Shown here: positions 1 to 64,000 of the stretch, in pieces
Position numbering within the stretch: the stretch's first letter is position 1
Layout of the letters: each line of letters starts with the position of its first letter
DNA from: a bacterium
Lineage (GTDB): Bacteria > Bdellovibrionota_C > UBA2361 > CALJRW01
Assembly: GCA_031385045.1 (NCBI GenBank)
Contig: JANNBC010000054.1
Location: forward strand, 61,562 to 125,561
Direction of reading: 5' to 3'
DNA: 64,000 nucleotides
Position numbers and translations under genes: made by a program
The notes under the pieces: model-generated
What the model saw: the letters and a program-made list of their open reading frames with translations, nothing else
Database searches by the model: none
What the model was told of the DNA's origin: nothing

Positions 1-239
1 ATGGTTTTGCTGGAATGGAATTCGTTGCTGGGAATTTAAAATTTAATCCAAACTTACCAAAATCTTGGACTTCCTTAAAATTCAATCTAAAAGTTCGCAA
101 TGGTAAAATTTCGGCAAAGTTTACTAACAAAACTGCTGAGTTTGAATACCAATCAGAAGAGAATCAACCAATTGAAATTACAATTGGCAATCAAAAGCTG
201 ACGATTACACCAAACACTACAAAATCAATTCAACTTTAA
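1..239 (+). CDS. Glycoside hydrolase family 65 (maltose/trehalose phosphorylase-like), C-terminal part; starts before the window
   Basis: Frame is open from the window edge: GFAGM...F.P.LP..W..L.F.L..R, the typical GH65 C-terminus; directly upstream of beta-PGM. Confidence 0.75.
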   Translation, partial: GFAGMEFVAGNLKFNPNLPKSWTSLKFNLKVRNGKISAKFTNKTAEFEYQSEENQPIEITIGNQKLTITPNTTKSIQL

Positions 240-242
240 TAA

Positions 243-905
243 ATGACCATGAATAAATTTGCTTGTATCTTTGATCTTGATGGTGTCATTGTTGATACTG
301 CTAAATACCATTACCTTGCTTGGAAAAGACTTGCCGAGGAACTAAAGATTGAAGGATTTGATGAAGCTAAAAATGAAGAATTAAAAGGCGTTAGTCGTGA
401 TAAGTCTTTAGATATTATCCTTGAGCTTGGCAACGTAACTCTCTCCGCTGAAAAACGTAACCAAATGCTAGAAAGAAAAAATAATTGGTATATTGAATTT
501 ATTAGCACAATGGATGCTAGCGAAACCCTACCAGGAGCTAAAGAATTTCTAGAATTATTAAAAGCTAATCAGATTAAATTTGGCTTAGCTTCTGCTAGTA
601 AGAATGCGGAACTAGTCCTAAATAAAATTGGCTTATTATCGCTGTTTGATACAATTGTTGACGGCACAAAAGTTGCTAAGCCAAAACCAGATCCAGAAGT
701 CTTTACAAAGTGTGCTGACAACCTTGGTATGTCCTATGAAAAATGCATTGTCTTTGAAGATGCTGTTGCCGGAGTTACTGCGGCTAATCAAGTAAAAATG
801 AAAACTATTGGAATTGGTAATCCAATAGTCTTACATCAGGCAAACTTGGTAATTGATTCCCTAGCTCATTGCGATTTGAAAATATTAGCCCAATTACTCG
901 GCTAA
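243..905 (+). CDS. pgmB: Beta-phosphoglucomutase (HAD family)
   Basis: FDLDGVIVDTA.YHY.AW, LKGVSR, ASASKNA, KPDPEVF, VFEDA.AG motifs. Confidence 0.93.
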   Translation: MTMNKFACIFDLDGVIVDTAKYHYLAWKRLAEELKIEGFDEAKNEELKGVSRDKSLDIILELGNVTLSAEKRNQMLERKNNWYIEFISTMDASETLPGAKEFLELLKANQIKFGLASASKNAELVLNKIGLLSLFDTIVDGTKVAKPKPDPEVFTKCADNLGMSYEKCIVFEDAVAGVTAANQVKMKTIGIGNPIVLHQANLVIDSLAHCDLKILAQLLG

Positions 906-930
906 TTAATCTTAACTTAGAAAGGTATTT

Positions 931-2292
931 TCAACTAAGCTCTTCAACACCACGAGCTACTCCAATCATTGGAATAGAAATTTTCCCTGTTTTGACTTCC
1001 AGTGGTTTCATTAAATTTAAGGTAATTTTTTGCTCAAGATTCTTTGATAAGGTAGCTAACTGAGCTTGCAGAGTAGTCCAAAAAATTGGCACCTCTCTTG
1101 AGAGCCTAGAATCAAGAGCAATGTTTAATACGTCTTTTGAGCCAACTAAATTAGCAACAGAACCATAGGCGACGGCCGAACAGAGCTCAGCACCCCTAAC
1201 TAATAATTCACTAGAAAGCTCGCTGAGGAGTTGAAGAACAATGTCATTATAAACTTGGCGATTACTACGTCGATTTAGAAAGAATTCTGGATCGGAAATA
1301 ATTAATGATAAGTCGCGACTACGAAATTCAACCCATTTTTCACTACCCATATTCTTTAGTGACTCCGCTAGTGGTTGTAACTCAGTAATCTCCTCAGCCA
1401 AAACCAGAATGTAGCTACAAAAGATTCTTGGTAAAAAATTACCCACAGAGATATGTTCAATTGTTAGAGCTGGTTGAAAATCGTCAATAAAATCAGCGGC
1501 AGTTTTGATCTGGCAATCATCTAAGTAAAATCTCCCCCCAATTTCTGAATTGCAAATCATATAATTACTACGATCGCTAATCCCTAAATCTTTTTCTGAC
1601 TTAAGAATAGTTGCGTTAAGACCAGTAGAAGCGACCATTCCCGCATCAGCCTGAGGCAGTGATTTCATCGTGAGCGGAGTATCATTAGCAATTAGAAAAG
1701 TCTTAACTGGAATATTTCTTTTTCGCAAAGAGTCCACAACTTCAACACCTAAATCTCTCCCATTCACCAAATCTTTTGTAAACCACTCTCCCTTAGTATA
1801 TTCATCAACCTGAGTAACTAGTCCGCTAATTCCAGTACCGGGCCAAGGTTTATTATCCATGGCGTTGGACCAAACTAGGCCACAGCCTGTGACAGAATCT
1901 CTTGGTATCCCGGCAGTAACCAAGCTTCTCTCCACCTGATTTCCTAACATTTTGCAAAATGCCGTGAAAGGATTATCACCAAGGGCAACATCTAACATTT
2001 CCAAGTTCTTATTTTCAAATAACATGCGCCATTCCACAGAACTACCATGATTAATCTTGACCGCTGCTTTGGTCGAAGTTCCCCCAATATCAATTGTTAA
2101 AATACTACTCGAATTGAGTTTTTGATTAGCAATAGTTAGATAACTAGGAAGGGCTTCAAAGGCTGGCTTGAGATTTTTTCCAGCATTAGCGTTGGCTAAC
2201 TTGGCATAATCATACAAGGAGTCTAAACTTAACCTTGCCGCATAAAAATTTAAGTTTTTTAAAGAAGATTGGATTTGGTTAGGGTTGCTCAT
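931..2292 (-). CDS. Divergent hexokinase-family (eukaryote-type) sugar kinase
   Basis: DIGGT, TKG, NDT, STGLNA, NSEIG and EHISVG motifs in hexokinase order. Confidence 0.7.
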   Translation of the reverse strand: MSNPNQIQSSLKNLNFYAARLSLDSLYDYAKLANANAGKNLKPAFEALPSYLTIANQKLNSSSILTIDIGGTSTKAAVKINHGSSVEWRMLFENKNLEMLDVALGDNPFTAFCKMLGNQVERSLVTAGIPRDSVTGCGLVWSNAMDNKPWPGTGISGLVTQVDEYTKGEWFTKDLVNGRDLGVEVVDSLRKRNIPVKTFLIANDTPLTMKSLPQADAGMVASTGLNATILKSEKDLGISDRSNYMICNSEIGGRFYLDDCQIKTAADFIDDFQPALTIEHISVGNFLPRIFCSYILVLAEEITELQPLAESLKNMGSEKWVEFRSRDLSLIISDPEFFLNRRSNRQVYNDIVLQLLSELSSELLVRGAELCSAVAYGSVANLVGSKDVLNIALDSRLSREVPIFWTTLQAQLATLSKNLEQKITLNLMKPLEVKTGKISIPMIGVARGVEELS

Positions 2293-2474
2293 AAATCTTA
2301 AACACAGGTAAATTAAACTTTAAGCTTGCTAACTAATAATAGTGAAAATAATTAAAGTTGTTAAGAGCAAAATATGAAATCGCCTTAAAGGCAAAGAGTC
2401 ACTCTCTATTTCCGTACTCAAGCATTTTGACTGGAACAATCTTACCAATATGCTAAAGTTCCTTAGCTTATAGA

Positions 2475-2519
2475 GAATCCAAAAATGGATTTCCTTAAAG
2501 GAAATCCATTTTTGGATTC
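2475..2519. repeat. Perfect palindrome, 21-bp arms, 3-nt loop
   Basis: gaatccaaaaatggatttcct-taa-aggaaatccatttttggattc. Confidence 0.95.
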
Positions 2520-2520
2520 G

Positions 2521-2666
2521 GGCTTTTCAAATCCTGGATTCCTGTCACGCCATAGCTTTAGCGCAGGCGGGATATCCAGGTTTGAATGCCTAAAAACAAC
2601 AAATATAGTCAACCCAACAGGAATTCCGAAAAAAATTTTCGGAAATTCATTCTTGGGTTTACTATA
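2521..2666 (+). repeat. Composite repeat copy 1: REP-containing hairpin plus 59-bp TA-flanked mini-MITE (2606-2664)
   Basis: Near-identical to 49580-49724; ends TA-TAGTCAACCCAA...TTGGGTTTACTA-TA. Confidence 0.9.
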
Positions 2667-2694
2667 TTTATAATTCTAAAGATTAACAAAACCT

Positions 2695-4029
2695 ATGATC
2701 ATCATGAAGTTTGGCGGAAGTTCTGTTGGAAATGCTGACCGCATCAGATCAGTTAAGCAAATTGTTTCAAACTATCTATCCGAAAAGCCAATTATTGTAT
2801 GCTCCGCCATGGGAAAAACAACTGATCAATTACTACTTGCAGGTCAAAAAGCGCTCTTAAACGGAATAGTAGATTGTCAGGAAATTATTACCAGCCACCT
2901 AACTGCCTGCGAAGAATTAAAAATCAACCCTGAAATTATCAAAGACCTTTTAGTAGAATTAGAACAATTACTAATTGGCATTAAACAAATCAGAGAAATT
3001 TCTCCGCGCACAAAAGACTACCTAGTTTCTTTTGGTGAAAGATTAGCAGTTCGAGTAATTGCTACAAGTTTTAACCAAGAAGGTTTAAAGGCTAAATTTT
3101 TTGATTCTTGGGAAATCGGTATCAAAACTAATAACAAGTTTATGGAAGCTAGCTTACTTCCCGATGCCTATGATCAAATTAATCAATATTTAGGATTTCT
3201 AAAAACTGACTATCAATTTACGCCAGTCATTACTGGATTTATTGGGCAAGCGCCATGCGGATCAATTACTACGTTTGGTCGAGGTGGTAGCGATCTAACA
3301 TCTAGTATTTTAGGTGCAGCACTAGAAGTAAACGAGATTCAAGTCTGGAAAGATGTTGATGGATTAATGACTGCTGACCCTCGTAAGGTGCCCAATGCCA
3401 TTCCAGTAAATAAAGTAAGTTTTGAAGAAGCATCAGAGCTCTCCTATTTTGGAGCAAAAGTTCTACACCCCTTATCTATGATGCCGGCTAAAGAGAAAGG
3501 CATTACCGTGCGTGTTAAGAATTCCTATAACCCGGAAGCTCCTGGGACAATTATTACCTCAGAAACTGATTACTCTTTAGGGCCAGTTAAATCAATTACT
3601 AGCAAAAATAATATTACTCTAATTGATATTGTTTCCTCAAAACTATTAGGTGCCGTAGGTTTCGTATCTAAAGTTTTTAATGCTTTTGAGAAATTTGATA
3701 TTTCAGTTGATGTCTTAGCTAGCAGTGAGGTTAGTATTTCACTAACAGTGGATCAACATGAAGACTTGGAAAAATTAGTTGCTGAACTATCAGAATTTGC
3801 AAGTGTCCGCACACTACCAAATCATTCGATTGTTAGCCTGATTTGTAATGCCCAAAACTCCTCCTTGATTCTTAGTGATTTATTCTTGGCACTAGCAAAA
3901 GAAAAGTTAAATCCAAAGATGCTTTCTCAAGGTGCATCTAAATTAAATATTAGTCTAGTCTTTGAAGAACAAGATGCTGATCGCGCTTTAAATATTGCCC
4001 ACAGTTCACTTTTAAATCTGAGAAATTAA
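2695..4029 (+). CDS. lysC: Aspartate kinase
   Basis: MKFGGSSV, TTFGRGGSD, WKDVDG..TADPR, FGAKVLHP, C-terminal ACT domains. Confidence 0.95.
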   Translation: MIIMKFGGSSVGNADRIRSVKQIVSNYLSEKPIIVCSAMGKTTDQLLLAGQKALLNGIVDCQEIITSHLTACEELKINPEIIKDLLVELEQLLIGIKQIREISPRTKDYLVSFGERLAVRVIATSFNQEGLKAKFFDSWEIGIKTNNKFMEASLLPDAYDQINQYLGFLKTDYQFTPVITGFIGQAPCGSITTFGRGGSDLTSSILGAALEVNEIQVWKDVDGLMTADPRKVPNAIPVNKVSFEEASELSYFGAKVLHPLSMMPAKEKGITVRVKNSYNPEAPGTIITSETDYSLGPVKSITSKNNITLIDIVSSKLLGAVGFVSKVFNAFEKFDISVDVLASSEVSISLTVDQHEDLEKLVAELSEFASVRTLPNHSIVSLICNAQNSSLILSDLFLALAKEKLNPKMLSQGASKLNISLVFEEQDADRALNIAHSSLLNLRN

Positions 4030-4785
4030 ATGATTAAAATCGCTATTGTTGGATACGGGAAAATGGGGCAGGTCATTGGTCGAATCGCTAAAGAGCGAGG
4101 ACATCAAATAGTTGTGATTGATCCACATCATCCCGATGCGGACTTTGCTGATGTCACAGCAGATTCCCTAAGTGAGGTGCAAGTTGGAATAGAATTTACC
4201 AATCCAGAAGTAGTGATTACCAACATCAATAAATTTAATGCCTTAAAAGTTCCCTTGGTTGTGGGAACAACAGGTTGGTATCAAGAAATTGAAGAAGTTA
4301 AAAATCATGTAAAAGATGCCAAGAATGGTTTAATCTACGCCTCTAATTTCTCTGTCGGAGTGAATGTATTCTTTAAAATTGTCGAAGCAGCTGCCAAAAT
4401 TATTAATAAATTCCCTGAATTTGATATTTCGGGCCTTGATATCCACCATAATAAAAAAGTGGATAGTCCTTCTGGCACAGCAATGACAGCTGCTCAGATT
4501 TTAATTGATAATATTGGTCGAAAAAGTAAAGCTGTCTATGAGAAACTAGACCGTGCACCTCAGCCTGATGAAATTCACTTTGCCAGCCTACGTTCCGGAA
4601 ATGTTCCTGGTACTCATCAAATTTTCTTGGATTCTCCAGCAGAAAGTGTCAATATCGAGGTAGTCGCTCGAAATCGTGAAGGCTATGCTCTAGGTTCGGT
4701 CATTGCGGCTGAATGGCTCTTTGATAAACGAGGTTTTTTCAAGTTTGAAGATTTAATTGATCAAATTATTAGCAATGGAAACTAA
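4030..4785 (+). CDS. dapB: 4-hydroxy-tetrahydrodipicolinate reductase
   Basis: GYGKMG, VGTTGW, ASNFSVG, HH..KVDSPSGTA. Confidence 0.95.
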   Translation: MIKIAIVGYGKMGQVIGRIAKERGHQIVVIDPHHPDADFADVTADSLSEVQVGIEFTNPEVVITNINKFNALKVPLVVGTTGWYQEIEEVKNHVKDAKNGLIYASNFSVGVNVFFKIVEAAAKIINKFPEFDISGLDIHHNKKVDSPSGTAMTAAQILIDNIGRKSKAVYEKLDRAPQPDEIHFASLRSGNVPGTHQIFLDSPAESVNIEVVARNREGYALGSVIAAEWLFDKRGFFKFEDLIDQIISNGN

Positions 4786-5665
4786 AGGATTATACACCGC
4801 ACTCGTTACCCCGTTTAATCAGGATGGTAGTCTTGATCTTGCCGGCCTAGCAGAAAATATTGAATTTCAAATCGCTTCTGGAGTTGATGGAATTATTCCA
4901 ATTGGCACAACGGGCGAAGCTCCAACACTTGATGACTCTGAAAAAATTGCAGTGATTAAAACGTCAATCAAGGTTGCAAACGGACGTATCCCTGTGATGG
5001 TTGGCGCAACAAGTAATTCTACAGCAGTAACAATTGCTAATTGTAAATTAGCAAAAGAACTCGGAGCAGACTCTTTATTAATCGCTACCCCTTATTATAA
5101 TAAACCAACTCAAGATGGTATTTATCAACACTTTCAAGCAATTACTTCAGCTGTTGATTTACCGATCATGGTTTATAACGTGCCGGGGCGTTCAGGAGTA
5201 AACATTGAGACCTCAACTGTTGAAAAAATTGTTACCACACTACCTAAGATCACTTCAATTAAAGAAGCCTCTGGTAACATCAATCAGATTGCTGATGTCA
5301 TTAACCAAATTCAAAATAAGGTGAAGAACTTTAATGTCCTCTCTGGCGATGATGCCTTAACAATTCCTACAATGGTTTTTGGTGGCAAGGGTATTGTCTC
5401 CGTGGTTTCCAACTTAGTTCCAAAACAATTAAAGCAGATGGTTGACTTAGCCCTCGCTGGTGATTTTAAAGCTGCCACAAAAATTCACTTTGAATTACTA
5501 CCACTGTTTAAGACTGCCTTCGTAGAATCAAATCCGATTCCAATTAAAGCGATGATGAGTCTAGCCAAAATGAAAGCTGGGCCATGTCGCCTTCCTTTAA
5601 GTAATTTAACTCCTGAGAGTCAGGAAGTCATTCAAAAAACTTTACGTAATTTAAATCTTATTTAG
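4775..5665 (+). CDS. dapA: 4-hydroxy-tetrahydrodipicolinate synthase
   Basis: TALVTPF, GTTGEAPTL, PYYNKP, YNVPGR, IKEASG, SGDD; ATG at 4775 preferred over TTG at 4757. Confidence 0.95.
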   Translation: METKGLYTALVTPFNQDGSLDLAGLAENIEFQIASGVDGIIPIGTTGEAPTLDDSEKIAVIKTSIKVANGRIPVMVGATSNSTAVTIANCKLAKELGADSLLIATPYYNKPTQDGIYQHFQAITSAVDLPIMVYNVPGRSGVNIETSTVEKIVTTLPKITSIKEASGNINQIADVINQIQNKVKNFNVLSGDDALTIPTMVFGGKGIVSVVSNLVPKQLKQMVDLALAGDFKAATKIHFELLPLFKTAFVESNPIPIKAMMSLAKMKAGPCRLPLSNLTPESQEVIQKTLRNLNLI

Positions 5666-6880
5666 ATGTATACCAGCAAAACTAATTTCCTAGACTTAGC
5701 TAAACAATATGCTTCCCCGCTTTATGTTTATGAACTTGATCAAGTTAAAAAACGTTATGAAGAACTAAAAACTGGCTTAAATTATAAGCAACTCAAAGTT
5801 CATTACGCCATGAAGGCTAACTACAATCTTCATCTATTAAAATATGTTAACTCCCTTGGAATTGGCATTGATGCTGTGAGCCCAGGGGAGATTTACCTAG
5901 CACTGAAAGCTGGCGTTGCTAAAGAAAATATTATTTTTACGGCAAATAATTTAACAAACGAAGAAATTTCTGAAGCCCAAGCCCTGGGAGTACTTTTTAA
6001 TCTTGGTTCGCTTTCTGAAATTAAACGCTACGGAGAATTATTTCCGAATCAAAAAATTTGCATTCGCGTTAACCCTGATGTGATTGCTGGAAGCCATGCT
6101 AAAATCCAAACAGGTGGACCTTTAAGTAAATTTGGCATCCTACTCGAACACCTAAATGAGGCCCTGAGCATATGTAAACAATACAACCTAACTGTTATCG
6201 GTGTTCACAAACACACTGGTTCTGGAATTAAAGATCAGGAAAAATACTTACAAGCAGTTGATAACCTCCTAGCTATTGTTACGCCAACAAATTTTCCAGG
6301 CTTAGAATTCGTAGATTTTGGAGGAGGCCTCTTCGTCCCCTATCATCCAGAAGAAAAAGAAATTGATTATCAAAAGTTTGCCCCAGCAGTTTTAAGTAAA
6401 CTTCTAGCTACAAATAAGCTTTTTGATCGAGAATTAAAATTATACTTCGAGCCAGGAAAATTTTTAATTGCTGAAGCTGGGCACCTAATCATCCAAGTTA
6501 ATACGATTAAAGATAATAATGGACATTTAATTGCTGGAACTAACTCTGGATTTAATCACCTAGCACGACCTGTGATGTACGATGCCTATCATCACATCGA
6601 AAACCTTAGCAATCCAAATGGAGTAACTAAAACTTACGATATTGTCGGTAATATCTGTGAGACGGGAGACAACTTCGCTTCCTCCAGATCTCTGCCTGAA
6701 ATCCGCGAGGGAGACTTCTTAGTGATCCATAATGGTGGAGCTTACTGCTACTCTATGGGAAGCGTCTATAATCTAAGAACTCTACCTGCTGAAATCTGCA
6801 CACTAGCCGGCGCAGTTGTCTATCATCGACCAAGACAGTCTAACCAAGACTTTATTAACAAACTCTATGACACTTACTAA
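5666..6880 (+). CDS. lysA: Diaminopimelate decarboxylase
   Basis: YAMKAN, H.HTGS, DFGGG, EPGK, GNICETGD, GAY..SM.S.YN. Confidence 0.95.
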   Translation: MYTSKTNFLDLAKQYASPLYVYELDQVKKRYEELKTGLNYKQLKVHYAMKANYNLHLLKYVNSLGIGIDAVSPGEIYLALKAGVAKENIIFTANNLTNEEISEAQALGVLFNLGSLSEIKRYGELFPNQKICIRVNPDVIAGSHAKIQTGGPLSKFGILLEHLNEALSICKQYNLTVIGVHKHTGSGIKDQEKYLQAVDNLLAIVTPTNFPGLEFVDFGGGLFVPYHPEEKEIDYQKFAPAVLSKLLATNKLFDRELKLYFEPGKFLIAEAGHLIIQVNTIKDNNGHLIAGTNSGFNHLARPVMYDAYHHIENLSNPNGVTKTYDIVGNICETGDNFASSRSLPEIREGDFLVIHNGGAYCYSMGSVYNLRTLPAEICTLAGAVVYHRPRQSNQDFINKLYDTY

Positions 6881-7712
6881 AATTCCTTTTACCAAAATGC
6901 ATGGCTTAGGTAATAATTATATTTACCTTAATTGCCTGGAAGCTAGCCCCGAGAACCCAGAAGACCTAGCAATTAAAGTCTCCGATCGAAACTTTGGAAT
7001 TGGTAGTGACGGACTAGTTTTAATCATGGGAAGCGAACAGGCAGATTTTCGCATGCGAATGTTTAACTCTGACGGATCGGAAGCACAGATGTGCGGGAAT
7101 GCTGTTCGCTGTGTTGCGAAATACCTTTATGAAAAAAATCTTACAAAGCTAACCAGTATCAAGTTAGAAACTAAGGCTGGGATTAAAATTCTAAACCTAA
7201 AGTTAAAAAATAATCTAGTAACAGAAGTCAGTGTTGATATGGGCGCCCCAATCCTCAAGAGTAAGCTTATTCCCGTTGCCAGCGAAGAACCGCAACTGAC
7301 TAACTACCCAATAGAATTTTTTGGTGAGCAATTTAAAGTCAACGCTGTCTCCATGGGGAATCCCCATCTCGTAATTTTCGTACCAGAAATAACGGATCGT
7401 CTAGTACTTCAACTAGGACCAAAAATTGAACATCACCCGCTATTTCCAGAACGAATCAATGTAGAATTTGCTAAAATAATCAATCGCCAAACAATCGCCA
7501 TGCGTGTATGGGAACGTGGTAGTGGTGAAACTCAAGCCTGCGGAACAGGAGCCTGTGCGGTGGCAGTAGCCTCTGCCCTAAACAACTTAAGCGATCGTCA
7601 AGTTACCATAAAACTACTTGGAGGTGACTTAGATATTAATTGGCAAGAAAACGATCATGTCATTATGACTGGGCCTGCGGAGTTTGTATGTGATGGAGAA
7701 TTTTACTACTAG
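6867..7712 (+). CDS. dapF: Diaminopimelate epimerase
   Basis: FTKMHGLGN, MCGNA.RC, MGNPH, ERGSGETQACGTG. Confidence 0.95.
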   Translation: MTLTKIPFTKMHGLGNNYIYLNCLEASPENPEDLAIKVSDRNFGIGSDGLVLIMGSEQADFRMRMFNSDGSEAQMCGNAVRCVAKYLYEKNLTKLTSIKLETKAGIKILNLKLKNNLVTEVSVDMGAPILKSKLIPVASEEPQLTNYPIEFFGEQFKVNAVSMGNPHLVIFVPEITDRLVLQLGPKIEHHPLFPERINVEFAKIINRQTIAMRVWERGSGETQACGTGACAVAVASALNNLSDRQVTIKLLGGDLDINWQENDHVIMTGPAEFVCDGEFYY

Positions 7713-7715
7713 TAG

Positions 7716-8207
7716 CTAGCGATAGATATCCTTACGATGTCCTAATTTAAGGATATAGTAAACCCAAAAAGTAATTTCCGAAAAATCAGCAAAAATAAAT
7801 ACCTCAGGAGTCAATTGAATCCCTGAAGGAATTAGTATAATTCAAGAACGATCCTTGCTAAACCTTCGGTTTAACAGAGTTTATTCTTGGGTTTACTATA
7901 TTTTTCTTTTGGCTCCCTCTGGTCGCTAATATAGTCATAACTCTATAATTTTAATTTCCTAACGGAAATTACTTTTTGGAATGACTATAATAATTAACTT
8001 CTTATTTTCGACACTATAAATGACGCGATAGTCTCCAATCCGAACTCGATAGAGATCCTCATATCCCGAAAGTTTTTTATGTCCAAAGGGATAAGGATTA
8101 AGCCCTAGCTGGACTATCACACTAACAACTCGCTGTTGGTAAGACTTACTAATTTTCTTTAATTGCTTTTCAGCTGTTCTAGATATTTCAATCTGAAACT
8201 TAGACAT
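7716..8207 (-). pseudogene. relE: RelE/ParE-family toxin split by a MITE (5' part 7990-8207, 3' part 7716-7755)
   Basis: KKLSG...YRVRIGDYRVIY; the missing ILKLGHRKDIYR* lies on the far side of the insertion and rejoins in frame. Confidence 0.9.
7756..7987. mobile_element. 232-bp composite MITE, 25-bp imperfect TIRs, TA target duplication
   Basis: Ends TAGTAAACCCAAAAAGTAATTTCCG and (reverse complement) TAGTCATTCCAAAAAGTAATTTCCG; TA at 7754-55 and 7988-89; inverted copies at 29675 and 47246. Confidence 0.92.
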
Positions 8208-8418
8208 TGATTTTCAACTCACTTAACACTTCACTAAAAGGTCGGGTGGGTTCTTTTCTGAGCTTTGGGATGTCTGCAATATCAGCGACCTCCTCTAGTT
8301 TTTCAATAATACAATCCTGAACAAAGCGATTGATAATGAAACCTTTTGACTTACAATATTTCTTCAAGGCTTCAGCTATTGCTTGATCGAGACGGGTAGT
8401 AATTTGTTTTGTAGCCAT
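8200..8418 (-). CDS. Ribbon-helix-helix antitoxin (RelB-like)
   Basis: 72 aa, N-terminal KQITTRLD strand then helices; overlaps the toxin start. Confidence 0.8.
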   Translation of the reverse strand: MATKQITTRLDQAIAEALKKYCKSKGFIINRFVQDCIIEKLEEVADIADIPKLRKEPTRPFSEVLSELKINV

Positions 8419-8423
8419 AACTT

Positions 8424-8453
8424 ATGGTATCATTTGATGTCATTTGATGTCAA
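8424..8453 (-). promoter_or_regulatory. Sigma70 promoter of the TA operon with tandem operator repeats, probably leaderless
   Basis: TTGACA-18nt-TACCAT (with TGn extension), 5 nt before ATG; tandem catttgatgt x2 at 8431-8450. Confidence 0.7.
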
Positions 8454-8514
8454 GTTAAAAACCAAACGTAACCCTATTCTGCAACTATCTAGTTGGTAGA
8501 AATATTAAAATACT

Positions 8515-8543
8515 TTGACAATCCTCCCTGAGATCATTAAATT
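8515..8543 (+). promoter_or_regulatory. Sigma70-like promoter of dapL
   Basis: TTGACA-17nt-TAAATT. Confidence 0.55.
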
Positions 8544-8575
8544 GTGCCCTAAATTTCATTACTTCAATCTTAAAT

Positions 8576-9784
8576 ATGGTTCAAAGAAACAAAAATATCG
8601 CGAAACTCCCTGCTGGCTACCTATTCCCTGTGATTGCTAAGAAGCGTCGTGAATATCAAGAAAAAAATCCTACAGCTAAAATTATTTCACTAGGAATTGG
8701 TGATACTCCTGGGCCACTTCCAAAAAACATCACAGATGGCTTAGTAAAAGCTGCCGAAGGAATGGGAACAGCAGAAGGTTATTCTGGCTATCCAGACTTG
8801 GGCTTGCTAAAGCTTCGACAGTTAATCAACCAAAGATTTTACAACAACCAATTAGACCCTGACGAAATTTTGATTTCGGATGGAGCTAAGTGTGATGTCG
8901 GAAGACTTCAAGTCCTCTTTGGTGCTGATGTAAAAATTGCCGTGCAAGATCCTGTCTATCCGGCATATGTTGATTCCAGTGTTGCACTTGGACAGACTGG
9001 TGAATTTAACCCAGAGACTAAACAGTTTGGAGGCATTACCTACTTACCGTGCAATCCCGCCAATAATTTCTTTCCAGACTTAACTCCAGCAAAAAATTCA
9101 GATTTGATTTTTATCTGCTCCCCTAATAATCCAACAGGGGCTTGTGCAAATCGCCAACAACTAACTGAGTTGGTTGCCTTTGCCAAAGCTAATAAGGCCA
9201 TCATTATGTACGATGCTGCTTACAGCGTCTTCATTCAAGATCCAGAACTTCCAAAATCAATTTTTGAAATTCCCGGAGCTAAAGATGTGGCGATTGAAAT
9301 GCACTCTTTTTCTAAGTCCGCTAGCTTTACTGGAGTTCGCTTAGGTTGGACAGTTGTACCGAAAGACTTAAAATTTGATGATGGATCTTCCGTATTAAAT
9401 GATTGGATTAGACTAACAAACACAATCTATAATGGGACCTCACACATTACTCAGTTGGGTGGGATTGGAGCACTGGAAGATTCTGGCTGGGAAGAAATCA
9501 AGCAAATGACTGCTGAGTTTTTAGAAAATGCCAGGTTAATCAAAGACGCATTAGTTAAAAAAGATGTCGAAGTTTATGCTGGAGAAAACGCTCCCTACCT
9601 TTGGGCTAAAATCCCAGGCCGAACATCTTGGGAAACTTTTGATTATCTCCTAGAGCAAGCTCAAATTGTTTGTACTCCTGGTTCTGGATTTGGAATTGCA
9701 GGCGAAGGATTTGTTCGCTTTAGTGCCTTTGGCAAAAGAGCTGATATCCTAGAAGCAATCAAGCGACTAGAAAAGTTTCTATAA
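8576..9784 (+). CDS. dapL: LL-diaminopimelate aminotransferase
   Basis: GYLF..I, IISLGIGD, SDGAKCD, CSPNNPTG, SFSKSASFTGVRLGW, PGSGFG..GEGF.R.SAFG. Confidence 0.95.
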   Translation: MVQRNKNIAKLPAGYLFPVIAKKRREYQEKNPTAKIISLGIGDTPGPLPKNITDGLVKAAEGMGTAEGYSGYPDLGLLKLRQLINQRFYNNQLDPDEILISDGAKCDVGRLQVLFGADVKIAVQDPVYPAYVDSSVALGQTGEFNPETKQFGGITYLPCNPANNFFPDLTPAKNSDLIFICSPNNPTGACANRQQLTELVAFAKANKAIIMYDAAYSVFIQDPELPKSIFEIPGAKDVAIEMHSFSKSASFTGVRLGWTVVPKDLKFDDGSSVLNDWIRLTNTIYNGTSHITQLGGIGALEDSGWEEIKQMTAEFLENARLIKDALVKKDVEVYAGENAPYLWAKIPGRTSWETFDYLLEQAQIVCTPGSGFGIAGEGFVRFSAFGKRADILEAIKRLEKFL

Positions 9785-10008
9785 AGATCTTCAGCAAAAA
9801 AGACTTGAAGTAAAACAAGTATTTTTCTCCAATCCTTTTTGCAACTAGGATATTGAAATTACACTGTAAAATATCATTTTTCAGGCTTGCGATATTAGCC
9901 AGAACCTAGCAATTCATAAGAAAATTTTGAATAAGATCACTAATAATGCTAAACTTTGGATACCAAATTAATGCTAGCTACCTAGTATTACCAATAATCT
10001 AAGCTAAA

Positions 10009-10785
10009 ATGAAGAACGAATTAAGCATCTACGCCTACTACATCGGTAAGCAGGTAGATTTAAAAGATTTTAAAAAAGAGAAAATCCTAGCACGCGATCC
10101 ACTGCTAATTGATCTAAATAAAGATCGTCTAGTCGCAGTCTTTCGTTATGGCGTAGTGGTAATGTTTAATTGCCCAGAAGATCTTAAAGATTATATTAAC
10201 GATAAGTTAATCCCCGAAGACCTAGGGGAGAAACCAATCCTACTTAGCGAAAAATCTAGACTCTTAATTGATCCTGATGGACAAGAAATTGCAACGGAGG
10301 AGTACATTCAAATTAAATCAGAAAACATTGAAAAATTTCAATTAATTGCTGAAATCCTAGCTCGCCACCTAGCCCTAGATTATTTTGAACAAACCGTAAT
10401 CGATACTTTCAATAAATTACAGAACTTAATGAATAAGTTCGATCTACAAGCAACCAATCGTTATAAATCTAACGAACTTTACTCCTTAATTGAAGATGCC
10501 TTAATTGATAAAAGCAAACTTCTAGGACTAATTCAGTTAGGTGATAAGCCAGACTTAATTTGGGAATATCCTGAACTAGAAAAATTTTATAACCACCTAG
10601 ATAACCACTTTGAAGTCCGCGAACGTTACAAAGTTTTATACGAAAAATTAGAGCTAATTGACTCTACCGCTAAGTCCTTACTAGAGGTTACTAACGTCCG
10701 TCATAGTATCCGCCTAGAGTGGTATATCATAATACTGATTGTATTTGAGATTTGCTTAACACTTTACGATAAAATTTTTGCTTAA
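10009..10785 (+). CDS. RMD1/DUF155-family protein
   Basis: FRYGVVVMFN, DKPDLIWE.P.LE..Y, C-terminal LEWYIIILIVFEI. Confidence 0.85.
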   Translation: MKNELSIYAYYIGKQVDLKDFKKEKILARDPLLIDLNKDRLVAVFRYGVVVMFNCPEDLKDYINDKLIPEDLGEKPILLSEKSRLLIDPDGQEIATEEYIQIKSENIEKFQLIAEILARHLALDYFEQTVIDTFNKLQNLMNKFDLQATNRYKSNELYSLIEDALIDKSKLLGLIQLGDKPDLIWEYPELEKFYNHLDNHFEVRERYKVLYEKLELIDSTAKSLLEVTNVRHSIRLEWYIIILIVFEICLTLYDKIFA

Positions 10786-10812
10786 GAAGCGCAGTTTTAG
10801 TAAAAACATCAA

Positions 10813-12027
10813 GTGTTAAATAACAAACTTGAAATTACTATCCCCCAGACAAATAAAGAGGCCTATGCCTTAGCGACTAAAATTGCGGAAAGTGCAGTCC
10901 CCGTTGGAGAAAACTTTAATGTTAAAACTTGGCGCAAAAGGATTGCTCGTAAAATCAACAAATCAACTCGGACGGCATCAGATGAAGAGCTAAGGACTAT
11001 CAACCAAGCAAGCACTTTTGCAACAGCAGAATTTAAAAAACTAGGTTTCCATAGCTTCCCTAAAAATGTTGGATTAATTAAGGAAGAATATCGTCGCACC
11101 ACTGGGGCCTTAGATCTTGCCCGTGGCGCTGCTTATCAAGAGTTTCGCGGAATCTACCTCAGAGAAGAGGTAATCGAAAGTACTCCGAAGCTAGCCTTTG
11201 GCGTAGCAGTCCACGAACTCACTCACCTCTCTGCTCCAATTAGCCTGGGACAAAATAACTACATTTCAATGGGTCTCTTAATGCACGGAGTGGGCGGTTC
11301 ACGATTTTCTTTACTAGAAGAATTTGTTGCCGTTGCACTTCAAGTGAGAGCATTAAAAAGTATTGGCTTTCAAGAAGTTACCGAGGATAAACTACTTAAC
11401 ATCGCTCCTGATTCAAACTCATCTAGTATGCTTCAATTAGCAGCAATCTATGGAGAAATATATCAAACTCCAAAATATCAAAGTCAATGCATCCGACATA
11501 AAATTACCTTAGAAGATGCTGATTGGTGCAATCCACTGAGAATTCAAAAACAATTTACAAAATGTGGTATGCGAGCGATTTTCCCATACCAAATAAACCT
11601 CCCTTCACTAATTCTTAAATCCCATGACGAAGAAAACAGATCTGGATATGGCGTTGCTTTTCAATCATTTGTAGATTTAACCTTTGAAATTGGCAAACGT
11701 TACTCAAGTAATTACAAATGTCGCGCAAACTTTGAAGATTTACTAATTAAATATCATCAAACAAGAGATGTTAAGTCTGCTTTAAAATATATTTCTGGGG
11801 CAGTTGGGACTTCCGTAAACAAACCATTAGCTTTTCTCTGTCCACGAATCGATTTCAAAGATTCTGAACTCATTCGTGATAATTTACTATTTAGGATGTA
11901 TGTTGATGCAGGTAAAATTACTAATACAGCAAAAAGGGATAGTCTAAGAAGAGGACTATCCCTACTCTCGGCTAAAAGAGATCAGATCAAATTAGAATAT
12001 ATTCCATCAAGAAAATTAGTAACCTAA
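10813..12027 (+). CDS. Hypothetical protein with HExxH zinc-peptidase motif
   Basis: AVHELTH followed by LLEEFVA. Confidence 0.55.
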   Translation: MLNNKLEITIPQTNKEAYALATKIAESAVPVGENFNVKTWRKRIARKINKSTRTASDEELRTINQASTFATAEFKKLGFHSFPKNVGLIKEEYRRTTGALDLARGAAYQEFRGIYLREEVIESTPKLAFGVAVHELTHLSAPISLGQNNYISMGLLMHGVGGSRFSLLEEFVAVALQVRALKSIGFQEVTEDKLLNIAPDSNSSSMLQLAAIYGEIYQTPKYQSQCIRHKITLEDADWCNPLRIQKQFTKCGMRAIFPYQINLPSLILKSHDEENRSGYGVAFQSFVDLTFEIGKRYSSNYKCRANFEDLLIKYHQTRDVKSALKYISGAVGTSVNKPLAFLCPRIDFKDSELIRDNLLFRMYVDAGKITNTAKRDSLRRGLSLLSAKRDQIKLEYIPSRKLVT

Positions 12028-12034
12028 CTTTTGA

Positions 12035-12466
12035 TTAAACCCCATCAACACAAGTCATTCCACCACGAGACGACTTAGTATCTCGACATCCATTGCGGCG
12101 CTCCCGATCAGAACACTTACTAGATCTTTCATGAAACCCAGAAGGACAACGATCTGGTTCTTCGTGTTGAATAACTGGCGGTGGTGTAACTGGACGATGA
12201 CTATTCTCCCACTGGATGCGCTCTCTTTCCCGCTCAAGTTGCTCGCGCTCTTCTCTTAAACGATCCCGTTCCCAACGATCTCGGTCTCTTTCCCGATCAT
12301 AATCAGAACGAGAATCATACCGAGAGTCATATCTAGAATCATAGCGATCATAACTTGAGCTTGGACGATAAGTTCCCCCGTTATCTGGATAGTAACCATC
12401 ATCAGGAACACAAGCCGAAAGCATTACGCTAGAAAGACAAACAAAAGCAATAATTTTTAAACGCAT
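12035..12466 (-). CDS. Lipoprotein with YDSR repeats, coiled coil and Cys-rich C-terminus
   Basis: Lipobox LSAC; (YDSR)n; four Cys near the C-terminus. Confidence 0.7.
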   Translation of the reverse strand: MRLKIIAFVCLSSVMLSACVPDDGYYPDNGGTYRPSSSYDRYDSRYDSRYDSRSDYDRERDRDRWERDRLREEREQLERERERIQWENSHRPVTPPPVIQHEEPDRCPSGFHERSSKCSDRERRNGCRDTKSSRGGMTCVDGV

Positions 12467-12568
12467 ATTTTAAGTATTAAGTGCAAAAACAAGTACCTGA
12501 TCAATATATAATCTTCGGACAGTAGATTACAAGTAATTATTCACAAGCAACTAGCAAATAAATCAGGA

Positions 12569-13660
12569 TTACAAGGTGCCTTTTGTACTTGGAAGCCCCA
12601 CTTGCCCCGAACTGGCAACAGCCTGCCTAATTACCTTACCCAAAGCCTTAAAAGTTGCTTCGATTTTATGGTGTTCGTTATCACCTTCTATTTTGATACT
12701 TAAATTACACTTGGCACTATCAGAGAAAGACTTAAAGAAGTGTGGGAACATTTCTGTTGGCATGTCACCCACTTTTTCTCTTTTAAACTCTGCTTGCCAG
12801 ACAAGCCAAGGGCGACCTGAAAAATCAAGTGCGACTTGAACTAAGGCATCATCCATTGGTAGTGTAAAACCATAGCGATTAATTCCTCGCTTACTGCCCA
12901 GAGCCTGTGAGATTGCCTCTCCAAGTGCCAAGGCGGTATCTTCAATTGTATGATGCTCATCAATTTCTAAATCACCTGCAACATTTAATACTAAATCAAA
13001 ACCAGCATGAAAAGCTAACTGTTGTAACATGTGATCAAAGAAACTAAGTCCTGTCTTAATCTGAATCTGACCTTGTCCATCTAAGTTTAAGCTAAGATTA
13101 ATCTTAGTTTCTTTGGTATTACGCTGATAATTGATGACGCGACCACTTGCTAGAATAAAATTAGTAATCTGAGACCAGTCGTTACTAATAAATGTTGCTT
13201 CCGAGCACGATTCACTACCCATATAAATTGACTTACTACCAAGATTTTTAGCAAGCTCCACATCGGTTAAGCGGTCACCAATCACCCAAGAATTTACCAA
13301 ATCAAATTCGGGACTCAAGTATTTAGTTAACAGTCCAGTACCTGGTTTTCTAGTTGTTAGCTTTTGCTCAGCAAAAGATCGATCAATAAAAATATCACTA
13401 AAACTAACTCCCTCACTAGCAAAAATATCTAACATGAGCTTTTGAGCAGGCCAAAAATCCGCCTCTGGAAAACTAGCGGTCCCTAGACCATCCTGATTAG
13501 TAATAATTACAAACTGGAAATCACTAAAATCGGCTAATTTTTTTAGAGAGGAAATCACCTTTGGCAAAAATCTTAATTTATCTAGGCGATCTATTTGAAA
13601 GTTATCATCTGGTTCCCAAATTAATGTTCCATCGCGATCAAAGAAAATTACTTTTTTCAT
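12569..13660 (-). CDS. hisB: Bifunctional histidinol-phosphatase / imidazoleglycerol-phosphate dehydratase
   Basis: FDRDGTL HAD domain plus FFDHML, DEHHT.ED, NEHHK.EA. Confidence 0.96.
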
Positions 13661-14700
13661 ATTAGTTCCAAAGCTTTGATTAATTGTTGATTTTCAGTCG
13701 CAGTACCGACAGAAACTCGTAAACAATTCTCTACCAGAGAGTGCGCGCTAATTCTTCGAACTAATAAACCTTGAGATTTTAAAAACTCGTAGGCAGTTTC
13801 GGAATCAGCAACTTGAATCATTAAGAAATTGGCATCACTTGGGTAGAGTTTTAAAACTTTAGCGTTCTGAGACAAGGCAATAATTAATCGGTTTCGCTCT
13901 GCTAATAATTCTTTTACTGAATTAGTAGTAAATTCTGCGTCCTGTAAGGCTTGAGTTGCCCGCAGCTGTGTTAACAAGTTAATGTTATAGGGCATCTTAA
14001 TTGTATTAAGAATTTCAATAATTTCAGAACTTGCAAAAGCTATTCCCACACGCAAGGCTGCTAAACCACAAGCCTTAGAAAGAGTTTGCAGAATAATTAA
14101 ATTAGGGGAATTAACTATTTCTGTAATTAAAGATTCCTGTGTAGAAAAATCGATATAGGCCTCGTCCACAATCACAATCCCTGAAAACTCTTTAACCAAA
14201 TTAATTAAATCACTTCGCTTAACAGAATTGCTTGTCGGATTATTTGGCGAGCAAAGAAATAAGATTTTAGTTTTGGCTGAGAAACTAGCAATTAAAGCGG
14301 GAACATTTAACGAGAAATTTGGTAGCAAATCAACCTTAACTACTTCAATGTTATTAACAGAAGAGGCAACTGCATACATCCCAAAAGTTGGCGGGGTAAT
14401 AATTACTTGGTCACTTCCTGATGCACAAAAAATTCGGATTAAGAGATCAATAATCTCATCACTGCCATTTCCAATAAAGATTTGATTACTAGCAACTTTT
14501 TTTAATTTGGAGATGACTTTTTTTAATTCTTTTTGATAAGGATCTGGGTAACGGTTTAAGTTAAGCAGATCGGGGCTCTTCGGGTTTTCATTAGCATCTA
14601 ATAACACTAGTCCATCTCCGGAAGCTTCTCCACGTGCCGATTTATAAGGTATTACTTTTAGAATATGTGGATTAACTAAATCCTTAATATTAATCTTCAT
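13657..14700 (-). CDS. hisC: Histidinol-phosphate aminotransferase
   Basis: LDANENP, NRYPDP, GNGSDE.ID, CSPNNPT, DEAYIDF, TLSKA.GLA.LRVG. Confidence 0.95.
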
Positions 14701-16183
14701 AGAATATTTGATCTAAGTCAGTAGTAAGATTTTCAAGCTGCAAACCTGAACCGATCTTGATTGGGGCATCTAAATACTGGTAAAGCTTTCGAGATAATTG
14801 ATTACAATAAACGTCAACTAAGGGAAAGGAAAGGTTAGAATCTGGCACAATCAATAAGCGAGAGGTGCGTTTTACTGAGCTGACAATCGCCTCAATTGGC
14901 AAGGGCCAAATTTGCTTTAAAATAATTATTTCTGGCTCTAAAGAATCACTAGCTTCTAGAAAACTTAGAACTTCTTGACTTGCCTTACCCCAAGTTAAAA
15001 TTGTAAAGTCATCGCCCACGCAGGAAAAATGATCTTGCTGCTGGCTAAAATCCGCTAATAAGGAATTGGTTAATAGATAATTTACTATTATTGCTGATTG
15101 GCTAGGCATACTTGGTTGATTCAAGTAATTAATTATAATCGGGCAATTATTACTTCGAGCATACTGCAAAAGTAGATTAGTACTAAGATTTGTTAAATTT
15201 TCTGAAGCAATCTGAAGAGTTAATTTAATATCGAAATCAATTTGATTAAGTTCTAAAAGATAAGCATCTAATTTTTGAGAGTTAATGACTACTTTAGTTA
15301 CTTCATTGTTTATTAAGGAACTTCTAAGCACTTGAGTTGTTAAGCCAATTTCTGAAGCTCCTCGAATTTCGATTTCTAATGAATCCTTAGATTTTACATC
15401 AGGGACTAAAGGGTAAAGAACCTCAGCTGGATCTGTAATGATAATTTTTCTTTGCTCTAAGACTTCATGAAAAACAACTAGAGGATTATAATTACTTTCC
15501 GCATAGCTTGTCGGAATTAAAACCAGATTAATTTCTGTTGAAGAATTAATCAGCCGATCAAAGCTCTCTAGAAGATTATACGTCTCCACAGGTAAGACGG
15601 AAACTCTTCCTTGCTGTTCCAAGAATATCTTTTCCAGTTCCAAAAAAGAAAGCGATCGATCGTCATAAATTAAAAAAAAGTCAGCCCGACCGGAAGACTT
15701 ACCAACAGAATTAATCAGTTTTTGCAGTTCTGAAAGCATTGCTAAGTTAAATTCTGCAATAACTGCTAAATTATAATCTGCTAAATCTGTTACTAAAGAA
15801 AAATCTGGATTCTTCAGGGCATAAAGATTTAATAATTGATGTTCAACAAAATGCTTTGATAAATGACCTACAGCTAATTCCTTTCCCAGAATGCCTTGCA
15901 CAAACTCAGTAGCCGTAATGCTGGTTAGCCTTAAGGCCTCACCTAAGAAATTAGGAGTTAAACTAACAATTAAACTATTTGGAGAGCAGGCTAATAAACC
16001 GGAGAGAACTATTGCCTCTAGATAATTGGCGCTCCCCTGTTCTAAGTTACAAGCGGTTTTAATCAGATTAATACGACTAATTGAGTGATATATCTTATTT
16101 AAAACCTGAGGAGAGTACTTATAAGGCTCATACTCAGTATATTGATAATCAGACTTGGGATTAAAAGTAACTGGTAATGTCAT
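14690..16183 (-). CDS. Highly degenerate 2-oxoacid dehydrogenase E1/transketolase-like protein
   Basis: C-terminus GDDFTILTWG...EIIILKQIWPL..EAIVSSVKRTSRLLIV...LDAPI resembles E1-beta; no ThDP motif seen. Confidence 0.55.
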   Translation of the reverse strand: MTLPVTFNPKSDYQYTEYEPYKYSPQVLNKIYHSISRINLIKTACNLEQGSANYLEAIVLSGLLACSPNSLIVSLTPNFLGEALRLTSITATEFVQGILGKELAVGHLSKHFVEHQLLNLYALKNPDFSLVTDLADYNLAVIAEFNLAMLSELQKLINSVGKSSGRADFFLIYDDRSLSFLELEKIFLEQQGRVSVLPVETYNLLESFDRLINSSTEINLVLIPTSYAESNYNPLVVFHEVLEQRKIIITDPAEVLYPLVPDVKSKDSLEIEIRGASEIGLTTQVLRSSLINNEVTKVVINSQKLDAYLLELNQIDFDIKLTLQIASENLTNLSTNLLLQYARSNNCPIIINYLNQPSMPSQSAIIVNYLLTNSLLADFSQQQDHFSCVGDDFTILTWGKASQEVLSFLEASDSLEPEIIILKQIWPLPIEAIVSSVKRTSRLLIVPDSNLSFPLVDVYCNQLSRKLYQYLDAPIKIGSGLQLENLTTDLDQIFYED

Positions 16184-16338
16184 GAAATTGCGCGGTAAAT
16201 TGCTTTGTAAAGTCAAATCTTATACTATACCGCCGATGATATAGCTTTTTTCAAAACTTTTAAAGTTGCTATTGTTAGCACTAAAATTTTTGAAAAATAT
16301 CTGAATCAGCAATTTTTTTCCGTAGCTAAAATTTAGAT

Positions 16339-17037
16339 ATGAATAATCCTAACCGTGCACGGTTACTTGGCGAACTACAATACCGTCTTAACTACACATT
16401 CAAATCTCCTGAGCTATTAGAAGCTGCAATTACTCACCGCTCGGCAAAGAAATCGAATAAAGGACAGGACTATGAACAACTTGAATTTATTGGTGATGCT
16501 GTCTTAGATTTAGCCGTTGCTCACTTACTGTTAAAAAATCATCCTAAGAAAAATGAAGGTGAACTTTCCAAGATGCGAGCAGCTTTAGTTAACACTGAAT
16601 CTCTAGCCCAGATTTCTAGAGAACTCTCAGTCGGCCTATTGATTAACATGAGCCAAAGCGAGCAGAATAGTGGTGGTGCTGAGAAAAATTCCATTCTAGC
16701 TGACGTTGTTGAAGCACTGTTTGGAGCAATTTATTTTGAAGCGGGATTTAGTCGTACTTTTGAAGTTGTGAGATTAATCTTTGATGCCCGCACTCTAAAA
16801 GTTAAACCTAAAGATCCTAAAACGGAATTGCAAGAGAAACTACATGCCTTATCCTTGCCATCTCCTGAATATGTGGTGGAGGATTCCTCTGGACCTGACC
16901 ATGCGCCAATTTTTTCTACGGTAGTAAAAGTAAATGAAGAAATTTGTGGTCGAGGCTCTGGAAATTCCAAGAAAGCATCGGAACAAGCAGCTGCCCTGGA
17001 AGCTTTAAAAAACATCGCGGAACAAAACAATGGATAA
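16339..17037 (+). CDS. rnc: Ribonuclease III
   Basis: EQLEFIGDAVL, ADVVEALFGAIY, dsRBD (DPKTELQE, GPDH.P.F, SKKASEQ.AA). Confidence 0.96.
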   Translation: MNNPNRARLLGELQYRLNYTFKSPELLEAAITHRSAKKSNKGQDYEQLEFIGDAVLDLAVAHLLLKNHPKKNEGELSKMRAALVNTESLAQISRELSVGLLINMSQSEQNSGGAEKNSILADVVEALFGAIYFEAGFSRTFEVVRLIFDARTLKVKPKDPKTELQEKLHALSLPSPEYVVEDSSGPDHAPIFSTVVKVNEEICGRGSGNSKKASEQAAALEALKNIAEQNNG

Positions 17038-18400
17038 TAATCAAAATACTATACCTTTAATAGCTATCGTTGGTCGAACTAACGTGGGTAAATCAACTCT
17101 TTTTAACTTACTCTCCCATCAGAATTTGGCAGTTGTTGCCGACAGGCCTGGAGTTACCAGAGATCGAAACTATGTCGTCTTAAACAATTATAGACGGCCT
17201 TTCTCGCTAGTCGACACAGGTGGTTTGCTTGGCGAAGAAAATAATAAACTTGCGACTGCCGTTACGGAGCAAACAGAGATTGCCATTCATGAAGCTGATC
17301 TAATTCTAGCAATCTTTGATGGTAAAAATGGTCACCATCCATTAGATTTAGAAGTTGTTGACCTACTGCGTAGAAGTAACAAGCCAGTTCTTTGGGTTGT
17401 TAACAAATGTGATGGCAAAGATTTCGAGACAAGAGCAACTGAATTCTACAATTTGGGCTTAGAAGAATTACATTTAATTAGCGCAGCACATAACCAAGGT
17501 ATTCGCGATCTATTTAAGGCAATCTGGGATAAATTATTTATTTTTGATCAAAAAGAATTAAAACCAGAAGAAGAAGACAATACAATTAAAGTAGCTATTC
17601 TTGGAAAACCAAATGCTGGTAAATCAACTCTAGTTAACAAACTGCTTGGCGAGCAACGACAAATTACCTCCCCAATTGCTGGAACAACTAGAGATAGTGT
17701 CAACATCACACTAACTAGAGATGGACAAGATTTCAAACTAATCGATACCGCAGGTCTTCGAAAGCAAAGAAACATTGGCAAAGAGACAATGGAACAAATT
17801 TTCTCTTTCCGCACATTAAAATCTCTAGCGGAATGTGATGTTGCTGTTCTAATGCTTGACGGAGAAGAAGGTATTCCAACCCACCAAGATGCCAAGATTG
17901 CCGATCTGATCCACCAACGTGGCAAAGGTCTCGTAATCGTTGTAAACAAATGGGATGCAGTAGAAAAAGATCATCGCACCGTTAAAGAGTATCAAGATCA
18001 AATTAAACAAGTACTACAGTTCTGTAGCTATGCACCAATTGTGTTTACTTCAGCATTAACTGGAAAACGTTGCCCTTCAGTCTTAGAAGCGGTGAAGAAG
18101 GTCTATGAAGCTGGGAAACTTCGTATTAAAACCAATGAAATTAACAACATTGTAGAAGCTGCGATCCAGAAGAACCCACCTCCAATTTACCGAGGCCTGC
18201 CAGTTAAGTTCTATTTTGCGACTCAGATTGACGGGAATCCTCCAACCTTTGTTTTATTTTTCAATAATCCAAAGCGGATAACTGAATCATATACCAGATA
18301 TTTGAAGAATTATATTCGTGCTCAGCATCAATATATAGGATATGATATTAAAATCATTACAAGAAAACGTCGTAGTAAGTATGAACAAGATAAGTCATAG
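17030..18400 (+). CDS. der: Ribosome biogenesis GTPase Der
   Basis: Two G domains (GRTNVGKST, GKPNAGKST), DTGG/DTAG, KH-like C-terminus. Confidence 0.96.
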   Translation: MDNNQNTIPLIAIVGRTNVGKSTLFNLLSHQNLAVVADRPGVTRDRNYVVLNNYRRPFSLVDTGGLLGEENNKLATAVTEQTEIAIHEADLILAIFDGKNGHHPLDLEVVDLLRRSNKPVLWVVNKCDGKDFETRATEFYNLGLEELHLISAAHNQGIRDLFKAIWDKLFIFDQKELKPEEEDNTIKVAILGKPNAGKSTLVNKLLGEQRQITSPIAGTTRDSVNITLTRDGQDFKLIDTAGLRKQRNIGKETMEQIFSFRTLKSLAECDVAVLMLDGEEGIPTHQDAKIADLIHQRGKGLVIVVNKWDAVEKDHRTVKEYQDQIKQVLQFCSYAPIVFTSALTGKRCPSVLEAVKKVYEAGKLRIKTNEINNIVEAAIQKNPPPIYRGLPVKFYFATQIDGNPPTFVLFFNNPKRITESYTRYLKNYIRAQHQYIGYDIKIITRKRRSKYEQDKS

Positions 18401-18670
18401 GACACTTGTTCTAGATTAGATTTTTTTGCTACGGATTTTAAAACCATTCATAAAGTCTGTAAAAGTTATGAAAGATCAAATCCCCTCTAAGGGGTCAATT
18501 TACAAAGTAAATTGGGGGTGGAGATAACTAGCCGTTCACAAAATTGGACAAAGTCGATTAGATTTTGACCACTAGAAGAACTAGACATATGCTCCTTAAA
18601 ACCATTTGGTAGTAAACTTTACTGACCCTGTGAACGGGGCTACCCGGCTTTTTAAGAAAATACATTTAGC

Positions 18671-21613
18671 ATGACTGCCGATAAAATTTTGGAAAAAATC
18701 AGGGAGATCCTTTCTGCCCAATCGGTAAGTGACTACATTAGACCAATTACTGTAAATCGCCTTAAGCTTAAAGACTACCAAAAGCACCAAGAAGAACGAA
18801 TAAAAGTAGCAAAAACGCTTGCTGATAATATTTACAACCTCTCCAATCTAGAACGGGTAATTGATCCTCAAGCCTATCAAAGTATTTTTAAAAGAAATCT
18901 TGCAGGTCGCACTTCAGAAGATAATCAATTTATCTTAAAATATGCTCAGAAATATTTTCGAGAACATTTTGGTGAGGCAATTAAAAGAAATGGCGAAAGC
19001 CCAGAGATTATTGAACAGATTGTCAAAAGAACAGGCAAAGATACAAGAATTCAGTTTGAAGCAGTTATTGCTGGATTTAACGCCCAACAATTAGCCCAGA
19101 AAATTTATCGAATTGATCTAACACAAATCAAATCCCTTACCTTAATTCAAACAGAATTAGAGCGTTTAGATCCGGAGCAGTTAAGAGAATTACAAGCAGA
19201 AATCAAAATCATCTACCTTCGAGAAATTGCCGAACTAACCAATAAATTCCTCGATCCACAAAAACCTGATTTTCGGTGCCTACAGTTACTTCTTCAAAAT
19301 AAAACTAATCAAGAAATAGAAAAAGTTATTAAAATCATCGAAGAAAGTTACTTACTAAAAGAAGGCCAAGATACTCCAGGCTTTACAAACTGGCTGGAGA
19401 AAAACTTTGCTGGATATGATCTACAAACAATCAAACGAGCTCTGTCAGGTCTAAATCTAAATTATTTAGCTGAAGAAATTAATTGGATCTTCACCAATAG
19501 TGAGCTCCTATGGGTTGATTTTGCTGGACTACAGACTCAAAAACTTGGAAAACTAATCCTCCATGTTGATCATAATCAATCCAAGACATCTCAACTAAAT
19601 CGTGAAATTCGCCTTCGACCTTTTATTCAAGCAATTACTTACTTCTTGCATCAAACTCAATTTGAAAGTCTAAATGCTCTGATCTTAAGTTCCTATGGCT
19701 ATCAACTTACTACAGAATTCTATTTACCCTTAGAAGAACCAACGCCACTTAATAATTATCTAAAACTAGAAAAGGCGCTAACGGGTCTTGCCTCCAAGGA
19801 TAGCAATAAAATGGAAGTTTGTTCTTCAGACTATCGTAATTCGTTACATAATCTAACTAAGCAAGACAGCTCTTTTGATAACAGTCCTCCATTTAATATT
19901 ATTCTTGCTAGACTACTTTTTATTTACACAATATCAGAAGAACAGTTAGTACTATTTAAAGACTCTTGTCTTTCTAATTCAAAAAATAATTTATTTGATA
20001 TTTTACAAAAAAATCTTACTCAAAAAAATCATCGTTATGATTATAGTAATCTGATTGAAGTTCTTTCTTCTGGCCTTGCCCAGCAAATAACTGATTTTGA
20101 AATTAATGATCATTTTGATCGATTGGTTAGTAGAAATTCCTTAACTGAAAATCTAAAATACTTAGCGGATGTTGAGCGAAAACTTCTGAACTTAATTGAG
20201 AACTTTGACATTACACCGGAAGAAAAAGCAGTTCTATTAATTAATGAGCTACAAAAATTAAATCGCCAAGAACTTATTGATATTGATCGACTATTTTATT
20301 TTAAAAATGACTCGAGCCTACTATTAAAAATCAAACCACTAATCTCACCGGCCGCGTTTCTAAAAGTACAAATTATTCTCTGTGGCTTTAATCCTAAACT
20401 AGAAGCTAAAAGCGTAATAGAAAATTTTAACTGGAAAAAATTACTTCAACTTACACCACTCCAGGTCGCTTTATTAGATTCAGAATTAAAAAAAGCACAT
20501 AGTATTACCCTACTTGATTTCCTAGAAAAACAAACAGTAAGTGAGGTTCCTGAAGATATCCTTTTAGCTCCAGCCTTTTTCCCATTAGCTAGCCAATTAA
20601 AACAAAAAATCTTAGAGCCTCAGGCCTGGGGAAATCTGGAGACAGAATATGTCTTAAATAATTTTCGAAATACACCAACCAGACTAAAAGCTCTAGAAGT
20701 TGCCTATAATTTACTCTTTAGCAATCAAGAGCTCTCCCAAGAGTCTAGTCTTGGCTCTTGGAGAAATAGTTTTATTGTTCAAGTTCAACAAAAAAATATC
20801 GATAAAATTGAATATACCAATCTACTTTCACTAGCAGAAGGGATTCCAATTACATTAATACCGGAGATATCTAAAATTACGACAGCAAGCGATCGCGGTA
20901 TTGAGGATCTACATCAACTTGATTTAATCCTTCGAACTTATCGACCAAATCTAAAGATTATCAAGATGCTCTACTTGATTTTTGATGGCGAACTAAGCTT
21001 ACGTGAAAGAATTTATAAATTTAAAGTCTTACCAAGAGATGAGAATCTTAGTCTGCTATTATTAGATGGATATGATCCCGAAAAACTTGCTCAGGAATTT
21101 ATTACTCTCTTTAAATCTCCTAACAAACTTTCGGTACAGTCAATTTACGATTTGCTCAACCCAAAATATTCCACTGTGATTCCAATTAAGGATAATTGGA
21201 AAGAAGAAATGTATCATCAACTCCGTATTCGTTACGAGATTTTTTGTGGGCGTAGACTAGTGACAGATATTCTAACGTTAGTAAAAGATCAAAGTGAGCT
21301 AGAGATAGTCCGAAAAATTTGTGACTTATTATATGGTGATATGTCTACAAAATGCTTTGCCTTGCAACAAGCTTTATTAGCAACAAATGCGGATCCTAAG
21401 TTAATTGTGAAAAAATTGCAGAATTTTAAGCCATCTCAGGTTGAGCAAATGGATCATCTATACTCAAGCTACTTTGGGCTTAGCTTAGTAGAGGAACTTG
21501 TGAAATTCTTTCCAGACGATGAAGACGATCGCTTTGCTGAAGCACTTTTTCTAAGAAGTTCCGAGTGGGAGCAAGAAAAATTAAAACTTAAAATTGAGGC
21601 CGAAGAAAATTAA
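18671..21613 (+). CDS. Large helical protein with annexin-like repeats
   Basis: 980-aa ORF with repeated L..(R/K)T..(E/Q)...I...Y...(F/Y)G..L...L segments. Confidence 0.5.
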   Translation: MTADKILEKIREILSAQSVSDYIRPITVNRLKLKDYQKHQEERIKVAKTLADNIYNLSNLERVIDPQAYQSIFKRNLAGRTSEDNQFILKYAQKYFREHFGEAIKRNGESPEIIEQIVKRTGKDTRIQFEAVIAGFNAQQLAQKIYRIDLTQIKSLTLIQTELERLDPEQLRELQAEIKIIYLREIAELTNKFLDPQKPDFRCLQLLLQNKTNQEIEKVIKIIEESYLLKEGQDTPGFTNWLEKNFAGYDLQTIKRALSGLNLNYLAEEINWIFTNSELLWVDFAGLQTQKLGKLILHVDHNQSKTSQLNREIRLRPFIQAITYFLHQTQFESLNALILSSYGYQLTTEFYLPLEEPTPLNNYLKLEKALTGLASKDSNKMEVCSSDYRNSLHNLTKQDSSFDNSPPFNIILARLLFIYTISEEQLVLFKDSCLSNSKNNLFDILQKNLTQKNHRYDYSNLIEVLSSGLAQQITDFEINDHFDRLVSRNSLTENLKYLADVERKLLNLIENFDITPEEKAVLLINELQKLNRQELIDIDRLFYFKNDSSLLLKIKPLISPAAFLKVQIILCGFNPKLEAKSVIENFNWKKLLQLTPLQVALLDSELKKAHSITLLDFLEKQTVSEVPEDILLAPAFFPLASQLKQKILEPQAWGNLETEYVLNNFRNTPTRLKALEVAYNLLFSNQELSQESSLGSWRNSFIVQVQQKNIDKIEYTNLLSLAEGIPITLIPEISKITTASDRGIEDLHQLDLILRTYRPNLKIIKMLYLIFDGELSLRERIYKFKVLPRDENLSLLLLDGYDPEKLAQEFITLFKSPNKLSVQSIYDLLNPKYSTVIPIKDNWKEEMYHQLRIRYEIFCGRRLVTDILTLVKDQSELEIVRKICDLLYGDMSTKCFALQQALLATNADPKLIVKKLQNFKPSQVEQMDHLYSSYFGLSLVEELVKFFPDDEDDRFAEALFLRSSEWEQEKLKLKIEAEEN

Positions 21614-21647
21614 GTGGCCTTGGCTTTAGCTCCTCGCCACCATTAAT

Positions 21648-21908
21648 CTATAAAACGCTTGCTAGGCCATTCATCACAGCAGCAATCCGAACTCCAGCTA
21701 AAATCTTATCTTCCGAGACTCCTCCTTCGATTAATTGTTTTTCATGGGCCTTAACACAAAATACACAACCATTAATTACAGAGACAGCAAGGCAAAACAA
21801 CTCAAAGTCTAACTGATCATGTCCATGGCTACGGATTCCTGTCATTCGAAGATTTGCTGGCATTGTTAGAATACTTATCCTTTCCCAGCACGTAAGGAAA
21901 CTTTTCAC
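21648..21908 (-). pseudogene. ahpD: AhpD/carboxymuconolactone decarboxylase-family remnant
   Basis: MPANLRM, FELFCLAVSVINGCVFCVKAHE; N-terminal half missing and an apparent frameshift near 21866. Confidence 0.7.
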
Positions 21909-22085
21909 TTACTCCAATCATGCAATTTACTGCGAATTATTAAAAATATTGTCAAAAATCCTTTAAGTGCCTATCATTTAAACATTATCGACCTTAAATT
22001 AGGGTTCAGGTTTAAATAAAGTTCGATTACTGACGATATTCATCACTAAACATTTCTATTTTCTGAGATAAAGGTTTATCAAATT

Positions 22086-22457
22086 ATGATTAAGCAAAAA
22101 AATAACGAAAAAGCATTTTTTAGCTTAAGATTCATAATCTACACAGGGATTTTTGCCCTTTTTATGTACTGCTCTTTTTGGGTTGGTCGCTTTTACTTTG
22201 ATTACTATGCCGTCAAAGATGCTGCCCGAAATATCTTCTTAGAGGCTCACACCAAGAGTGATGCTCGAATCCTAGATGAACTAAAGGTTAAAATACGTCA
22301 CCTAGGGACTCCAATTTTTGACGGAGATATTAAAATTAACCGTAAACCTGGATCTGTTAACTTAAAAATTGAATATAGCGAATATCTTTTTATTGGAGAT
22401 ATCTCTCTACATAAGTTTAATTTTGTAATTGATGAGACCCGTTACTTTAAAAAGTAA
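22086..22457 (+). CDS. Single-TM pilin-like protein (DUF4845-like)
   Basis: Basic N-terminus, hydrophobic helix, Y.DYY.VK, beta-rich C-terminus. Confidence 0.5.
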   Translation: MIKQKNNEKAFFSLRFIIYTGIFALFMYCSFWVGRFYFDYYAVKDAARNIFLEAHTKSDARILDELKVKIRHLGTPIFDGDIKINRKPGSVNLKIEYSEYLFIGDISLHKFNFVIDETRYFKK

Positions 22458-23776
22458 TCTTTAATCAATTCTTTAAACTGCCTGCCACGATCTTCAAAAT
22501 CTCGAAACTGATCAAAGCTGGCTGCTCCTGGAGATAATAGGAATAGGTGTTTCAGATTTTCTGCTTCTGCTAATTTCATATTAGACCAAGCAGATGCCAC
22601 TGCCTCCGATAATTTTTCAGTATAAGCCTTCGCTGGACTTCCTAACTCTTCAAAAACTGTTTTACCAGTAATTGAATAACAATATGCAAAAACTTCTGGG
22701 TGCTGATTTAAATAATCAATGATTACTTGCTGGGAAGTTCCTTTGGAATAGCCCCCCAAAAATAAATGAATTTGATATTCTGAGAAAGCTTCTAAAGCAG
22801 CCACAACTGCTTCTGGTGCAGTAGAAATACTATCATCAATAGCTAGGAAATTTGCCTGCTCCAGAAAAACTTCCAGTCGATGAGGTAAACCTTCAAAGCG
22901 ATTTATAGCTTCTTGAATTAACGGCAAAGATCCTTCCCAAGAAAAGCCCAGTATATCAGCCGAACGTTCTATAACTCCCAGTGCTCCCTGTAAAGAAGAT
23001 TGCAAATGTTTTGGATAGAAATAAGAATTATTAATTGTTATTTTTTGGCCACTAAGCAAGGAGATCTGGCGATCTATAATTGGATAATTAATCTGCTGAT
23101 AATCAATCTGAGGATATTCTAAATCTAAAAAATCAGCTGTTTTTTGATTAATAACAAATAAATTCTTAGCTCCATCAGCAATATGTAATTTATCTTGATA
23201 GTACTGGGCAATGCTTAAATGCCAGCTTAAATGCTCTGGAAATAAGGATGTAATTACAGCAATGTCAGGTTTAATTTCTAAACTTGCTAATTGGTAACTA
23301 GATAATTCAATGACAGCGACATCAAAATCACTATCTACTAAATCCATCAGTGGTAAACCAATATTACCAGCAGCAACAACTTTCACACCAACGGCAGATA
23401 AGAGTTCCATTAGAAGTTTACTAAATGTACTCTTACCTTTACTCCCTGTTACACAGATCTTAAAGGCTGGGTTTAGATCAAAGAATAGCTGATTAGGTGA
23501 TAATATCCTCACTCCACTTTGGAGCGCTAATTGAATCGACTCTTGGTAAAGACTAACCCCAGGAGCTTTAAAGATAATAGAATATTTAGCAAGGTCCGAA
23601 GCTACAATCATCTGACTTGGTAGCGGCAAGGCCTCCGTAAAGGGCTGCTGATCGCAATAGATAATTTCTGAAATTAAAGCATTCTTTGCCAGATAGCGAA
23701 TTAACGCTAAGTTTTCTCGGCCTAAACCATAAAAACAAATTGACTTACTATGTTTAATTAACTCTAAGGTATTCAT
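22442..23776 (-). CDS. murD2: MurD-family ligase, probably MurD2 (L-Glu adding)
   Basis: GLGRE, K.PGVS, VTGSKGKST, GNIG.P, ELSSYQL, HRLE, DDSIST, LSPGAASFDQF; adjacent to murL. Confidence 0.85.
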   Translation of the reverse strand: MNTLELIKHSKSICFYGLGRENLALIRYLAKNALISEIIYCDQQPFTEALPLPSQMIVASDLAKYSIIFKAPGVSLYQESIQLALQSGVRILSPNQLFFDLNPAFKICVTGSKGKSTFSKLLMELLSAVGVKVVAAGNIGLPLMDLVDSDFDVAVIELSSYQLASLEIKPDIAVITSLFPEHLSWHLSIAQYYQDKLHIADGAKNLFVINQKTADFLDLEYPQIDYQQINYPIIDRQISLLSGQKITINNSYFYPKHLQSSLQGALGVIERSADILGFSWEGSLPLIQEAINRFEGLPHRLEVFLEQANFLAIDDSISTAPEAVVAALEAFSEYQIHLFLGGYSKGTSQQVIIDYLNQHPEVFAYCYSITGKTVFEELGSPAKAYTEKLSEAVASAWSNMKLAEAENLKHLFLLSPGAASFDQFRDFEDRGRQFKELIKDYFLK

Positions 23777-25064
23777 CTAAAATAATCTTAAACTTTTTAG
23801 GAATCAAATCTTCCCCCTGCAAGCTAAATAAATCTAGTTCGCTTTCTGCTGAAATTTGCTCAGTAATTTTTTGTACAATAAAAGAAGTATGATATTTTTT
23901 TTCTTTAATTAAAAGTCGAAATAATTCCCGACACTCGGAGTACTCACCAACACATTCCCAAGGCTTATCCTCTGCTAGTCCTGTTAATCGTTGAAACTCC
24001 AAGAGCAAATCCTCCGCTGCTAATAAATTCGCACCAAAAATCTGGAACATCTTATGTTGATCTACAAAAGGAGCCATGCAAAGAAAAACAAAACAACACT
24101 TAGCGCATCTCCCACACCATTTTCTTGTCCGATCGCTAGAGAGTTTCTTAAACTGATTACAACTAGCAAAGATATCTAAATATTCATGGTGCTTGGCAAG
24201 TTGCCTAGCAATCCCAGCTTCAGAAAACTGTCTTAATAATGAAAAATATTCCAACTCCCCATTAATTTGCGTTTTGATAAAATTATTAAAACGCTCTTCA
24301 AAATGAAAGGACTTACTATATTGATGATTCACTGCAGTACCTAAATACTCCAGATTAGCTTCATTGGCGGACCTTTCATTCCCTAAGACCAAATACTTTT
24401 TTTGGTAAATCAATCCCGCGACAACACAAACTGCGCCAAGAATAGCTGAAAATGGCACATGGCCATTTAACCCTCCCTGCTCATTTAGCAACAACAATTT
24501 CGGATCGATCTTTCTAGTAATTTCTACTAAGGGTAGGTTCATTAATTCGGCAATCGCTTGTACTTGTGGGTTAACACCTAAGGTTAGAAGTAGCGGTTTC
24601 TCTGCTTTTAATATTTCCAAACAAAGCATCGAATCCTTACCACCACCCATCGGAAGAATTATTCCTGACAAGGAATGATTATTTGAAGCTTTTAAGTTAG
24701 TTTCTAAGGCAACTGGAAAGTTAATTTTATCTCGTAGATCTAACTGATTACGATAAGCAAACTCTTGTAAGCCTAGGAAAAATGTCTGATTAAAAAACTC
24801 GGCTTGCGCGGTACTTAACCAATAGTTGTGTAATGTAATCTCATCAGGTACGCCAACTTTATAATAACTTATTCCAAGAATTAAATGCAGGTAAGCTAAA
24901 CTTGTCGCTAGCTCAGAAAGATCAAGTTGCTTGAGGGAAATATTTGGAAAACAAATCTCTTCCTGAAACTGATGTTGATCCAAAGAATAATTAAACTTCA
25001 CAATCAGTGAGTCTGAAATTACTTCAGTCTGATAATCGAGGTAAGAAAAGTTTTTAAAATGCAA
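23754..25064 (-). CDS. murL: UDP-MurNAc-L-Ala-L-Glu epimerase
   Basis: ISYYK, GGGKDS, LNGHVP, NERSA, NHQYSKS, SCN, WCG.C.KC, KP.ECVG. Confidence 0.88.
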   Translation of the reverse strand: MHFKNFSYLDYQTEVISDSLIVKFNYSLDQHQFQEEICFPNISLKQLDLSELATSLAYLHLILGISYYKVGVPDEITLHNYWLSTAQAEFFNQTFFLGLQEFAYRNQLDLRDKINFPVALETNLKASNNHSLSGIILPMGGGKDSMLCLEILKAEKPLLLTLGVNPQVQAIAELMNLPLVEITRKIDPKLLLLNEQGGLNGHVPFSAILGAVCVVAGLIYQKKYLVLGNERSANEANLEYLGTAVNHQYSKSFHFEERFNNFIKTQINGELEYFSLLRQFSEAGIARQLAKHHEYLDIFASCNQFKKLSSDRTRKWCGRCAKCCFVFLCMAPFVDQHKMFQIFGANLLAAEDLLLEFQRLTGLAEDKPWECVGEYSECRELFRLLIKEKKYHTSFIVQKITEQISAESELDLFSLQGEDLIPKKFKIILDEYLRVN

Positions 25065-25354
25065 AATAAATAGCTATTAATAGACCAGCTAATTTTATGA
25101 TAAATTAGCAACTATGTAAAAAGCCCCGACTCGTAACCTTTTCCGTATTTATTTGTTAAAAGTTGCTCACGGCGAGACTAATTTAGTAGATAAATTTGCT
25201 GAAATCTTACTGAGCTAAAAGTCTCCGAGCAAGGCAACGCCCAAAGCTCGCCTAAAACCAGAATAATCCGCAACTTATTCCTTTTCTTAATATAAATTTA
25301 GGGCTAAGTTATAGTTGATTGAAATTACTTTAATACAAACTCAGATCTTTCGTA

Positions 25355-26083
25355 GTGAACCTAGAAATCGAATTTAAATTTTTCATTGATCATCCCTCCC
25401 CTTCCTTCCTTGCTGACTTAAAAAACTGTCCTCAAAATAACATTCTCTCTCAATACCTATTTAGTCTTCAAAAAAGCCAGGAGTTATTGATTCCTAAAGC
25501 ACAGGAATTGAGCTCCGATCCTCAGCTCATTACTGTGGGAGCAGAATTAAAAGGTCGAGTCCGAAGTATCACTAATAATTTATCAAAACACTATTTGCTG
25601 GGCCTTAAAGGCCCTAAGGATGAGAAATTTAAAAAGTTAGATATTGTTTCTAAACCAGAATTAGAAGTTGAGATTACTGAAGCAGATTTTAATCTACTTA
25701 AAACACAGGCCGATCGTGGCTACATTGTTAAAAATAGAACGGATGTTCCTTGTTCTGTTAAATATCAAGATCAAACTTATCAGTTTGTAGTAGAATTTGA
25801 TCATCTCCTAGAAGTAAACGGTACTTCTTTAAAATCAAGGTTCTTAATCGCTGAAATAGAAATACCCGAATTAAACTCTAGTCACTTAATTCAGGTCATT
25901 CGTTCTGGGGAAATAACTTTGCATTTTATAAGCAAAAATTACAATTTTAAGAATTTAAATCCAGTTGAAGTTGCCGTTAATTGCGCAGAAGATTATTCTG
26001 ACTTGATGGCTAGCCGAAAACTAGTTAATAATATTGGCCCACAAGGACCAAGTGAACATTTAAAAAAATACTTTGATGAATAA
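25355..26083 (+). CDS. CYTH-like domain protein
   Basis: N-terminal EIEFKF, RVR, LKGP, ELEVEI, IAEIE. Confidence 0.65.
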   Translation: MNLEIEFKFFIDHPSPSFLADLKNCPQNNILSQYLFSLQKSQELLIPKAQELSSDPQLITVGAELKGRVRSITNNLSKHYLLGLKGPKDEKFKKLDIVSKPELEVEITEADFNLLKTQADRGYIVKNRTDVPCSVKYQDQTYQFVVEFDHLLEVNGTSLKSRFLIAEIEIPELNSSHLIQVIRSGEITLHFISKNYNFKNLNPVEVAVNCAEDYSDLMASRKLVNNIGPQGPSEHLKKYFDE

Positions 26084-27152
26084 GAATATTAAACTTCTAA
26101 ACGATGCCGGCCAGTCAATTTGGTATGATAATCTATCCAAAGACATTCTAAGTAATGGAACACTTGCTTCCCTAATCCAAGAAGGACTAAGTGGACTAAC
26201 TAGTAACCCAGCGATCTTTGAACAATCAATTGCTAAAACTACTACCTACCTGGCAGAAATCTCAGAGTTAAAGAAACAAGGTAAAAACGCTATCGATATT
26301 TGTGACCGTTTAATGCTAAACGATGTAGCTAATGCTGCTGACTTACTCTTACCAACTTATCAGGCAACCTCTGGCAAGGATGGCTATGCCAGCCTTGAAG
26401 TGTCACCACTACTAGCAAATAATATATTAGAAACAATTGTTGCTGCTAAATTATTCTGGAAAGAACTAAATCGTCCTAACATTATGATTAAGATTCCAGC
26501 AACACCTGCTGGAATATCTGCCATTCAAGATCTAATTGCTTTTGGGATTAACATTAACGTAACACTAATCTTCTCCCCAATTGTTTATAAAAACGTCATT
26601 AACTCTTACCTTGCTGGTTTAAAAACGAGGCTAGAACAAGGCAAAGATATCTCTAGAATCCATTCTGTGGCTAGCTTTTTTATCTCACGAGCCGATACTT
26701 GGTTTGAAAATCAGCTACCAAACAAACCAGAACTAGGACAGCTTGTTGGAAAAGTTGGTATTGCTAACGGCTTAAAAGCCTACGAAGTATTTGCAGAAAA
26801 TTTCAGTAGTAATGAATTTCTAAAATTACAAGAAAGTGGTGCTAATATCCAAAAAATCCTCTGGGCCTCAACAGGTGTTAAGAATAAAAGCTTAGACTCT
26901 TTGCTCTATGTAAAAGAGCTACCTTACAATAATAGCGTGGCTACTCACCCACCAGCTCTAATTGAAGCAATTCTTAAGGCTGAAAACTTTTCACTAGTAA
27001 CTTCTGAAATTAAATTTGAAGATGTCTTTCAAACCTTAAGTGATCATAATCTTAGCCTAGAAAAAATGTACCAAGATTTATTAAAAGAAGGTGTAGATAA
27101 GTTTGCTGATTCTTTTAATCAATTACTACAAGTCATTGAAAAGGCTGGCTAA
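26076..27152 (+). CDS. tal: Transaldolase
   Basis: GQSIWYDN, GLTSNP.IF, SLEVSP, MIKIPAT, NVTLIFS, SVASFFISR, LWASTG.K. Confidence 0.93.
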   Translation: MNKNIKLLNDAGQSIWYDNLSKDILSNGTLASLIQEGLSGLTSNPAIFEQSIAKTTTYLAEISELKKQGKNAIDICDRLMLNDVANAADLLLPTYQATSGKDGYASLEVSPLLANNILETIVAAKLFWKELNRPNIMIKIPATPAGISAIQDLIAFGININVTLIFSPIVYKNVINSYLAGLKTRLEQGKDISRIHSVASFFISRADTWFENQLPNKPELGQLVGKVGIANGLKAYEVFAENFSSNEFLKLQESGANIQKILWASTGVKNKSLDSLLYVKELPYNNSVATHPPALIEAILKAENFSLVTSEIKFEDVFQTLSDHNLSLEKMYQDLLKEGVDKFADSFNQLLQVIEKAG

Positions 27153-27450
27153 CCATTAGCAAAAGTAACAAGAGACTTGCCATTACCGACATCACTGCAA
27201 TTAAGCCCTAAATTATTGGCGGATACTTCCCTTGTTCGATAGTTACTAGTAGTACTCAGCTAAGGAAATTTTTATTGATTGAGTTAGCTTTAAAGCTACA
27301 GAGTCCAACAATTAGTAACGCTATCTGGGCAAGGGTAACCTAACTGAATGTATATTCCAGATTTTAGATTTAGTCTTAATCACAGTCTTTGTAGGGTGTA
27401 AAATACTACTAGAGGATCATTCTGCAGAAAGCATCCCGGCAGGGAATACC

Positions 27451-27978
27451 ATGATTAAAATTTGTAAACTTCAAGCACTCCAGATAATTAGCCTAATTCT
27501 AGTTTTCAATATTTATTTACTCGCAGAACCAAGTCTTGTGCTAAACGGCACAGGGAAAAGACAAGCAACTATTTTCAGAGTTAATGTCTATGAAGCAAAG
27601 CTATATCTAGAAAATAAATCTCATAACCCTGAAGATATTATTAATTCAAAGCAAGATAAGAAACTCGTCCTTTTCTTTCTAAGAGATGTTAGTAAAAGCC
27701 AAATTAATGAAGCCTGGCAAGATGGCTTTGAAAGAAATTCCGCCTTTACGATCAAGCTTCAAAACAAGTTAGCACATCTTCAAAGTATGATGTCCGATGT
27801 TAAAAAAAACGATCAATTAACCTTTTATTGGAACAATTCAGCTGTGCAAATCTTACTTAATAATAATTTGGTGACAACAATTGAAGGAAATGATTTTCAA
27901 AAAGCCTTAATGCTTAACTGGTTAGGAGAAACTCCACCGAATCAAAGTTTAAAAGAGGGACTACTAGGTAATACTTAA
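27451..27978 (+). CDS. Exported chalcone-isomerase-like protein
   Basis: Signal peptide; LVLNG.G.R....VY...LYL; WLG..P....LK..LLG. Confidence 0.8.
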   Translation: MIKICKLQALQIISLILVFNIYLLAEPSLVLNGTGKRQATIFRVNVYEAKLYLENKSHNPEDIINSKQDKKLVLFFLRDVSKSQINEAWQDGFERNSAFTIKLQNKLAHLQSMMSDVKKNDQLTFYWNNSAVQILLNNNLVTTIEGNDFQKALMLNWLGETPPNQSLKEGLLGNT

Positions 27979-28053
27979 CCCGCATAATTCATTAGTGATT
28001 AGAAAGAAATAGAATTTTTTTCCCTCGCTACGTGTACTGTTGAATAATGCGGG

Positions 28054-29652
28054 TTAAGAAGCGAGTTGTAATCCCAAGGGTAGAAAAGAATGATGCTCCG
28101 GAGGTTGCCCTTGTCCTAATGCTAAAACATTATCGATTAAATCACGCTGAGTCCAATTGCTTTGCTCCAAAATCATTCTCCGAACTTCTGGCGGAAAGCC
28201 TTGAAATTGTCGATAAGAATAAGCACTATTTCCTTGATAGTGACCCGCCTGTCGATTCAAATTATTAAAATCATCATCTTTTAATCCCCGTATTCCATTA
28301 AGCTGATCTCGCCAAACTCCAAGAAACTCAGGATGATTTTCCCGGAGATATACTGGGAAGTTCTCGCAACGTGTTTTAGAACTACTGACAAATTTTAAAC
28401 ATTGATTCAGGTGAACATAAAGGGCATGACTCATCGTTCCTAAGCGCAGGCTGGTTGCTGCTGCTAAAGTTACAGGAAAATTGTCATCAGTGTGATTAAT
28501 AATATCAACAGCCGAGATCAAAGGTTTAAATGCCCCACTAAAATCATCCCGAGCTAAAGCAATGTCTGAGTTATTTAAATTAGTAAGGACATGAATCTTG
28601 GCTTCTCTAGAAAGACGAATATTTGGATACAAAATATCAATCAGCTGATCCTGGATTTTATAAATATCCCTAGCTCGCTCAAAGAATACGGGGTTATAAC
28701 TAGCAGCCCCCTGCTCAAATAAGGCGACACCCATGGAATTGCAACAGTCAATAAACTTTGAAGCATGCTCTTTTAAAACTCTGGAAATAGGATTTCTAAT
28801 TTCTTCACTTGGATGATACAACAACATTTTCAAATCACTTTGAAAATGCAATCCACTTAAAGAACTTAAATCAGACATTAACTGATCGTAATTATCTAAG
28901 TGATACTGAACATACAAACCAACCTGTGAAGCTAAGAGCATTGTTTTTAAACATGCATCTAAAAGCTTCATCTCCGGCGTAATATTCACTCCGAGTTTTT
29001 TATTATAATTATGTAACGGCTCAATTATTCGGTAGACATCTAAATATTCTTTCTGCTGGAATTGTTCATAGGACACCTCCAAAGCTTTTCTTAAAAATGG
29101 AACAAAAGGAGGTTGCTCTAAGCATTTTAACTGATTTAAAAAATCACTATTATCCAAACTACTTCTGTTTGATAGGATTTCGCGAAACTCTATCATTTGT
29201 TTCTCTAGGGACATTTGTACTACATACAAAGGATGTGCAGGAGCAAAGTTTCCCGACATGATTAAATAAAATTCAGCATCTTTGAAAAAACCTTGATGAT
29301 AATTAACTTCCGCTCGGACAAAATAAAATTCAGGCTGACTCCTAAAATTTACCGAATCCAAGCAAGCTTTAGTCCAGCTTTCTACTTGTTCAAAATTATT
29401 TAAGATAATCTGAATTCTTAAAAAATTTACCAATGATTCTGCTTTCTCCTTAGGAATATTCTTTAAGATTTGATCGATTTCTTTTCTAGTAAAACTTAAT
29501 TCCTCTGGAATACCCAATTCCGTTTGCAATAAAAACATTTGAATTCTTAACTGAGGAATATCCGCGTGAATAATTTGCGTGTTGGGTAGACTAGCACCAA
29601 TAATGCTAGCGGGAATTATAATGGAAGGAGTTACAATTACTTCGTCGGGCAT
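28054..29652 (-). CDS. Hypothetical helical protein (possible TPR-like segment)
   Basis: 532-aa ORF; no family recognised. Confidence 0.6.
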   Translation of the reverse strand: MPDEVIVTPSIIIPASIIGASLPNTQIIHADIPQLRIQMFLLQTELGIPEELSFTRKEIDQILKNIPKEKAESLVNFLRIQIILNNFEQVESWTKACLDSVNFRSQPEFYFVRAEVNYHQGFFKDAEFYLIMSGNFAPAHPLYVVQMSLEKQMIEFREILSNRSSLDNSDFLNQLKCLEQPPFVPFLRKALEVSYEQFQQKEYLDVYRIIEPLHNYNKKLGVNITPEMKLLDACLKTMLLASQVGLYVQYHLDNYDQLMSDLSSLSGLHFQSDLKMLLYHPSEEIRNPISRVLKEHASKFIDCCNSMGVALFEQGAASYNPVFFERARDIYKIQDQLIDILYPNIRLSREAKIHVLTNLNNSDIALARDDFSGAFKPLISAVDIINHTDDNFPVTLAAATSLRLGTMSHALYVHLNQCLKFVSSSKTRCENFPVYLRENHPEFLGVWRDQLNGIRGLKDDDFNNLNRQAGHYQGNSAYSYRQFQGFPPEVRRMILEQSNWTQRDLIDNVLALGQGQPPEHHSFLPLGLQLAS

Positions 29653-29674
29653 TTCATACAGACTACAATTAATA

Positions 29675-29904
29675 TAGTCATTCCAAAAAGTAATTTCCGT
29701 TAGGAAATTAAAATCATAGAGTTATGACTATAGTAGCGACCAGCGGGAGCCAAAAGGCAAATAGTAAACCCAACAAATTAAATCAGTTAAACCGAAGGTT
29801 TATCAAAGGCCTTTAATCAGTTCGATGCTAATCCCAATGATCTCACTAGTTCAAATATTATTATTCAGTAAACACTTTTACGGAAATTAGTTTTGGGTTT
29901 ACTA
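29675..29904. mobile_element. 230-bp composite MITE with a divergent internal core
   Basis: Same ends and first module as 47246-47510; TA at 29673-74 and 29905-06. Confidence 0.88.
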
Positions 29905-30041
29905 TATTTAACTGTAGTTGATTTATGGACTTACGCAAATGTTTTTTTGAGTTAGGGGCAAAACCAATTTGGCTTCCCCCTAACTAGCGCAATAAGTTGG
30001 CTAAACTTATAAGATAGCTGCCCTAGAAAGCAGAAACTAAA

Positions 30042-30131
30042 TGGAGGAGAGTGAGGGATTCGAACCCTCGGTACAGTTTCCCGTACACTCGCTTAGCAGG
30101 CGAGTGCCTTCAGCCACTCGGCCAACTCTCC
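30042..30131 (-). tRNA. tRNA-Ser(GCT)
   Basis: GGAGAGT acceptor, anticodon arm CTCGC-CTGCTAA-GCGAG, long variable arm, GTTCGAATC, encoded CCA. Confidence 0.96.
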
Positions 30132-30263
30132 AAAGACCTATAAGGTCTGCACATCGAGCGCTCCGTTGTTTCACACAACGCCACTCGCCTTGCAGGCGTT
30201 ATTGGTTATTATAATAGATTTTATATGAATCTTGATTAAGACATTATCTATTCCAATTAGACA

Positions 30264-30296
30264 GTCCACCTTCGCTCCTATAGAGCTATGGCGGAC
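30264..30296 (-). repeat. REP-like hairpin downstream of tRNA-Ser(TGA)
   Basis: Reverse complement gtccgcCATAGctctataggagCGAAGgtggac. Confidence 0.75.
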
Positions 30297-30331
30297 GCCA
30301 TTTTTGTTTTTTGCTCAGCAAAAACCAAAAA

Positions 30332-30419
30332 TGGCGGAGAGGGACGGATTCGAACCCCCGAAGCCTTGCGACTTGCCGGTTTTCAAGACCGGTGCCTTCA
30401 ACCACTCGGCCACCTCTCC
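30332..30419 (-). tRNA. tRNA-Ser(TGA)
   Basis: GGAGAGG acceptor, CCGGT-CTTGAAA-ACCGG anticodon arm, variable arm, GCCA end. Confidence 0.94.
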
Positions 30420-30581
30420 GCAGTTTGGTCAGGCGAAATTATAAAATAATGACTTTAAATGCAAGTTTTTGGAGAAATTACTTGGTAAATCTAGTAAATT
30501 TTTACCTTTGTCAGCTCTTTTTACCCCCGAATCACTAAATGCCGAGATATCCAGCTCCCACTTGAGGGTAGTTTCACTGAT

Positions 30582-32300
30582 TTATTTAGACATCGGATCA
30601 TAATCTGTCTGCATCCACTGATAATGCCAGTCCTTATTACCCTTGAGCATGAGACCCAGTTTATATTTTTTAGAGCCTAACAAATATTTCGGGAGAATTA
30701 ATTGAAAGCCAACATTTCGCGCCGATTCAAGTTGGAATTTTTCCTTAATGATCGCTTCGTCTGGATGTATCCATCTTGGGAAACAGATTCTGAAGTTTTG
30801 ATTGCTCGCTTGATCTTTAGCTAAAAGACAAATCTTCTTGGGGGCTAAATTCTTTTCCGTAGAAATCATTGCCCAGCCAGCAATCACAAAAAAGTTAGCA
30901 TCTTCTGCTTGTTGCAGAATTTCATAGGTTATCTGTGCAGTAGTCGCAGGAATAACTACATCTCTTTCTAAATAAGGAGCCAAAGTTTTAGGAGCTAAAC
31001 TAGCCTTATAAATATTTTTCTCTTCCGCCTCTTTCATAATCAAATCAACAGTTGGACGATGAGCATGTGGTATTTCAATCTCAGAGAAAAATCTAGAAAA
31101 AATCACCGACCTCACTTGCTGGAAATGAAAGTTCTTAGCGGTATCAATAACTTTAGGATTTGTGCGAAATAACCAAAAACTAGTGAGGAATAATAAGCAA
31201 AAAAATACCCCTCCTCTAATATAATTATTTTTAAGTCTTAAAATTAGAGCGATATAAGTTGTTAAGAAAAAAGCTACTGAGTAATAATTATATCTAGAAG
31301 TTAGCGCGTCCGCGATTGTCCCAGTGGAACCTCCACGCAGGATACATGCTGCCAATGGTACAAACATTAGAAAAATTGTAAAAAACTTCAATGTCTTTTG
31401 TTCGTTTGTCTCAGCTCTAAAATTGACAAATAATGCAGTTAAAACCAATAGCATGCCACAAGTAAAAGCTTGTGGCGCATTACCAAAACTAAAATATCCT
31501 CCTAGAAAAACAAAAGGAAATTGTAGAAGTTTAATAATATCAGCCTGATCTTTTAAAAAGCTATAAATACTATTCGAATTTCCACTAATTACTTCACCAA
31601 AAACCCCCAGAGTCAGAACAAAAGTTACGATCAGTATTATAATTCTTAGTAATAACTTTGATGGCCTTATATTCTTCCATGGCAAAAATACCGCCACCCA
31701 AACTGGAAGTAGAATAATCCCAACACCAGAAACAAGTATTGCTAAGATCATGCAAAAAATACTTCGTAATAATTTTCTTTGCACAGCTGTCCAAAGTGCT
31801 AAAAGTGCTACAGATAAAATATAGCCATGAGTCAATCCACTTTGTAACCAAAGATAAGTACCAAAAGGTATCGGTTGAAAAATTAAACATGGAATTAGAA
31901 GTGCTAGATAGACTAGCCAGGATTTTTCTTGTTTAAGACCCTTAAGGAAAATTAGGCTCAGAACTATTGCTAATGTAATTGGTCCAATCCAGATAAAATT
32001 AGTTAGCAGTTCAAAATCTATTGGTAGTCCAAATAGATACCGATAAATCAAAAGTACAAGCTTGGAAATAAAAACAACGGCTTCGTTATAAGGCTGAAAA
32101 AGAAGTGTTAATGAATGTGAACTTTCCCACTGATTATAAAAGTTTAAAATAGCTTGGAAATCATCACAGTAGGGGACAGGGTTTCTTAAATGAAGTAAAA
32201 TATTAATCCAACTGAACAGAAAGCTAAGAAAGATAATACTAAAAAGTAATTTGTGAAGAGTATTTAATCTCCATAGCTCTGACTTAATACGATTTTTCAT
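30582..32300 (-). CDS. Polytopic membrane protein, possibly GT-C-like, with a soluble C-terminal domain
   Basis: About 11-12 hydrophobic segments, P..DD in the first loop, SRY motif. Confidence 0.6.
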   Translation of the reverse strand: MKNRIKSELWRLNTLHKLLFSIIFLSFLFSWINILLHLRNPVPYCDDFQAILNFYNQWESSHSLTLLFQPYNEAVVFISKLVLLIYRYLFGLPIDFELLTNFIWIGPITLAIVLSLIFLKGLKQEKSWLVYLALLIPCLIFQPIPFGTYLWLQSGLTHGYILSVALLALWTAVQRKLLRSIFCMILAILVSGVGIILLPVWVAVFLPWKNIRPSKLLLRIIILIVTFVLTLGVFGEVISGNSNSIYSFLKDQADIIKLLQFPFVFLGGYFSFGNAPQAFTCGMLLVLTALFVNFRAETNEQKTLKFFTIFLMFVPLAACILRGGSTGTIADALTSRYNYYSVAFFLTTYIALILRLKNNYIRGGVFFCLLFLTSFWLFRTNPKVIDTAKNFHFQQVRSVIFSRFFSEIEIPHAHRPTVDLIMKEAEEKNIYKASLAPKTLAPYLERDVVIPATTAQITYEILQQAEDANFFVIAGWAMISTEKNLAPKKICLLAKDQASNQNFRICFPRWIHPDEAIIKEKFQLESARNVGFQLILPKYLLGSKKYKLGLMLKGNKDWHYQWMQTDYDPMSK

Positions 32301-32361
32301 TTTATTAATCTTGCAATAAGTAGATCAGATTCTGACATTTTTCTCAGCATACACATTTTCA

Positions 32362-32391
32362 TTGACATTGAAAAACCTACTAGACTAAAAT
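32362..32391 (+). promoter_or_regulatory. Sigma70-like promoter of the GH5 gene
   Basis: TTGACA-18nt-TAAAAT. Confidence 0.55.
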
Positions 32392-32427
32392 CAATTTAAA
32401 CCTCAGCTTAAATCTTACTACAAATAA

Positions 32428-33432
32428 ATGGATAAAATCAGGAACATTATTAATTTCCTCTGCTTCACACTTTGCTTTTTAATACTTTTCAATAGTTCTG
32501 CGGATGCCATCTCAAGTAAACGTGGGATGATGGTTGGGCCCTCCCTGTCTTTTGCAGATTTAGATGCTTTAGATTCTTGGAATGTCAATGTAGTTAGATG
32601 GCAATTTACAAAACTTGCGAATAGAGACTCTGAAAATATTACAGAATATCGATCTTGGCTCCAGTCTGTTTTAAATAATGTCATTGCACTTGCTCCTACC
32701 ATGCAAGAAAAAGGGATTAAAGTAATAGTAGATCTCCATACCCCGCCTGGTGGATTTAGAATGGATCCGAATGGCTTTGCTGTTCATAAAATATTTGAAA
32801 ATTCGACCCTAAGAAATGAATTTCTTAATTCTTGGTTAACAATCACACAACAACTAAAGCCTTATTCCGCGATCTTAGTTCAAGGATATGATCTATTAAA
32901 TGAGCCCGCAGTAGGATTAATCAACGGTAGCGTCACGAAAGCATTAACTGACAACTGGAGATACCTCGCTATTGATACTATGACAATGATTAAAAACATT
33001 GATGATGTGAGAATATTTATAGAGCCAGGATATGGCACACCAGAAAACCTGGTGAGACTTACACCTATTACTGGCTTTTCTAAACTTGTCTACAGTGTTC
33101 ACCATTATTTCCCTTTGAGCTATACCCACCAAGGGGTAGGTAGCTTTCCTGATAACATCACATATCCTGGAAAAGAGGTAATACAAGCTAGTCTGGATAA
33201 AGCAATTGCATACGAAACACGGCATAATGTGAAAATCTATATCGGAGAATTTAGCGTAAATAAAGATGCTCCTGGCGCAGGTAAATTTCTTAGAGATAGC
33301 ATCGATATATTTGAACAAAATAGTTGGAGCTGGACGTACCACGCCTTTAGAGAAGCATCTGTTTGGGATGTTGAGCAAGGTAATCCAAACAGAAAAAGTA
33401 TATTATTATCATATTTTGCCCTAAACCCTTAG
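32428..33432 (+). CDS. Secreted glycoside hydrolase family 5
   Basis: Signal peptide; IVDLH, YDLLNEP, YSVH.Y, YIGEF, W.Y. Confidence 0.88.
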   Translation: MDKIRNIINFLCFTLCFLILFNSSADAISSKRGMMVGPSLSFADLDALDSWNVNVVRWQFTKLANRDSENITEYRSWLQSVLNNVIALAPTMQEKGIKVIVDLHTPPGGFRMDPNGFAVHKIFENSTLRNEFLNSWLTITQQLKPYSAILVQGYDLLNEPAVGLINGSVTKALTDNWRYLAIDTMTMIKNIDDVRIFIEPGYGTPENLVRLTPITGFSKLVYSVHHYFPLSYTHQGVGSFPDNITYPGKEVIQASLDKAIAYETRHNVKIYIGEFSVNKDAPGAGKFLRDSIDIFEQNSWSWTYHAFREASVWDVEQGNPNRKSILLSYFALNP

Positions 33433-33684
33433 ATCATTAAAAATCTTTTACGACATATAATCTTACTTATGCATTAAATTCTAACTAACTAATTAATGAA
33501 TACAGTAAGGATTATGAGAAAAATGCTGACTCAAGTCGCACATATGGCTTAGAATACCAAAAACTTAAGTGTTTACTATAAATTTAGACTCAGTTACTCA
33601 GAATTGACTAATATTATTGAAAATTTTATATTCCCTCAGTACTATTATAATTTAATAATATTAGTTAGTACATCTACGATTTGC

Positions 33685-33758
33685 GCGCTTTTAGCTCAGC
33701 TGGATAGAGCGTCTGACTACGAATCAGAAGGTCGGTGGTTCGAATCCTCCAAGGCGCA
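33685..33758 (+). tRNA. tRNA-Arg(ACG)
   Basis: GCGCTTT/AAGGCGC acceptor, TCTGA-CTACGAA-TCAGA anticodon arm; CCA not encoded. Confidence 0.95.
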
Positions 33759-33965
33759 TTTTCAATTCTTTCTGCAAGAAAGAATTGTCCTCCGAAGCTT
33801 TAGCGAAGGAGGATAATATCTTCCAACTGTCTGATTGGAGGATTCGAACCATCAAGAAAATACTGCGAATCCTATTTTTTGAGAATCGAAAAATATTATC
33901 CAAGGCGCATTTCAATCTTTTCTCCGAGAAAAGATTGACCCACCGTAGCCTTGGCGAAGGTGGGT
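33748..33965 (+). repeat. tRNA-linked repeat: (tRNA 3' end + hairpin + REP) x2
   Basis: tccaaggcgcattt at 33748 and 33899, each followed by a hairpin and a REP (33788-33813, 33938-33965). Confidence 0.85.
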
Positions 33966-34063
33966 TGATCGATGTCTTCTTACCCAAGAATCCTCCCCAA
34001 ACATAAATACACCAGTTCCCAGTTCAATTTAAAAACAAGAAAGATAAACCAATACCAGCCTAC

Positions 34064-35563
34064 TTATCTACTCCCACTTTTTTGTTGAATAATCTCAGCA
34101 GATACCACAGGTGTTGCAACTGAAGTCCCCTCAATAACTTCTAGTTGCTGATTTCTAATATTAGCAAAGCTAAATTTATTCCCTTTAAGAATTAAAGCGT
34201 TATGAGTTAAGTGAATTTTAATTACACGCTTCTTAGTATTATCTTCTAAAGATTTTTTAATTGATTGTAGATCATAGTTACCATCCTTTAAGCCAGCTTG
34301 GATTAAAATCTTAGCTAATTCTTTTTCCGATAAAGAAATATTCTCTTTTTTATTTTCGATTTGAACTTGAACCTCAGCATCTACATATTTAATATCCTTA
34401 AGTGGAACCTTAGTTTTTAGATTTCCTGTTAGAACCCAAATATGAGGAGTATCGGAATTCTTAAAAGCAATTAAACAATAATCATCAGAATATTTAGTTG
34501 GATTTATAAAAATAGTTGATTGTTTTCTTTCCACAACTTTAGAATCAAAAATGATACTTGTTGGATGATAAATTCCTGATGGTAGGCCAAGCTTTTGGTA
34601 ATGTTTAGCAAAGAAGCTAAGAGTTAATTGCTCACAGGCAATTTGAGCAGTTTCTAAAATTTCCTTTGGTGCTACGGAAAGTTCCATAAATTTACCCTTA
34701 GTAGATGTCTTACTCCATTTGAAATCAATTTGCTGATTATTCTGAAGGCTGATTCCACCAGAAACAACTTGTGGCTGGATGGAGAAAGGTCGCCACTCAG
34801 AAACTAAAGAGTTATTGCCACTTAGTTCATGTTTATTACCATTTTCATCTAGTCCACCAACAACAACAGTTCCAGCTCCTAAGGTTAAAAGATTTAAGGT
34901 CTCCGTTCCCATATTCCCAGCGGCAACAACAGGTACAACTCCTCGTCTCGCCAAAGCTTCTAAGTGGCGAACATTTTTGACTGCATCTGCAATACTTTCT
35001 GGATAATGAAGTTCGGTCATTGGCAATGCTTCTAAGCGATCTAAAACTTCCGCCCTAATTGATTTTATATTTTGGGGAGTTACATGGAGGCCAATTCGCT
35101 CTGATATTTCTTTGAAACTAAGATTCACACTAAGTGAAATATTCACAACAGTTGCCTGCGGAGGAATATCTTTAATCCGACACGCTCCACCATCAAGAAT
35201 CAGACACTTTGCTCCTTTAGCCTTGGCAATTGCAGTTACAAGGTCGCCATGTGAAATATCATTATTCGCATCTTGGTCTAAATCAATTAGATGTTCAGTA
35301 CTATTCTCCAGTCGTTCACTAGTTGTAGTACCTGGTGGGATCTTAAAGTGATCAACAATCACTAGGGTTGGTTTACCTGCGTTGATATTGCTCCAGCTCT
35401 TTGGTATCGCGCAGCTACTCGCAAGAAGTGAGGTTAACAGAATTATGCTTCTATTTAACTTAGAATTAGGACTAAGCTGATGTGTAACTAAATGATCTAT
35501 TAAATCATCCTTGGGTTTTAGATTACTTGATGAAGTAGAAATGCTTGGATTCACAATAAACAT
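34064..35563 (-). CDS. S8 subtilisin-like serine peptidase with a large insert
   Basis: IVD, SHG..V, VAAGN, VVVGG, GTS.ATPVVS. Confidence 0.85.
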   Translation of the reverse strand: MFIVNPSISTSSSNLKPKDDLIDHLVTHQLSPNSKLNRSIILLTSLLASSCAIPKSWSNINAGKPTLVIVDHFKIPPGTTTSERLENSTEHLIDLDQDANNDISHGDLVTAIAKAKGAKCLILDGGACRIKDIPPQATVVNISLSVNLSFKEISERIGLHVTPQNIKSIRAEVLDRLEALPMTELHYPESIADAVKNVRHLEALARRGVVPVVAAGNMGTETLNLLTLGAGTVVVGGLDENGNKHELSGNNSLVSEWRPFSIQPQVVSGGISLQNNQQIDFKWSKTSTKGKFMELSVAPKEILETAQIACEQLTLSFFAKHYQKLGLPSGIYHPTSIIFDSKVVERKQSTIFINPTKYSDDYCLIAFKNSDTPHIWVLTGNLKTKVPLKDIKYVDAEVQVQIENKKENISLSEKELAKILIQAGLKDGNYDLQSIKKSLEDNTKKRVIKIHLTHNALILKGNKFSFANIRNQQLEVIEGTSVATPVVSAEIIQQKSGSR

Positions 35564-35766
35564 ACGAAGATAAACTCCCCACAGAAGCCTTCTAGGGCAA
35601 ACTCGAGGTGCAAATTATACTAAAAATTTTGCCTTAAGCTAGTCCTTAAGGAATTTAAGATGCGATTCAACAATCAATCTTAAGAAATTAGTTTACTTTT
35701 CAGCTAGGGAAATTAAATCCTCACTATGACCTAGTCAAACTAAAAGCCAGTTGCTATCTTATTCCA

Positions 35767-37205
35767 GTGTTAAAACCAAATCCCCTGCACCTTTTTGTTT
35801 TCCTAGTCTGCACTGCAATTACAGGCTACTGCTTGAATTACTGGATTCAGGCCTTAAGTTTTGAACTAACGATTGCCGAAGGCTCGACCTATTATATTAT
35901 TAAATCCTCGTTTGCTGATCTTTTTCAGAGAAGTCTACACACGCAAGGAAACTCACCGCTATTTTTTTAATTGAAGCTCTCTTTAGTAAAGTAATATCAG
36001 ATGAAAAGCTGGCACTTCGGATGGCTCCACTAGTTGCTTCTCTATTTTGTATTCCGGCAATGTATTTACTCTTAGCAAGGCACGCTAATCAAATTGTTAC
36101 GTTAATTCTTGTCACAATTTTTACAGTTCAATTAACTGTATTAGGGTATCCATTTTATGCACGGCCATATGGATTTGCACTTCTAATGATGATTCTATCA
36201 ATTTATTTTTTAGAAGGATGGAAAGAAAATGCTAAGAAAATTTATCTGCTGGGGCACGTAATAAGCATTACGCTGGCGCTTCATTTTCACTACCTAAGTA
36301 TTTTCTTTTTAACTAGTTTAATTCCTTTCATAGTTTTTACAAGAAATAAGCCTTGGCATCTAGCCCTTGGATGGTTTTGCTCTTTATTTACAGTCTTAAT
36401 CTGGCATGAACAATTAGAAATGTTGTTTACTAATCAGGAGATACTTTCTTATCAAGCAACAGCAACTTTTTTAGACCTTTATAAGATTTTACTATCGGCG
36501 CCTTCCTTCCATGCCTTAATGTGGCTAGTGTTAATCCTATACTTTAGTAATTTACAATTACTGATTAAGCTGACTAAACAGATTAAGTTTAGTTCATTAG
36601 TAATTGCCATTGCTCCCTTATCTTTAATTCTAATTTATGGGCAAATTAGTAATACAGGATTGTACATTAATCGTTACCTTGGTCTATTTTCAATTTCTTG
36701 GTTCCTAGTAGCACGAGACCTAACGCCTACTTTTACAACAAGCATTAAACAATTATTGATTGTATTAATTGTTCCTATCTACAGTCTCATTATACTTAAT
36801 TTTCCAGATAATTATCAAAAACTATAATTGGCTAGTGAGAAATTAACTACTTATCATAAGAAGTGGCATTGTGATTCATTGGCAGTCAGTCCATTTATTG
36901 AGAGTCAAAATTTAGCTCAGATTAATTCTAAAGATTATCGTTCCTATCACCAATCATATTTAGATTTTTATCATGTCCCAGTTCATGTTCATAATTTACC
37001 AATCTTGGCTAATTGTCGAAAAGCGAGGAAGTATTTGATAGATTTGTCTCGAGCTAAATGTCAACTTATTAGTGATTTGAATTTACCAGTTACTAATAAT
37101 CATCTAAGGCTCTCTCCTGGCCGTCGCTGCTTTACTAGATTGCTTCGGGCAAAAAAGGAAACAAGAATAACTCAACTTAAAAAAAATCTCTACTTGGTTA
37201 AATAA
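35767..37205 (+). pseudogene. ArnT/PMT-like (GT-C) membrane glycosyltransferase with a frameshift and an in-frame stop
   Basis: Adding one T to the T7 run at 35962-68 joins SPLFF to LIEALF..SDEKLALRMAP; YARPYG motif; TAA at 36825-27 is followed by in-frame continuation. Confidence 0.7.
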
Positions 37206-37250
37206 TTTGGCGCTATTTATAAAGCACTAGGTATTTTGTTAAAAAACAAA

Positions 37251-39131
37251 TTAAGCACTTGGATCTCGCGACTCGAAATCTTTGGTAAAGAGTGTCTGTT
37301 TTATATAACTAAATTGTGAAGATACTGGGGGCAAGGTACTTGGGTTATTAAAACTAGTATCAAAATTAAAATTACGTGTTGGTGCGTAATAATGTCCAGT
37401 TGGAGACATATCTATTTTAATATTACTATGCACTGCTGGATTTAGATAAACCATACTACCTAATAAAGTTAATGTTTTTGCTCCGCCATTAATCCAGTTC
37501 TCATGAAGTCTTGGTAAATTATGGAATCCGCCATTAAGATAAACAATACTTGTAACCAAGGCTGCATTAATAGTTGTGTTAGTAGGAACAGGTCTAGATG
37601 CGTCCATGTACTCTAGAGTCGAATAAGAATCATCCCAGGCACCCGATAATACATTGTAGGAGTCAGAAATTAAAGCTGCCGGAATTTTATTAATCGAATT
37701 GAAGTTACCAACTGTATACAGACTTTGATTTGATACTATTGTTAAGCCCTTAATATTGGGGCCACCAGACACTCCTAGCTCGGCTGCATTCCAAATTCTT
37801 ATTCCATAATTATTAATTCCACTACTGTTTGGACCTTCGACTGTCAGATAAAAAACTAATCCGCCACTAGAAGTATCATCTAACTGAAGAGCCGATCCAT
37901 CTCGTAAGCATTGCAACAAATTTTTTAGATCAATCTCTTGCATCGTAATATAACCTAGATCCACATTTGTGATATCTTTAATCTGATTGTAAAATTTATA
38001 AGAGGCATTACTACTCGAATTAGTCATAGTAACAGGGCGCGGATTAAAACGACCCCCACTACCATTAGTGCAGGCATTGATAATATTAGTCTTAGCTACG
38101 TCAACACTATTATTTTTAGTACGCACTTCTATACCAGTTGCTGAATTTGCAGTAATCGGGGCTCCAGCCCCATCAACTTTTAAAACTAATCTAATATCAG
38201 CAGCATCCCAAAACTTGGAACCTTCGATTGGATCAAGGTCACTAAGACTGGGAACTTGAATTGCTGAGGAATGTTGGCGAACCATTCCATTCCAAGCGGC
38301 AAAATCAAGGGCGCCAAGAGAAGTGGTAACATTGCCTGGGCAGTCATAAGCCGCTGGCAGAACTGTTAGCATAGCCGGAGCAAGTGGTAAGGTAGGTATT
38401 TGATGGGCAATGCGTACTGGGCCTGCGTCACACTGATTCACCATCGGAGTTCCGCGATAGATTGAACCTGTTACTGTTATTTGCCCATAGATATCAAGCT
38501 GTGTCGGAGTATCAAGATAGAGATCTCCGTTGACATGAATTGGACCACTGACTGTCAGTGCTACTGGATGAAGCGGAACATCATGATTACCAAAAATTGC
38601 AAATTGATAAATTGGAACGGAACGACTTTTAATCTCAAGTCCCAGAATTGCTCCAGTTGAGCCATTACCACGGGTTGCCTCGGCATAAATTGTATAGCCA
38701 TTTTGGATTGCATATAATCCGGCATAATCCTCACCACTTGGGATCGTTATAGTAGTAGGGTTGCTAGCGTCTGGAAGAACATAAGTTTTTACTAGATTAT
38801 TTCCAAAGGTATAATCCTTACAGATGAAATCTCCTGCTCCATTATTTCCGCCGATACAAGGATTCGTTTCGTTAGGATGAGTTCCCGCGGGAGTTCCAAA
38901 GTTATCAAAAACTTGACGAAATTCCTCAGCCCGAGCATTAAGTGCTGCTTCAGCGGAGTAAAAAGATTTCTCTTGGCTAACAGAAGCTCCAACAGTTGCA
39001 AGTTCAATGGAGCTCATCGAATGATAAACTGCTAGAATTAGCCCCATAACTACTATCAGCATCATTGCCACAAACAAAGCATATCCTTGTTCCTGCTGAA
39101 TTCGATTACTTCCGTAAATAGATTTTTTCAT
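37251..39131 (-). CDS. PilX-like pilus assembly protein with a large C-terminal domain
   Basis: QG-YAL prepilin-like start lacking E5, hydrophobic helix, FYSAEA. Confidence 0.8.
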   Translation of the reverse strand: MKKSIYGSNRIQQEQGYALFVAMMLIVVMGLILAVYHSMSSIELATVGASVSQEKSFYSAEAALNARAEEFRQVFDNFGTPAGTHPNETNPCIGGNNGAGDFICKDYTFGNNLVKTYVLPDASNPTTITIPSGEDYAGLYAIQNGYTIYAEATRGNGSTGAILGLEIKSRSVPIYQFAIFGNHDVPLHPVALTVSGPIHVNGDLYLDTPTQLDIYGQITVTGSIYRGTPMVNQCDAGPVRIAHQIPTLPLAPAMLTVLPAAYDCPGNVTTSLGALDFAAWNGMVRQHSSAIQVPSLSDLDPIEGSKFWDAADIRLVLKVDGAGAPITANSATGIEVRTKNNSVDVAKTNIINACTNGSGGRFNPRPVTMTNSSSNASYKFYNQIKDITNVDLGYITMQEIDLKNLLQCLRDGSALQLDDTSSGGLVFYLTVEGPNSSGINNYGIRIWNAAELGVSGGPNIKGLTIVSNQSLYTVGNFNSINKIPAALISDSYNVLSGAWDDSYSTLEYMDASRPVPTNTTINAALVTSIVYLNGGFHNLPRLHENWINGGAKTLTLLGSMVYLNPAVHSNIKIDMSPTGHYYAPTRNFNFDTSFNNPSTLPPVSSQFSYIKQTLFTKDFESRDPSA

Positions 39132-39145
39132 ATGAATCTCTAAAT

Positions 39146-40090
39146 TTAATCTCTTTCCGCTGAAATTACATTCCTTGGAAGAAATTTAGATGTCCAAGAA
39201 CGTGTTAATGCCTGAGCTCCAGTTCCTTCTGTAGCTTCCACTGTAATTGCAATTGCTCGAATATCTTGCCAAGCCTGACTTGATGTAAAAGCAGGTAAGA
39301 TTGTGCCATCCTGCATCTCAACCCGAACTTGAAAATCAGTAATATGATTGGCAATATTCATTGAATAGCTGGGATCATTGGAGTCAACCAATTCTAAAAT
39401 ATGAGTGGCAGTATTTAACTGTACTCGCCATTCGTCTAAAAGATAAACAGAAGCGTTTCCAACTGTATAATTATATTGCCAGTTACCACTAGTGGGAGTT
39501 TTAAATAAGCGATATTGATTAACACCTGCAGACACAGACATATTTTCAACAGCTTCAAATGTTAGATATTCTCCGTGATCATTTAGTGAGTCATAAATAT
39601 AAGCATTGGACTGACCACCTTCAGCATTTGATAGATAAGTATTCCAAATACTATAATTATTGGCATTAACATTATGTCCACATGCAGCTGGCAAAGGTCC
39701 AGCTACGCTACTATTAAAAGAAAAAAATAAGCTACGATCCGCGCTTGTTGCTGTTAATGCTGAGCATAATGTGAGAACTTCCTCTAACAAATTTCTACGA
39801 AGACTTAGTACATCGGGAGCACCATTGGCACCATTTTGCACCAGTAATGCTGGAAAATCAGCTGGCAAATTGGCTCCCAACAAACGAATCTCGGAAGACA
39901 AGACATCAAAGATGCCTCGTAATTCTTGATTGGCGCGGAGATTCAATACATCTTTAGCATAAAGTTTTTTAAACGAAATAATCGAGGACAAGACTATCGT
40001 ACTAACTACTACGAGAATCGTGGTTGATACTAAAATTTCAACTAGGGTCATCCCCTTAATTGAGCTTGGTGAGAACGCTTTCAACTTCAT
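39146..40090 (-). CDS. PilW-like minor pilin
   Basis: KG-MTLVEILV, EIRLLG, C-terminal IRAIAITV...PRN. Confidence 0.8.
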   Translation of the reverse strand: MKLKAFSPSSIKGMTLVEILVSTTILVVVSTIVLSSIISFKKLYAKDVLNLRANQELRGIFDVLSSEIRLLGANLPADFPALLVQNGANGAPDVLSLRRNLLEEVLTLCSALTATSADRSLFFSFNSSVAGPLPAACGHNVNANNYSIWNTYLSNAEGGQSNAYIYDSLNDHGEYLTFEAVENMSVSAGVNQYRLFKTPTSGNWQYNYTVGNASVYLLDEWRVQLNTATHILELVDSNDPSYSMNIANHITDFQVRVEMQDGTILPAFTSSQAWQDIRAIAITVEATEGTGAQALTRSWTSKFLPRNVISAERD

Positions 40091-40481
40091 AAACTTCTTT
40101 GCTATTATAAGAAACAACTACTTTTAAATGCCTTGTTTCATTACTTGCTGTTGGTGGACAGTAAGTAAGATTGCTACAGTATGTAACAACTACGTTGTAG
40201 GTTTTATTTCCAAAAACAATATTAACTGCTGGGTCAGAAGACTCTGTTGTTGGCATGGTCGTGGTATCATCGAGTCTAATTTGATCAAAGACCTGCTGAG
40301 CTGCAATCTGCGCTTCTGATTTAATTTCAGCTAATTTCAACATACTATTAGCTTGCATCACAGCAGAACTAAAAGTCGTGGAGACAATTCCAATAATCAT
40401 TAGAGCCACCATAACTTCCATCAAGCTAAAGCCTTGAGAGCTAATACATTTCTCCCCTAAAAATTTTAGTTGTAAACTCAT
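40056..40481 (-). CDS. PilV-like minor pilin
   Basis: QG-FSLMEVMVAL.I. Confidence 0.8.
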   Translation of the reverse strand: MSLQLKFLGEKCISSQGFSLMEVMVALMIIGIVSTTFSSAVMQANSMLKLAEIKSEAQIAAQQVFDQIRLDDTTTMPTTESSDPAVNIVFGNKTYNVVVTYCSNLTYCPPTASNETRHLKVVVSYNSKEVYEVESVLTKLN

Positions 40482-40514
40482 AACATTATTAAAATAACTT
40501 TTCTGCTATTTGCC

Positions 40515-40964
40515 TTAGGAGGCAGAAATTCCTCCACCCAAAAAAACTTCAATTTTTTTAGTAAGTCCCGATTGATCAGTAATGTATAATTCTTCATTAT
40601 TAGGAAAACCTTGAGCGTCAATACAAATTGACCAAGTAGTTGTTGTGAAATTAGCACCAGTTGGAAGATTGAATGTTAAGTTTCCATCAACGACCCAAGA
40701 ATCAGAGGAATCACAAGAGGCGCGAAAACTTGCTTTCATTTGTTTATTTCCATTAGGAGCAAGTTGGTAGGCAACTAAGTTAGAAATTGCTTTAGCTTTA
40801 GCCAATTTGTACATACTAATAACCTGATCAGTTGCTGACTGAGTTGGAGAAACTAAATCTTTAAATCCAAAGACAGCTATGGACATCACAATTGATGCCA
40901 AGGACATCACGACAAGCAACTCCAATAAAGAAAAACCTTTTGCTTGTGAAAAACTGTTAAACAT
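40515..40964 (-). CDS. FimT/GspH-like minor pilin
   Basis: KG-FSLLELLVV, AKAKAI, C-terminal GGI. Confidence 0.8.
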   Translation of the reverse strand: MFNSFSQAKGFSLLELLVVMSLASIVMSIAVFGFKDLVSPTQSATDQVISMYKLAKAKAISNLVAYQLAPNGNKQMKASFRASCDSSDSWVVDGNLTFNLPTGANFTTTTWSICIDAQGFPNNEELYITDQSGLTKKIEVFLGGGISAS

Positions 40965-40970
40965 AAAATT

Positions 40971-40997
40971 ATATCGGTTTAAAATAGGATAACTTTA
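40971..40997 (-). promoter_or_regulatory. Sigma28 (FliA/WhiG)-type promoter of the minor-pilin operon
   Basis: TAAAGTTA-N11-ACCGATAT versus consensus TAAAGTTT-N11-GCCGATAA. Confidence 0.6.
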
Positions 40998-41191
40998 ATA
41001 TTTAGGGGTAATATATAGTCACTAGATTCTCTGATTTCCAATTCCTGGCAATCTTATATGATACCTTATTATAGGTTTAGTTTGCTAAAAATACCTTAAT
41101 TTTCAATTAATTAGTTAATTTTAGAAACAGCGAACTCAAATCATCATCAGAAACCTGAAAATTAGTGATTTGGCGCAAATAAGAGACTTTT

Positions 41192-42262
41192 TTATCCCTG
41201 CCCAGCAAGTGTTCCACAAGCAGCACTAATATCTGCCCCCCCAGAGTATCTTCTAACTACTGGTTGTTTTAAGTAAACATTTAAAGCATCTCGAAAGGCA
41301 TTCATTTCTTGCTCAGTAGGTCTTTGATATAAATTAGTTGAATCAGTAACTTCAATTAAATCAAGACGAACTTGAGTATCACCAATCAGTTCAGCTAAAG
41401 CTTGGGCATCTTCTTCATAAATATTTTCACCGCTAATACAAACATAAGCCAACATGACTCTTTCTTTTCGCGCTAAGGAATAACGTCTAGCAGCAGCAAT
41501 GACTTCTTTAATCGGAGTCCTAGAAGCAACAGGTACTAAGCGACTTCGTTTTTCATCAGTGGACGCTCCTAAACTAATTGATAAACGAAATGGTCGATCT
41601 TCATCAATAAAACGATTGATCTTATCAACTACACCAACAGTACTAATTGTAATTGCCTTAGAGCTAATAGCATTAAGAACTGGATAGCAAAGTAACTCGG
41701 CAGAGCGAAGAACATTCTCATAATTAAGAAATGGCTCTCCCATACCCATAAAGACGGCGCCAGTTACTTTTCGTTCGGATTCATTAGCAATTTTTCTAGC
41801 CTGATGCATTTGATCAACAATTTCCCAGCTTTCTAAATTTCGACGTTTTGGCATCCGAGCTGTTGCACAAAAAGTACAACCCATGACACAACCTACTTGT
41901 GAAGAGAGACAAATTGTAACGGAATTTTCCTTATGTAAGGGAATAATAACTGTTTCAATATTTAAACCATCGGCAGTTTTAAAAAGTAATTTTTGAAATC
42001 CATCTGTCGCCGATGTTACCACTCGTTCTAACTCTAATGAGGGTAGGATCTCTAATTCTGAAGCTCTTTGATTACTAATAATTCCAACACTTGCCCATTC
42101 CTGCGGGTCTAAATGTCGGCGCCCTAACACAGCGCCCAAAAGTCGTGCCCCATTTTTTTCATTGATTCCAAATTCTGCCAAATTCTTTAAGAAAACCTTG
42201 GGTGAATAAGCGCGTGGATCTAGCAGGTTGGGATTATTATTGATTTTTAACAAAGAAGACAT
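41192..42262 (-). CDS. RlmN/Cfr-family radical SAM methyltransferase (divergent)
   Basis: CLSSQVGC.MGCTFCAT, FMGMGEP, ISTVG, DISAACG. Confidence 0.88.
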   Translation of the reverse strand: MSSLLKINNNPNLLDPRAYSPKVFLKNLAEFGINEKNGARLLGAVLGRRHLDPQEWASVGIISNQRASELEILPSLELERVVTSATDGFQKLLFKTADGLNIETVIIPLHKENSVTICLSSQVGCVMGCTFCATARMPKRRNLESWEIVDQMHQARKIANESERKVTGAVFMGMGEPFLNYENVLRSAELLCYPVLNAISSKAITISTVGVVDKINRFIDEDRPFRLSISLGASTDEKRSRLVPVASRTPIKEVIAAARRYSLARKERVMLAYVCISGENIYEEDAQALAELIGDTQVRLDLIEVTDSTNLYQRPTEQEMNAFRDALNVYLKQPVVRRYSGGADISAACGTLAGQG

Positions 42263-42465
42263 GATTATATTCAATAATAGCTTAGAGCACTTGATTAGAT
42301 GATTTGCGCTTAAAATATAGGAAGAAGTACTCGCTGGCAAGCAAAGGTAAATAAAGTTACTACTTACTTGAGTAAAAGGTAAAAGTTGCTATCTTCATCT
42401 AAGAAATATAGCTGTTTGAGTTTATCTCTTACTTTTCTGGATTTTTGTAGTAACCCCTTAATCAA

Positions 42466-44145
42466 ATGCCAAGTCCTTCTCCTGACGATAGGCCTTCTCC
42501 TGAAGATCAACAAACTGATACTCCTATGCCAATTACCCTGGCAACAAAGGAAGTGCAACTTTTTCCAACAACTATTAAGGTTCAGCTTCCTACAAGTGTT
42601 TTTCAATTAAGTGCTTGGGGTAATGTCGCTTTAAATCACTTTGAGTTTGATTCTAGTGGATTTGAATTAATTAATAAGGCAGAAGGACAATATCCCGCCT
42701 TGATGGAATTAGGTCAGCATTTCTATGAAGTGATCCATCGATCTATTAATCAATTAAAAAATGCCGATCGTAAGGAGTGGATACGTTTTTTACTCGCTGG
42801 CCCAGACATTGCCCGAGAGCAAGCAGATCAAAAAAATATTCCAATTAATCCCGTAGAATTGGCTTATGCCAATTTATTATTCTCTGCTTCATGCCTTTGT
42901 CGAGCTGATGCAATTGAAGATCGGAGCTCTAATCATTATAAGCTTTGGCGGGAAGCTGGTTTCATAACTTCTGCTCAATTTATTAAGGAGCTTAATCAAG
43001 CTACTACATATGATACTCTTGTTGGTCCAAGGCCAATTATTCAACTAAAAGAAAAGTTACAGATACTAACTCAAAAAAATCCTGGTTCTCCAAGACTAAT
43101 GTTTGCCATTAATGATCTGATTGAAAGCTTCGATACTACTAATGAATACTTAGATAAAGTAAAAAAAGAATATGGAATACTTGGCGATCGCCTATTTGCT
43201 TTGTCTACTGAAGCAATTGGCGAAAATCAAATACTTACACGCCAAAATTATCGCAACTTAAGAAAACTAACAGAATCAATCAAGGAACATGTTTCCCAAG
43301 ATACTTGGTGCAATGCAGATGACTATGTTCGAAAATTATTATCACCTGAGGGTGGGCATCTTGTCTGTGTGCCAGATAATATTTATCCTAATGAATCGCT
43401 CCGAAAGGCTGTTTTAGGAATGATCCGAGAAGTAAATCAGGAAGCCCAACATATCATCTTAGCAGGTAGTCGTTGGGTAGATTGCCTACTGCCGTTTGAT
43501 CCTAAAAAGCGCTCGGCAGAAGACTTGATCGCTGCAATTCATTATTGGTTTAAAGAAAAAGATCCTTCCCTAACGCTCCAATCATTTTTACAGATGCCTA
43601 GTGGACGCATTCAAATCGATAATATCTATTCTTTTTTTAAGCAGTTAAAAGGCAATCATTTCAATTCTAAAGCAACACTGCAACTAAGCATTGATCCTGA
43701 TTTAAAAAATAACTTTGAACCGGGAACAAAAGTTGTGATTGTTGGTGCCAATACTTGGGAAAGTTACTTTTTAAATACCAAGTATGTTTCAGTCGCCGTG
43801 AGTAATACAAAATCAGAAAGTCATCTTGATTTAAGCGTTCCTTTGATTGCCGATTCGGGTATTAGATATTTCAAGGCAGCTGCCTATGCCGTTGCTAATG
43901 ATTATGGATCTGGTGCCTGGAAAAGCTGTTACTTTTCAGGAGACAACTTAATGCAGGTAATCTCTAGTATGAAATGGGAAGAACCAAAAGATTTATTTAA
44001 TCAATGGATCAGGGCTCAACAGCTTAGCAAAGAACAATTAGCCGCAGAAAAATACCATAATCACTATATACTTATTCACGATAGAGATCAGGATCGGAAT
44101 CGACCGAAAAAAGTGCGCCCAAGTAAGAAACTAGTTTTAACCTAA
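42466..44145 (+). CDS. Hypothetical protein with Pro/Ser-rich N-terminus
   Basis: 559-aa ORF; no family recognised. Confidence 0.6.
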   Translation: MPSPSPDDRPSPEDQQTDTPMPITLATKEVQLFPTTIKVQLPTSVFQLSAWGNVALNHFEFDSSGFELINKAEGQYPALMELGQHFYEVIHRSINQLKNADRKEWIRFLLAGPDIAREQADQKNIPINPVELAYANLLFSASCLCRADAIEDRSSNHYKLWREAGFITSAQFIKELNQATTYDTLVGPRPIIQLKEKLQILTQKNPGSPRLMFAINDLIESFDTTNEYLDKVKKEYGILGDRLFALSTEAIGENQILTRQNYRNLRKLTESIKEHVSQDTWCNADDYVRKLLSPEGGHLVCVPDNIYPNESLRKAVLGMIREVNQEAQHIILAGSRWVDCLLPFDPKKRSAEDLIAAIHYWFKEKDPSLTLQSFLQMPSGRIQIDNIYSFFKQLKGNHFNSKATLQLSIDPDLKNNFEPGTKVVIVGANTWESYFLNTKYVSVAVSNTKSESHLDLSVPLIADSGIRYFKAAAYAVANDYGSGAWKSCYFSGDNLMQVISSMKWEEPKDLFNQWIRAQQLSKEQLAAEKYHNHYILIHDRDQDRNRPKKVRPSKKLVLT

Positions 44146-44211
44146 AATTTTAAAATTCTGCTAGCAAAAGTCTCTTTTGAAAAACCAACGAAGATCGGCT
44201 AAACTTAGCTA

Positions 44212-44745
44212 GTGCCCGATCATAAACTTCACCGTAATTTTAATATTTTACTACTCTGCCCATTGACGATTGGCATTTTGTTCTATTACCTAGCGGTTGA
44301 TCCCAAACTCCTAGCAATCTTAGCAGTTGCCTTTGTCTATGCGACTTTTTTTGCACATCCTGATTTAGATTTAGCGAACCAAATTAAACTTTTTTCTTTG
44401 ACTGGCTTTTTTACATTACCCTTTAGAATCTTTTACGCTCCATTTATTAAGCACCGCAGTAAGATTAGCCATAGCCTAATCTGGGGCACTCCCAGCCGCA
44501 TCCTAGCTGTGATTCTCTTCGCCTTACTAGTTACTTTTCTCTACCTCTGTTATCAAAAAATCGGCTCTACTGGACTTCACAAAAATGACCTTGGAAGTAT
44601 TTGGCAAAAGGTCCTGGGGATTGCCCGAACGGCCAGCCAACAGTCTTGGAAGCTAGCCATTCTTCACCAGACAGAAATCCTTTTTGCGATTGGAGGTTTC
44701 TATCTAGCAGACTTGGGACACCTCTTACTTGATAAGCTAAAGTAG
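44212..44745 (+). CDS. DUF2227-like membrane metal-binding protein
   Basis: MP....H, PDLDL, HRS..SH....G, C-terminal H...D. Confidence 0.75.
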   Translation: MPDHKLHRNFNILLLCPLTIGILFYYLAVDPKLLAILAVAFVYATFFAHPDLDLANQIKLFSLTGFFTLPFRIFYAPFIKHRSKISHSLIWGTPSRILAVILFALLVTFLYLCYQKIGSTGLHKNDLGSIWQKVLGIARTASQQSWKLAILHQTEILFAIGGFYLADLGHLLLDKLK

Positions 44746-44797
44746 GGTAACAAAATAGATCTAGGAGATTGGCTAAAAAAATGGTATTAGTGGATTA

Positions 44798-45715
44798 ATG
44801 CCGTTTTCCATTGATTTGCAAACTGCTGGTTTTACGTACCCGGATACTTTCCCAAGCGCAATCTTTGCGCGCCCAACCCAGCATTATGAATCGGGAGCAT
44901 TTCCGAAACAACCGACACCGACCAATACTAACTCCCTTTCTATTTTATCTTCTGAATCCTTGCCTCCACCAAACTTTGAGTTTGATTCTCAGGTAAGATC
45001 AATTATGCCAACAGAACAAATGACATTCACTGGTGACCATAGAGTTGGACAGGTTGAAATCATCGGGCAGGTGCACACAATTTTTAATGAAAATCCTCAG
45101 ACACTTAAAAAAATTGGAGTCTGCCAAGAACAGGTTCTACTACATCTCCAATCTAGAGGAGCCCAAACAATTTTTGTAGAAGGCTTATGGCGCGATTTTC
45201 CAGCAGGTTCTTATGCCCCAAATGAATTTTCGAAGTACTGCTTTTATTTACTACCTAAAGAGCATGCCGAAAATCATCAACCTCAAAACTTTAGTGGCTT
45301 TATAAAAAATCTATTTCAAAATTTTCAACCTGGTGCAACATTTAGTGAAGAACAAAAGCTTTACTTGGGACTAATTGGTGCACCATATATTTATGCCATC
45401 TGTAACCCACAAGTCAGTCTGCAAAAAACTATCTCTTCTGAGGATGACTTAAAAATACCTGTTCTCATAGCGCAAAATATAGATAATCCTGAGAACGTTC
45501 ATTTTCTACGCTTTGAATTACGAGAATACTTAGCACTACAAGAAGCCAAAAAATATTTAGAACGTTACCCGGGGACTAAAGTATCAATAGTCTATGGAAG
45601 CAGTCACGAATTTCTACCACAGGCCGACAAGGTCTTTCAAAACAACACCCCAGTGATTACCACTGTCAAATGGCTTTCATTAGAGAACAAACTTGGCTGG
45701 GATAATGCCGCTTAA
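44798..45715 (+). CDS. Hypothetical protein, possibly TraB/ChaN/EreA-fold
   Basis: GQVH, VEG, RE and VYGSSH in the order typical of that superfamily. Confidence 0.45.
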   Translation: MPFSIDLQTAGFTYPDTFPSAIFARPTQHYESGAFPKQPTPTNTNSLSILSSESLPPPNFEFDSQVRSIMPTEQMTFTGDHRVGQVEIIGQVHTIFNENPQTLKKIGVCQEQVLLHLQSRGAQTIFVEGLWRDFPAGSYAPNEFSKYCFYLLPKEHAENHQPQNFSGFIKNLFQNFQPGATFSEEQKLYLGLIGAPYIYAICNPQVSLQKTISSEDDLKIPVLIAQNIDNPENVHFLRFELREYLALQEAKKYLERYPGTKVSIVYGSSHEFLPQADKVFQNNTPVITTVKWLSLENKLGWDNAA

Positions 45716-45775
45716 AAACATTAGTAAAGGCTAATTTGGCCTACCTCGCTAAATATTATTAATTCTCTCTTTTCA

Positions 45776-45806
45776 TTGACAACCTTTCCTTCCCAGCAGA
45801 CGTCTA
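45776..45806 (+). promoter_or_regulatory. Putative autoregulatory ECF promoter
   Basis: gacAAC-N17-CGTCTA about 20 nt before the ECF sigma ATG. Confidence 0.5.
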
Positions 45807-45825
45807 GTAAATTGAAGTCTATTAC

Positions 45826-46287
45826 ATGAACTATAATCAACTAGTCGAAAAGCATTATGAGGCGGTCTTTCGGTTTTGTTATTACTTTCTGGGTTCTAGG
45901 CAAGATGCCGAAGATCTGACTCAAGAAGTCTTTATAAAAGCTAATAACAAACTATCGACGCTAGAATCTGAATCATCAGCTAAAAGCTGGTTGCTTCAGA
46001 TTGCCCGCAATAAGTGTATCGATCAGAAACGTTGGTGGAAAAGACTTTTTGCTTTAAAAGAGCAAGTTGGTGCCCTCCAACTAGAAAGCAGTCATTCTCC
46101 AGATATGAAAATAATATTGGAAAAAGCACTTAACTTGCTCTCCGCTAGGCAAAAAGAAGTTTTCATTTATAGACATTTCATGGACTATAGCACCGAGCAA
46201 ACAGCAGAACTTTTAGGCATTAATCCAGGGAGCGTAAAATCACACTTGAGCCGTGCCATTGAAAAGATCAGCAAAGATTTGGAATAA
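45826..46287 (+). CDS. ECF RNA polymerase sigma factor
   Basis: DAEDLTQEVF, SWL..IARN..ID, region 4 HTH GSVKSHLSRA. Confidence 0.93.
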   Translation: MNYNQLVEKHYEAVFRFCYYFLGSRQDAEDLTQEVFIKANNKLSTLESESSAKSWLLQIARNKCIDQKRWWKRLFALKEQVGALQLESSHSPDMKIILEKALNLLSARQKEVFIYRHFMDYSTEQTAELLGINPGSVKSHLSRAIEKISKDLE

Positions 46288-46289
46288 TT

Positions 46290-46658
46290 ATGATGGATAA
46301 TGAATTAGAAAAAATTTGGGAATCACACCTGAGTCAAGAAAAATTAAATAAGGTAAAAGCTCAGCTAGATCAAATAAAAGATATCTCTGTACCAATTAAT
46401 CTAAAAGCTAAAATTCTTAACCCCGAGCCTAGTAGTTCAAAGTTACGTTATTCTTTATTACCGCTTTCCGCTATTTGCCTATTAATGTTTCTGCTCTTTA
46501 ATACAAAATCGCAAGACAGCTATCAAATTAGCCTACACTCTGAAATTAGTTCTAATGAAACACGCGAACTAGACTCGGTGCTTAGTTTCTATCTGGAAGA
46601 TGACAATTTTAATTTAACACTTAGCGAGCTAAGTATTTTAGAAGAAGAGGGAAAATGA
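46290..46658 (+). CDS. Putative single-TM anti-sigma factor
   Basis: Directly follows the ECF gene; one TM segment. Confidence 0.6.
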   Translation: MMDNELEKIWESHLSQEKLNKVKAQLDQIKDISVPINLKAKILNPEPSSSKLRYSLLPLSAICLLMFLLFNTKSQDSYQISLHSEISSNETRELDSVLSFYLEDDNFNLTLSELSILEEEGK

Positions 46659-47131
46659 AACAATTAATCCTAGCCCTAGTGGCACTACTAATATTTGCGC
46701 CAGTTGTCTTTGCTGAAGACTGGCAACATGACAAACCTCCAAGGTCTGATCATAAGTTTAGTCCTGAAGACAAGGAAATCTTTGCTCTGATGAAAGACAA
46801 ACATCAGGATATGATCAAGGAAATGGAGCAAATGATGGAAGAAAGAAAAAAACTAGGAGAGCTACTACGAAATCCAGAGACTACTGATGCTCAAATTCGA
46901 GAGCAATCAAAAGTGATTAACGATCGAATGTTGGCAATCAATGATAAGCGAACGGATGACATTCTAAGTCTTAGAAAAAAACTTCCTCCAGAAAAATTTA
47001 AAAAGATCTTAGATCGCTTTGACGAAAAAAGAGAAGAAATGCGAGATAAGTTTAAAGATAAATCTGAAAAATTTGGAGATCGTAAATTTGAAAAATTTGG
47101 AGATCGGCCACCTCATCTGCAAGAACACTAA
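46655..47131 (+). CDS. Spy/CpxP-like periplasmic helical protein
   Basis: Signal peptide; charged, Met-rich helices; LPPEK motif. Confidence 0.7.
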   Translation: MKQLILALVALLIFAPVVFAEDWQHDKPPRSDHKFSPEDKEIFALMKDKHQDMIKEMEQMMEERKKLGELLRNPETTDAQIREQSKVINDRMLAINDKRTDDILSLRKKLPPEKFKKILDRFDEKREEMRDKFKDKSEKFGDRKFEKFGDRPPHLQEH

Positions 47132-47144
47132 GATAAAACCAACC

Positions 47145-47167
47145 AGGTAGGGCTACTAGCCCTACCT
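47145..47167. terminator. Hairpin after the ECF operon
   Basis: aggtagggcta-c-tagccctacct. Confidence 0.55.
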
Positions 47168-47245
47168 ATTAAACTAGCAAATCCTTCCAATCTTCGGTCT
47201 TTACATCTAGACTCAAACTGACATAAAATTTTGGCTACCCTCATA

Positions 47246-47510
47246 TAGTCATTCCAAAAAGTAATTTCCGCTAGGAAATTAAAATCATAGAGTTATGATT
47301 ATAGTAGCGACCAGAGGGTTTAACCCCCGAAGCCCGAAAGGCGAAGGAGGTAGCCAAAGGAAAAATATAGTAAACCCAAGTATAAACTCTGTTAAACCAA
47401 AGGTTTAGCAAGGATCGTTCTTGAATTATACTAATTCCTTCAGGGATTCAATTGACTCCTGAGGTATTTATTTTTGCTGATTTTTCGGAAATTACTTTTT
47501 GGGTTTACTA
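47246..47510. mobile_element. 265-bp composite MITE carrying a 33-bp REP insert (47319-47351)
   Basis: Near-identical reverse complement of 7756-7987 plus the insert; TA at 47244-45 and 47511-12. Confidence 0.92.
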
Positions 47511-47532
47511 TATTCCCTTCCAGGATCTTGCT

Positions 47533-48309
47533 ATGCACTTAATCAAAAAAACTATTCTTACTTTAATCACATCATTGCTGATTAGTCTGCTCTTTACTAG
47601 CTGTGGAAGTATTAATAAATTATTAAAAGCTGATCCCGCCCCACCAGCAGGATTTATTGAACATCCTGAATATTTAAAAGAGTGGCGTGACCACGCCCCG
47701 TTTCATGGTATTTGGTTTCAGGATAAAGAAACATTTGATCAAATCAGAGGCAAATTTAAAACAGTTTATTTTGCGCCCGTCACTACTGACTTTATTGAAA
47801 AACAGGGTTGGTGGAGTTCTCTAAATACTGCTGACTACGAAAGTTATAAAAAAGAATTAAGCATGTTAGCTCGCTACACAAAAAAATCTATGGAAAAAGC
47901 TTTTCGAACGGATCCCAAGAAAGCACAAAAGGTTGTTAAGTCACCACAAAAAGATACAATAGTTTACGAGATAGCGATTGTGGAAGTAATTGCTACCAAA
48001 GCGCATCTCAATGCGATTGGCTCAGTACTAGGGGCAGTCGTGCCAGGTGGCGGCCTTGTAGCATCAACTGCTAAGGGAAGTATTGCAATTGAAGTTAAAG
48101 TTTATGATGGTGAAACTAATGAGCTAATGATTGCCTGGGCCGATCGAGAGCAAGACCCAAGCACAATCTTTAGCTTAGCTGATTTTAGTTGCTTTGATCA
48201 TGCCAAGGAAAGTATCGACAACTGGGCAGAGCAACTAGTGACTCTTCATAATTCAACAACCAAAGATCGTGTTGAAGATAGCTCTCCATTTAGCTTTCTA
48301 CCCTTTTAA
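47533..48309 (+). CDS. DUF3313-like lipoprotein
   Basis: Lipobox FTSC; GF.., G..A.E....D..T.E, W..Q patterns. Confidence 0.7.
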   Translation: MHLIKKTILTLITSLLISLLFTSCGSINKLLKADPAPPAGFIEHPEYLKEWRDHAPFHGIWFQDKETFDQIRGKFKTVYFAPVTTDFIEKQGWWSSLNTADYESYKKELSMLARYTKKSMEKAFRTDPKKAQKVVKSPQKDTIVYEIAIVEVIATKAHLNAIGSVLGAVVPGGGLVASTAKGSIAIEVKVYDGETNELMIAWADREQDPSTIFSLADFSCFDHAKESIDNWAEQLVTLHNSTTKDRVEDSSPFSFLPF

Positions 48310-48329
48310 AACTTAGATTAAATATATCA

Positions 48330-48908
48330 ATGAAAAAAATAACTCGCTGCTCTTGGGTTGGAACTGATAAACCACATTACGAACAATATCATGACGAGGA
48401 ATGGGGAATTTCAGTCCATGACGACCGTAAACTTTTTGAATTCTTAATCTTAGAAGGAGCCCAAGCTGGCCTTAACTGGGAAACAATCCTTAAACGCCGT
48501 GCCGGATATAAAAAGGCTTTCTGCAACTTTGATCCTAAAAAAGTATCAAAGCTTAGCGATCAGGATCTAGAAAAACTAATGTTCAATGCTGAAATTATTC
48601 GTAATCGACTAAAGATTTTTTCAACTCGTAAAAATGCCCTTGTCTTTCTAGAAATCCAAAAAGAATTTGGTTCTTTTAGTGCTTACCTCTGGGGTTTCAT
48701 AAATAATCGAAAAATTATTAATAAATGGAAGAAACTAGCCGATGCACCTACCGAAACTAAGGAAAGTCAGGCCATCTCCAAAGATCTAAAAAAACGTGGC
48801 ATGACCTTTGTAGGCTCAACAATTATCTACGCCTATATGCAAGCAACTGGCCTAGTCAATGATCATGTCATTGACTGTCACTGCTATAAGCGATGCTGTA
48901 AACAATAA
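48330..48908 (+). CDS. tag: DNA-3-methyladenine glycosylase I
   Basis: RC.W, YHDEEWG, LEGAQAGL.W, IIRNRLKI, FVGSTI.YA.MQA.G.VNDH. Confidence 0.96.
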   Translation: MKKITRCSWVGTDKPHYEQYHDEEWGISVHDDRKLFEFLILEGAQAGLNWETILKRRAGYKKAFCNFDPKKVSKLSDQDLEKLMFNAEIIRNRLKIFSTRKNALVFLEIQKEFGSFSAYLWGFINNRKIINKWKKLADAPTETKESQAISKDLKKRGMTFVGSTIIYAYMQATGLVNDHVIDCHCYKRCCKQ

Positions 48909-48916
48909 CTGTATTT

Positions 48917-49552
48917 ATGGAAAAAGTAATTTTACTTCATGGCATCTTTCTACATGAGTACATGATGAACTCCCTTGCTAAGAATCTTCGTAAGAATGGA
49001 TATGAAGTGCTAAATGTTGGCTATCCATCTCGTCGCCATACAATTAGAGAATTAACTCAGATTGTTAAACAAAAAGTTGCTCCAACTTTTGAGTCTTCAG
49101 ATAAAATCCATTTAGTGGGATTCTCCATGGGTGGTTTAATTTGGCGCTCGATCCTAGCAGAGATTCAACCAAAGAATGTGGGACGACTTGTCATGATTGC
49201 AACTCCCAACAATGGGAGTGAAGTTGCTGATCGCTTACACAAAAACACACTAGTAAAATTTTTCTATGGTCCTGCACTTGAGGATCTCCAAACAACTTCT
49301 GCTAATAAAATACCTAGCTTAATTGATAGCCAAATCGAATTCGGAATAATTGCTGGAAACAAACCTAGTAATTCATTATTTAATAGTTTCTTCACTAGTG
49401 AAAATGACGGCACGGTAGCAGTGCAAAGTACCCATCATACCGGAAAAAAAGACCACATCGTTTTACCTTTTGATCATACCTTTGCCCCATTTTACAATAA
49501 AGTTCAGCAACAAACCTTACATTTCCTAAAAAACGGCAATTTTCAACACTAA
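48917..49552 (+). CDS. Alpha/beta hydrolase (lipase-like)
   Basis: LLHGI, GFSMGG, TPNNGS, NDGTV, terminal His. Confidence 0.88.
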   Translation: MEKVILLHGIFLHEYMMNSLAKNLRKNGYEVLNVGYPSRRHTIRELTQIVKQKVAPTFESSDKIHLVGFSMGGLIWRSILAEIQPKNVGRLVMIATPNNGSEVADRLHKNTLVKFFYGPALEDLQTTSANKIPSLIDSQIEFGIIAGNKPSNSLFNSFFTSENDGTVAVQSTHHTGKKDHIVLPFDHTFAPFYNKVQQQTLHFLKNGNFQH

Positions 49553-49579
49553 TTCTACTTGCTTACTTGATATGACTCA

Positions 49580-49724
49580 GGCTTTTCAAATCCTCGATTC
49601 CTGTCACGCCACAGCTTTAGCGTAGGCGGATATCGAGGTTTGAATGCCTAAAAACAACAAATATAGTAAATCCAACAGAATTTTCGAAAAACTTTTTCGA
49701 AAATTACTTCTTGGGTTTACTATA
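49580..49724 (+). repeat. Composite repeat copy 2: REP hairpin plus 59-bp mini-MITE (49664-49722)
   Basis: Matches 2521-2666 with compensatory stem changes. Confidence 0.9.
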
Positions 49725-49760
49725 TTTCCAAATTAATTTAAAAATATCCCCTCAAATTAT

Positions 49761-49850
49761 GGAGAGGTGGCCGAGCGGTTGAAGGCGCAAGCCTGGAAAG
49801 TTTGTATACCAGCAATGGTATCGGGGGTTCGAATCCCCCTCTCTCCTCCA
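49761..49850 (+). tRNA. tRNA-Ser(GGA)
   Basis: GGAGAGG acceptor, CAAGC-CTGGAAA-GTTTG anticodon arm, long variable arm, encoded CCA. Confidence 0.95.
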
Positions 49851-50004
49851 TCCTAACTGCTTTCTTTGAAAGCAGTTAGGATGGAGCCACGGCGTAGTTA
49901 GTCTTTGCAAAGCAAAGACGTAACGAAGACGGGCTGATTGCTAACAAGTGGATTTAATGCCACGCCGAAACTGGCTTGTCCTCCGAAGCCTTAGCGCAGG
50001 AGGA
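49846..50004 (+). repeat. 19-bp perfect palindrome plus two REP-like hairpins behind tRNA-Ser(GGA)
   Basis: ctccatcctaactgctttc-ttt-gaaagcagttaggatggag; CGTAG..CGAAG hairpin 49887-49933; tcctccgaagccttagcgcaggagga 49979-50004. Confidence 0.85.
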
Positions 50005-50080
50005 AGGAAGCAACGGCGGGCAGATAAGAACACGATCCGCCTAACAACGTGAACAGTTAATAGAGCGCACAGTAGCGAAA

Positions 50081-50698
50081 TTAAATACTTATTCCAAGCC
50101 TACCAAGCTCCCTGTCATGCTTCGCCCCCAGCACCAACTGAGAAATAATTGCCCCAATCAAACAAAGAAACATATCCCATTGTGTATCCCAGATATCGCC
50201 CTGAGTTCCTAAAAAACTATCAGCTTTCGATCCTTCCAGAACAGAAATGAACCATTCAAATAACTCAAAACTAGCACTAAAGGCTAGGCAAATAGAAGTA
50301 ACAAATAAAAAAAGCCACCCTTTAGGTAAAATTAATTTTCTCTTAATAATTTCTCGGGCAAAAATTGCTGGAATAAACCCCTGAGCAAAATGCCCAATCC
50401 GATCATAGTTATTTCTGGTAAACCCAAAAATATTTTTCATCCATTCTCCCAGAGGAACTAATTCATAAGTATAATGAGCACCAATCATTAAAATCACTGC
50501 ATGTATAAAAATTAATTTATACAGTAGTGACGTTAATCTAAATGATTTATGGGTATAAATTATTATTGGAAAGATAATTAAAATTGGGATTACTTCAAGT
50601 AGCCAAGTGTGCGGATCATTAGCACCAAATCTTGAGATGACAAAAAGGCCAATAGTAAGAAACAATAAGTTTCTATTTAACGTAAAAAATTTGAGCAT
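50081..50698 (-). CDS. DUF2238 (YjdF-like) membrane protein
   Basis: TWLLE..P, GAHYTY..VP.G, RNNYDRIGHF.QG, FLGTQGDIWDTQWDM. Confidence 0.92.
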   Translation of the reverse strand: MLKFFTLNRNLLFLTIGLFVISRFGANDPHTWLLEVIPILIIFPIIIYTHKSFRLTSLLYKLIFIHAVILMIGAHYTYELVPLGEWMKNIFGFTRNNYDRIGHFAQGFIPAIFAREIIKRKLILPKGWLFLFVTSICLAFSASFELFEWFISVLEGSKADSFLGTQGDIWDTQWDMFLCLIGAIISQLVLGAKHDRELGRLGISI

Positions 50699-50880
50699 AA
50701 GGAGAGTAATAGATTGTCCCCTAAAAACTTTAATCTCCATTTGCGAAACCTTCAATGCTTAATAAGTAAATGGATTTAATATTCATAAAAACAGTGAAAT
50801 AAACTAGTTAACTATTTAATATTACATTAGAATTAAAAATTTTCTTGAATAAGTGTATAACTAATTATATACTTAAACTA

Positions 50881-51261
50881 ATGAAATTTTCTCAATCTAA
50901 TATCTTTAGTACAACAAACCTAGAAATTATCCGATGTCTCTACCTAAGTGACTTCCCAGTTCCACTTCGCGAAATCGCTTATCGAACTAATCTTCAAATT
51001 CGAACAGTGCAACTTGCACTGCAAAAGTTTTTAAAACAAAAGATTGTTCAAAAAAAACGACAAGGACAATGGACTTCTTTTACTATTAGGAAAGATGATC
51101 CCTATATTATTTTGATTAATGAATTTATTGAAAAGCAAAATATTATAGAATTAAATCTTGCTTCTACACGATATTCAGAAAGAGCTACATATGCCCTCCC
51201 AAATATTCTTAATATGTATGAATTAGTAACGAGAGCTAAAAAAGATTATGAATCTAGGTGA
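50881..51261 (+). CDS. Winged-HTH protein (putative antitoxin/regulator)
   Basis: LREIAYRTNL..RTVQLAL..F HTH; overlaps the next gene. Confidence 0.7.
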   Translation: MKFSQSNIFSTTNLEIIRCLYLSDFPVPLREIAYRTNLQIRTVQLALQKFLKQKIVQKKRQGQWTSFTIRKDDPYIILINEFIEKQNIIELNLASTRYSERATYALPNILNMYELVTRAKKDYESR

Positions 51262-51886
51262 TATTTTTGAATATGCCATTAAAGAACTACAAGAACGTAA
51301 ATGTGAATTTGCGGTTGCTGGTGGATTAACCTCGTCCGTGTATCGTAGCGAAGTTAGATTAACGATGGATGCGGATATACTAATTTATTCTGGTAGCGAC
51401 TCTCAAAAAGTTGCCGAAGAAATTTTAAAAAAAATTAATTACTCCGCCTCTCCAGCAACAATTGCCAATCTTTCACCCGCTCCTCGTATGAATAAGAAAT
51501 CCCTACCAAATCTGATAATTGTAGGTCGCCCTAAATTGCAGGGAGATATTGGGCTTGATTTCATTCTCCCAGATATGCCTTGGTTTCCAAAAGCAATTAC
51601 TCGAGCACAAAACAATTTAATTGATTTTGGATTTGGAAAAATTCCTTGTTTAACAATTGAGGATTTTATTATTTCAAAGTTATTTGCTTATCAATTATCT
51701 CCAAAAAGAATCAAGGATCTAGAAGATCTAACTTCAGTCTTTCAGAAAGATGCGAAACTAGATCTTTCCTATCTTTGTGCTGAGCTAGAAAGATTAAAAA
51801 TTGGAATACCAAAAGAACTCTATCAGATAGCCCCTAAAGCACTAAGAGTCCTGACCAAAAGAATAAATGGAAAAGCTAAATCATAA
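51248..51886 (+). CDS. Pol-beta superfamily nucleotidyltransferase (AbiEii/DUF6036-like)
   Basis: AVAGG....Y...R.T.D.D, ED.I.SKL, R.KD..D. Confidence 0.78.
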   Translation: MNLGDIFEYAIKELQERKCEFAVAGGLTSSVYRSEVRLTMDADILIYSGSDSQKVAEEILKKINYSASPATIANLSPAPRMNKKSLPNLIIVGRPKLQGDIGLDFILPDMPWFPKAITRAQNNLIDFGFGKIPCLTIEDFIISKLFAYQLSPKRIKDLEDLTSVFQKDAKLDLSYLCAELERLKIGIPKELYQIAPKALRVLTKRINGKAKS

Positions 51887-51910
51887 ATCCCAGAATAATC
51901 GTTTAGAATA

Positions 51911-52138
51911 CTACCGATCTTTATACAATTCTTTTTCCAAACTCTCCGCCACCTTTAAGATATCTGGCGAATAAGTTTTAGCTTTAACGGCTGCTTTGAT
52001 TGCAGCAATCTTAGCTTTTCTTTCCGGAGTTAATTCTGGAGTGAAGCTGACTTCAATTTCTTCAACAAGCTTAGGTATTAAAGTTCGAGCGTTATACGAG
52101 GTAATACTTTTAAGGTGTTTTTTTGCACTGTTTTTCAT
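51911..52138 (-). CDS. FlgM-like anti-sigma28 protein
   Basis: ERKAKIAAIKAAVKAKTYSPDILKVAESL matches the FlgM C-terminal pattern R..KV..IK.AI..G.Y..D...IA..L. Confidence 0.65.
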   Translation of the reverse strand: MKNSAKKHLKSITSYNARTLIPKLVEEIEVSFTPELTPERKAKIAAIKAAVKAKTYSPDILKVAESLEKELYKDR

Positions 52139-52408
52139 TTTCTTTTTATAAGGCACAAGTTGACCGATATTGTTCAAATAGTAACTTACTGACGCAAATA
52201 AAATAATTGCCTTCAATAAATGTTATGAGTAGATTTTGCTGACCTGTAACCCTATCTGAACACAAGAATAACACTTGGGGCCTAAAGCCCCAAGATAAAA
52301 CCAATTGAAAAAGTGAAAAAAACCTGTAGTTTACCATCGTCGCTTTATTTAAGGGACTTAAGCACTTTTTTCAAAAAGATTTTTAACCCCTAACCGCCTA
52401 ATATTACA

Positions 52409-52873
52409 ATGAAAATAAAATTGATCTGCGGTTTTAAATTAAAGCAGGAAGAACTGCTAAAACTAGAACAATCATATCTAAAGCGCCTAAAAAACGAGTA
52501 TCGGCTAGAGATCCTTGAAGTTCCCTACACAAAAAATCAATCTGCAGAGGAAATTAAAAATAGGCATCCCGCAGAACTACTCGCCAAATCCTCCCCTAGT
52601 GCCTTTAAAGTCCTTTTGGCTGAAGACGGTAAATCTATGACAACAAATCAATTGGCTAATTTAGTTGACGAGAAAAAATTAAATGGCTTAAATGAATTAC
52701 ATATCTTCATTGGTGGACCATATGGAATCTCCAAAGAAGCTTATACATTGTTTAATTTGCAACTAAATATTTCGTTGATGACATTCACAGCGGAATTTTG
52801 TAGGTTGAACATCATTGAACAAATTTATCGCTTGCAATGCATCAGTTTAGGCGTTCCGTATCATAAAGAGTAA
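52409..52873 (+). CDS. rlmH: 23S rRNA pseudouridine-1915 N3-methyltransferase
   Basis: Y.KRL, F.IGGPYG, S.MTF, EQIYR, PYHK. Confidence 0.9.
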   Translation: MKIKLICGFKLKQEELLKLEQSYLKRLKNEYRLEILEVPYTKNQSAEEIKNRHPAELLAKSSPSAFKVLLAEDGKSMTTNQLANLVDEKKLNGLNELHIFIGGPYGISKEAYTLFNLQLNISLMTFTAEFCRLNIIEQIYRLQCISLGVPYHKE

Positions 52874-52877
52874 ACAT

Positions 52878-53339
52878 ATGTCAGCAAAAACAAAGCCTAC
52901 AAACTTAATACTGAAATCAATTACTGGAGATAAGGATCCAGTTCGGCTAATTGAAGATTTTATTCATGATTTAGGTTTTGACTCTGAGGAATGTTTGAAT
53001 ATCCGAAGTGCTGAAACTTGTCGCTGGGTAGTTCCTTTAAATGATGAAGTTCAATTAGAATTATTGCTAGAAAATATTAAACAAGTCTTTGGCACGATTC
53101 TTTACATGGGTGTAAATATATCTACCGTCCCGCTTAAAGATACTCAGAATTTCTTAATCCAAGCCTTAGAAACTGCAGACTCGCTAATTGGTGTTAAGGT
53201 AAGTGTTGTCGGTCACTTCTTAGTACTAAGTAGTACAGCAAACCTGCATGACAAAAATATTTCTGATATTAATTATCAAATGACTGAGCTTCTGCAACAA
53301 AGTGCTTGGTTTCAAAGTGCCCTTACCGGGAATGAATAG
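52878..53339 (+). CDS. YbjN/CesT-like (T3SS chaperone fold) protein
   Basis: Small acidic alpha-beta-beta-beta-alpha-beta-beta-alpha pattern, judged by eye. Confidence 0.45.
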   Translation: MSAKTKPTNLILKSITGDKDPVRLIEDFIHDLGFDSEECLNIRSAETCRWVVPLNDEVQLELLLENIKQVFGTILYMGVNISTVPLKDTQNFLIQALETADSLIGVKVSVVGHFLVLSSTANLHDKNISDINYQMTELLQQSAWFQSALTGNE

Positions 53340-54093
53340 TTTCTAAAAATTCGCATAAAATCTTAGTAAATTGCTTTGGTGCTTGTAAATGCACGTTATG
53401 TCCAGTGCCGGGAACAGTTACTTGCTGAACTATCGACAAAATTTTTTGTACCTTCTTGGCAATCTCTAAAAACTTTGTATCTGACTCGCCGTTAATTAGA
53501 GTAACCGGACAATCAATTAAGCTTAGATCTTCCCAATAACTAGGCATTAAGCCCAGAGAAAGTTCCTGTAAGACCTTGGCAGTTAATTGCGGATCTTGTT
53601 TAAGCTTACTTGTAATAATTACTTCCTGCTCAATCTGGCTATAAGCAAAGATTGGATTTTGGTACCACCTTCTTAGAAAGTTAACCCAACCTTTAGCGCC
53701 TATCTCCTTAGCAAGAGTCTGATCAGCCAACGCTCTTTTTGCCCTTTCTTCTAAATCAATAATACCAGGATTAAAACTCTCTAAAAATAATCCTGAATAT
53801 TTTGAAGGACTTTTTAAATATGAACCAAATGCCAATCTAGCTCCCAAAGAATATCCTACTAATATTTTATTCTTAATCGGTAAGGCATCTAATTTACTTA
53901 CTAAAGAAGTAAGAAAGTCTTGGTAGCTAAGCTTTTGCTCCAGTGGATAGTCAGAGAAAAGATCTACCGAATAGATAGTAAATGGCAAGTTAAGGGTACT
54001 GACAATCTGAGTAAACTCATCCACTTCACTTAAGAATCCAGGAATAAAAATAATTCCTGTGGGGTGATTATTAGCAATATGTCTAACTAGCAT
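53323..54093 (-). CDS. menH: SHCHC synthase (alpha/beta hydrolase)
   Basis: GYSLGAR, R..R...D, F...WY..P.F, GE.D.KF, GHNVH; next to menD. Confidence 0.88.
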   Translation of the reverse strand: MLVRHIANNHPTGIIFIPGFLSEVDEFTQIVSTLNLPFTIYSVDLFSDYPLEQKLSYQDFLTSLVSKLDALPIKNKILVGYSLGARLAFGSYLKSPSKYSGLFLESFNPGIIDLEERAKRALADQTLAKEIGAKGWVNFLRRWYQNPIFAYSQIEQEVIITSKLKQDPQLTAKVLQELSLGLMPSYWEDLSLIDCPVTLINGESDTKFLEIAKKVQKILSIVQQVTVPGTGHNVHLQAPKQFTKILCEFLETIHSR

Positions 54094-55805
54094 TTCATAA
54101 AAAAAGTACTGGCTTCTGTTCCCTCGGTAACAATCTCTGTAAAACTACTGCCATTTTGTTGATTAATAATTTCTAATCGACTGGATAGTTCTGCCATATT
54201 TTGTACGCGACAAAAATCTACTTTAAAGGACTCCGCAATTTTTTGGTAATCGTAATTTTGCTGATTAACAAGTAGTGAGTTAATCACTTTTTCATTTAAG
54301 ATATTAAAGACTGCTCCCCCGGCATTATTAATTAAAATAAGATGGAAATTATCCTTAGGAAACAATGCTAAGGCTGTCAGATCATGATTTAGAGCTTGAT
54401 CGCCAATTAACAAATATGTTTTTTGTTGAGTGGCATCCCTTGCGCCTAGGGCCGAAGAAAGAACTCCGTCAATTCCAACGCAACCTCGGTTAGAGCGAAC
54501 TGTAATATTTCGATCTTTTAACTCAGCAAAATATTCTAATTCTCTAAAAATTAAGCTCGAAGAATGATAAATCAAAGAATGATCAGTGACACTCTTGACG
54601 GTCTGGTAGACAGCGGAAGCTTCTTGGTACTTATTACTAAATCCTACCGTTGTCTTAGTTGACTGCTCCGCCTCTTTTGCTTGCCAACAGGCGGCATAAT
54701 CTGAATCATCCTTAACAGGTAATTTATATTCTAGTGCCTTAGTATAATCGACAAGACTTACAAAAAAGTGATAATCAAAATTTATAAATTCATTCTCAAT
54801 TGCATCTTGTCTGAGATTACTTTCTGAAAATAAATACTTAGGACAATCTTGTTTACCAATAAACCTTCTCAGATTCTCTGAAACAACACGATCCCCAAAA
54901 TAAAGAATTAAATCAGGATTAAAATCGACGGAAAGTTCCTTTAAATATAAATTATAAAGTGAAAGCGCTTGAGACTTTCCTCTTAAGTTTGAATCAATAT
55001 CTGCCAAGATTGGTGCTTTAATTTTTTTAGCTAACTGATTAAGCACTACCGCGTTAGCTGGGCTTTGAGGTCCAGCAATAATTAAAGTTTTCCTAGATAA
55101 ACTTAAATCATTAGCTAAGAGATCTAGCGAGCCTAAATCTGGAACTGGTTGATAATTAACAAATGTCCGAAAGGGGCGTTTGCGCATCGCCCAAGTAGTT
55201 AAAATATTCCGTTGTTCTTCTGAAGCCTGATTAAATTCAAAAGTATCTTCTGTGTAAGGTTTTCGATAAACTAAGTTTAAATGAACTGGTCCAGCTGGCA
55301 TGGATTTCGCAGTTGCAATTAACTGATCCAAATTAGATAGCAGTGCTTCTGCAGAGAAATCTTCGGAGAGAGCTGGAAGATTTAAATTTAACTTTGAGAA
55401 CTCTTGGTAGAAATTTTGTTGATTAATAGTTTGATTGGCTCTGGAATTTTGTAATTCCCAGGGACGATCGCAAGTAATTATTAATAGCGGAGCTTGGTCA
55501 TGAAAAGCTTCCATCACCCCTGGTAATAAATTCCCTAATGCAGTTCCTGAGGTAACTAATAAGACTACTGGTTGCTTGGTTGTTTTTGCAAAGGCTTTAG
55601 CCCAAAAGGCTAGCTGTCTTTCATCATTAAATAGCTTGATGTTAGTTTTAGGATGTTGATGGATAGCATTTAAGAGAGGCAGCATGCGTGCACCTGGAGC
55701 AACTGCATATTGAGTCACATCTAATCGATAAAGCTCTTCCACAATTAGTCGGCTCGCTAAATCTTGAAACCCCTTTAACTCAGCAAATAATTTTTGTTCT
55801 AACAT
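54087..55805 (-). CDS. menD: SEPHCHC synthase
   Basis: PG.R..PL, DER, TSGTA..N, DRP.EL, NQTI.Q, GPVHLN, NRG..GIDG, GD....D, NNAGG. Confidence 0.92.
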   Translation of the reverse strand: MLEQKLFAELKGFQDLASRLIVEELYRLDVTQYAVAPGARMLPLLNAIHQHPKTNIKLFNDERQLAFWAKAFAKTTKQPVVLLVTSGTALGNLLPGVMEAFHDQAPLLIITCDRPWELQNSRANQTINQQNFYQEFSKLNLNLPALSEDFSAEALLSNLDQLIATAKSMPAGPVHLNLVYRKPYTEDTFEFNQASEEQRNILTTWAMRKRPFRTFVNYQPVPDLGSLDLLANDLSLSRKTLIIAGPQSPANAVVLNQLAKKIKAPILADIDSNLRGKSQALSLYNLYLKELSVDFNPDLILYFGDRVVSENLRRFIGKQDCPKYLFSESNLRQDAIENEFINFDYHFFVSLVDYTKALEYKLPVKDDSDYAACWQAKEAEQSTKTTVGFSNKYQEASAVYQTVKSVTDHSLIYHSSSLIFRELEYFAELKDRNITVRSNRGCVGIDGVLSSALGARDATQQKTYLLIGDQALNHDLTALALFPKDNFHLILINNAGGAVFNILNEKVINSLLVNQQNYDYQKIAESFKVDFCRVQNMAELSSRLEIINQQNGSSFTEIVTEGTEASTFFMKC

Positions 55806-57883
55806 TAGTCTTTTAATTTATCAGCGATCTGTACTATTCCATTTAAGCTAGACTTACGATACTTCTTCTCAAGAGTCTCTGTCTTTGGCTTTTTATTCCT
55901 CATGTTAAAGGACGTAATATAATCATCATCGATTGGTTCGATGTCAAAATCATATTTTGTTTCACCGATCTCTGCCCCCGAGATTACTTCTACTGGAATA
56001 TCCTCTACAAATCTACTAGCCGAACGATAATAACCACCATAACCAAAACTAGACATAGCAGACGCCATACTTCGTTGCTGAGCGTAAGTTAAAAATAACT
56101 GCTCTCTTGCTCTAGTAATACCGACATAGCAAAGTCGCCTTTCTTCATCAATGGAATTTTCATCAATTGAACGACTATGAGGAACTAACCCTTCTTCCAA
56201 TCCTGTAAAAAATACTACAGGAAATTCTAGCCCCTTAGCCATATGTAAAGTCATCAGCGAGACAAAGTTAGCTTCATCATCTTCCACATTTCCATTGCTC
56301 TGATCTACCGCAGTCATCAAGGCCACATGATCTAAGAATTCGGCAAGTGAATTTTCTTTACTAGAGAAGCCTTCAGCGACGGCTACTAATTCAGCAATGT
56401 TTTCTTTGCGATCCTGATCCTTGTCATCATCCGTTAAGTTAAGTTCTAAATACTTAGTCTGTGCTAAAATCTCTCGCAGATTTTCAGCAACGGTCGTTTG
56501 CACTTTACGATCTTGCCAACTTTTAACCATGATCACAAAATCTAGCAGTTTGCGATTAGTGATATCGCCTGATAATAAATATTGCCACGCAGAGACTCCT
56601 TGCATCTCCGCCTGATCCATAATGTTTTGTAAAGTCTGGGCACCAATTCCACGACGAGGAACATTGATAATTCTAATCAGCGCTTGATTGTCTGCTGGAT
56701 TATGAATTAAACGTAGATAAGCCAAAATATCTTTAACTTCTTTTCTCTCATAAAACTTAAATCCACCAAAAATCTTAAAGGGGATCTTAGCACGTAAAAA
56801 AGCTTCTTCTAGGGCTCGGGACTGCGCGTTAGTTCGATAAAAAACAGCATAATCTTTAAAGGAACGTCCCTCTTCAATTAGCTCTTGAATTTGGCCGACA
56901 ACAAAGTTGGCTTCTTCTGTTTCATTATAAAAACTCTTTAATTCGATTTGAGCGCCCTCCTTGGAATCAGTCCAAAGTTTTTTGGATTTACGGTTTAGAT
57001 TTTTCGCAATTATTCCATGAGCAGCATCTAAAATATTTTTTGTAGAGCGATAATTTTGCTCCAACATGATTGTCATAGTGTTGGGATAATCTTTTTCAAA
57101 TGACAAGATGTTTGTGATATCAGCCCCCCGAAAAGCATAGATTGACTGATCGTCATCTCCAACTACTAATAAATTATTTTTAGGCTGAGCTAAGTGTCTA
57201 ATAATATCGTACTGGATCTTATTGGTATCTTGGAACTCATCAACTAGAATAAATTGCAATTGATTTTGGTAGAGCCTACGAACCTCAGGATGTTCATTGA
57301 GTAACTTCAGGCAATTAAAAATTAAATCAGAAAAATCCATGGCATTACTCTGCATCAAGGCTTTCTGATAAGCATCATAAACATCGGCAACATTATTTTT
57401 CTTGTCTGCGTAATCAGGTTGGAATTCTTCTGGGCCAATAAACTTATTCTTTAAGCTATCAATGACGCTTAAGTAATAACTTGGCGTAACTTTAGTTTTA
57501 TTTAATCCTAATTTTTTTAAGATCTGCTTCATCAGACTTTGACAGTCATTAGTGTCATAGATAACAAACCCAGACTTATACCCTAACAAAGGTGCATGGC
57601 GCCTTAGAATCCGCAGTGACATAGAATGAAAAGTTGCGATCCACAGGTGCTGAGATTTGGGTCCTAATAAAGCCTCTAACCTCTCCCGCATTTCGTTAGT
57701 GGCTTTATTAGTGAAAGTAACAGCCAAGATTCGATCAGGACTAACCTGATGTCGATTAACTAAATTAGCAACTCGATTAGTAAGTACCCGAGTCTTCCCT
57801 GTTCCAGCACCAGCTAGGATTAGGATTGGACCTAGAAAATGCTCAACGGCTTTCTGTTGTTCAGAGTTAAGGGAAGTAGACAA
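55805..57883 (-). CDS. uvrD: UvrD/PcrA DNA helicase
   Basis: AGAGTGKT, TFTNKA, VDEFQDTN, VGDDDQSIY.FRGA, QNYRST, TLH.AKGLEF, EERRL.YVGITRA. Confidence 0.95.
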   Translation of the reverse strand: MSTSLNSEQQKAVEHFLGPILILAGAGTGKTRVLTNRVANLVNRHQVSPDRILAVTFTNKATNEMRERLEALLGPKSQHLWIATFHSMSLRILRRHAPLLGYKSGFVIYDTNDCQSLMKQILKKLGLNKTKVTPSYYLSVIDSLKNKFIGPEEFQPDYADKKNNVADVYDAYQKALMQSNAMDFSDLIFNCLKLLNEHPEVRRLYQNQLQFILVDEFQDTNKIQYDIIRHLAQPKNNLLVVGDDDQSIYAFRGADITNILSFEKDYPNTMTIMLEQNYRSTKNILDAAHGIIAKNLNRKSKKLWTDSKEGAQIELKSFYNETEEANFVVGQIQELIEEGRSFKDYAVFYRTNAQSRALEEAFLRAKIPFKIFGGFKFYERKEVKDILAYLRLIHNPADNQALIRIINVPRRGIGAQTLQNIMDQAEMQGVSAWQYLLSGDITNRKLLDFVIMVKSWQDRKVQTTVAENLREILAQTKYLELNLTDDDKDQDRKENIAELVAVAEGFSSKENSLAEFLDHVALMTAVDQSNGNVEDDEANFVSLMTLHMAKGLEFPVVFFTGLEEGLVPHSRSIDENSIDEERRLCYVGITRAREQLFLTYAQQRSMASAMSSFGYGGYYRSASRFVEDIPVEVISGAEIGETKYDFDIEPIDDDYITSFNMRNKKPKTETLEKKYRKSSLNGIVQIADKLKD

Positions 57884-58024
57884 AATCTTGCTCTTAGTTT
57901 TAAAGTTTTCAGGATCTGAGATTAACTTAGTTTGCCCTAGATAGTAAATGTTATCGAAATTATGGCTAAAAAGTTATCTCTCCTGAAACGACTTAAGAAG
58001 CAAGATTGAGAGTACTTAGGTAAT

Positions 58025-58201
58025 TTAAAAATTTCTTTTTGCTACCTTCTGAAAAGCCAATGATCTCTTGACGCACAAAGGATCCGCGTAATTGGAAAAA
58101 TGCTGACTTTTTAAGTCCTGCACAAAAAGGATAACCAAGTAAACTAGGGTACTAAGTAGCGCCAAAGTGTCTAAGCTAAAGATTGTAGTTAAGTATGTCA
58201 T
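58025..58201 (-). CDS. Small 58-aa single-TM protein absent from the ORF track
   Basis: GAGG RBS then ATG: MTYLTTIFSLDTLALLSTLVYLVILFVQDLK...AKRNF*. Confidence 0.5.
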   Translation of the reverse strand: MTYLTTIFSLDTLALLSTLVYLVILFVQDLKSQHFSNYADPLCVKRSLAFQKVAKRNF

Positions 58202-58505
58202 GTTAAAACCTCGTCTAAATGTTCTAGATATCCATTCACGAGGTAGGTAAAGTTCTTTACAGAGTCTCGTGCTTGGCTATTATTCTAGTATAATTCTATA
58301 TCAAAGCATTCTAATTGTTTCAAGTATTTTTCTATATTTTAGTTAAATTCTATAAACATGTTTTACTCCCCGTCTTCTCTGAGCCTTTGATTAATCAAAA
58401 TAAACTAATAATTAGAGATAGTTACTAGCTAGCCAAGATAATTGTAATTTCAGGCTGATAGCATAAGATAGAAAAACTATTAGCTATTTATAGAACTAGC
58501 CCCCA

Positions 58506-59756
58506 ATGAAAAATAATTTATCAATCTGGTTTATCAGACTTCGGTGGTTTGCTTTCCTAGCACAATTTATCATTTTAGTTGCCAGTGTTTTTTTCTTTCA
58601 GGCCAATGTGAGCTGGCAGAAGATTGGCTTAATTCTATTAATCATTCCACTATCAAATTTACTGACAACACAATTTCTAATCAAAAAATTTCCTGCTAAA
58701 AAAATTACCACTTGGTTAATCTTTTTAGATACTATTATCCTCTCCGCAATTCTTTACCTCTCTGGTGGTCCAGCCAATCCGTTTACAATTGTTTTTTTAT
58801 TACACCTAGTCTTAACAGCTGTTTTGCTTGATGAACGTTGGACATGGATCATGGCATTAATGACTTGCGCTTCCTATGCCTTCTTATTTTTCTTCTCCCC
58901 TGAAAATACAAGTATCCATCACAATCATCACAGCAGTTCAAACTCCTTTTCCTTACATTTATACGGAATGCTTTTTGCTTTTATGACCGTAGCTATTTTA
59001 GTTGCATATTTTTTAAATAAAATTATTACAGAGCTACGTGGAAAAGAGTTGAGATTACAAAAACTAGAGCAGTTAGCTGTTAATAGTAAACGCTTGGCAT
59101 CACTTGTTACGATTACTGCGGGGACAGCCCATGAACTTGGAACACCACTCAGTACCGTTGCTGTGGTTAGCAAAGAATTAGAGTTAGAATTAAGAAAGTT
59201 ACATTTACAACCTGAGATCTTAGAAGACATCCATTTAATCCAACAAGAAATTAGTCGATGCAAGGAATACCTAACAAGCTTATCAGAAAAAACTGGAGAC
59301 CTTGCAGGTGAAACACCACAAAGTGTATTAGCACTAGATCTAATTAATCAGGTGATTCTTCCATTTAAAAACAGCAAAAATCACTTTGAAATTAATGGTC
59401 CTAGTGAGCATATCTTACAATCAATTCCAGTGAAATCTTTAACTATTGGCATTAGAGCACTAGTCAAAAATGCTTTGGATGCTTCAGTAGATTCTCCAAA
59501 AAGAGTGGTAATCAATCATCAAATTATCAATAACCTTAATCAAATTGAAATTATTGATTACGGAAGTGGCATGAATCAAGAGACCTTAGAATTAATTGGA
59601 GAACCTTTCTTCTCTACAAAGAATACTGAGCAGGGCCTCGGTCTAGGAGTTTACTTGGCGAAATTAGCTATTTATCAAATAGGTGGTGAGCTAATTTATA
59701 AATCAACTCAATCAAAGGGTACGGCTACTATTATTAAATTTCCAATTAGCTTTTAA
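58506..59756 (+). CDS. RegB/PrrB-like sensor histidine kinase
   Basis: LRW.A...Q, LY.SGG..NPF, H..GM, AHELGTPLST, N/G boxes. Confidence 0.9.
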   Translation: MKNNLSIWFIRLRWFAFLAQFIILVASVFFFQANVSWQKIGLILLIIPLSNLLTTQFLIKKFPAKKITTWLIFLDTIILSAILYLSGGPANPFTIVFLLHLVLTAVLLDERWTWIMALMTCASYAFLFFFSPENTSIHHNHHSSSNSFSLHLYGMLFAFMTVAILVAYFLNKIITELRGKELRLQKLEQLAVNSKRLASLVTITAGTAHELGTPLSTVAVVSKELELELRKLHLQPEILEDIHLIQQEISRCKEYLTSLSEKTGDLAGETPQSVLALDLINQVILPFKNSKNHFEINGPSEHILQSIPVKSLTIGIRALVKNALDASVDSPKRVVINHQIINNLNQIEIIDYGSGMNQETLELIGEPFFSTKNTEQGLGLGVYLAKLAIYQIGGELIYKSTQSKGTATIIKFPISF

Positions 59757-59827
59757 ATAAATTTATAGAATCTCTATTCTAGAGATTTTTACTGGCAAAA
59801 ACTAATCATTTCCGTTATGATCATTGT

Positions 59828-60370
59828 ATGTTCTGTAGATCTATAGTTAATAAAAATTGTTATAAAAAAGGGTTCACTCTTGTAGAGCTATTAGTAACAA
59901 CATCGATAGTTTCAATACTTGCAGGCTTAGCCGTTGCCCAGTTCAAAGAATATTCTCAACTCTCTTATGAAGGACGAGCCTATGCCCAATTAAAAAGTGC
60001 TCACACCGCAATTGTTGCCTATTACATCGATAATCCAGATGACAGCAATAACAGTACTTCGATCCATTATGCTACAAATGGTGTTATACTTGGTAATCCC
60101 AATGCCCTGCCAGGATTTGTCCATGATGCTGATGCCAGAGTTGCGATAGTAGCAGTGCTCCGTGGAAATGATACAGGATGGTGGGTTCAAAAAGGAGGAT
60201 CATTTGATATTGGAGCGGTCTCTTGTTTAGGAAAAACCTATGGTACCTCCGGGGGACTTCCTCTTAAAAAACGTTGGGTATACTGGAGTCTACCAGTTTT
60301 GGATATGCAAAGTGAGTATACGCTAAGCCAAGCACTGAATTGTGATAACCCACAAATGATCATTGGCTAA
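59828..60370 (+). CDS. Type IV pilin-like protein
   Basis: KG-FTLVELLV...I..ILA..A; C-terminal Cys pair. Confidence 0.85.
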   Translation: MFCRSIVNKNCYKKGFTLVELLVTTSIVSILAGLAVAQFKEYSQLSYEGRAYAQLKSAHTAIVAYYIDNPDDSNNSTSIHYATNGVILGNPNALPGFVHDADARVAIVAVLRGNDTGWWVQKGGSFDIGAVSCLGKTYGTSGGLPLKKRWVYWSLPVLDMQSEYTLSQALNCDNPQMIIG

Positions 60371-60437
60371 TCTCAATCTACTGAGGATTAAGTAAAACTT
60401 GTACAGAATCTAAATTTTCAGTAATTCCCAGATACAG

Positions 60438-60977
60438 ATGTCCAAAATAAATCAGAAAAATACAATCTTAACAATTGATGACGATAATATTTTTCGTGAG
60501 CGTTTAACAAAAGCATTTAACAAAAGAGGATTAATTGCTGATCAAGCACAAAATACTATAGAAGCACTCAGCAAAACTAATGACTTAAAACCTGATTTAG
60601 TAGTGCTAGATTTAATGCTAGGCACAGAATCTGGACTAGATCTAATTTCAGAGATCCGCAAGATTTGTCCTAAAGTAAAAATTGTAATGCTCACAGGGTA
60701 TGGGACAATCAGCACAACAGTGGAGGCCATGAAAAATGGTGTTGTTAATTACTTAACAAAACCGGCAGATGCCGATACAATCCTGGCAGCTTTTCTAGGT
60801 GAAATAAAAATTAATTCAGCAACAGGAATCCCTCCACTGCACCAGGTAGAATGGGATTACATCCAAAAAATCATTCAACAATGTGATGGCAATATTACAA
60901 AAGCATCCAAACTACTGGGACTACATCGTCGTTCACTTCAAAGAAAAATGAAAAAAAGTCCTGGCACTTTAAAGTAA
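60438..60977 (+). CDS. RegA/PrrA-like response regulator
   Basis: LTGYG.I.T.VEA.K.G..NYL.KP, VEW..IQ, GNI..A...LG.HRRSLQRK. Confidence 0.92.
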   Translation: MSKINQKNTILTIDDDNIFRERLTKAFNKRGLIADQAQNTIEALSKTNDLKPDLVVLDLMLGTESGLDLISEIRKICPKVKIVMLTGYGTISTTVEAMKNGVVNYLTKPADADTILAAFLGEIKINSATGIPPLHQVEWDYIQKIIQQCDGNITKASKLLGLHRRSLQRKMKKSPGTLK

Positions 60978-61015
60978 TTCTAAAAACTACTAGTGCCACA
61001 GGTGATTTAGAAGCT

Positions 61016-61030
61016 GCGACATTCTGTCGC
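61016..61030 (+). promoter_or_regulatory. RegA/RegR-type binding box
   Basis: GCGAC-ATTCT-GTCGC, immediately followed by TTGACT (61032-37). Confidence 0.75.
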
Positions 61031-61092
61031 GTTGACTTTAAAGTAACCCTTAGGCATACCTTAGCAACTAATTTTTGAGACTAATGTCGATC

Positions 61093-61572
61093 ATGAAGAA
61101 ATCATTTTTTACTAACATTTTCCTGTTAAGTTTTTGTACCGCCCTCCTAAGTGCCTGTGGTGGTAGTGATTCTTCTAAAGGTATTTTAATTGAGGGATCT
61201 CTTAGTCAGGGCAGCAAATCTAGCCATAAAGTTTTTAAACACTCGGCAGGAGAACACATTTCTCAAATAGAGATTTGTGCTCTAGGAAAATGTTCTACAA
61301 CTGACGCGGAAGGGCAATGGGGCTTTGTTATTAATACTAACTTTCCAGGTGGTGAAATTGCCTTTAAACTTACTGGTCATGGAATTGAGACAAGTACTGT
61401 CGTAAATATTCCAATTGCAGAAGAAAATGTCTTAATAAATTTTTCAAATGAAGCGGGGACTGTTGTTGTCGAAGAAATGTTAATTGATGGGGAAGATGCT
61501 AATATCGAAGTAATCCTTGAGCCAACGACTGAGCACACCTATGAAACTGAGGGAGAACATACTCATTCTTAA
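61093..61572 (+). CDS. Lipoprotein with His-containing motifs
   Basis: Lipobox LSAC; SH..FKH...EH, C...C, C-terminal EHT....EHTHS. Confidence 0.7.
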   Translation: MKKSFFTNIFLLSFCTALLSACGGSDSSKGILIEGSLSQGSKSSHKVFKHSAGEHISQIEICALGKCSTTDAEGQWGFVINTNFPGGEIAFKLTGHGIETSTVVNIPIAEENVLINFSNEAGTVVVEEMLIDGEDANIEVILEPTTEHTYETEGEHTHS

Positions 61573-61581
61573 TAAAATTAA

Positions 61582-62556
61582 ATGAAGAAACTGCTCTTTA
61601 TATTCCTAATTCTTTTAATCTCTAATCCTGCTTGGGCCTGTGATCCTTGTGCAATTTTTAATGCGGCAAGACTTGATGGTCATGAAGCTAATAGTTGGCG
61701 AGTTGCTTTTGGAGAGCAATACACCAACTTTGAAAAAGGAAAAGAGTATCCCGAAAATTCCTTTCGCAATAAAGACTTTGTTAAAGGTTTTAACAACTCA
61801 CAATTTGCTTTATCTTATGATTTTAATCAGCAGTTTGGCATTCAATTCACAGTTCCACTTATTTCCCGCTATGTTGAACATATCCATGACTACCGAAGTT
61901 CTAATCAATGGGACTCGGGACTGGGAGATGTCAGCCTGCTTGCTTCCTACAGCCCGTTGCATATTAAAGAGTTAAACTGGACTTGGCTTACTGGGCTAAC
62001 AGCTGGTGTTAAATTACCAACAGGAGACACGGGAGTCTTAGAAGATATTACTAGTAACGATCCAGACGAACAGCTTAAATCCCAATTCTTAAAACACCAT
62101 ACTATTGGAACAACTTCTGGTGGCCGCGCATTAACTTATGGATCAGGTTCATATGACTATATCATGGGTACAAATAATTTATTACGCTATAAAAATTACT
62201 TACTGCTTAGCAACATTCAATATACAATAAGAACTGAAGGAGATTTTAATTATGAGTTTGATAATGATTTAATTTGGTCGGCTCTTCCTGCTTATTATCT
62301 TTTATTAGATGATAATTTTACAATAGCTGGTGGAATTGGAATTTCTGGAGAACATAAAGGAAAGGATCGACTAAATGGCACAGAATTAACAGGATCTAAT
62401 ATTTCTAATATCTATTTAGGACCAGAAGCAATCTTTAGTTTTAAAGGAAAATATTCAGCACAAGTTGGAATTGATTTTAGAGTATCCGACAAAGATCAAG
62501 ATGCTGATATTGTGCCCGAGAATAGGGTTCGCGCTAGTCTCGCATATCGCTTTTAA
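61582..62556 (+). CDS. Outer-membrane beta-barrel transporter-like protein
   Basis: Signal peptide AWA then CDPC; GLGD.S, G.KLPTG, GSGS.D; C-terminal YRF. Confidence 0.75.
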   Translation: MKKLLFIFLILLISNPAWACDPCAIFNAARLDGHEANSWRVAFGEQYTNFEKGKEYPENSFRNKDFVKGFNNSQFALSYDFNQQFGIQFTVPLISRYVEHIHDYRSSNQWDSGLGDVSLLASYSPLHIKELNWTWLTGLTAGVKLPTGDTGVLEDITSNDPDEQLKSQFLKHHTIGTTSGGRALTYGSGSYDYIMGTNNLLRYKNYLLLSNIQYTIRTEGDFNYEFDNDLIWSALPAYYLLLDDNFTIAGGIGISGEHKGKDRLNGTELTGSNISNIYLGPEAIFSFKGKYSAQVGIDFRVSDKDQDADIVPENRVRASLAYRF

Positions 62557-62557
62557 T

Positions 62558-63424
62558 TTAAAAAGCCATCATTGGATCTCGACGATATTTACGTTCTTGT
62601 TCTAGTAAATAATTCTCATCTCCTGCCAAACTAACAATCTGTCTCATAACTTCGCGATACTCGGAGACTTGCTCCTTTCCTAGTAAGAACAAACTTTGTC
62701 TCAGAGTACTCTGCTCAGCTCGATTATAAACAATTTGGTGTCGAATTTCTGCTAGTTTTTCTTCTCTTTCTCCTTTATCTAAGGTTACTAGATCAACAAT
62801 ACCATCAACAACTTTTGTAACAACATTTTCTATCGTGCGACGTTCTAAAAAACTTCCTATTTGTTTAGCAAATTCATGTCGTTCTTCATCTGCTTTCTCA
62901 CCAAATGCTTTAATAGGAATGACTAAAACATATTTTTCGGCGAGCTCATGAAAAGGCCTTAGCAGATTATTAATTGCTAATAAATTTTTATAAATTGCAT
63001 TTTTAATTTCTAATGGAATACTTCCATCCATCAGCATAATTTCAGCAATCTCAATTAATTTTTCTGGATTACTTGTCGCCAACTTAATTTGCTTAGCTAG
63101 CGCTTCAAAATCTCCTTGGCGCAGCAATTCTTTTAAACGACGAGCCTCAGCTGGACTATCAGCAATAACTTCCAAGATTAATCCTAAATTTTCAGGATCC
63201 ATCTTTCTTAAATTTTCCCCACGATTATCTGTTAAATAACTAACTCCTTCTTTTAAATTTTCAAAATAATGATTAAGCAATTGTAGTTTTTCATTCGTAC
63301 TCCGAAGATCTTGCGCACTAAAGCTGCCCTTCGCCTGTCGCAGATCATCAAGTAAAAGATTTAGCCCCTCCTGTTGAATGATATCACGTGGATTAAGTGT
63401 TGGAGCAAGGATAGGTGTTGGCAT
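62558..63424 (-). CDS. Hypothetical helical protein
   Basis: 288-aa ORF. Confidence 0.6.
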   Translation of the reverse strand: MPTPILAPTLNPRDIIQQEGLNLLLDDLRQAKGSFSAQDLRSTNEKLQLLNHYFENLKEGVSYLTDNRGENLRKMDPENLGLILEVIADSPAEARRLKELLRQGDFEALAKQIKLATSNPEKLIEIAEIMLMDGSIPLEIKNAIYKNLLAINNLLRPFHELAEKYVLVIPIKAFGEKADEERHEFAKQIGSFLERRTIENVVTKVVDGIVDLVTLDKGEREEKLAEIRHQIVYNRAEQSTLRQSLFLLGKEQVSEYREVMRQIVSLAGDENYLLEQERKYRRDPMMAF

Positions 63425-63560
63425 AGATTTATGAAAGTTCTACGTAATTACAAGACTGCTACCTTGTTTAATCAATAGTTAGCTAATGCCTGATCCAGCC
63501 TTTTCTTCCACAAATTATCTAAAATTACCCAGAATTAGCCATAAAATGGCTTAAAAGAGC

Positions 63561-64000
63561 TTATTTTTTGGGTTCTTTGGGTAATAATTTTTGGTTTAAT
63601 CCTTCTAATTCCCGATTAAGGCCCGTGGAACTGAGTAGATCTTTATTAAGTAGGATAAATAATTTTTCAGATAATTCCACTAAGCTTTGCTTCTGTAAAA
63701 TATCTAAACTTAAATGGGCTGTCTCTTGGCCAATATCTTTATGATTTAATCTAAGTAAAATCTGGAACTGTCCAACTCTAGTTAAAAGTCTTTTGGATGC
63801 TTGGTATTGTTCGGCAATTGTTTTTCCAGAGCAAGCAGTGAGGCCAACTAAATTATCATCAACTTTACCATGGCGACCAAGCTCCCGCTCATCTCCAACT
63901 CCACCACCCCATTCTTCTACGGCAAAGGTAACAGCTAAACTTTTTTCGGGCATCGGTGCATTGCGATCTTTGTTCTTAGCAATAGTTGCACCAAACATAT
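63561..64000 (-). CDS. Hypothetical protein, probably 5'-partial
   Basis: ORF reaches the window edge. Confidence 0.5.
   Translation of the reverse strand, partial: MFGATIAKNKDRNAPMPEKSLAVTFAVEEWGGGVGDERELGRHGKVDDNLVGLTACSGKTIAEQYQASKRLLTRVGQFQILLRLNHKDIGQETAHLSLDILQKQSLVELSEKLFILLNKDLLSSTGLNRELEGLNQKLLPKEPKK

Follow-up and report, generated by a model that had tools for sequence, protein, structure and literature searches.

Insertion of a TA-flanked MITE with IS630-type ends into a RelE-family toxin gene of a Bdellovibrionota genome, with predicted loss of toxin activity

Introduction

Short mobile repeats comparable to the element described here are known from several bacteria. RUP of S. 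pneumoniae is short and non-coding, carries ends like those of an IS630 element (IS630-Spn1), has been proposed to be mobile in trans and is linked to gene disruption, as set out in the accessible part of PMC3049150, and it has TA termini with target duplication (PMC2229807, available sections). For the Correia/NEMIS elements of Neisseria, the same sections of PMC2229807 describe inverted ends of ~24 bp, TA termini and size classes defined by an internal segment, as well as stem-loop transcripts and in-frame gene fusions. ISY100, an IS630-type element, inserts into TA with duplication of the target, and 30-bp ends suffice for its cleavage and transposition; among its products, 34 of 39 had the normal TA duplication, two had AA/TT duplicated and three had TA on one side and A on the other (PMC2170065, accessible part). 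The relevant toxin family is RelE/StbE (TIGR02385), to which RelBE of E. coli belongs (PDB 4FXE, 4V7K, 2KHE, 3G5O), with the antitoxin gene preceding and overlapping the toxin gene and with basic active-site residues in the toxin. R81 is the general acid of E. coli RelE, both R81A and Y87A cause loss of function, and the same is reported for R85A and Y89A in RelE1 of M. tuberculosis (PMC12620021, accessible part).

The locus studied here shares these properties and departs from each system in certain respects. It lies in a 64,000-nt stretch of DNA (the window) from a Bdellovibrionota genome (G000) of 2.83 Mb in 61 contigs that is 95% complete. Unlike RUP, which is 107 bp long and simple, the element family in this genome ranges from 55 to 269 bp and is built of hairpin modules with inner end-like sites, and the IS630 with matching ends is found in relatives instead of in the same genome. 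Its optional segment measures 33 bp as opposed to 50 bp in Correia/NEMIS, the comparison being one of published descriptions. Unlike ISY100, it is a MITE without a transposase, and a 3-nt loss with both TA copies kept, as considered below for this site, is not among the 39 ISY100 products in the accessible part of PMC2170065. Finally, in contrast to E. coli RelBE, the C-terminal segment equivalent to R81/Y87 is cut off and the antitoxin is a DUF6290 protein with a weak match to NF046040 (21.4 bits, cut-off 50). A search from which most subscription literature was outside found no published report of this MITE family or of a MITE in relE; a truncated zeta toxin appears in the accessible part of PMC12136351. 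The event itself is an ordinary MITE pseudogenisation of a known kind, while the family is new to the literature searched.

Results and discussion

Structure of the insertion and of the split gene

A 232-bp, TA-flanked element parts the last 12 codons of a RelE-family toxin gene from the first 73. The element consists of the following parts:

7756..7987: MITE, 232 bp, non-autonomous; no ORF of at least 60 aa wholly inside; as RNA it folds into a long hairpin (z -5.3)
7754..7755: left copy of the duplicated TA target
7988..7989: right copy of the duplicated TA target
7754..7780, plus strand: left terminal inverted repeat including TA; 23 of 27 nt the same as the IS630 ends of locus L060
7963..7989, minus strand: right terminal inverted repeat including TA; 21 of 27 nt the same as the L060 IS630 ends; gives the new C-terminus
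7754..7900: module A, 147 bp, reaching from the outer end to an inner end-like site
7901..7929: spacer, 29 bp; 7 of 13 composites have an extra 33-bp hairpin here
7930..7989: module B, a 60-bp hairpin that holds an inner end-like site as well as the right outer end

The inverted ends are 27 nt long and 89% complementary, and the right one almost extends to the new stop codon of the toxin (7959-7961). The toxin gene is thereby present in two pieces:

7959..8207, minus strand: toxin ORF as found, RelE/StbE family, 82 aa (73 native and 9 insertion-derived codons), with F81 and no residue 85
7716..7755, minus strand: cut-off 3' piece of relE, comprising a TA copy, the last 12 codons (with the Arg of GHR and a Tyr four residues on) and the original stop

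The last 12 codons and the stop occupy 7716-7754, past the element, and the family-level relative L002 agrees with this detached tail at 11 of 12 residues. The toxin ORF as found ends in PKSNFR*, and its residues 74-82 consist of TA plus element sequence; the original prediction had recognised this foreign tail and listed it as IPKSNFR*, two residues short of its full extent. As it had also proposed, a scripted deletion of 7756-7989 fuses the two halves in frame into an open 85-residue product, and removal of 232 or 236 nt, the only two other lengths tried, leads to a frame shift. In-frame rejoining alone is no proof of the original allele. The 82-aa ORF reaches 44.5 bits against PF05016 (cut-off 23) and 32.4 bits against TIGR02385 (cut-off 27.9); because this last cut-off is passed, automated counts would score the module as intact. 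On the opposite side of the element, its frame runs in phase with the detached tail (window 7716-7793, minus strand), where a short fusion peptide would be possible on paper.

Locus and genome setting

Upstream of the toxin lie two further features:

8200..8418, minus strand: RelB-like antitoxin (DUF6290), 72 aa, intact, overlapping the toxin start and colinear with the L002 antitoxin
8424..8453, minus strand: sigma-70-like promoter match, 10/12 with an extended -10, similar in L002; a consensus match alone

The same layout of an antitoxin followed by an overlapping toxin is seen in L002. The antitoxin and promoter had been proposed to have stayed intact, which agrees with the open 72-aa frame and with a predicted promoter resembling that of L002. 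Since the scan returned seven promoter-like sites compared to 3.8 expected, the promoter match is weak taken alone. No terminator match was found in 7600-8620 and no Rfam match in 7600-8600 at E 0.1.

The locus sits between dapF and dapL in a run of lysine-biosynthesis genes (names from ORF reading and Pfam matches). As a same-genus genome (G001) has a 338-aa ORF without NCBIfam match between dapF and dapL (L021:2360-3376) and gave no toxin match, the toxin-antitoxin pair is accessory at this site, with dapF-dapL acting as a variable slot. The locus would be a clear natural example of an accessory toxin-antitoxin module likely switched off by a MITE. Elsewhere in the window (50845-51886), a helix-turn-helix-like ORF overlaps a nucleotidyltransferase-like ORF, labels that come from reading the ORFs, in a layout that could be that of another toxin-antitoxin pair.

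The pre-insertion site and the order of events

Reconstruction of the empty site was assessed with natural toxin relatives, 35 of which were found with the N-terminal 72 residues alone and 150 more, more distant, with the same query, giving 185. The rejoined 85-residue form covers the whole profile of the 35 relatives and scores 133.5 bits versus 118.2 for the ORF as found, so the expected full-length RelE match was obtained, yet the alignment contains a one-residue gap at the junction. From V62 to R81 (profile positions 62-81) the rejoined form spans 19 residues. This stretch is covered in 158 of the 185 relatives (26 do not span it and one was not aligned), and its length is 20 residues in 150, 18 in six, 17 in one, 23 in one and 19 in none. 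Profile alignment was used for this count instead of a regular expression for the spacing, which left 59 of 185 unscored. L002 has a matching TA at the same codon boundary, with the gap falling on the 5' side of the TA. Relatives lacking the element therefore align across the junction, as the original prediction would have it, and are one codon longer at the site, so the claim of an exactly rebuilt empty site did not hold up: removal of the element and one TA probably does not restore the original sequence.

The family's target duplication offers a control. At another insertion of this genome (G000:C6:105016-105160), removal of the element plus one TA leaves a sequence that aligns gaplessly with the G001 ortholog at both the DNA and the protein level. 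Because the same removal is colinear with an ortholog there, the TA duplication rule appears to hold for the family, and the one-codon shortfall would be local to the RelE site. Of three loci compared with G001 it was the only informative one, the insertions on C2 and C55 falling where gene ends have diverged; a set of 21 element pairs taken from relatives proved too diverged from, or unmatched in, the present genome for an empty-site comparison. A metagenome scan for an element-free allele returned four distant loci with 45-61% identity, and the hoped-for empty allele did not appear, with no joint that skips the element in 4 of 4 runs (all of them contigs, which drop rare variants).

Based on these comparisons, it is probable that a MITE of 232 bp, for which an IS630-family transposase acting in trans is the likely mover, entered a TA located 13 codons before the toxin end and, by prediction, inactivated the toxin, and that the adjacent codon was likely lost too. 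In such an event the transposase would have bound the 27-nt ends, excised the composite from its donor and joined it to the target TA, which would thereby have been duplicated. Translation would now enter the insertion for nine codons and then stop; element-coded residues would finish the last beta-strand, with the Arg (R81 equivalent) and the Tyr (Y87 equivalent) stranded past the stop, and the truncated protein would fold without cutting mRNA. The three nucleotides 5' of the TA would most likely have been lost in repair of the insertion, or else later through slippage in a short ATT run, when the gene no longer mattered. The insertion may have been tolerated because loss of the toxin would cost little and the antitoxin would need no change. 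As regards the proposal that the MITE disarmed the toxin, the gene is split and a knock-out likely; as no element-free allele was seen, the order in which insertion came before the 3-nt loss is one that we infer.

The reverse order, in which the 3-nt loss came first and the MITE then inserted into a gene already dead, is unlikely. It draws on the length count, where forms shorter than 20 residues lose two or three residues, and the absence of a 19-residue span from all 158 relatives means that the loss of one residue may itself disable the toxin. The ATT run is moreover prone to slippage and rich in TA (of 28 TA sites in the gene, three fall within the 15 nt that end at the junction), and pneumococcal repeats accumulate in pseudogenes according to the accessible text of PMC3049150. 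Nevertheless, two independent events would be needed within ~12 nt of a 258-nt gene, and the frame shows no visible lesion beyond the insertion and the missing codon.

Less probable still is the reading favoured by the original prediction, that the rejoined 85-residue frame was the true and active gene before insertion. This would be the simplest outcome of TA duplication, which held at the other insertion; the frame is open and the full profile covered, and natural hairpins can be somewhat shorter, as in 7 of 158 relatives. Against this, the length occurs in 0 of 158 relatives, the gap falls at the junction, and the closest relatives (58-64% identity) have 86 aa. The idea of a reversible switch was dropped: the searches turned up neither a partner transposase nor an empty allele, and excising the element precisely would yield the short form.

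Predicted activity of the truncated toxin

Position 81 of L002 aligns with position 81 of E. coli RelE. All 150 relatives whose span is 20 residues have an arginine at position 81, which also served as the alignment anchor, and a tyrosine follows four residues past it in 124 of 125 scorable relatives. The expectation that equivalents of the catalytic Arg and Tyr lie in the lost tail was thus borne out, the R81 position being assigned by alignment to E. coli RelE. The 82-aa ORF has P77, F81 and a final R82 and retains K45, R54, R56 and R61, and the R81 and Y87 equivalents are not in the translated product. A fold predicted from a 40-row alignment (mean pLDDT 80.7) preserves the strands and helices up to residue 77 and has a tail of low confidence (47 for the last block); the single-sequence fold is weak (pLDDT 66). 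The R81 and Y87 equivalents are encoded solely in the detached piece, and the 82-aa product is predicted to fold but to be inactive.

Some residual activity of the truncated protein is conceivable, since its final Arg, at 82, is shifted by a single position from the canonical 81. That the fusion is still a weak toxin, with its last strand completed by the element and an Arg at its terminus, is nonetheless very improbable. The predicted strand 70-77 is intact, K45, R54, R56 and R61 are kept, R82 is adjacent to the canonical position 81, and the TIGR02385 score stays above its cut-off; set against these are F81, P77 and the lack of a tyrosine equivalent, and single substitutions at both positions impair the two RelE toxins studied in the accessible part of PMC12620021.

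The assembly itself gives hardly any reason for doubt. Contigs do end within the element and none of the listed pieces covers the whole stretch, as would suit a split or missing codon produced by misassembly at a repeat, yet the left junction is found without differences in contigs X1 (6600-7782) and X2 (7495-7778), and the right junction in X1 (7960-8472) without differences and in X3 (7906-8067) with four differences and no gaps. The runs holding the stretch are sediment metagenomes from two studies, with no RNA run among those listed; X2 and X3 come from the second study and X1 may be the source sample, and only the X3 piece has at least 31 letters on both sides of its junction.

The element family in this genome and in relatives

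A profile of the element ends found 95 sites in this genome and one in the reversed genome, a control that excludes chance. At a stricter threshold the sites form 36 pairs, giving elements of 55-269 bp, and leave 17 ends unpaired; one pair added by hand from the unpaired list brings the family total to 37. TA is present at both ends in 31 of these 37. Composites of 234-269 bp make up 13 of the 37 and combine a larger module, a spacer and the 60-bp hairpin, with one inner end-like site per module. Nearly all near-full matches to the modules lie inside paired elements (6 of 6 for module A, 12 of 13 for module B), and the 13 composite copies have differing flanks, which together supports movement of the composite as a single unit, as originally proposed. 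Further members in the window are:

47244..47512: closest sister copy, 269 bp including both TA; identical at 229 of 236 aligned nt (97%), with the 33-bp insert in addition
29673..29906: a less similar sister copy (84% identity), 234 bp long
2469..2666: member of a different size class (198 bp) that has the same ends

Element matches occur in 4 of 40 relatives, with many in G001 and in the family-level relative G002. An end-pattern scan returned 31 loci, many from Bdellovibrionota, whose flanks match the present genome at ~67-84%. A ~100-bp element with a near-identical end is also seen in an uncultured Firmicutes (L038:95 onward), which hints at a wider spread of this IS630 clade; L038 was rejected as an IS, being a short element that carries the same end.

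Several copies touch genes. An ORF at window 47452-48309 has its listed TTG start inside the sister element, so that its first called residues are element sequence. A 145-bp member (G000:C6:105016-105160, L091) is located at the start of a lipoprotein-like gene, within the part that resembles a signal peptide, where a through-running frame joins the downstream gene with a new ATG and may supply a new N-terminus. At G000:C2:6046-6191 (L090) the element overlaps the 3' end of the coding region of a glycosyltransferase-like gene, in its last codons, and gives its stop, with the same PKSNFR tail as in the toxin, and at G000:C55:55035-55089 (L092) it likewise overlaps the last codons of a ligase-like gene and gives the stop (both labels by reading). 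An unpaired end of the 198-bp class at window 49724 (minus strand) belongs to an element apparently truncated on the far side. Another repeat, of ~170 bp, comes directly after family ends at two places, G000:C54:208740 onward and C5:5916 onward; at C54 it seems to be nested in a 145-class element.

Tentatively, and with more doubt than confidence, the element could be viewed as a miniature composite transposon that assembled itself, in a family that grows by accretion and not by internal deletion of an IS: hairpin modules of 55-147 bp with IS630-type ends would dock beside each other and beside the parent IS, capture spacer DNA and unrelated hairpins and travel as one. The lost codon may be the trace of an irregular insertion by IS630 that spanned two TA sites lying three bases from each other.

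Candidate mobiliser

An intact IS630 of 1174 bp is present in G002 (L060:1380-2553; NF033545 205.9 bits, cut-off 100). Its ends are identical over 27 nt including TA, and no notable inner match to the MITE was found. Owing to the near-matching ends (23 and 21 of 27 nt), an IS630 of the L060 type is the likely mobiliser of the MITE in trans. NF033545 was above its cut-off in 7 of 41 genomes, and the end profile was carried by only two of 15 IS630 loci scanned, both from the same family. The IS630 of G001 is 70% identical to that of L060 and is cut by a contig end; its right end scores 27.2 on the element profile and has a hairpin module beside it. In G002, a decayed IS630 lies ~230 bp from a 155-bp composite. 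The present genome (95% complete) yielded no IS630 transposase with matching ends by PF13358 or by search with the L060 protein, hence the candidate is known from relatives only. Weak IS630-profile matches in this genome were rejected, as their source is an IS3-like element of two overlapping frames (G000:C2:66500-67615; label by reading). The proposed IS630-type insertion into TA is backed by the IS630 with matching ends in a relative and by the colinear empty site elsewhere. The family in Bdellovibrionota relatives is thus paired with a candidate IS630 transposase of matching ends, which makes mobilisation in trans testable.

That the element is instead a REPIN-like hairpin doublet moved by a RAYT-like HUH nuclease of the genome can practically be set aside: it is built of hairpin modules and the genome has two Y1 genes and no IS630 found, yet an element end lies within ~1.5 kb of 0 of 15 Y1 loci, IS630 elements bear the ends directly and TA flanks 31 of 37 copies.

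Related IS630 elements occur at L068:1100-2029 (G003) and L062:1288 (G021), with 41-59% identity to L060; their ends share the same first six letters and differ further in. Lone sites in the present genome, for example G000:C12:9438 and C28:19382, look like the L068 end and could belong to a second MITE family.
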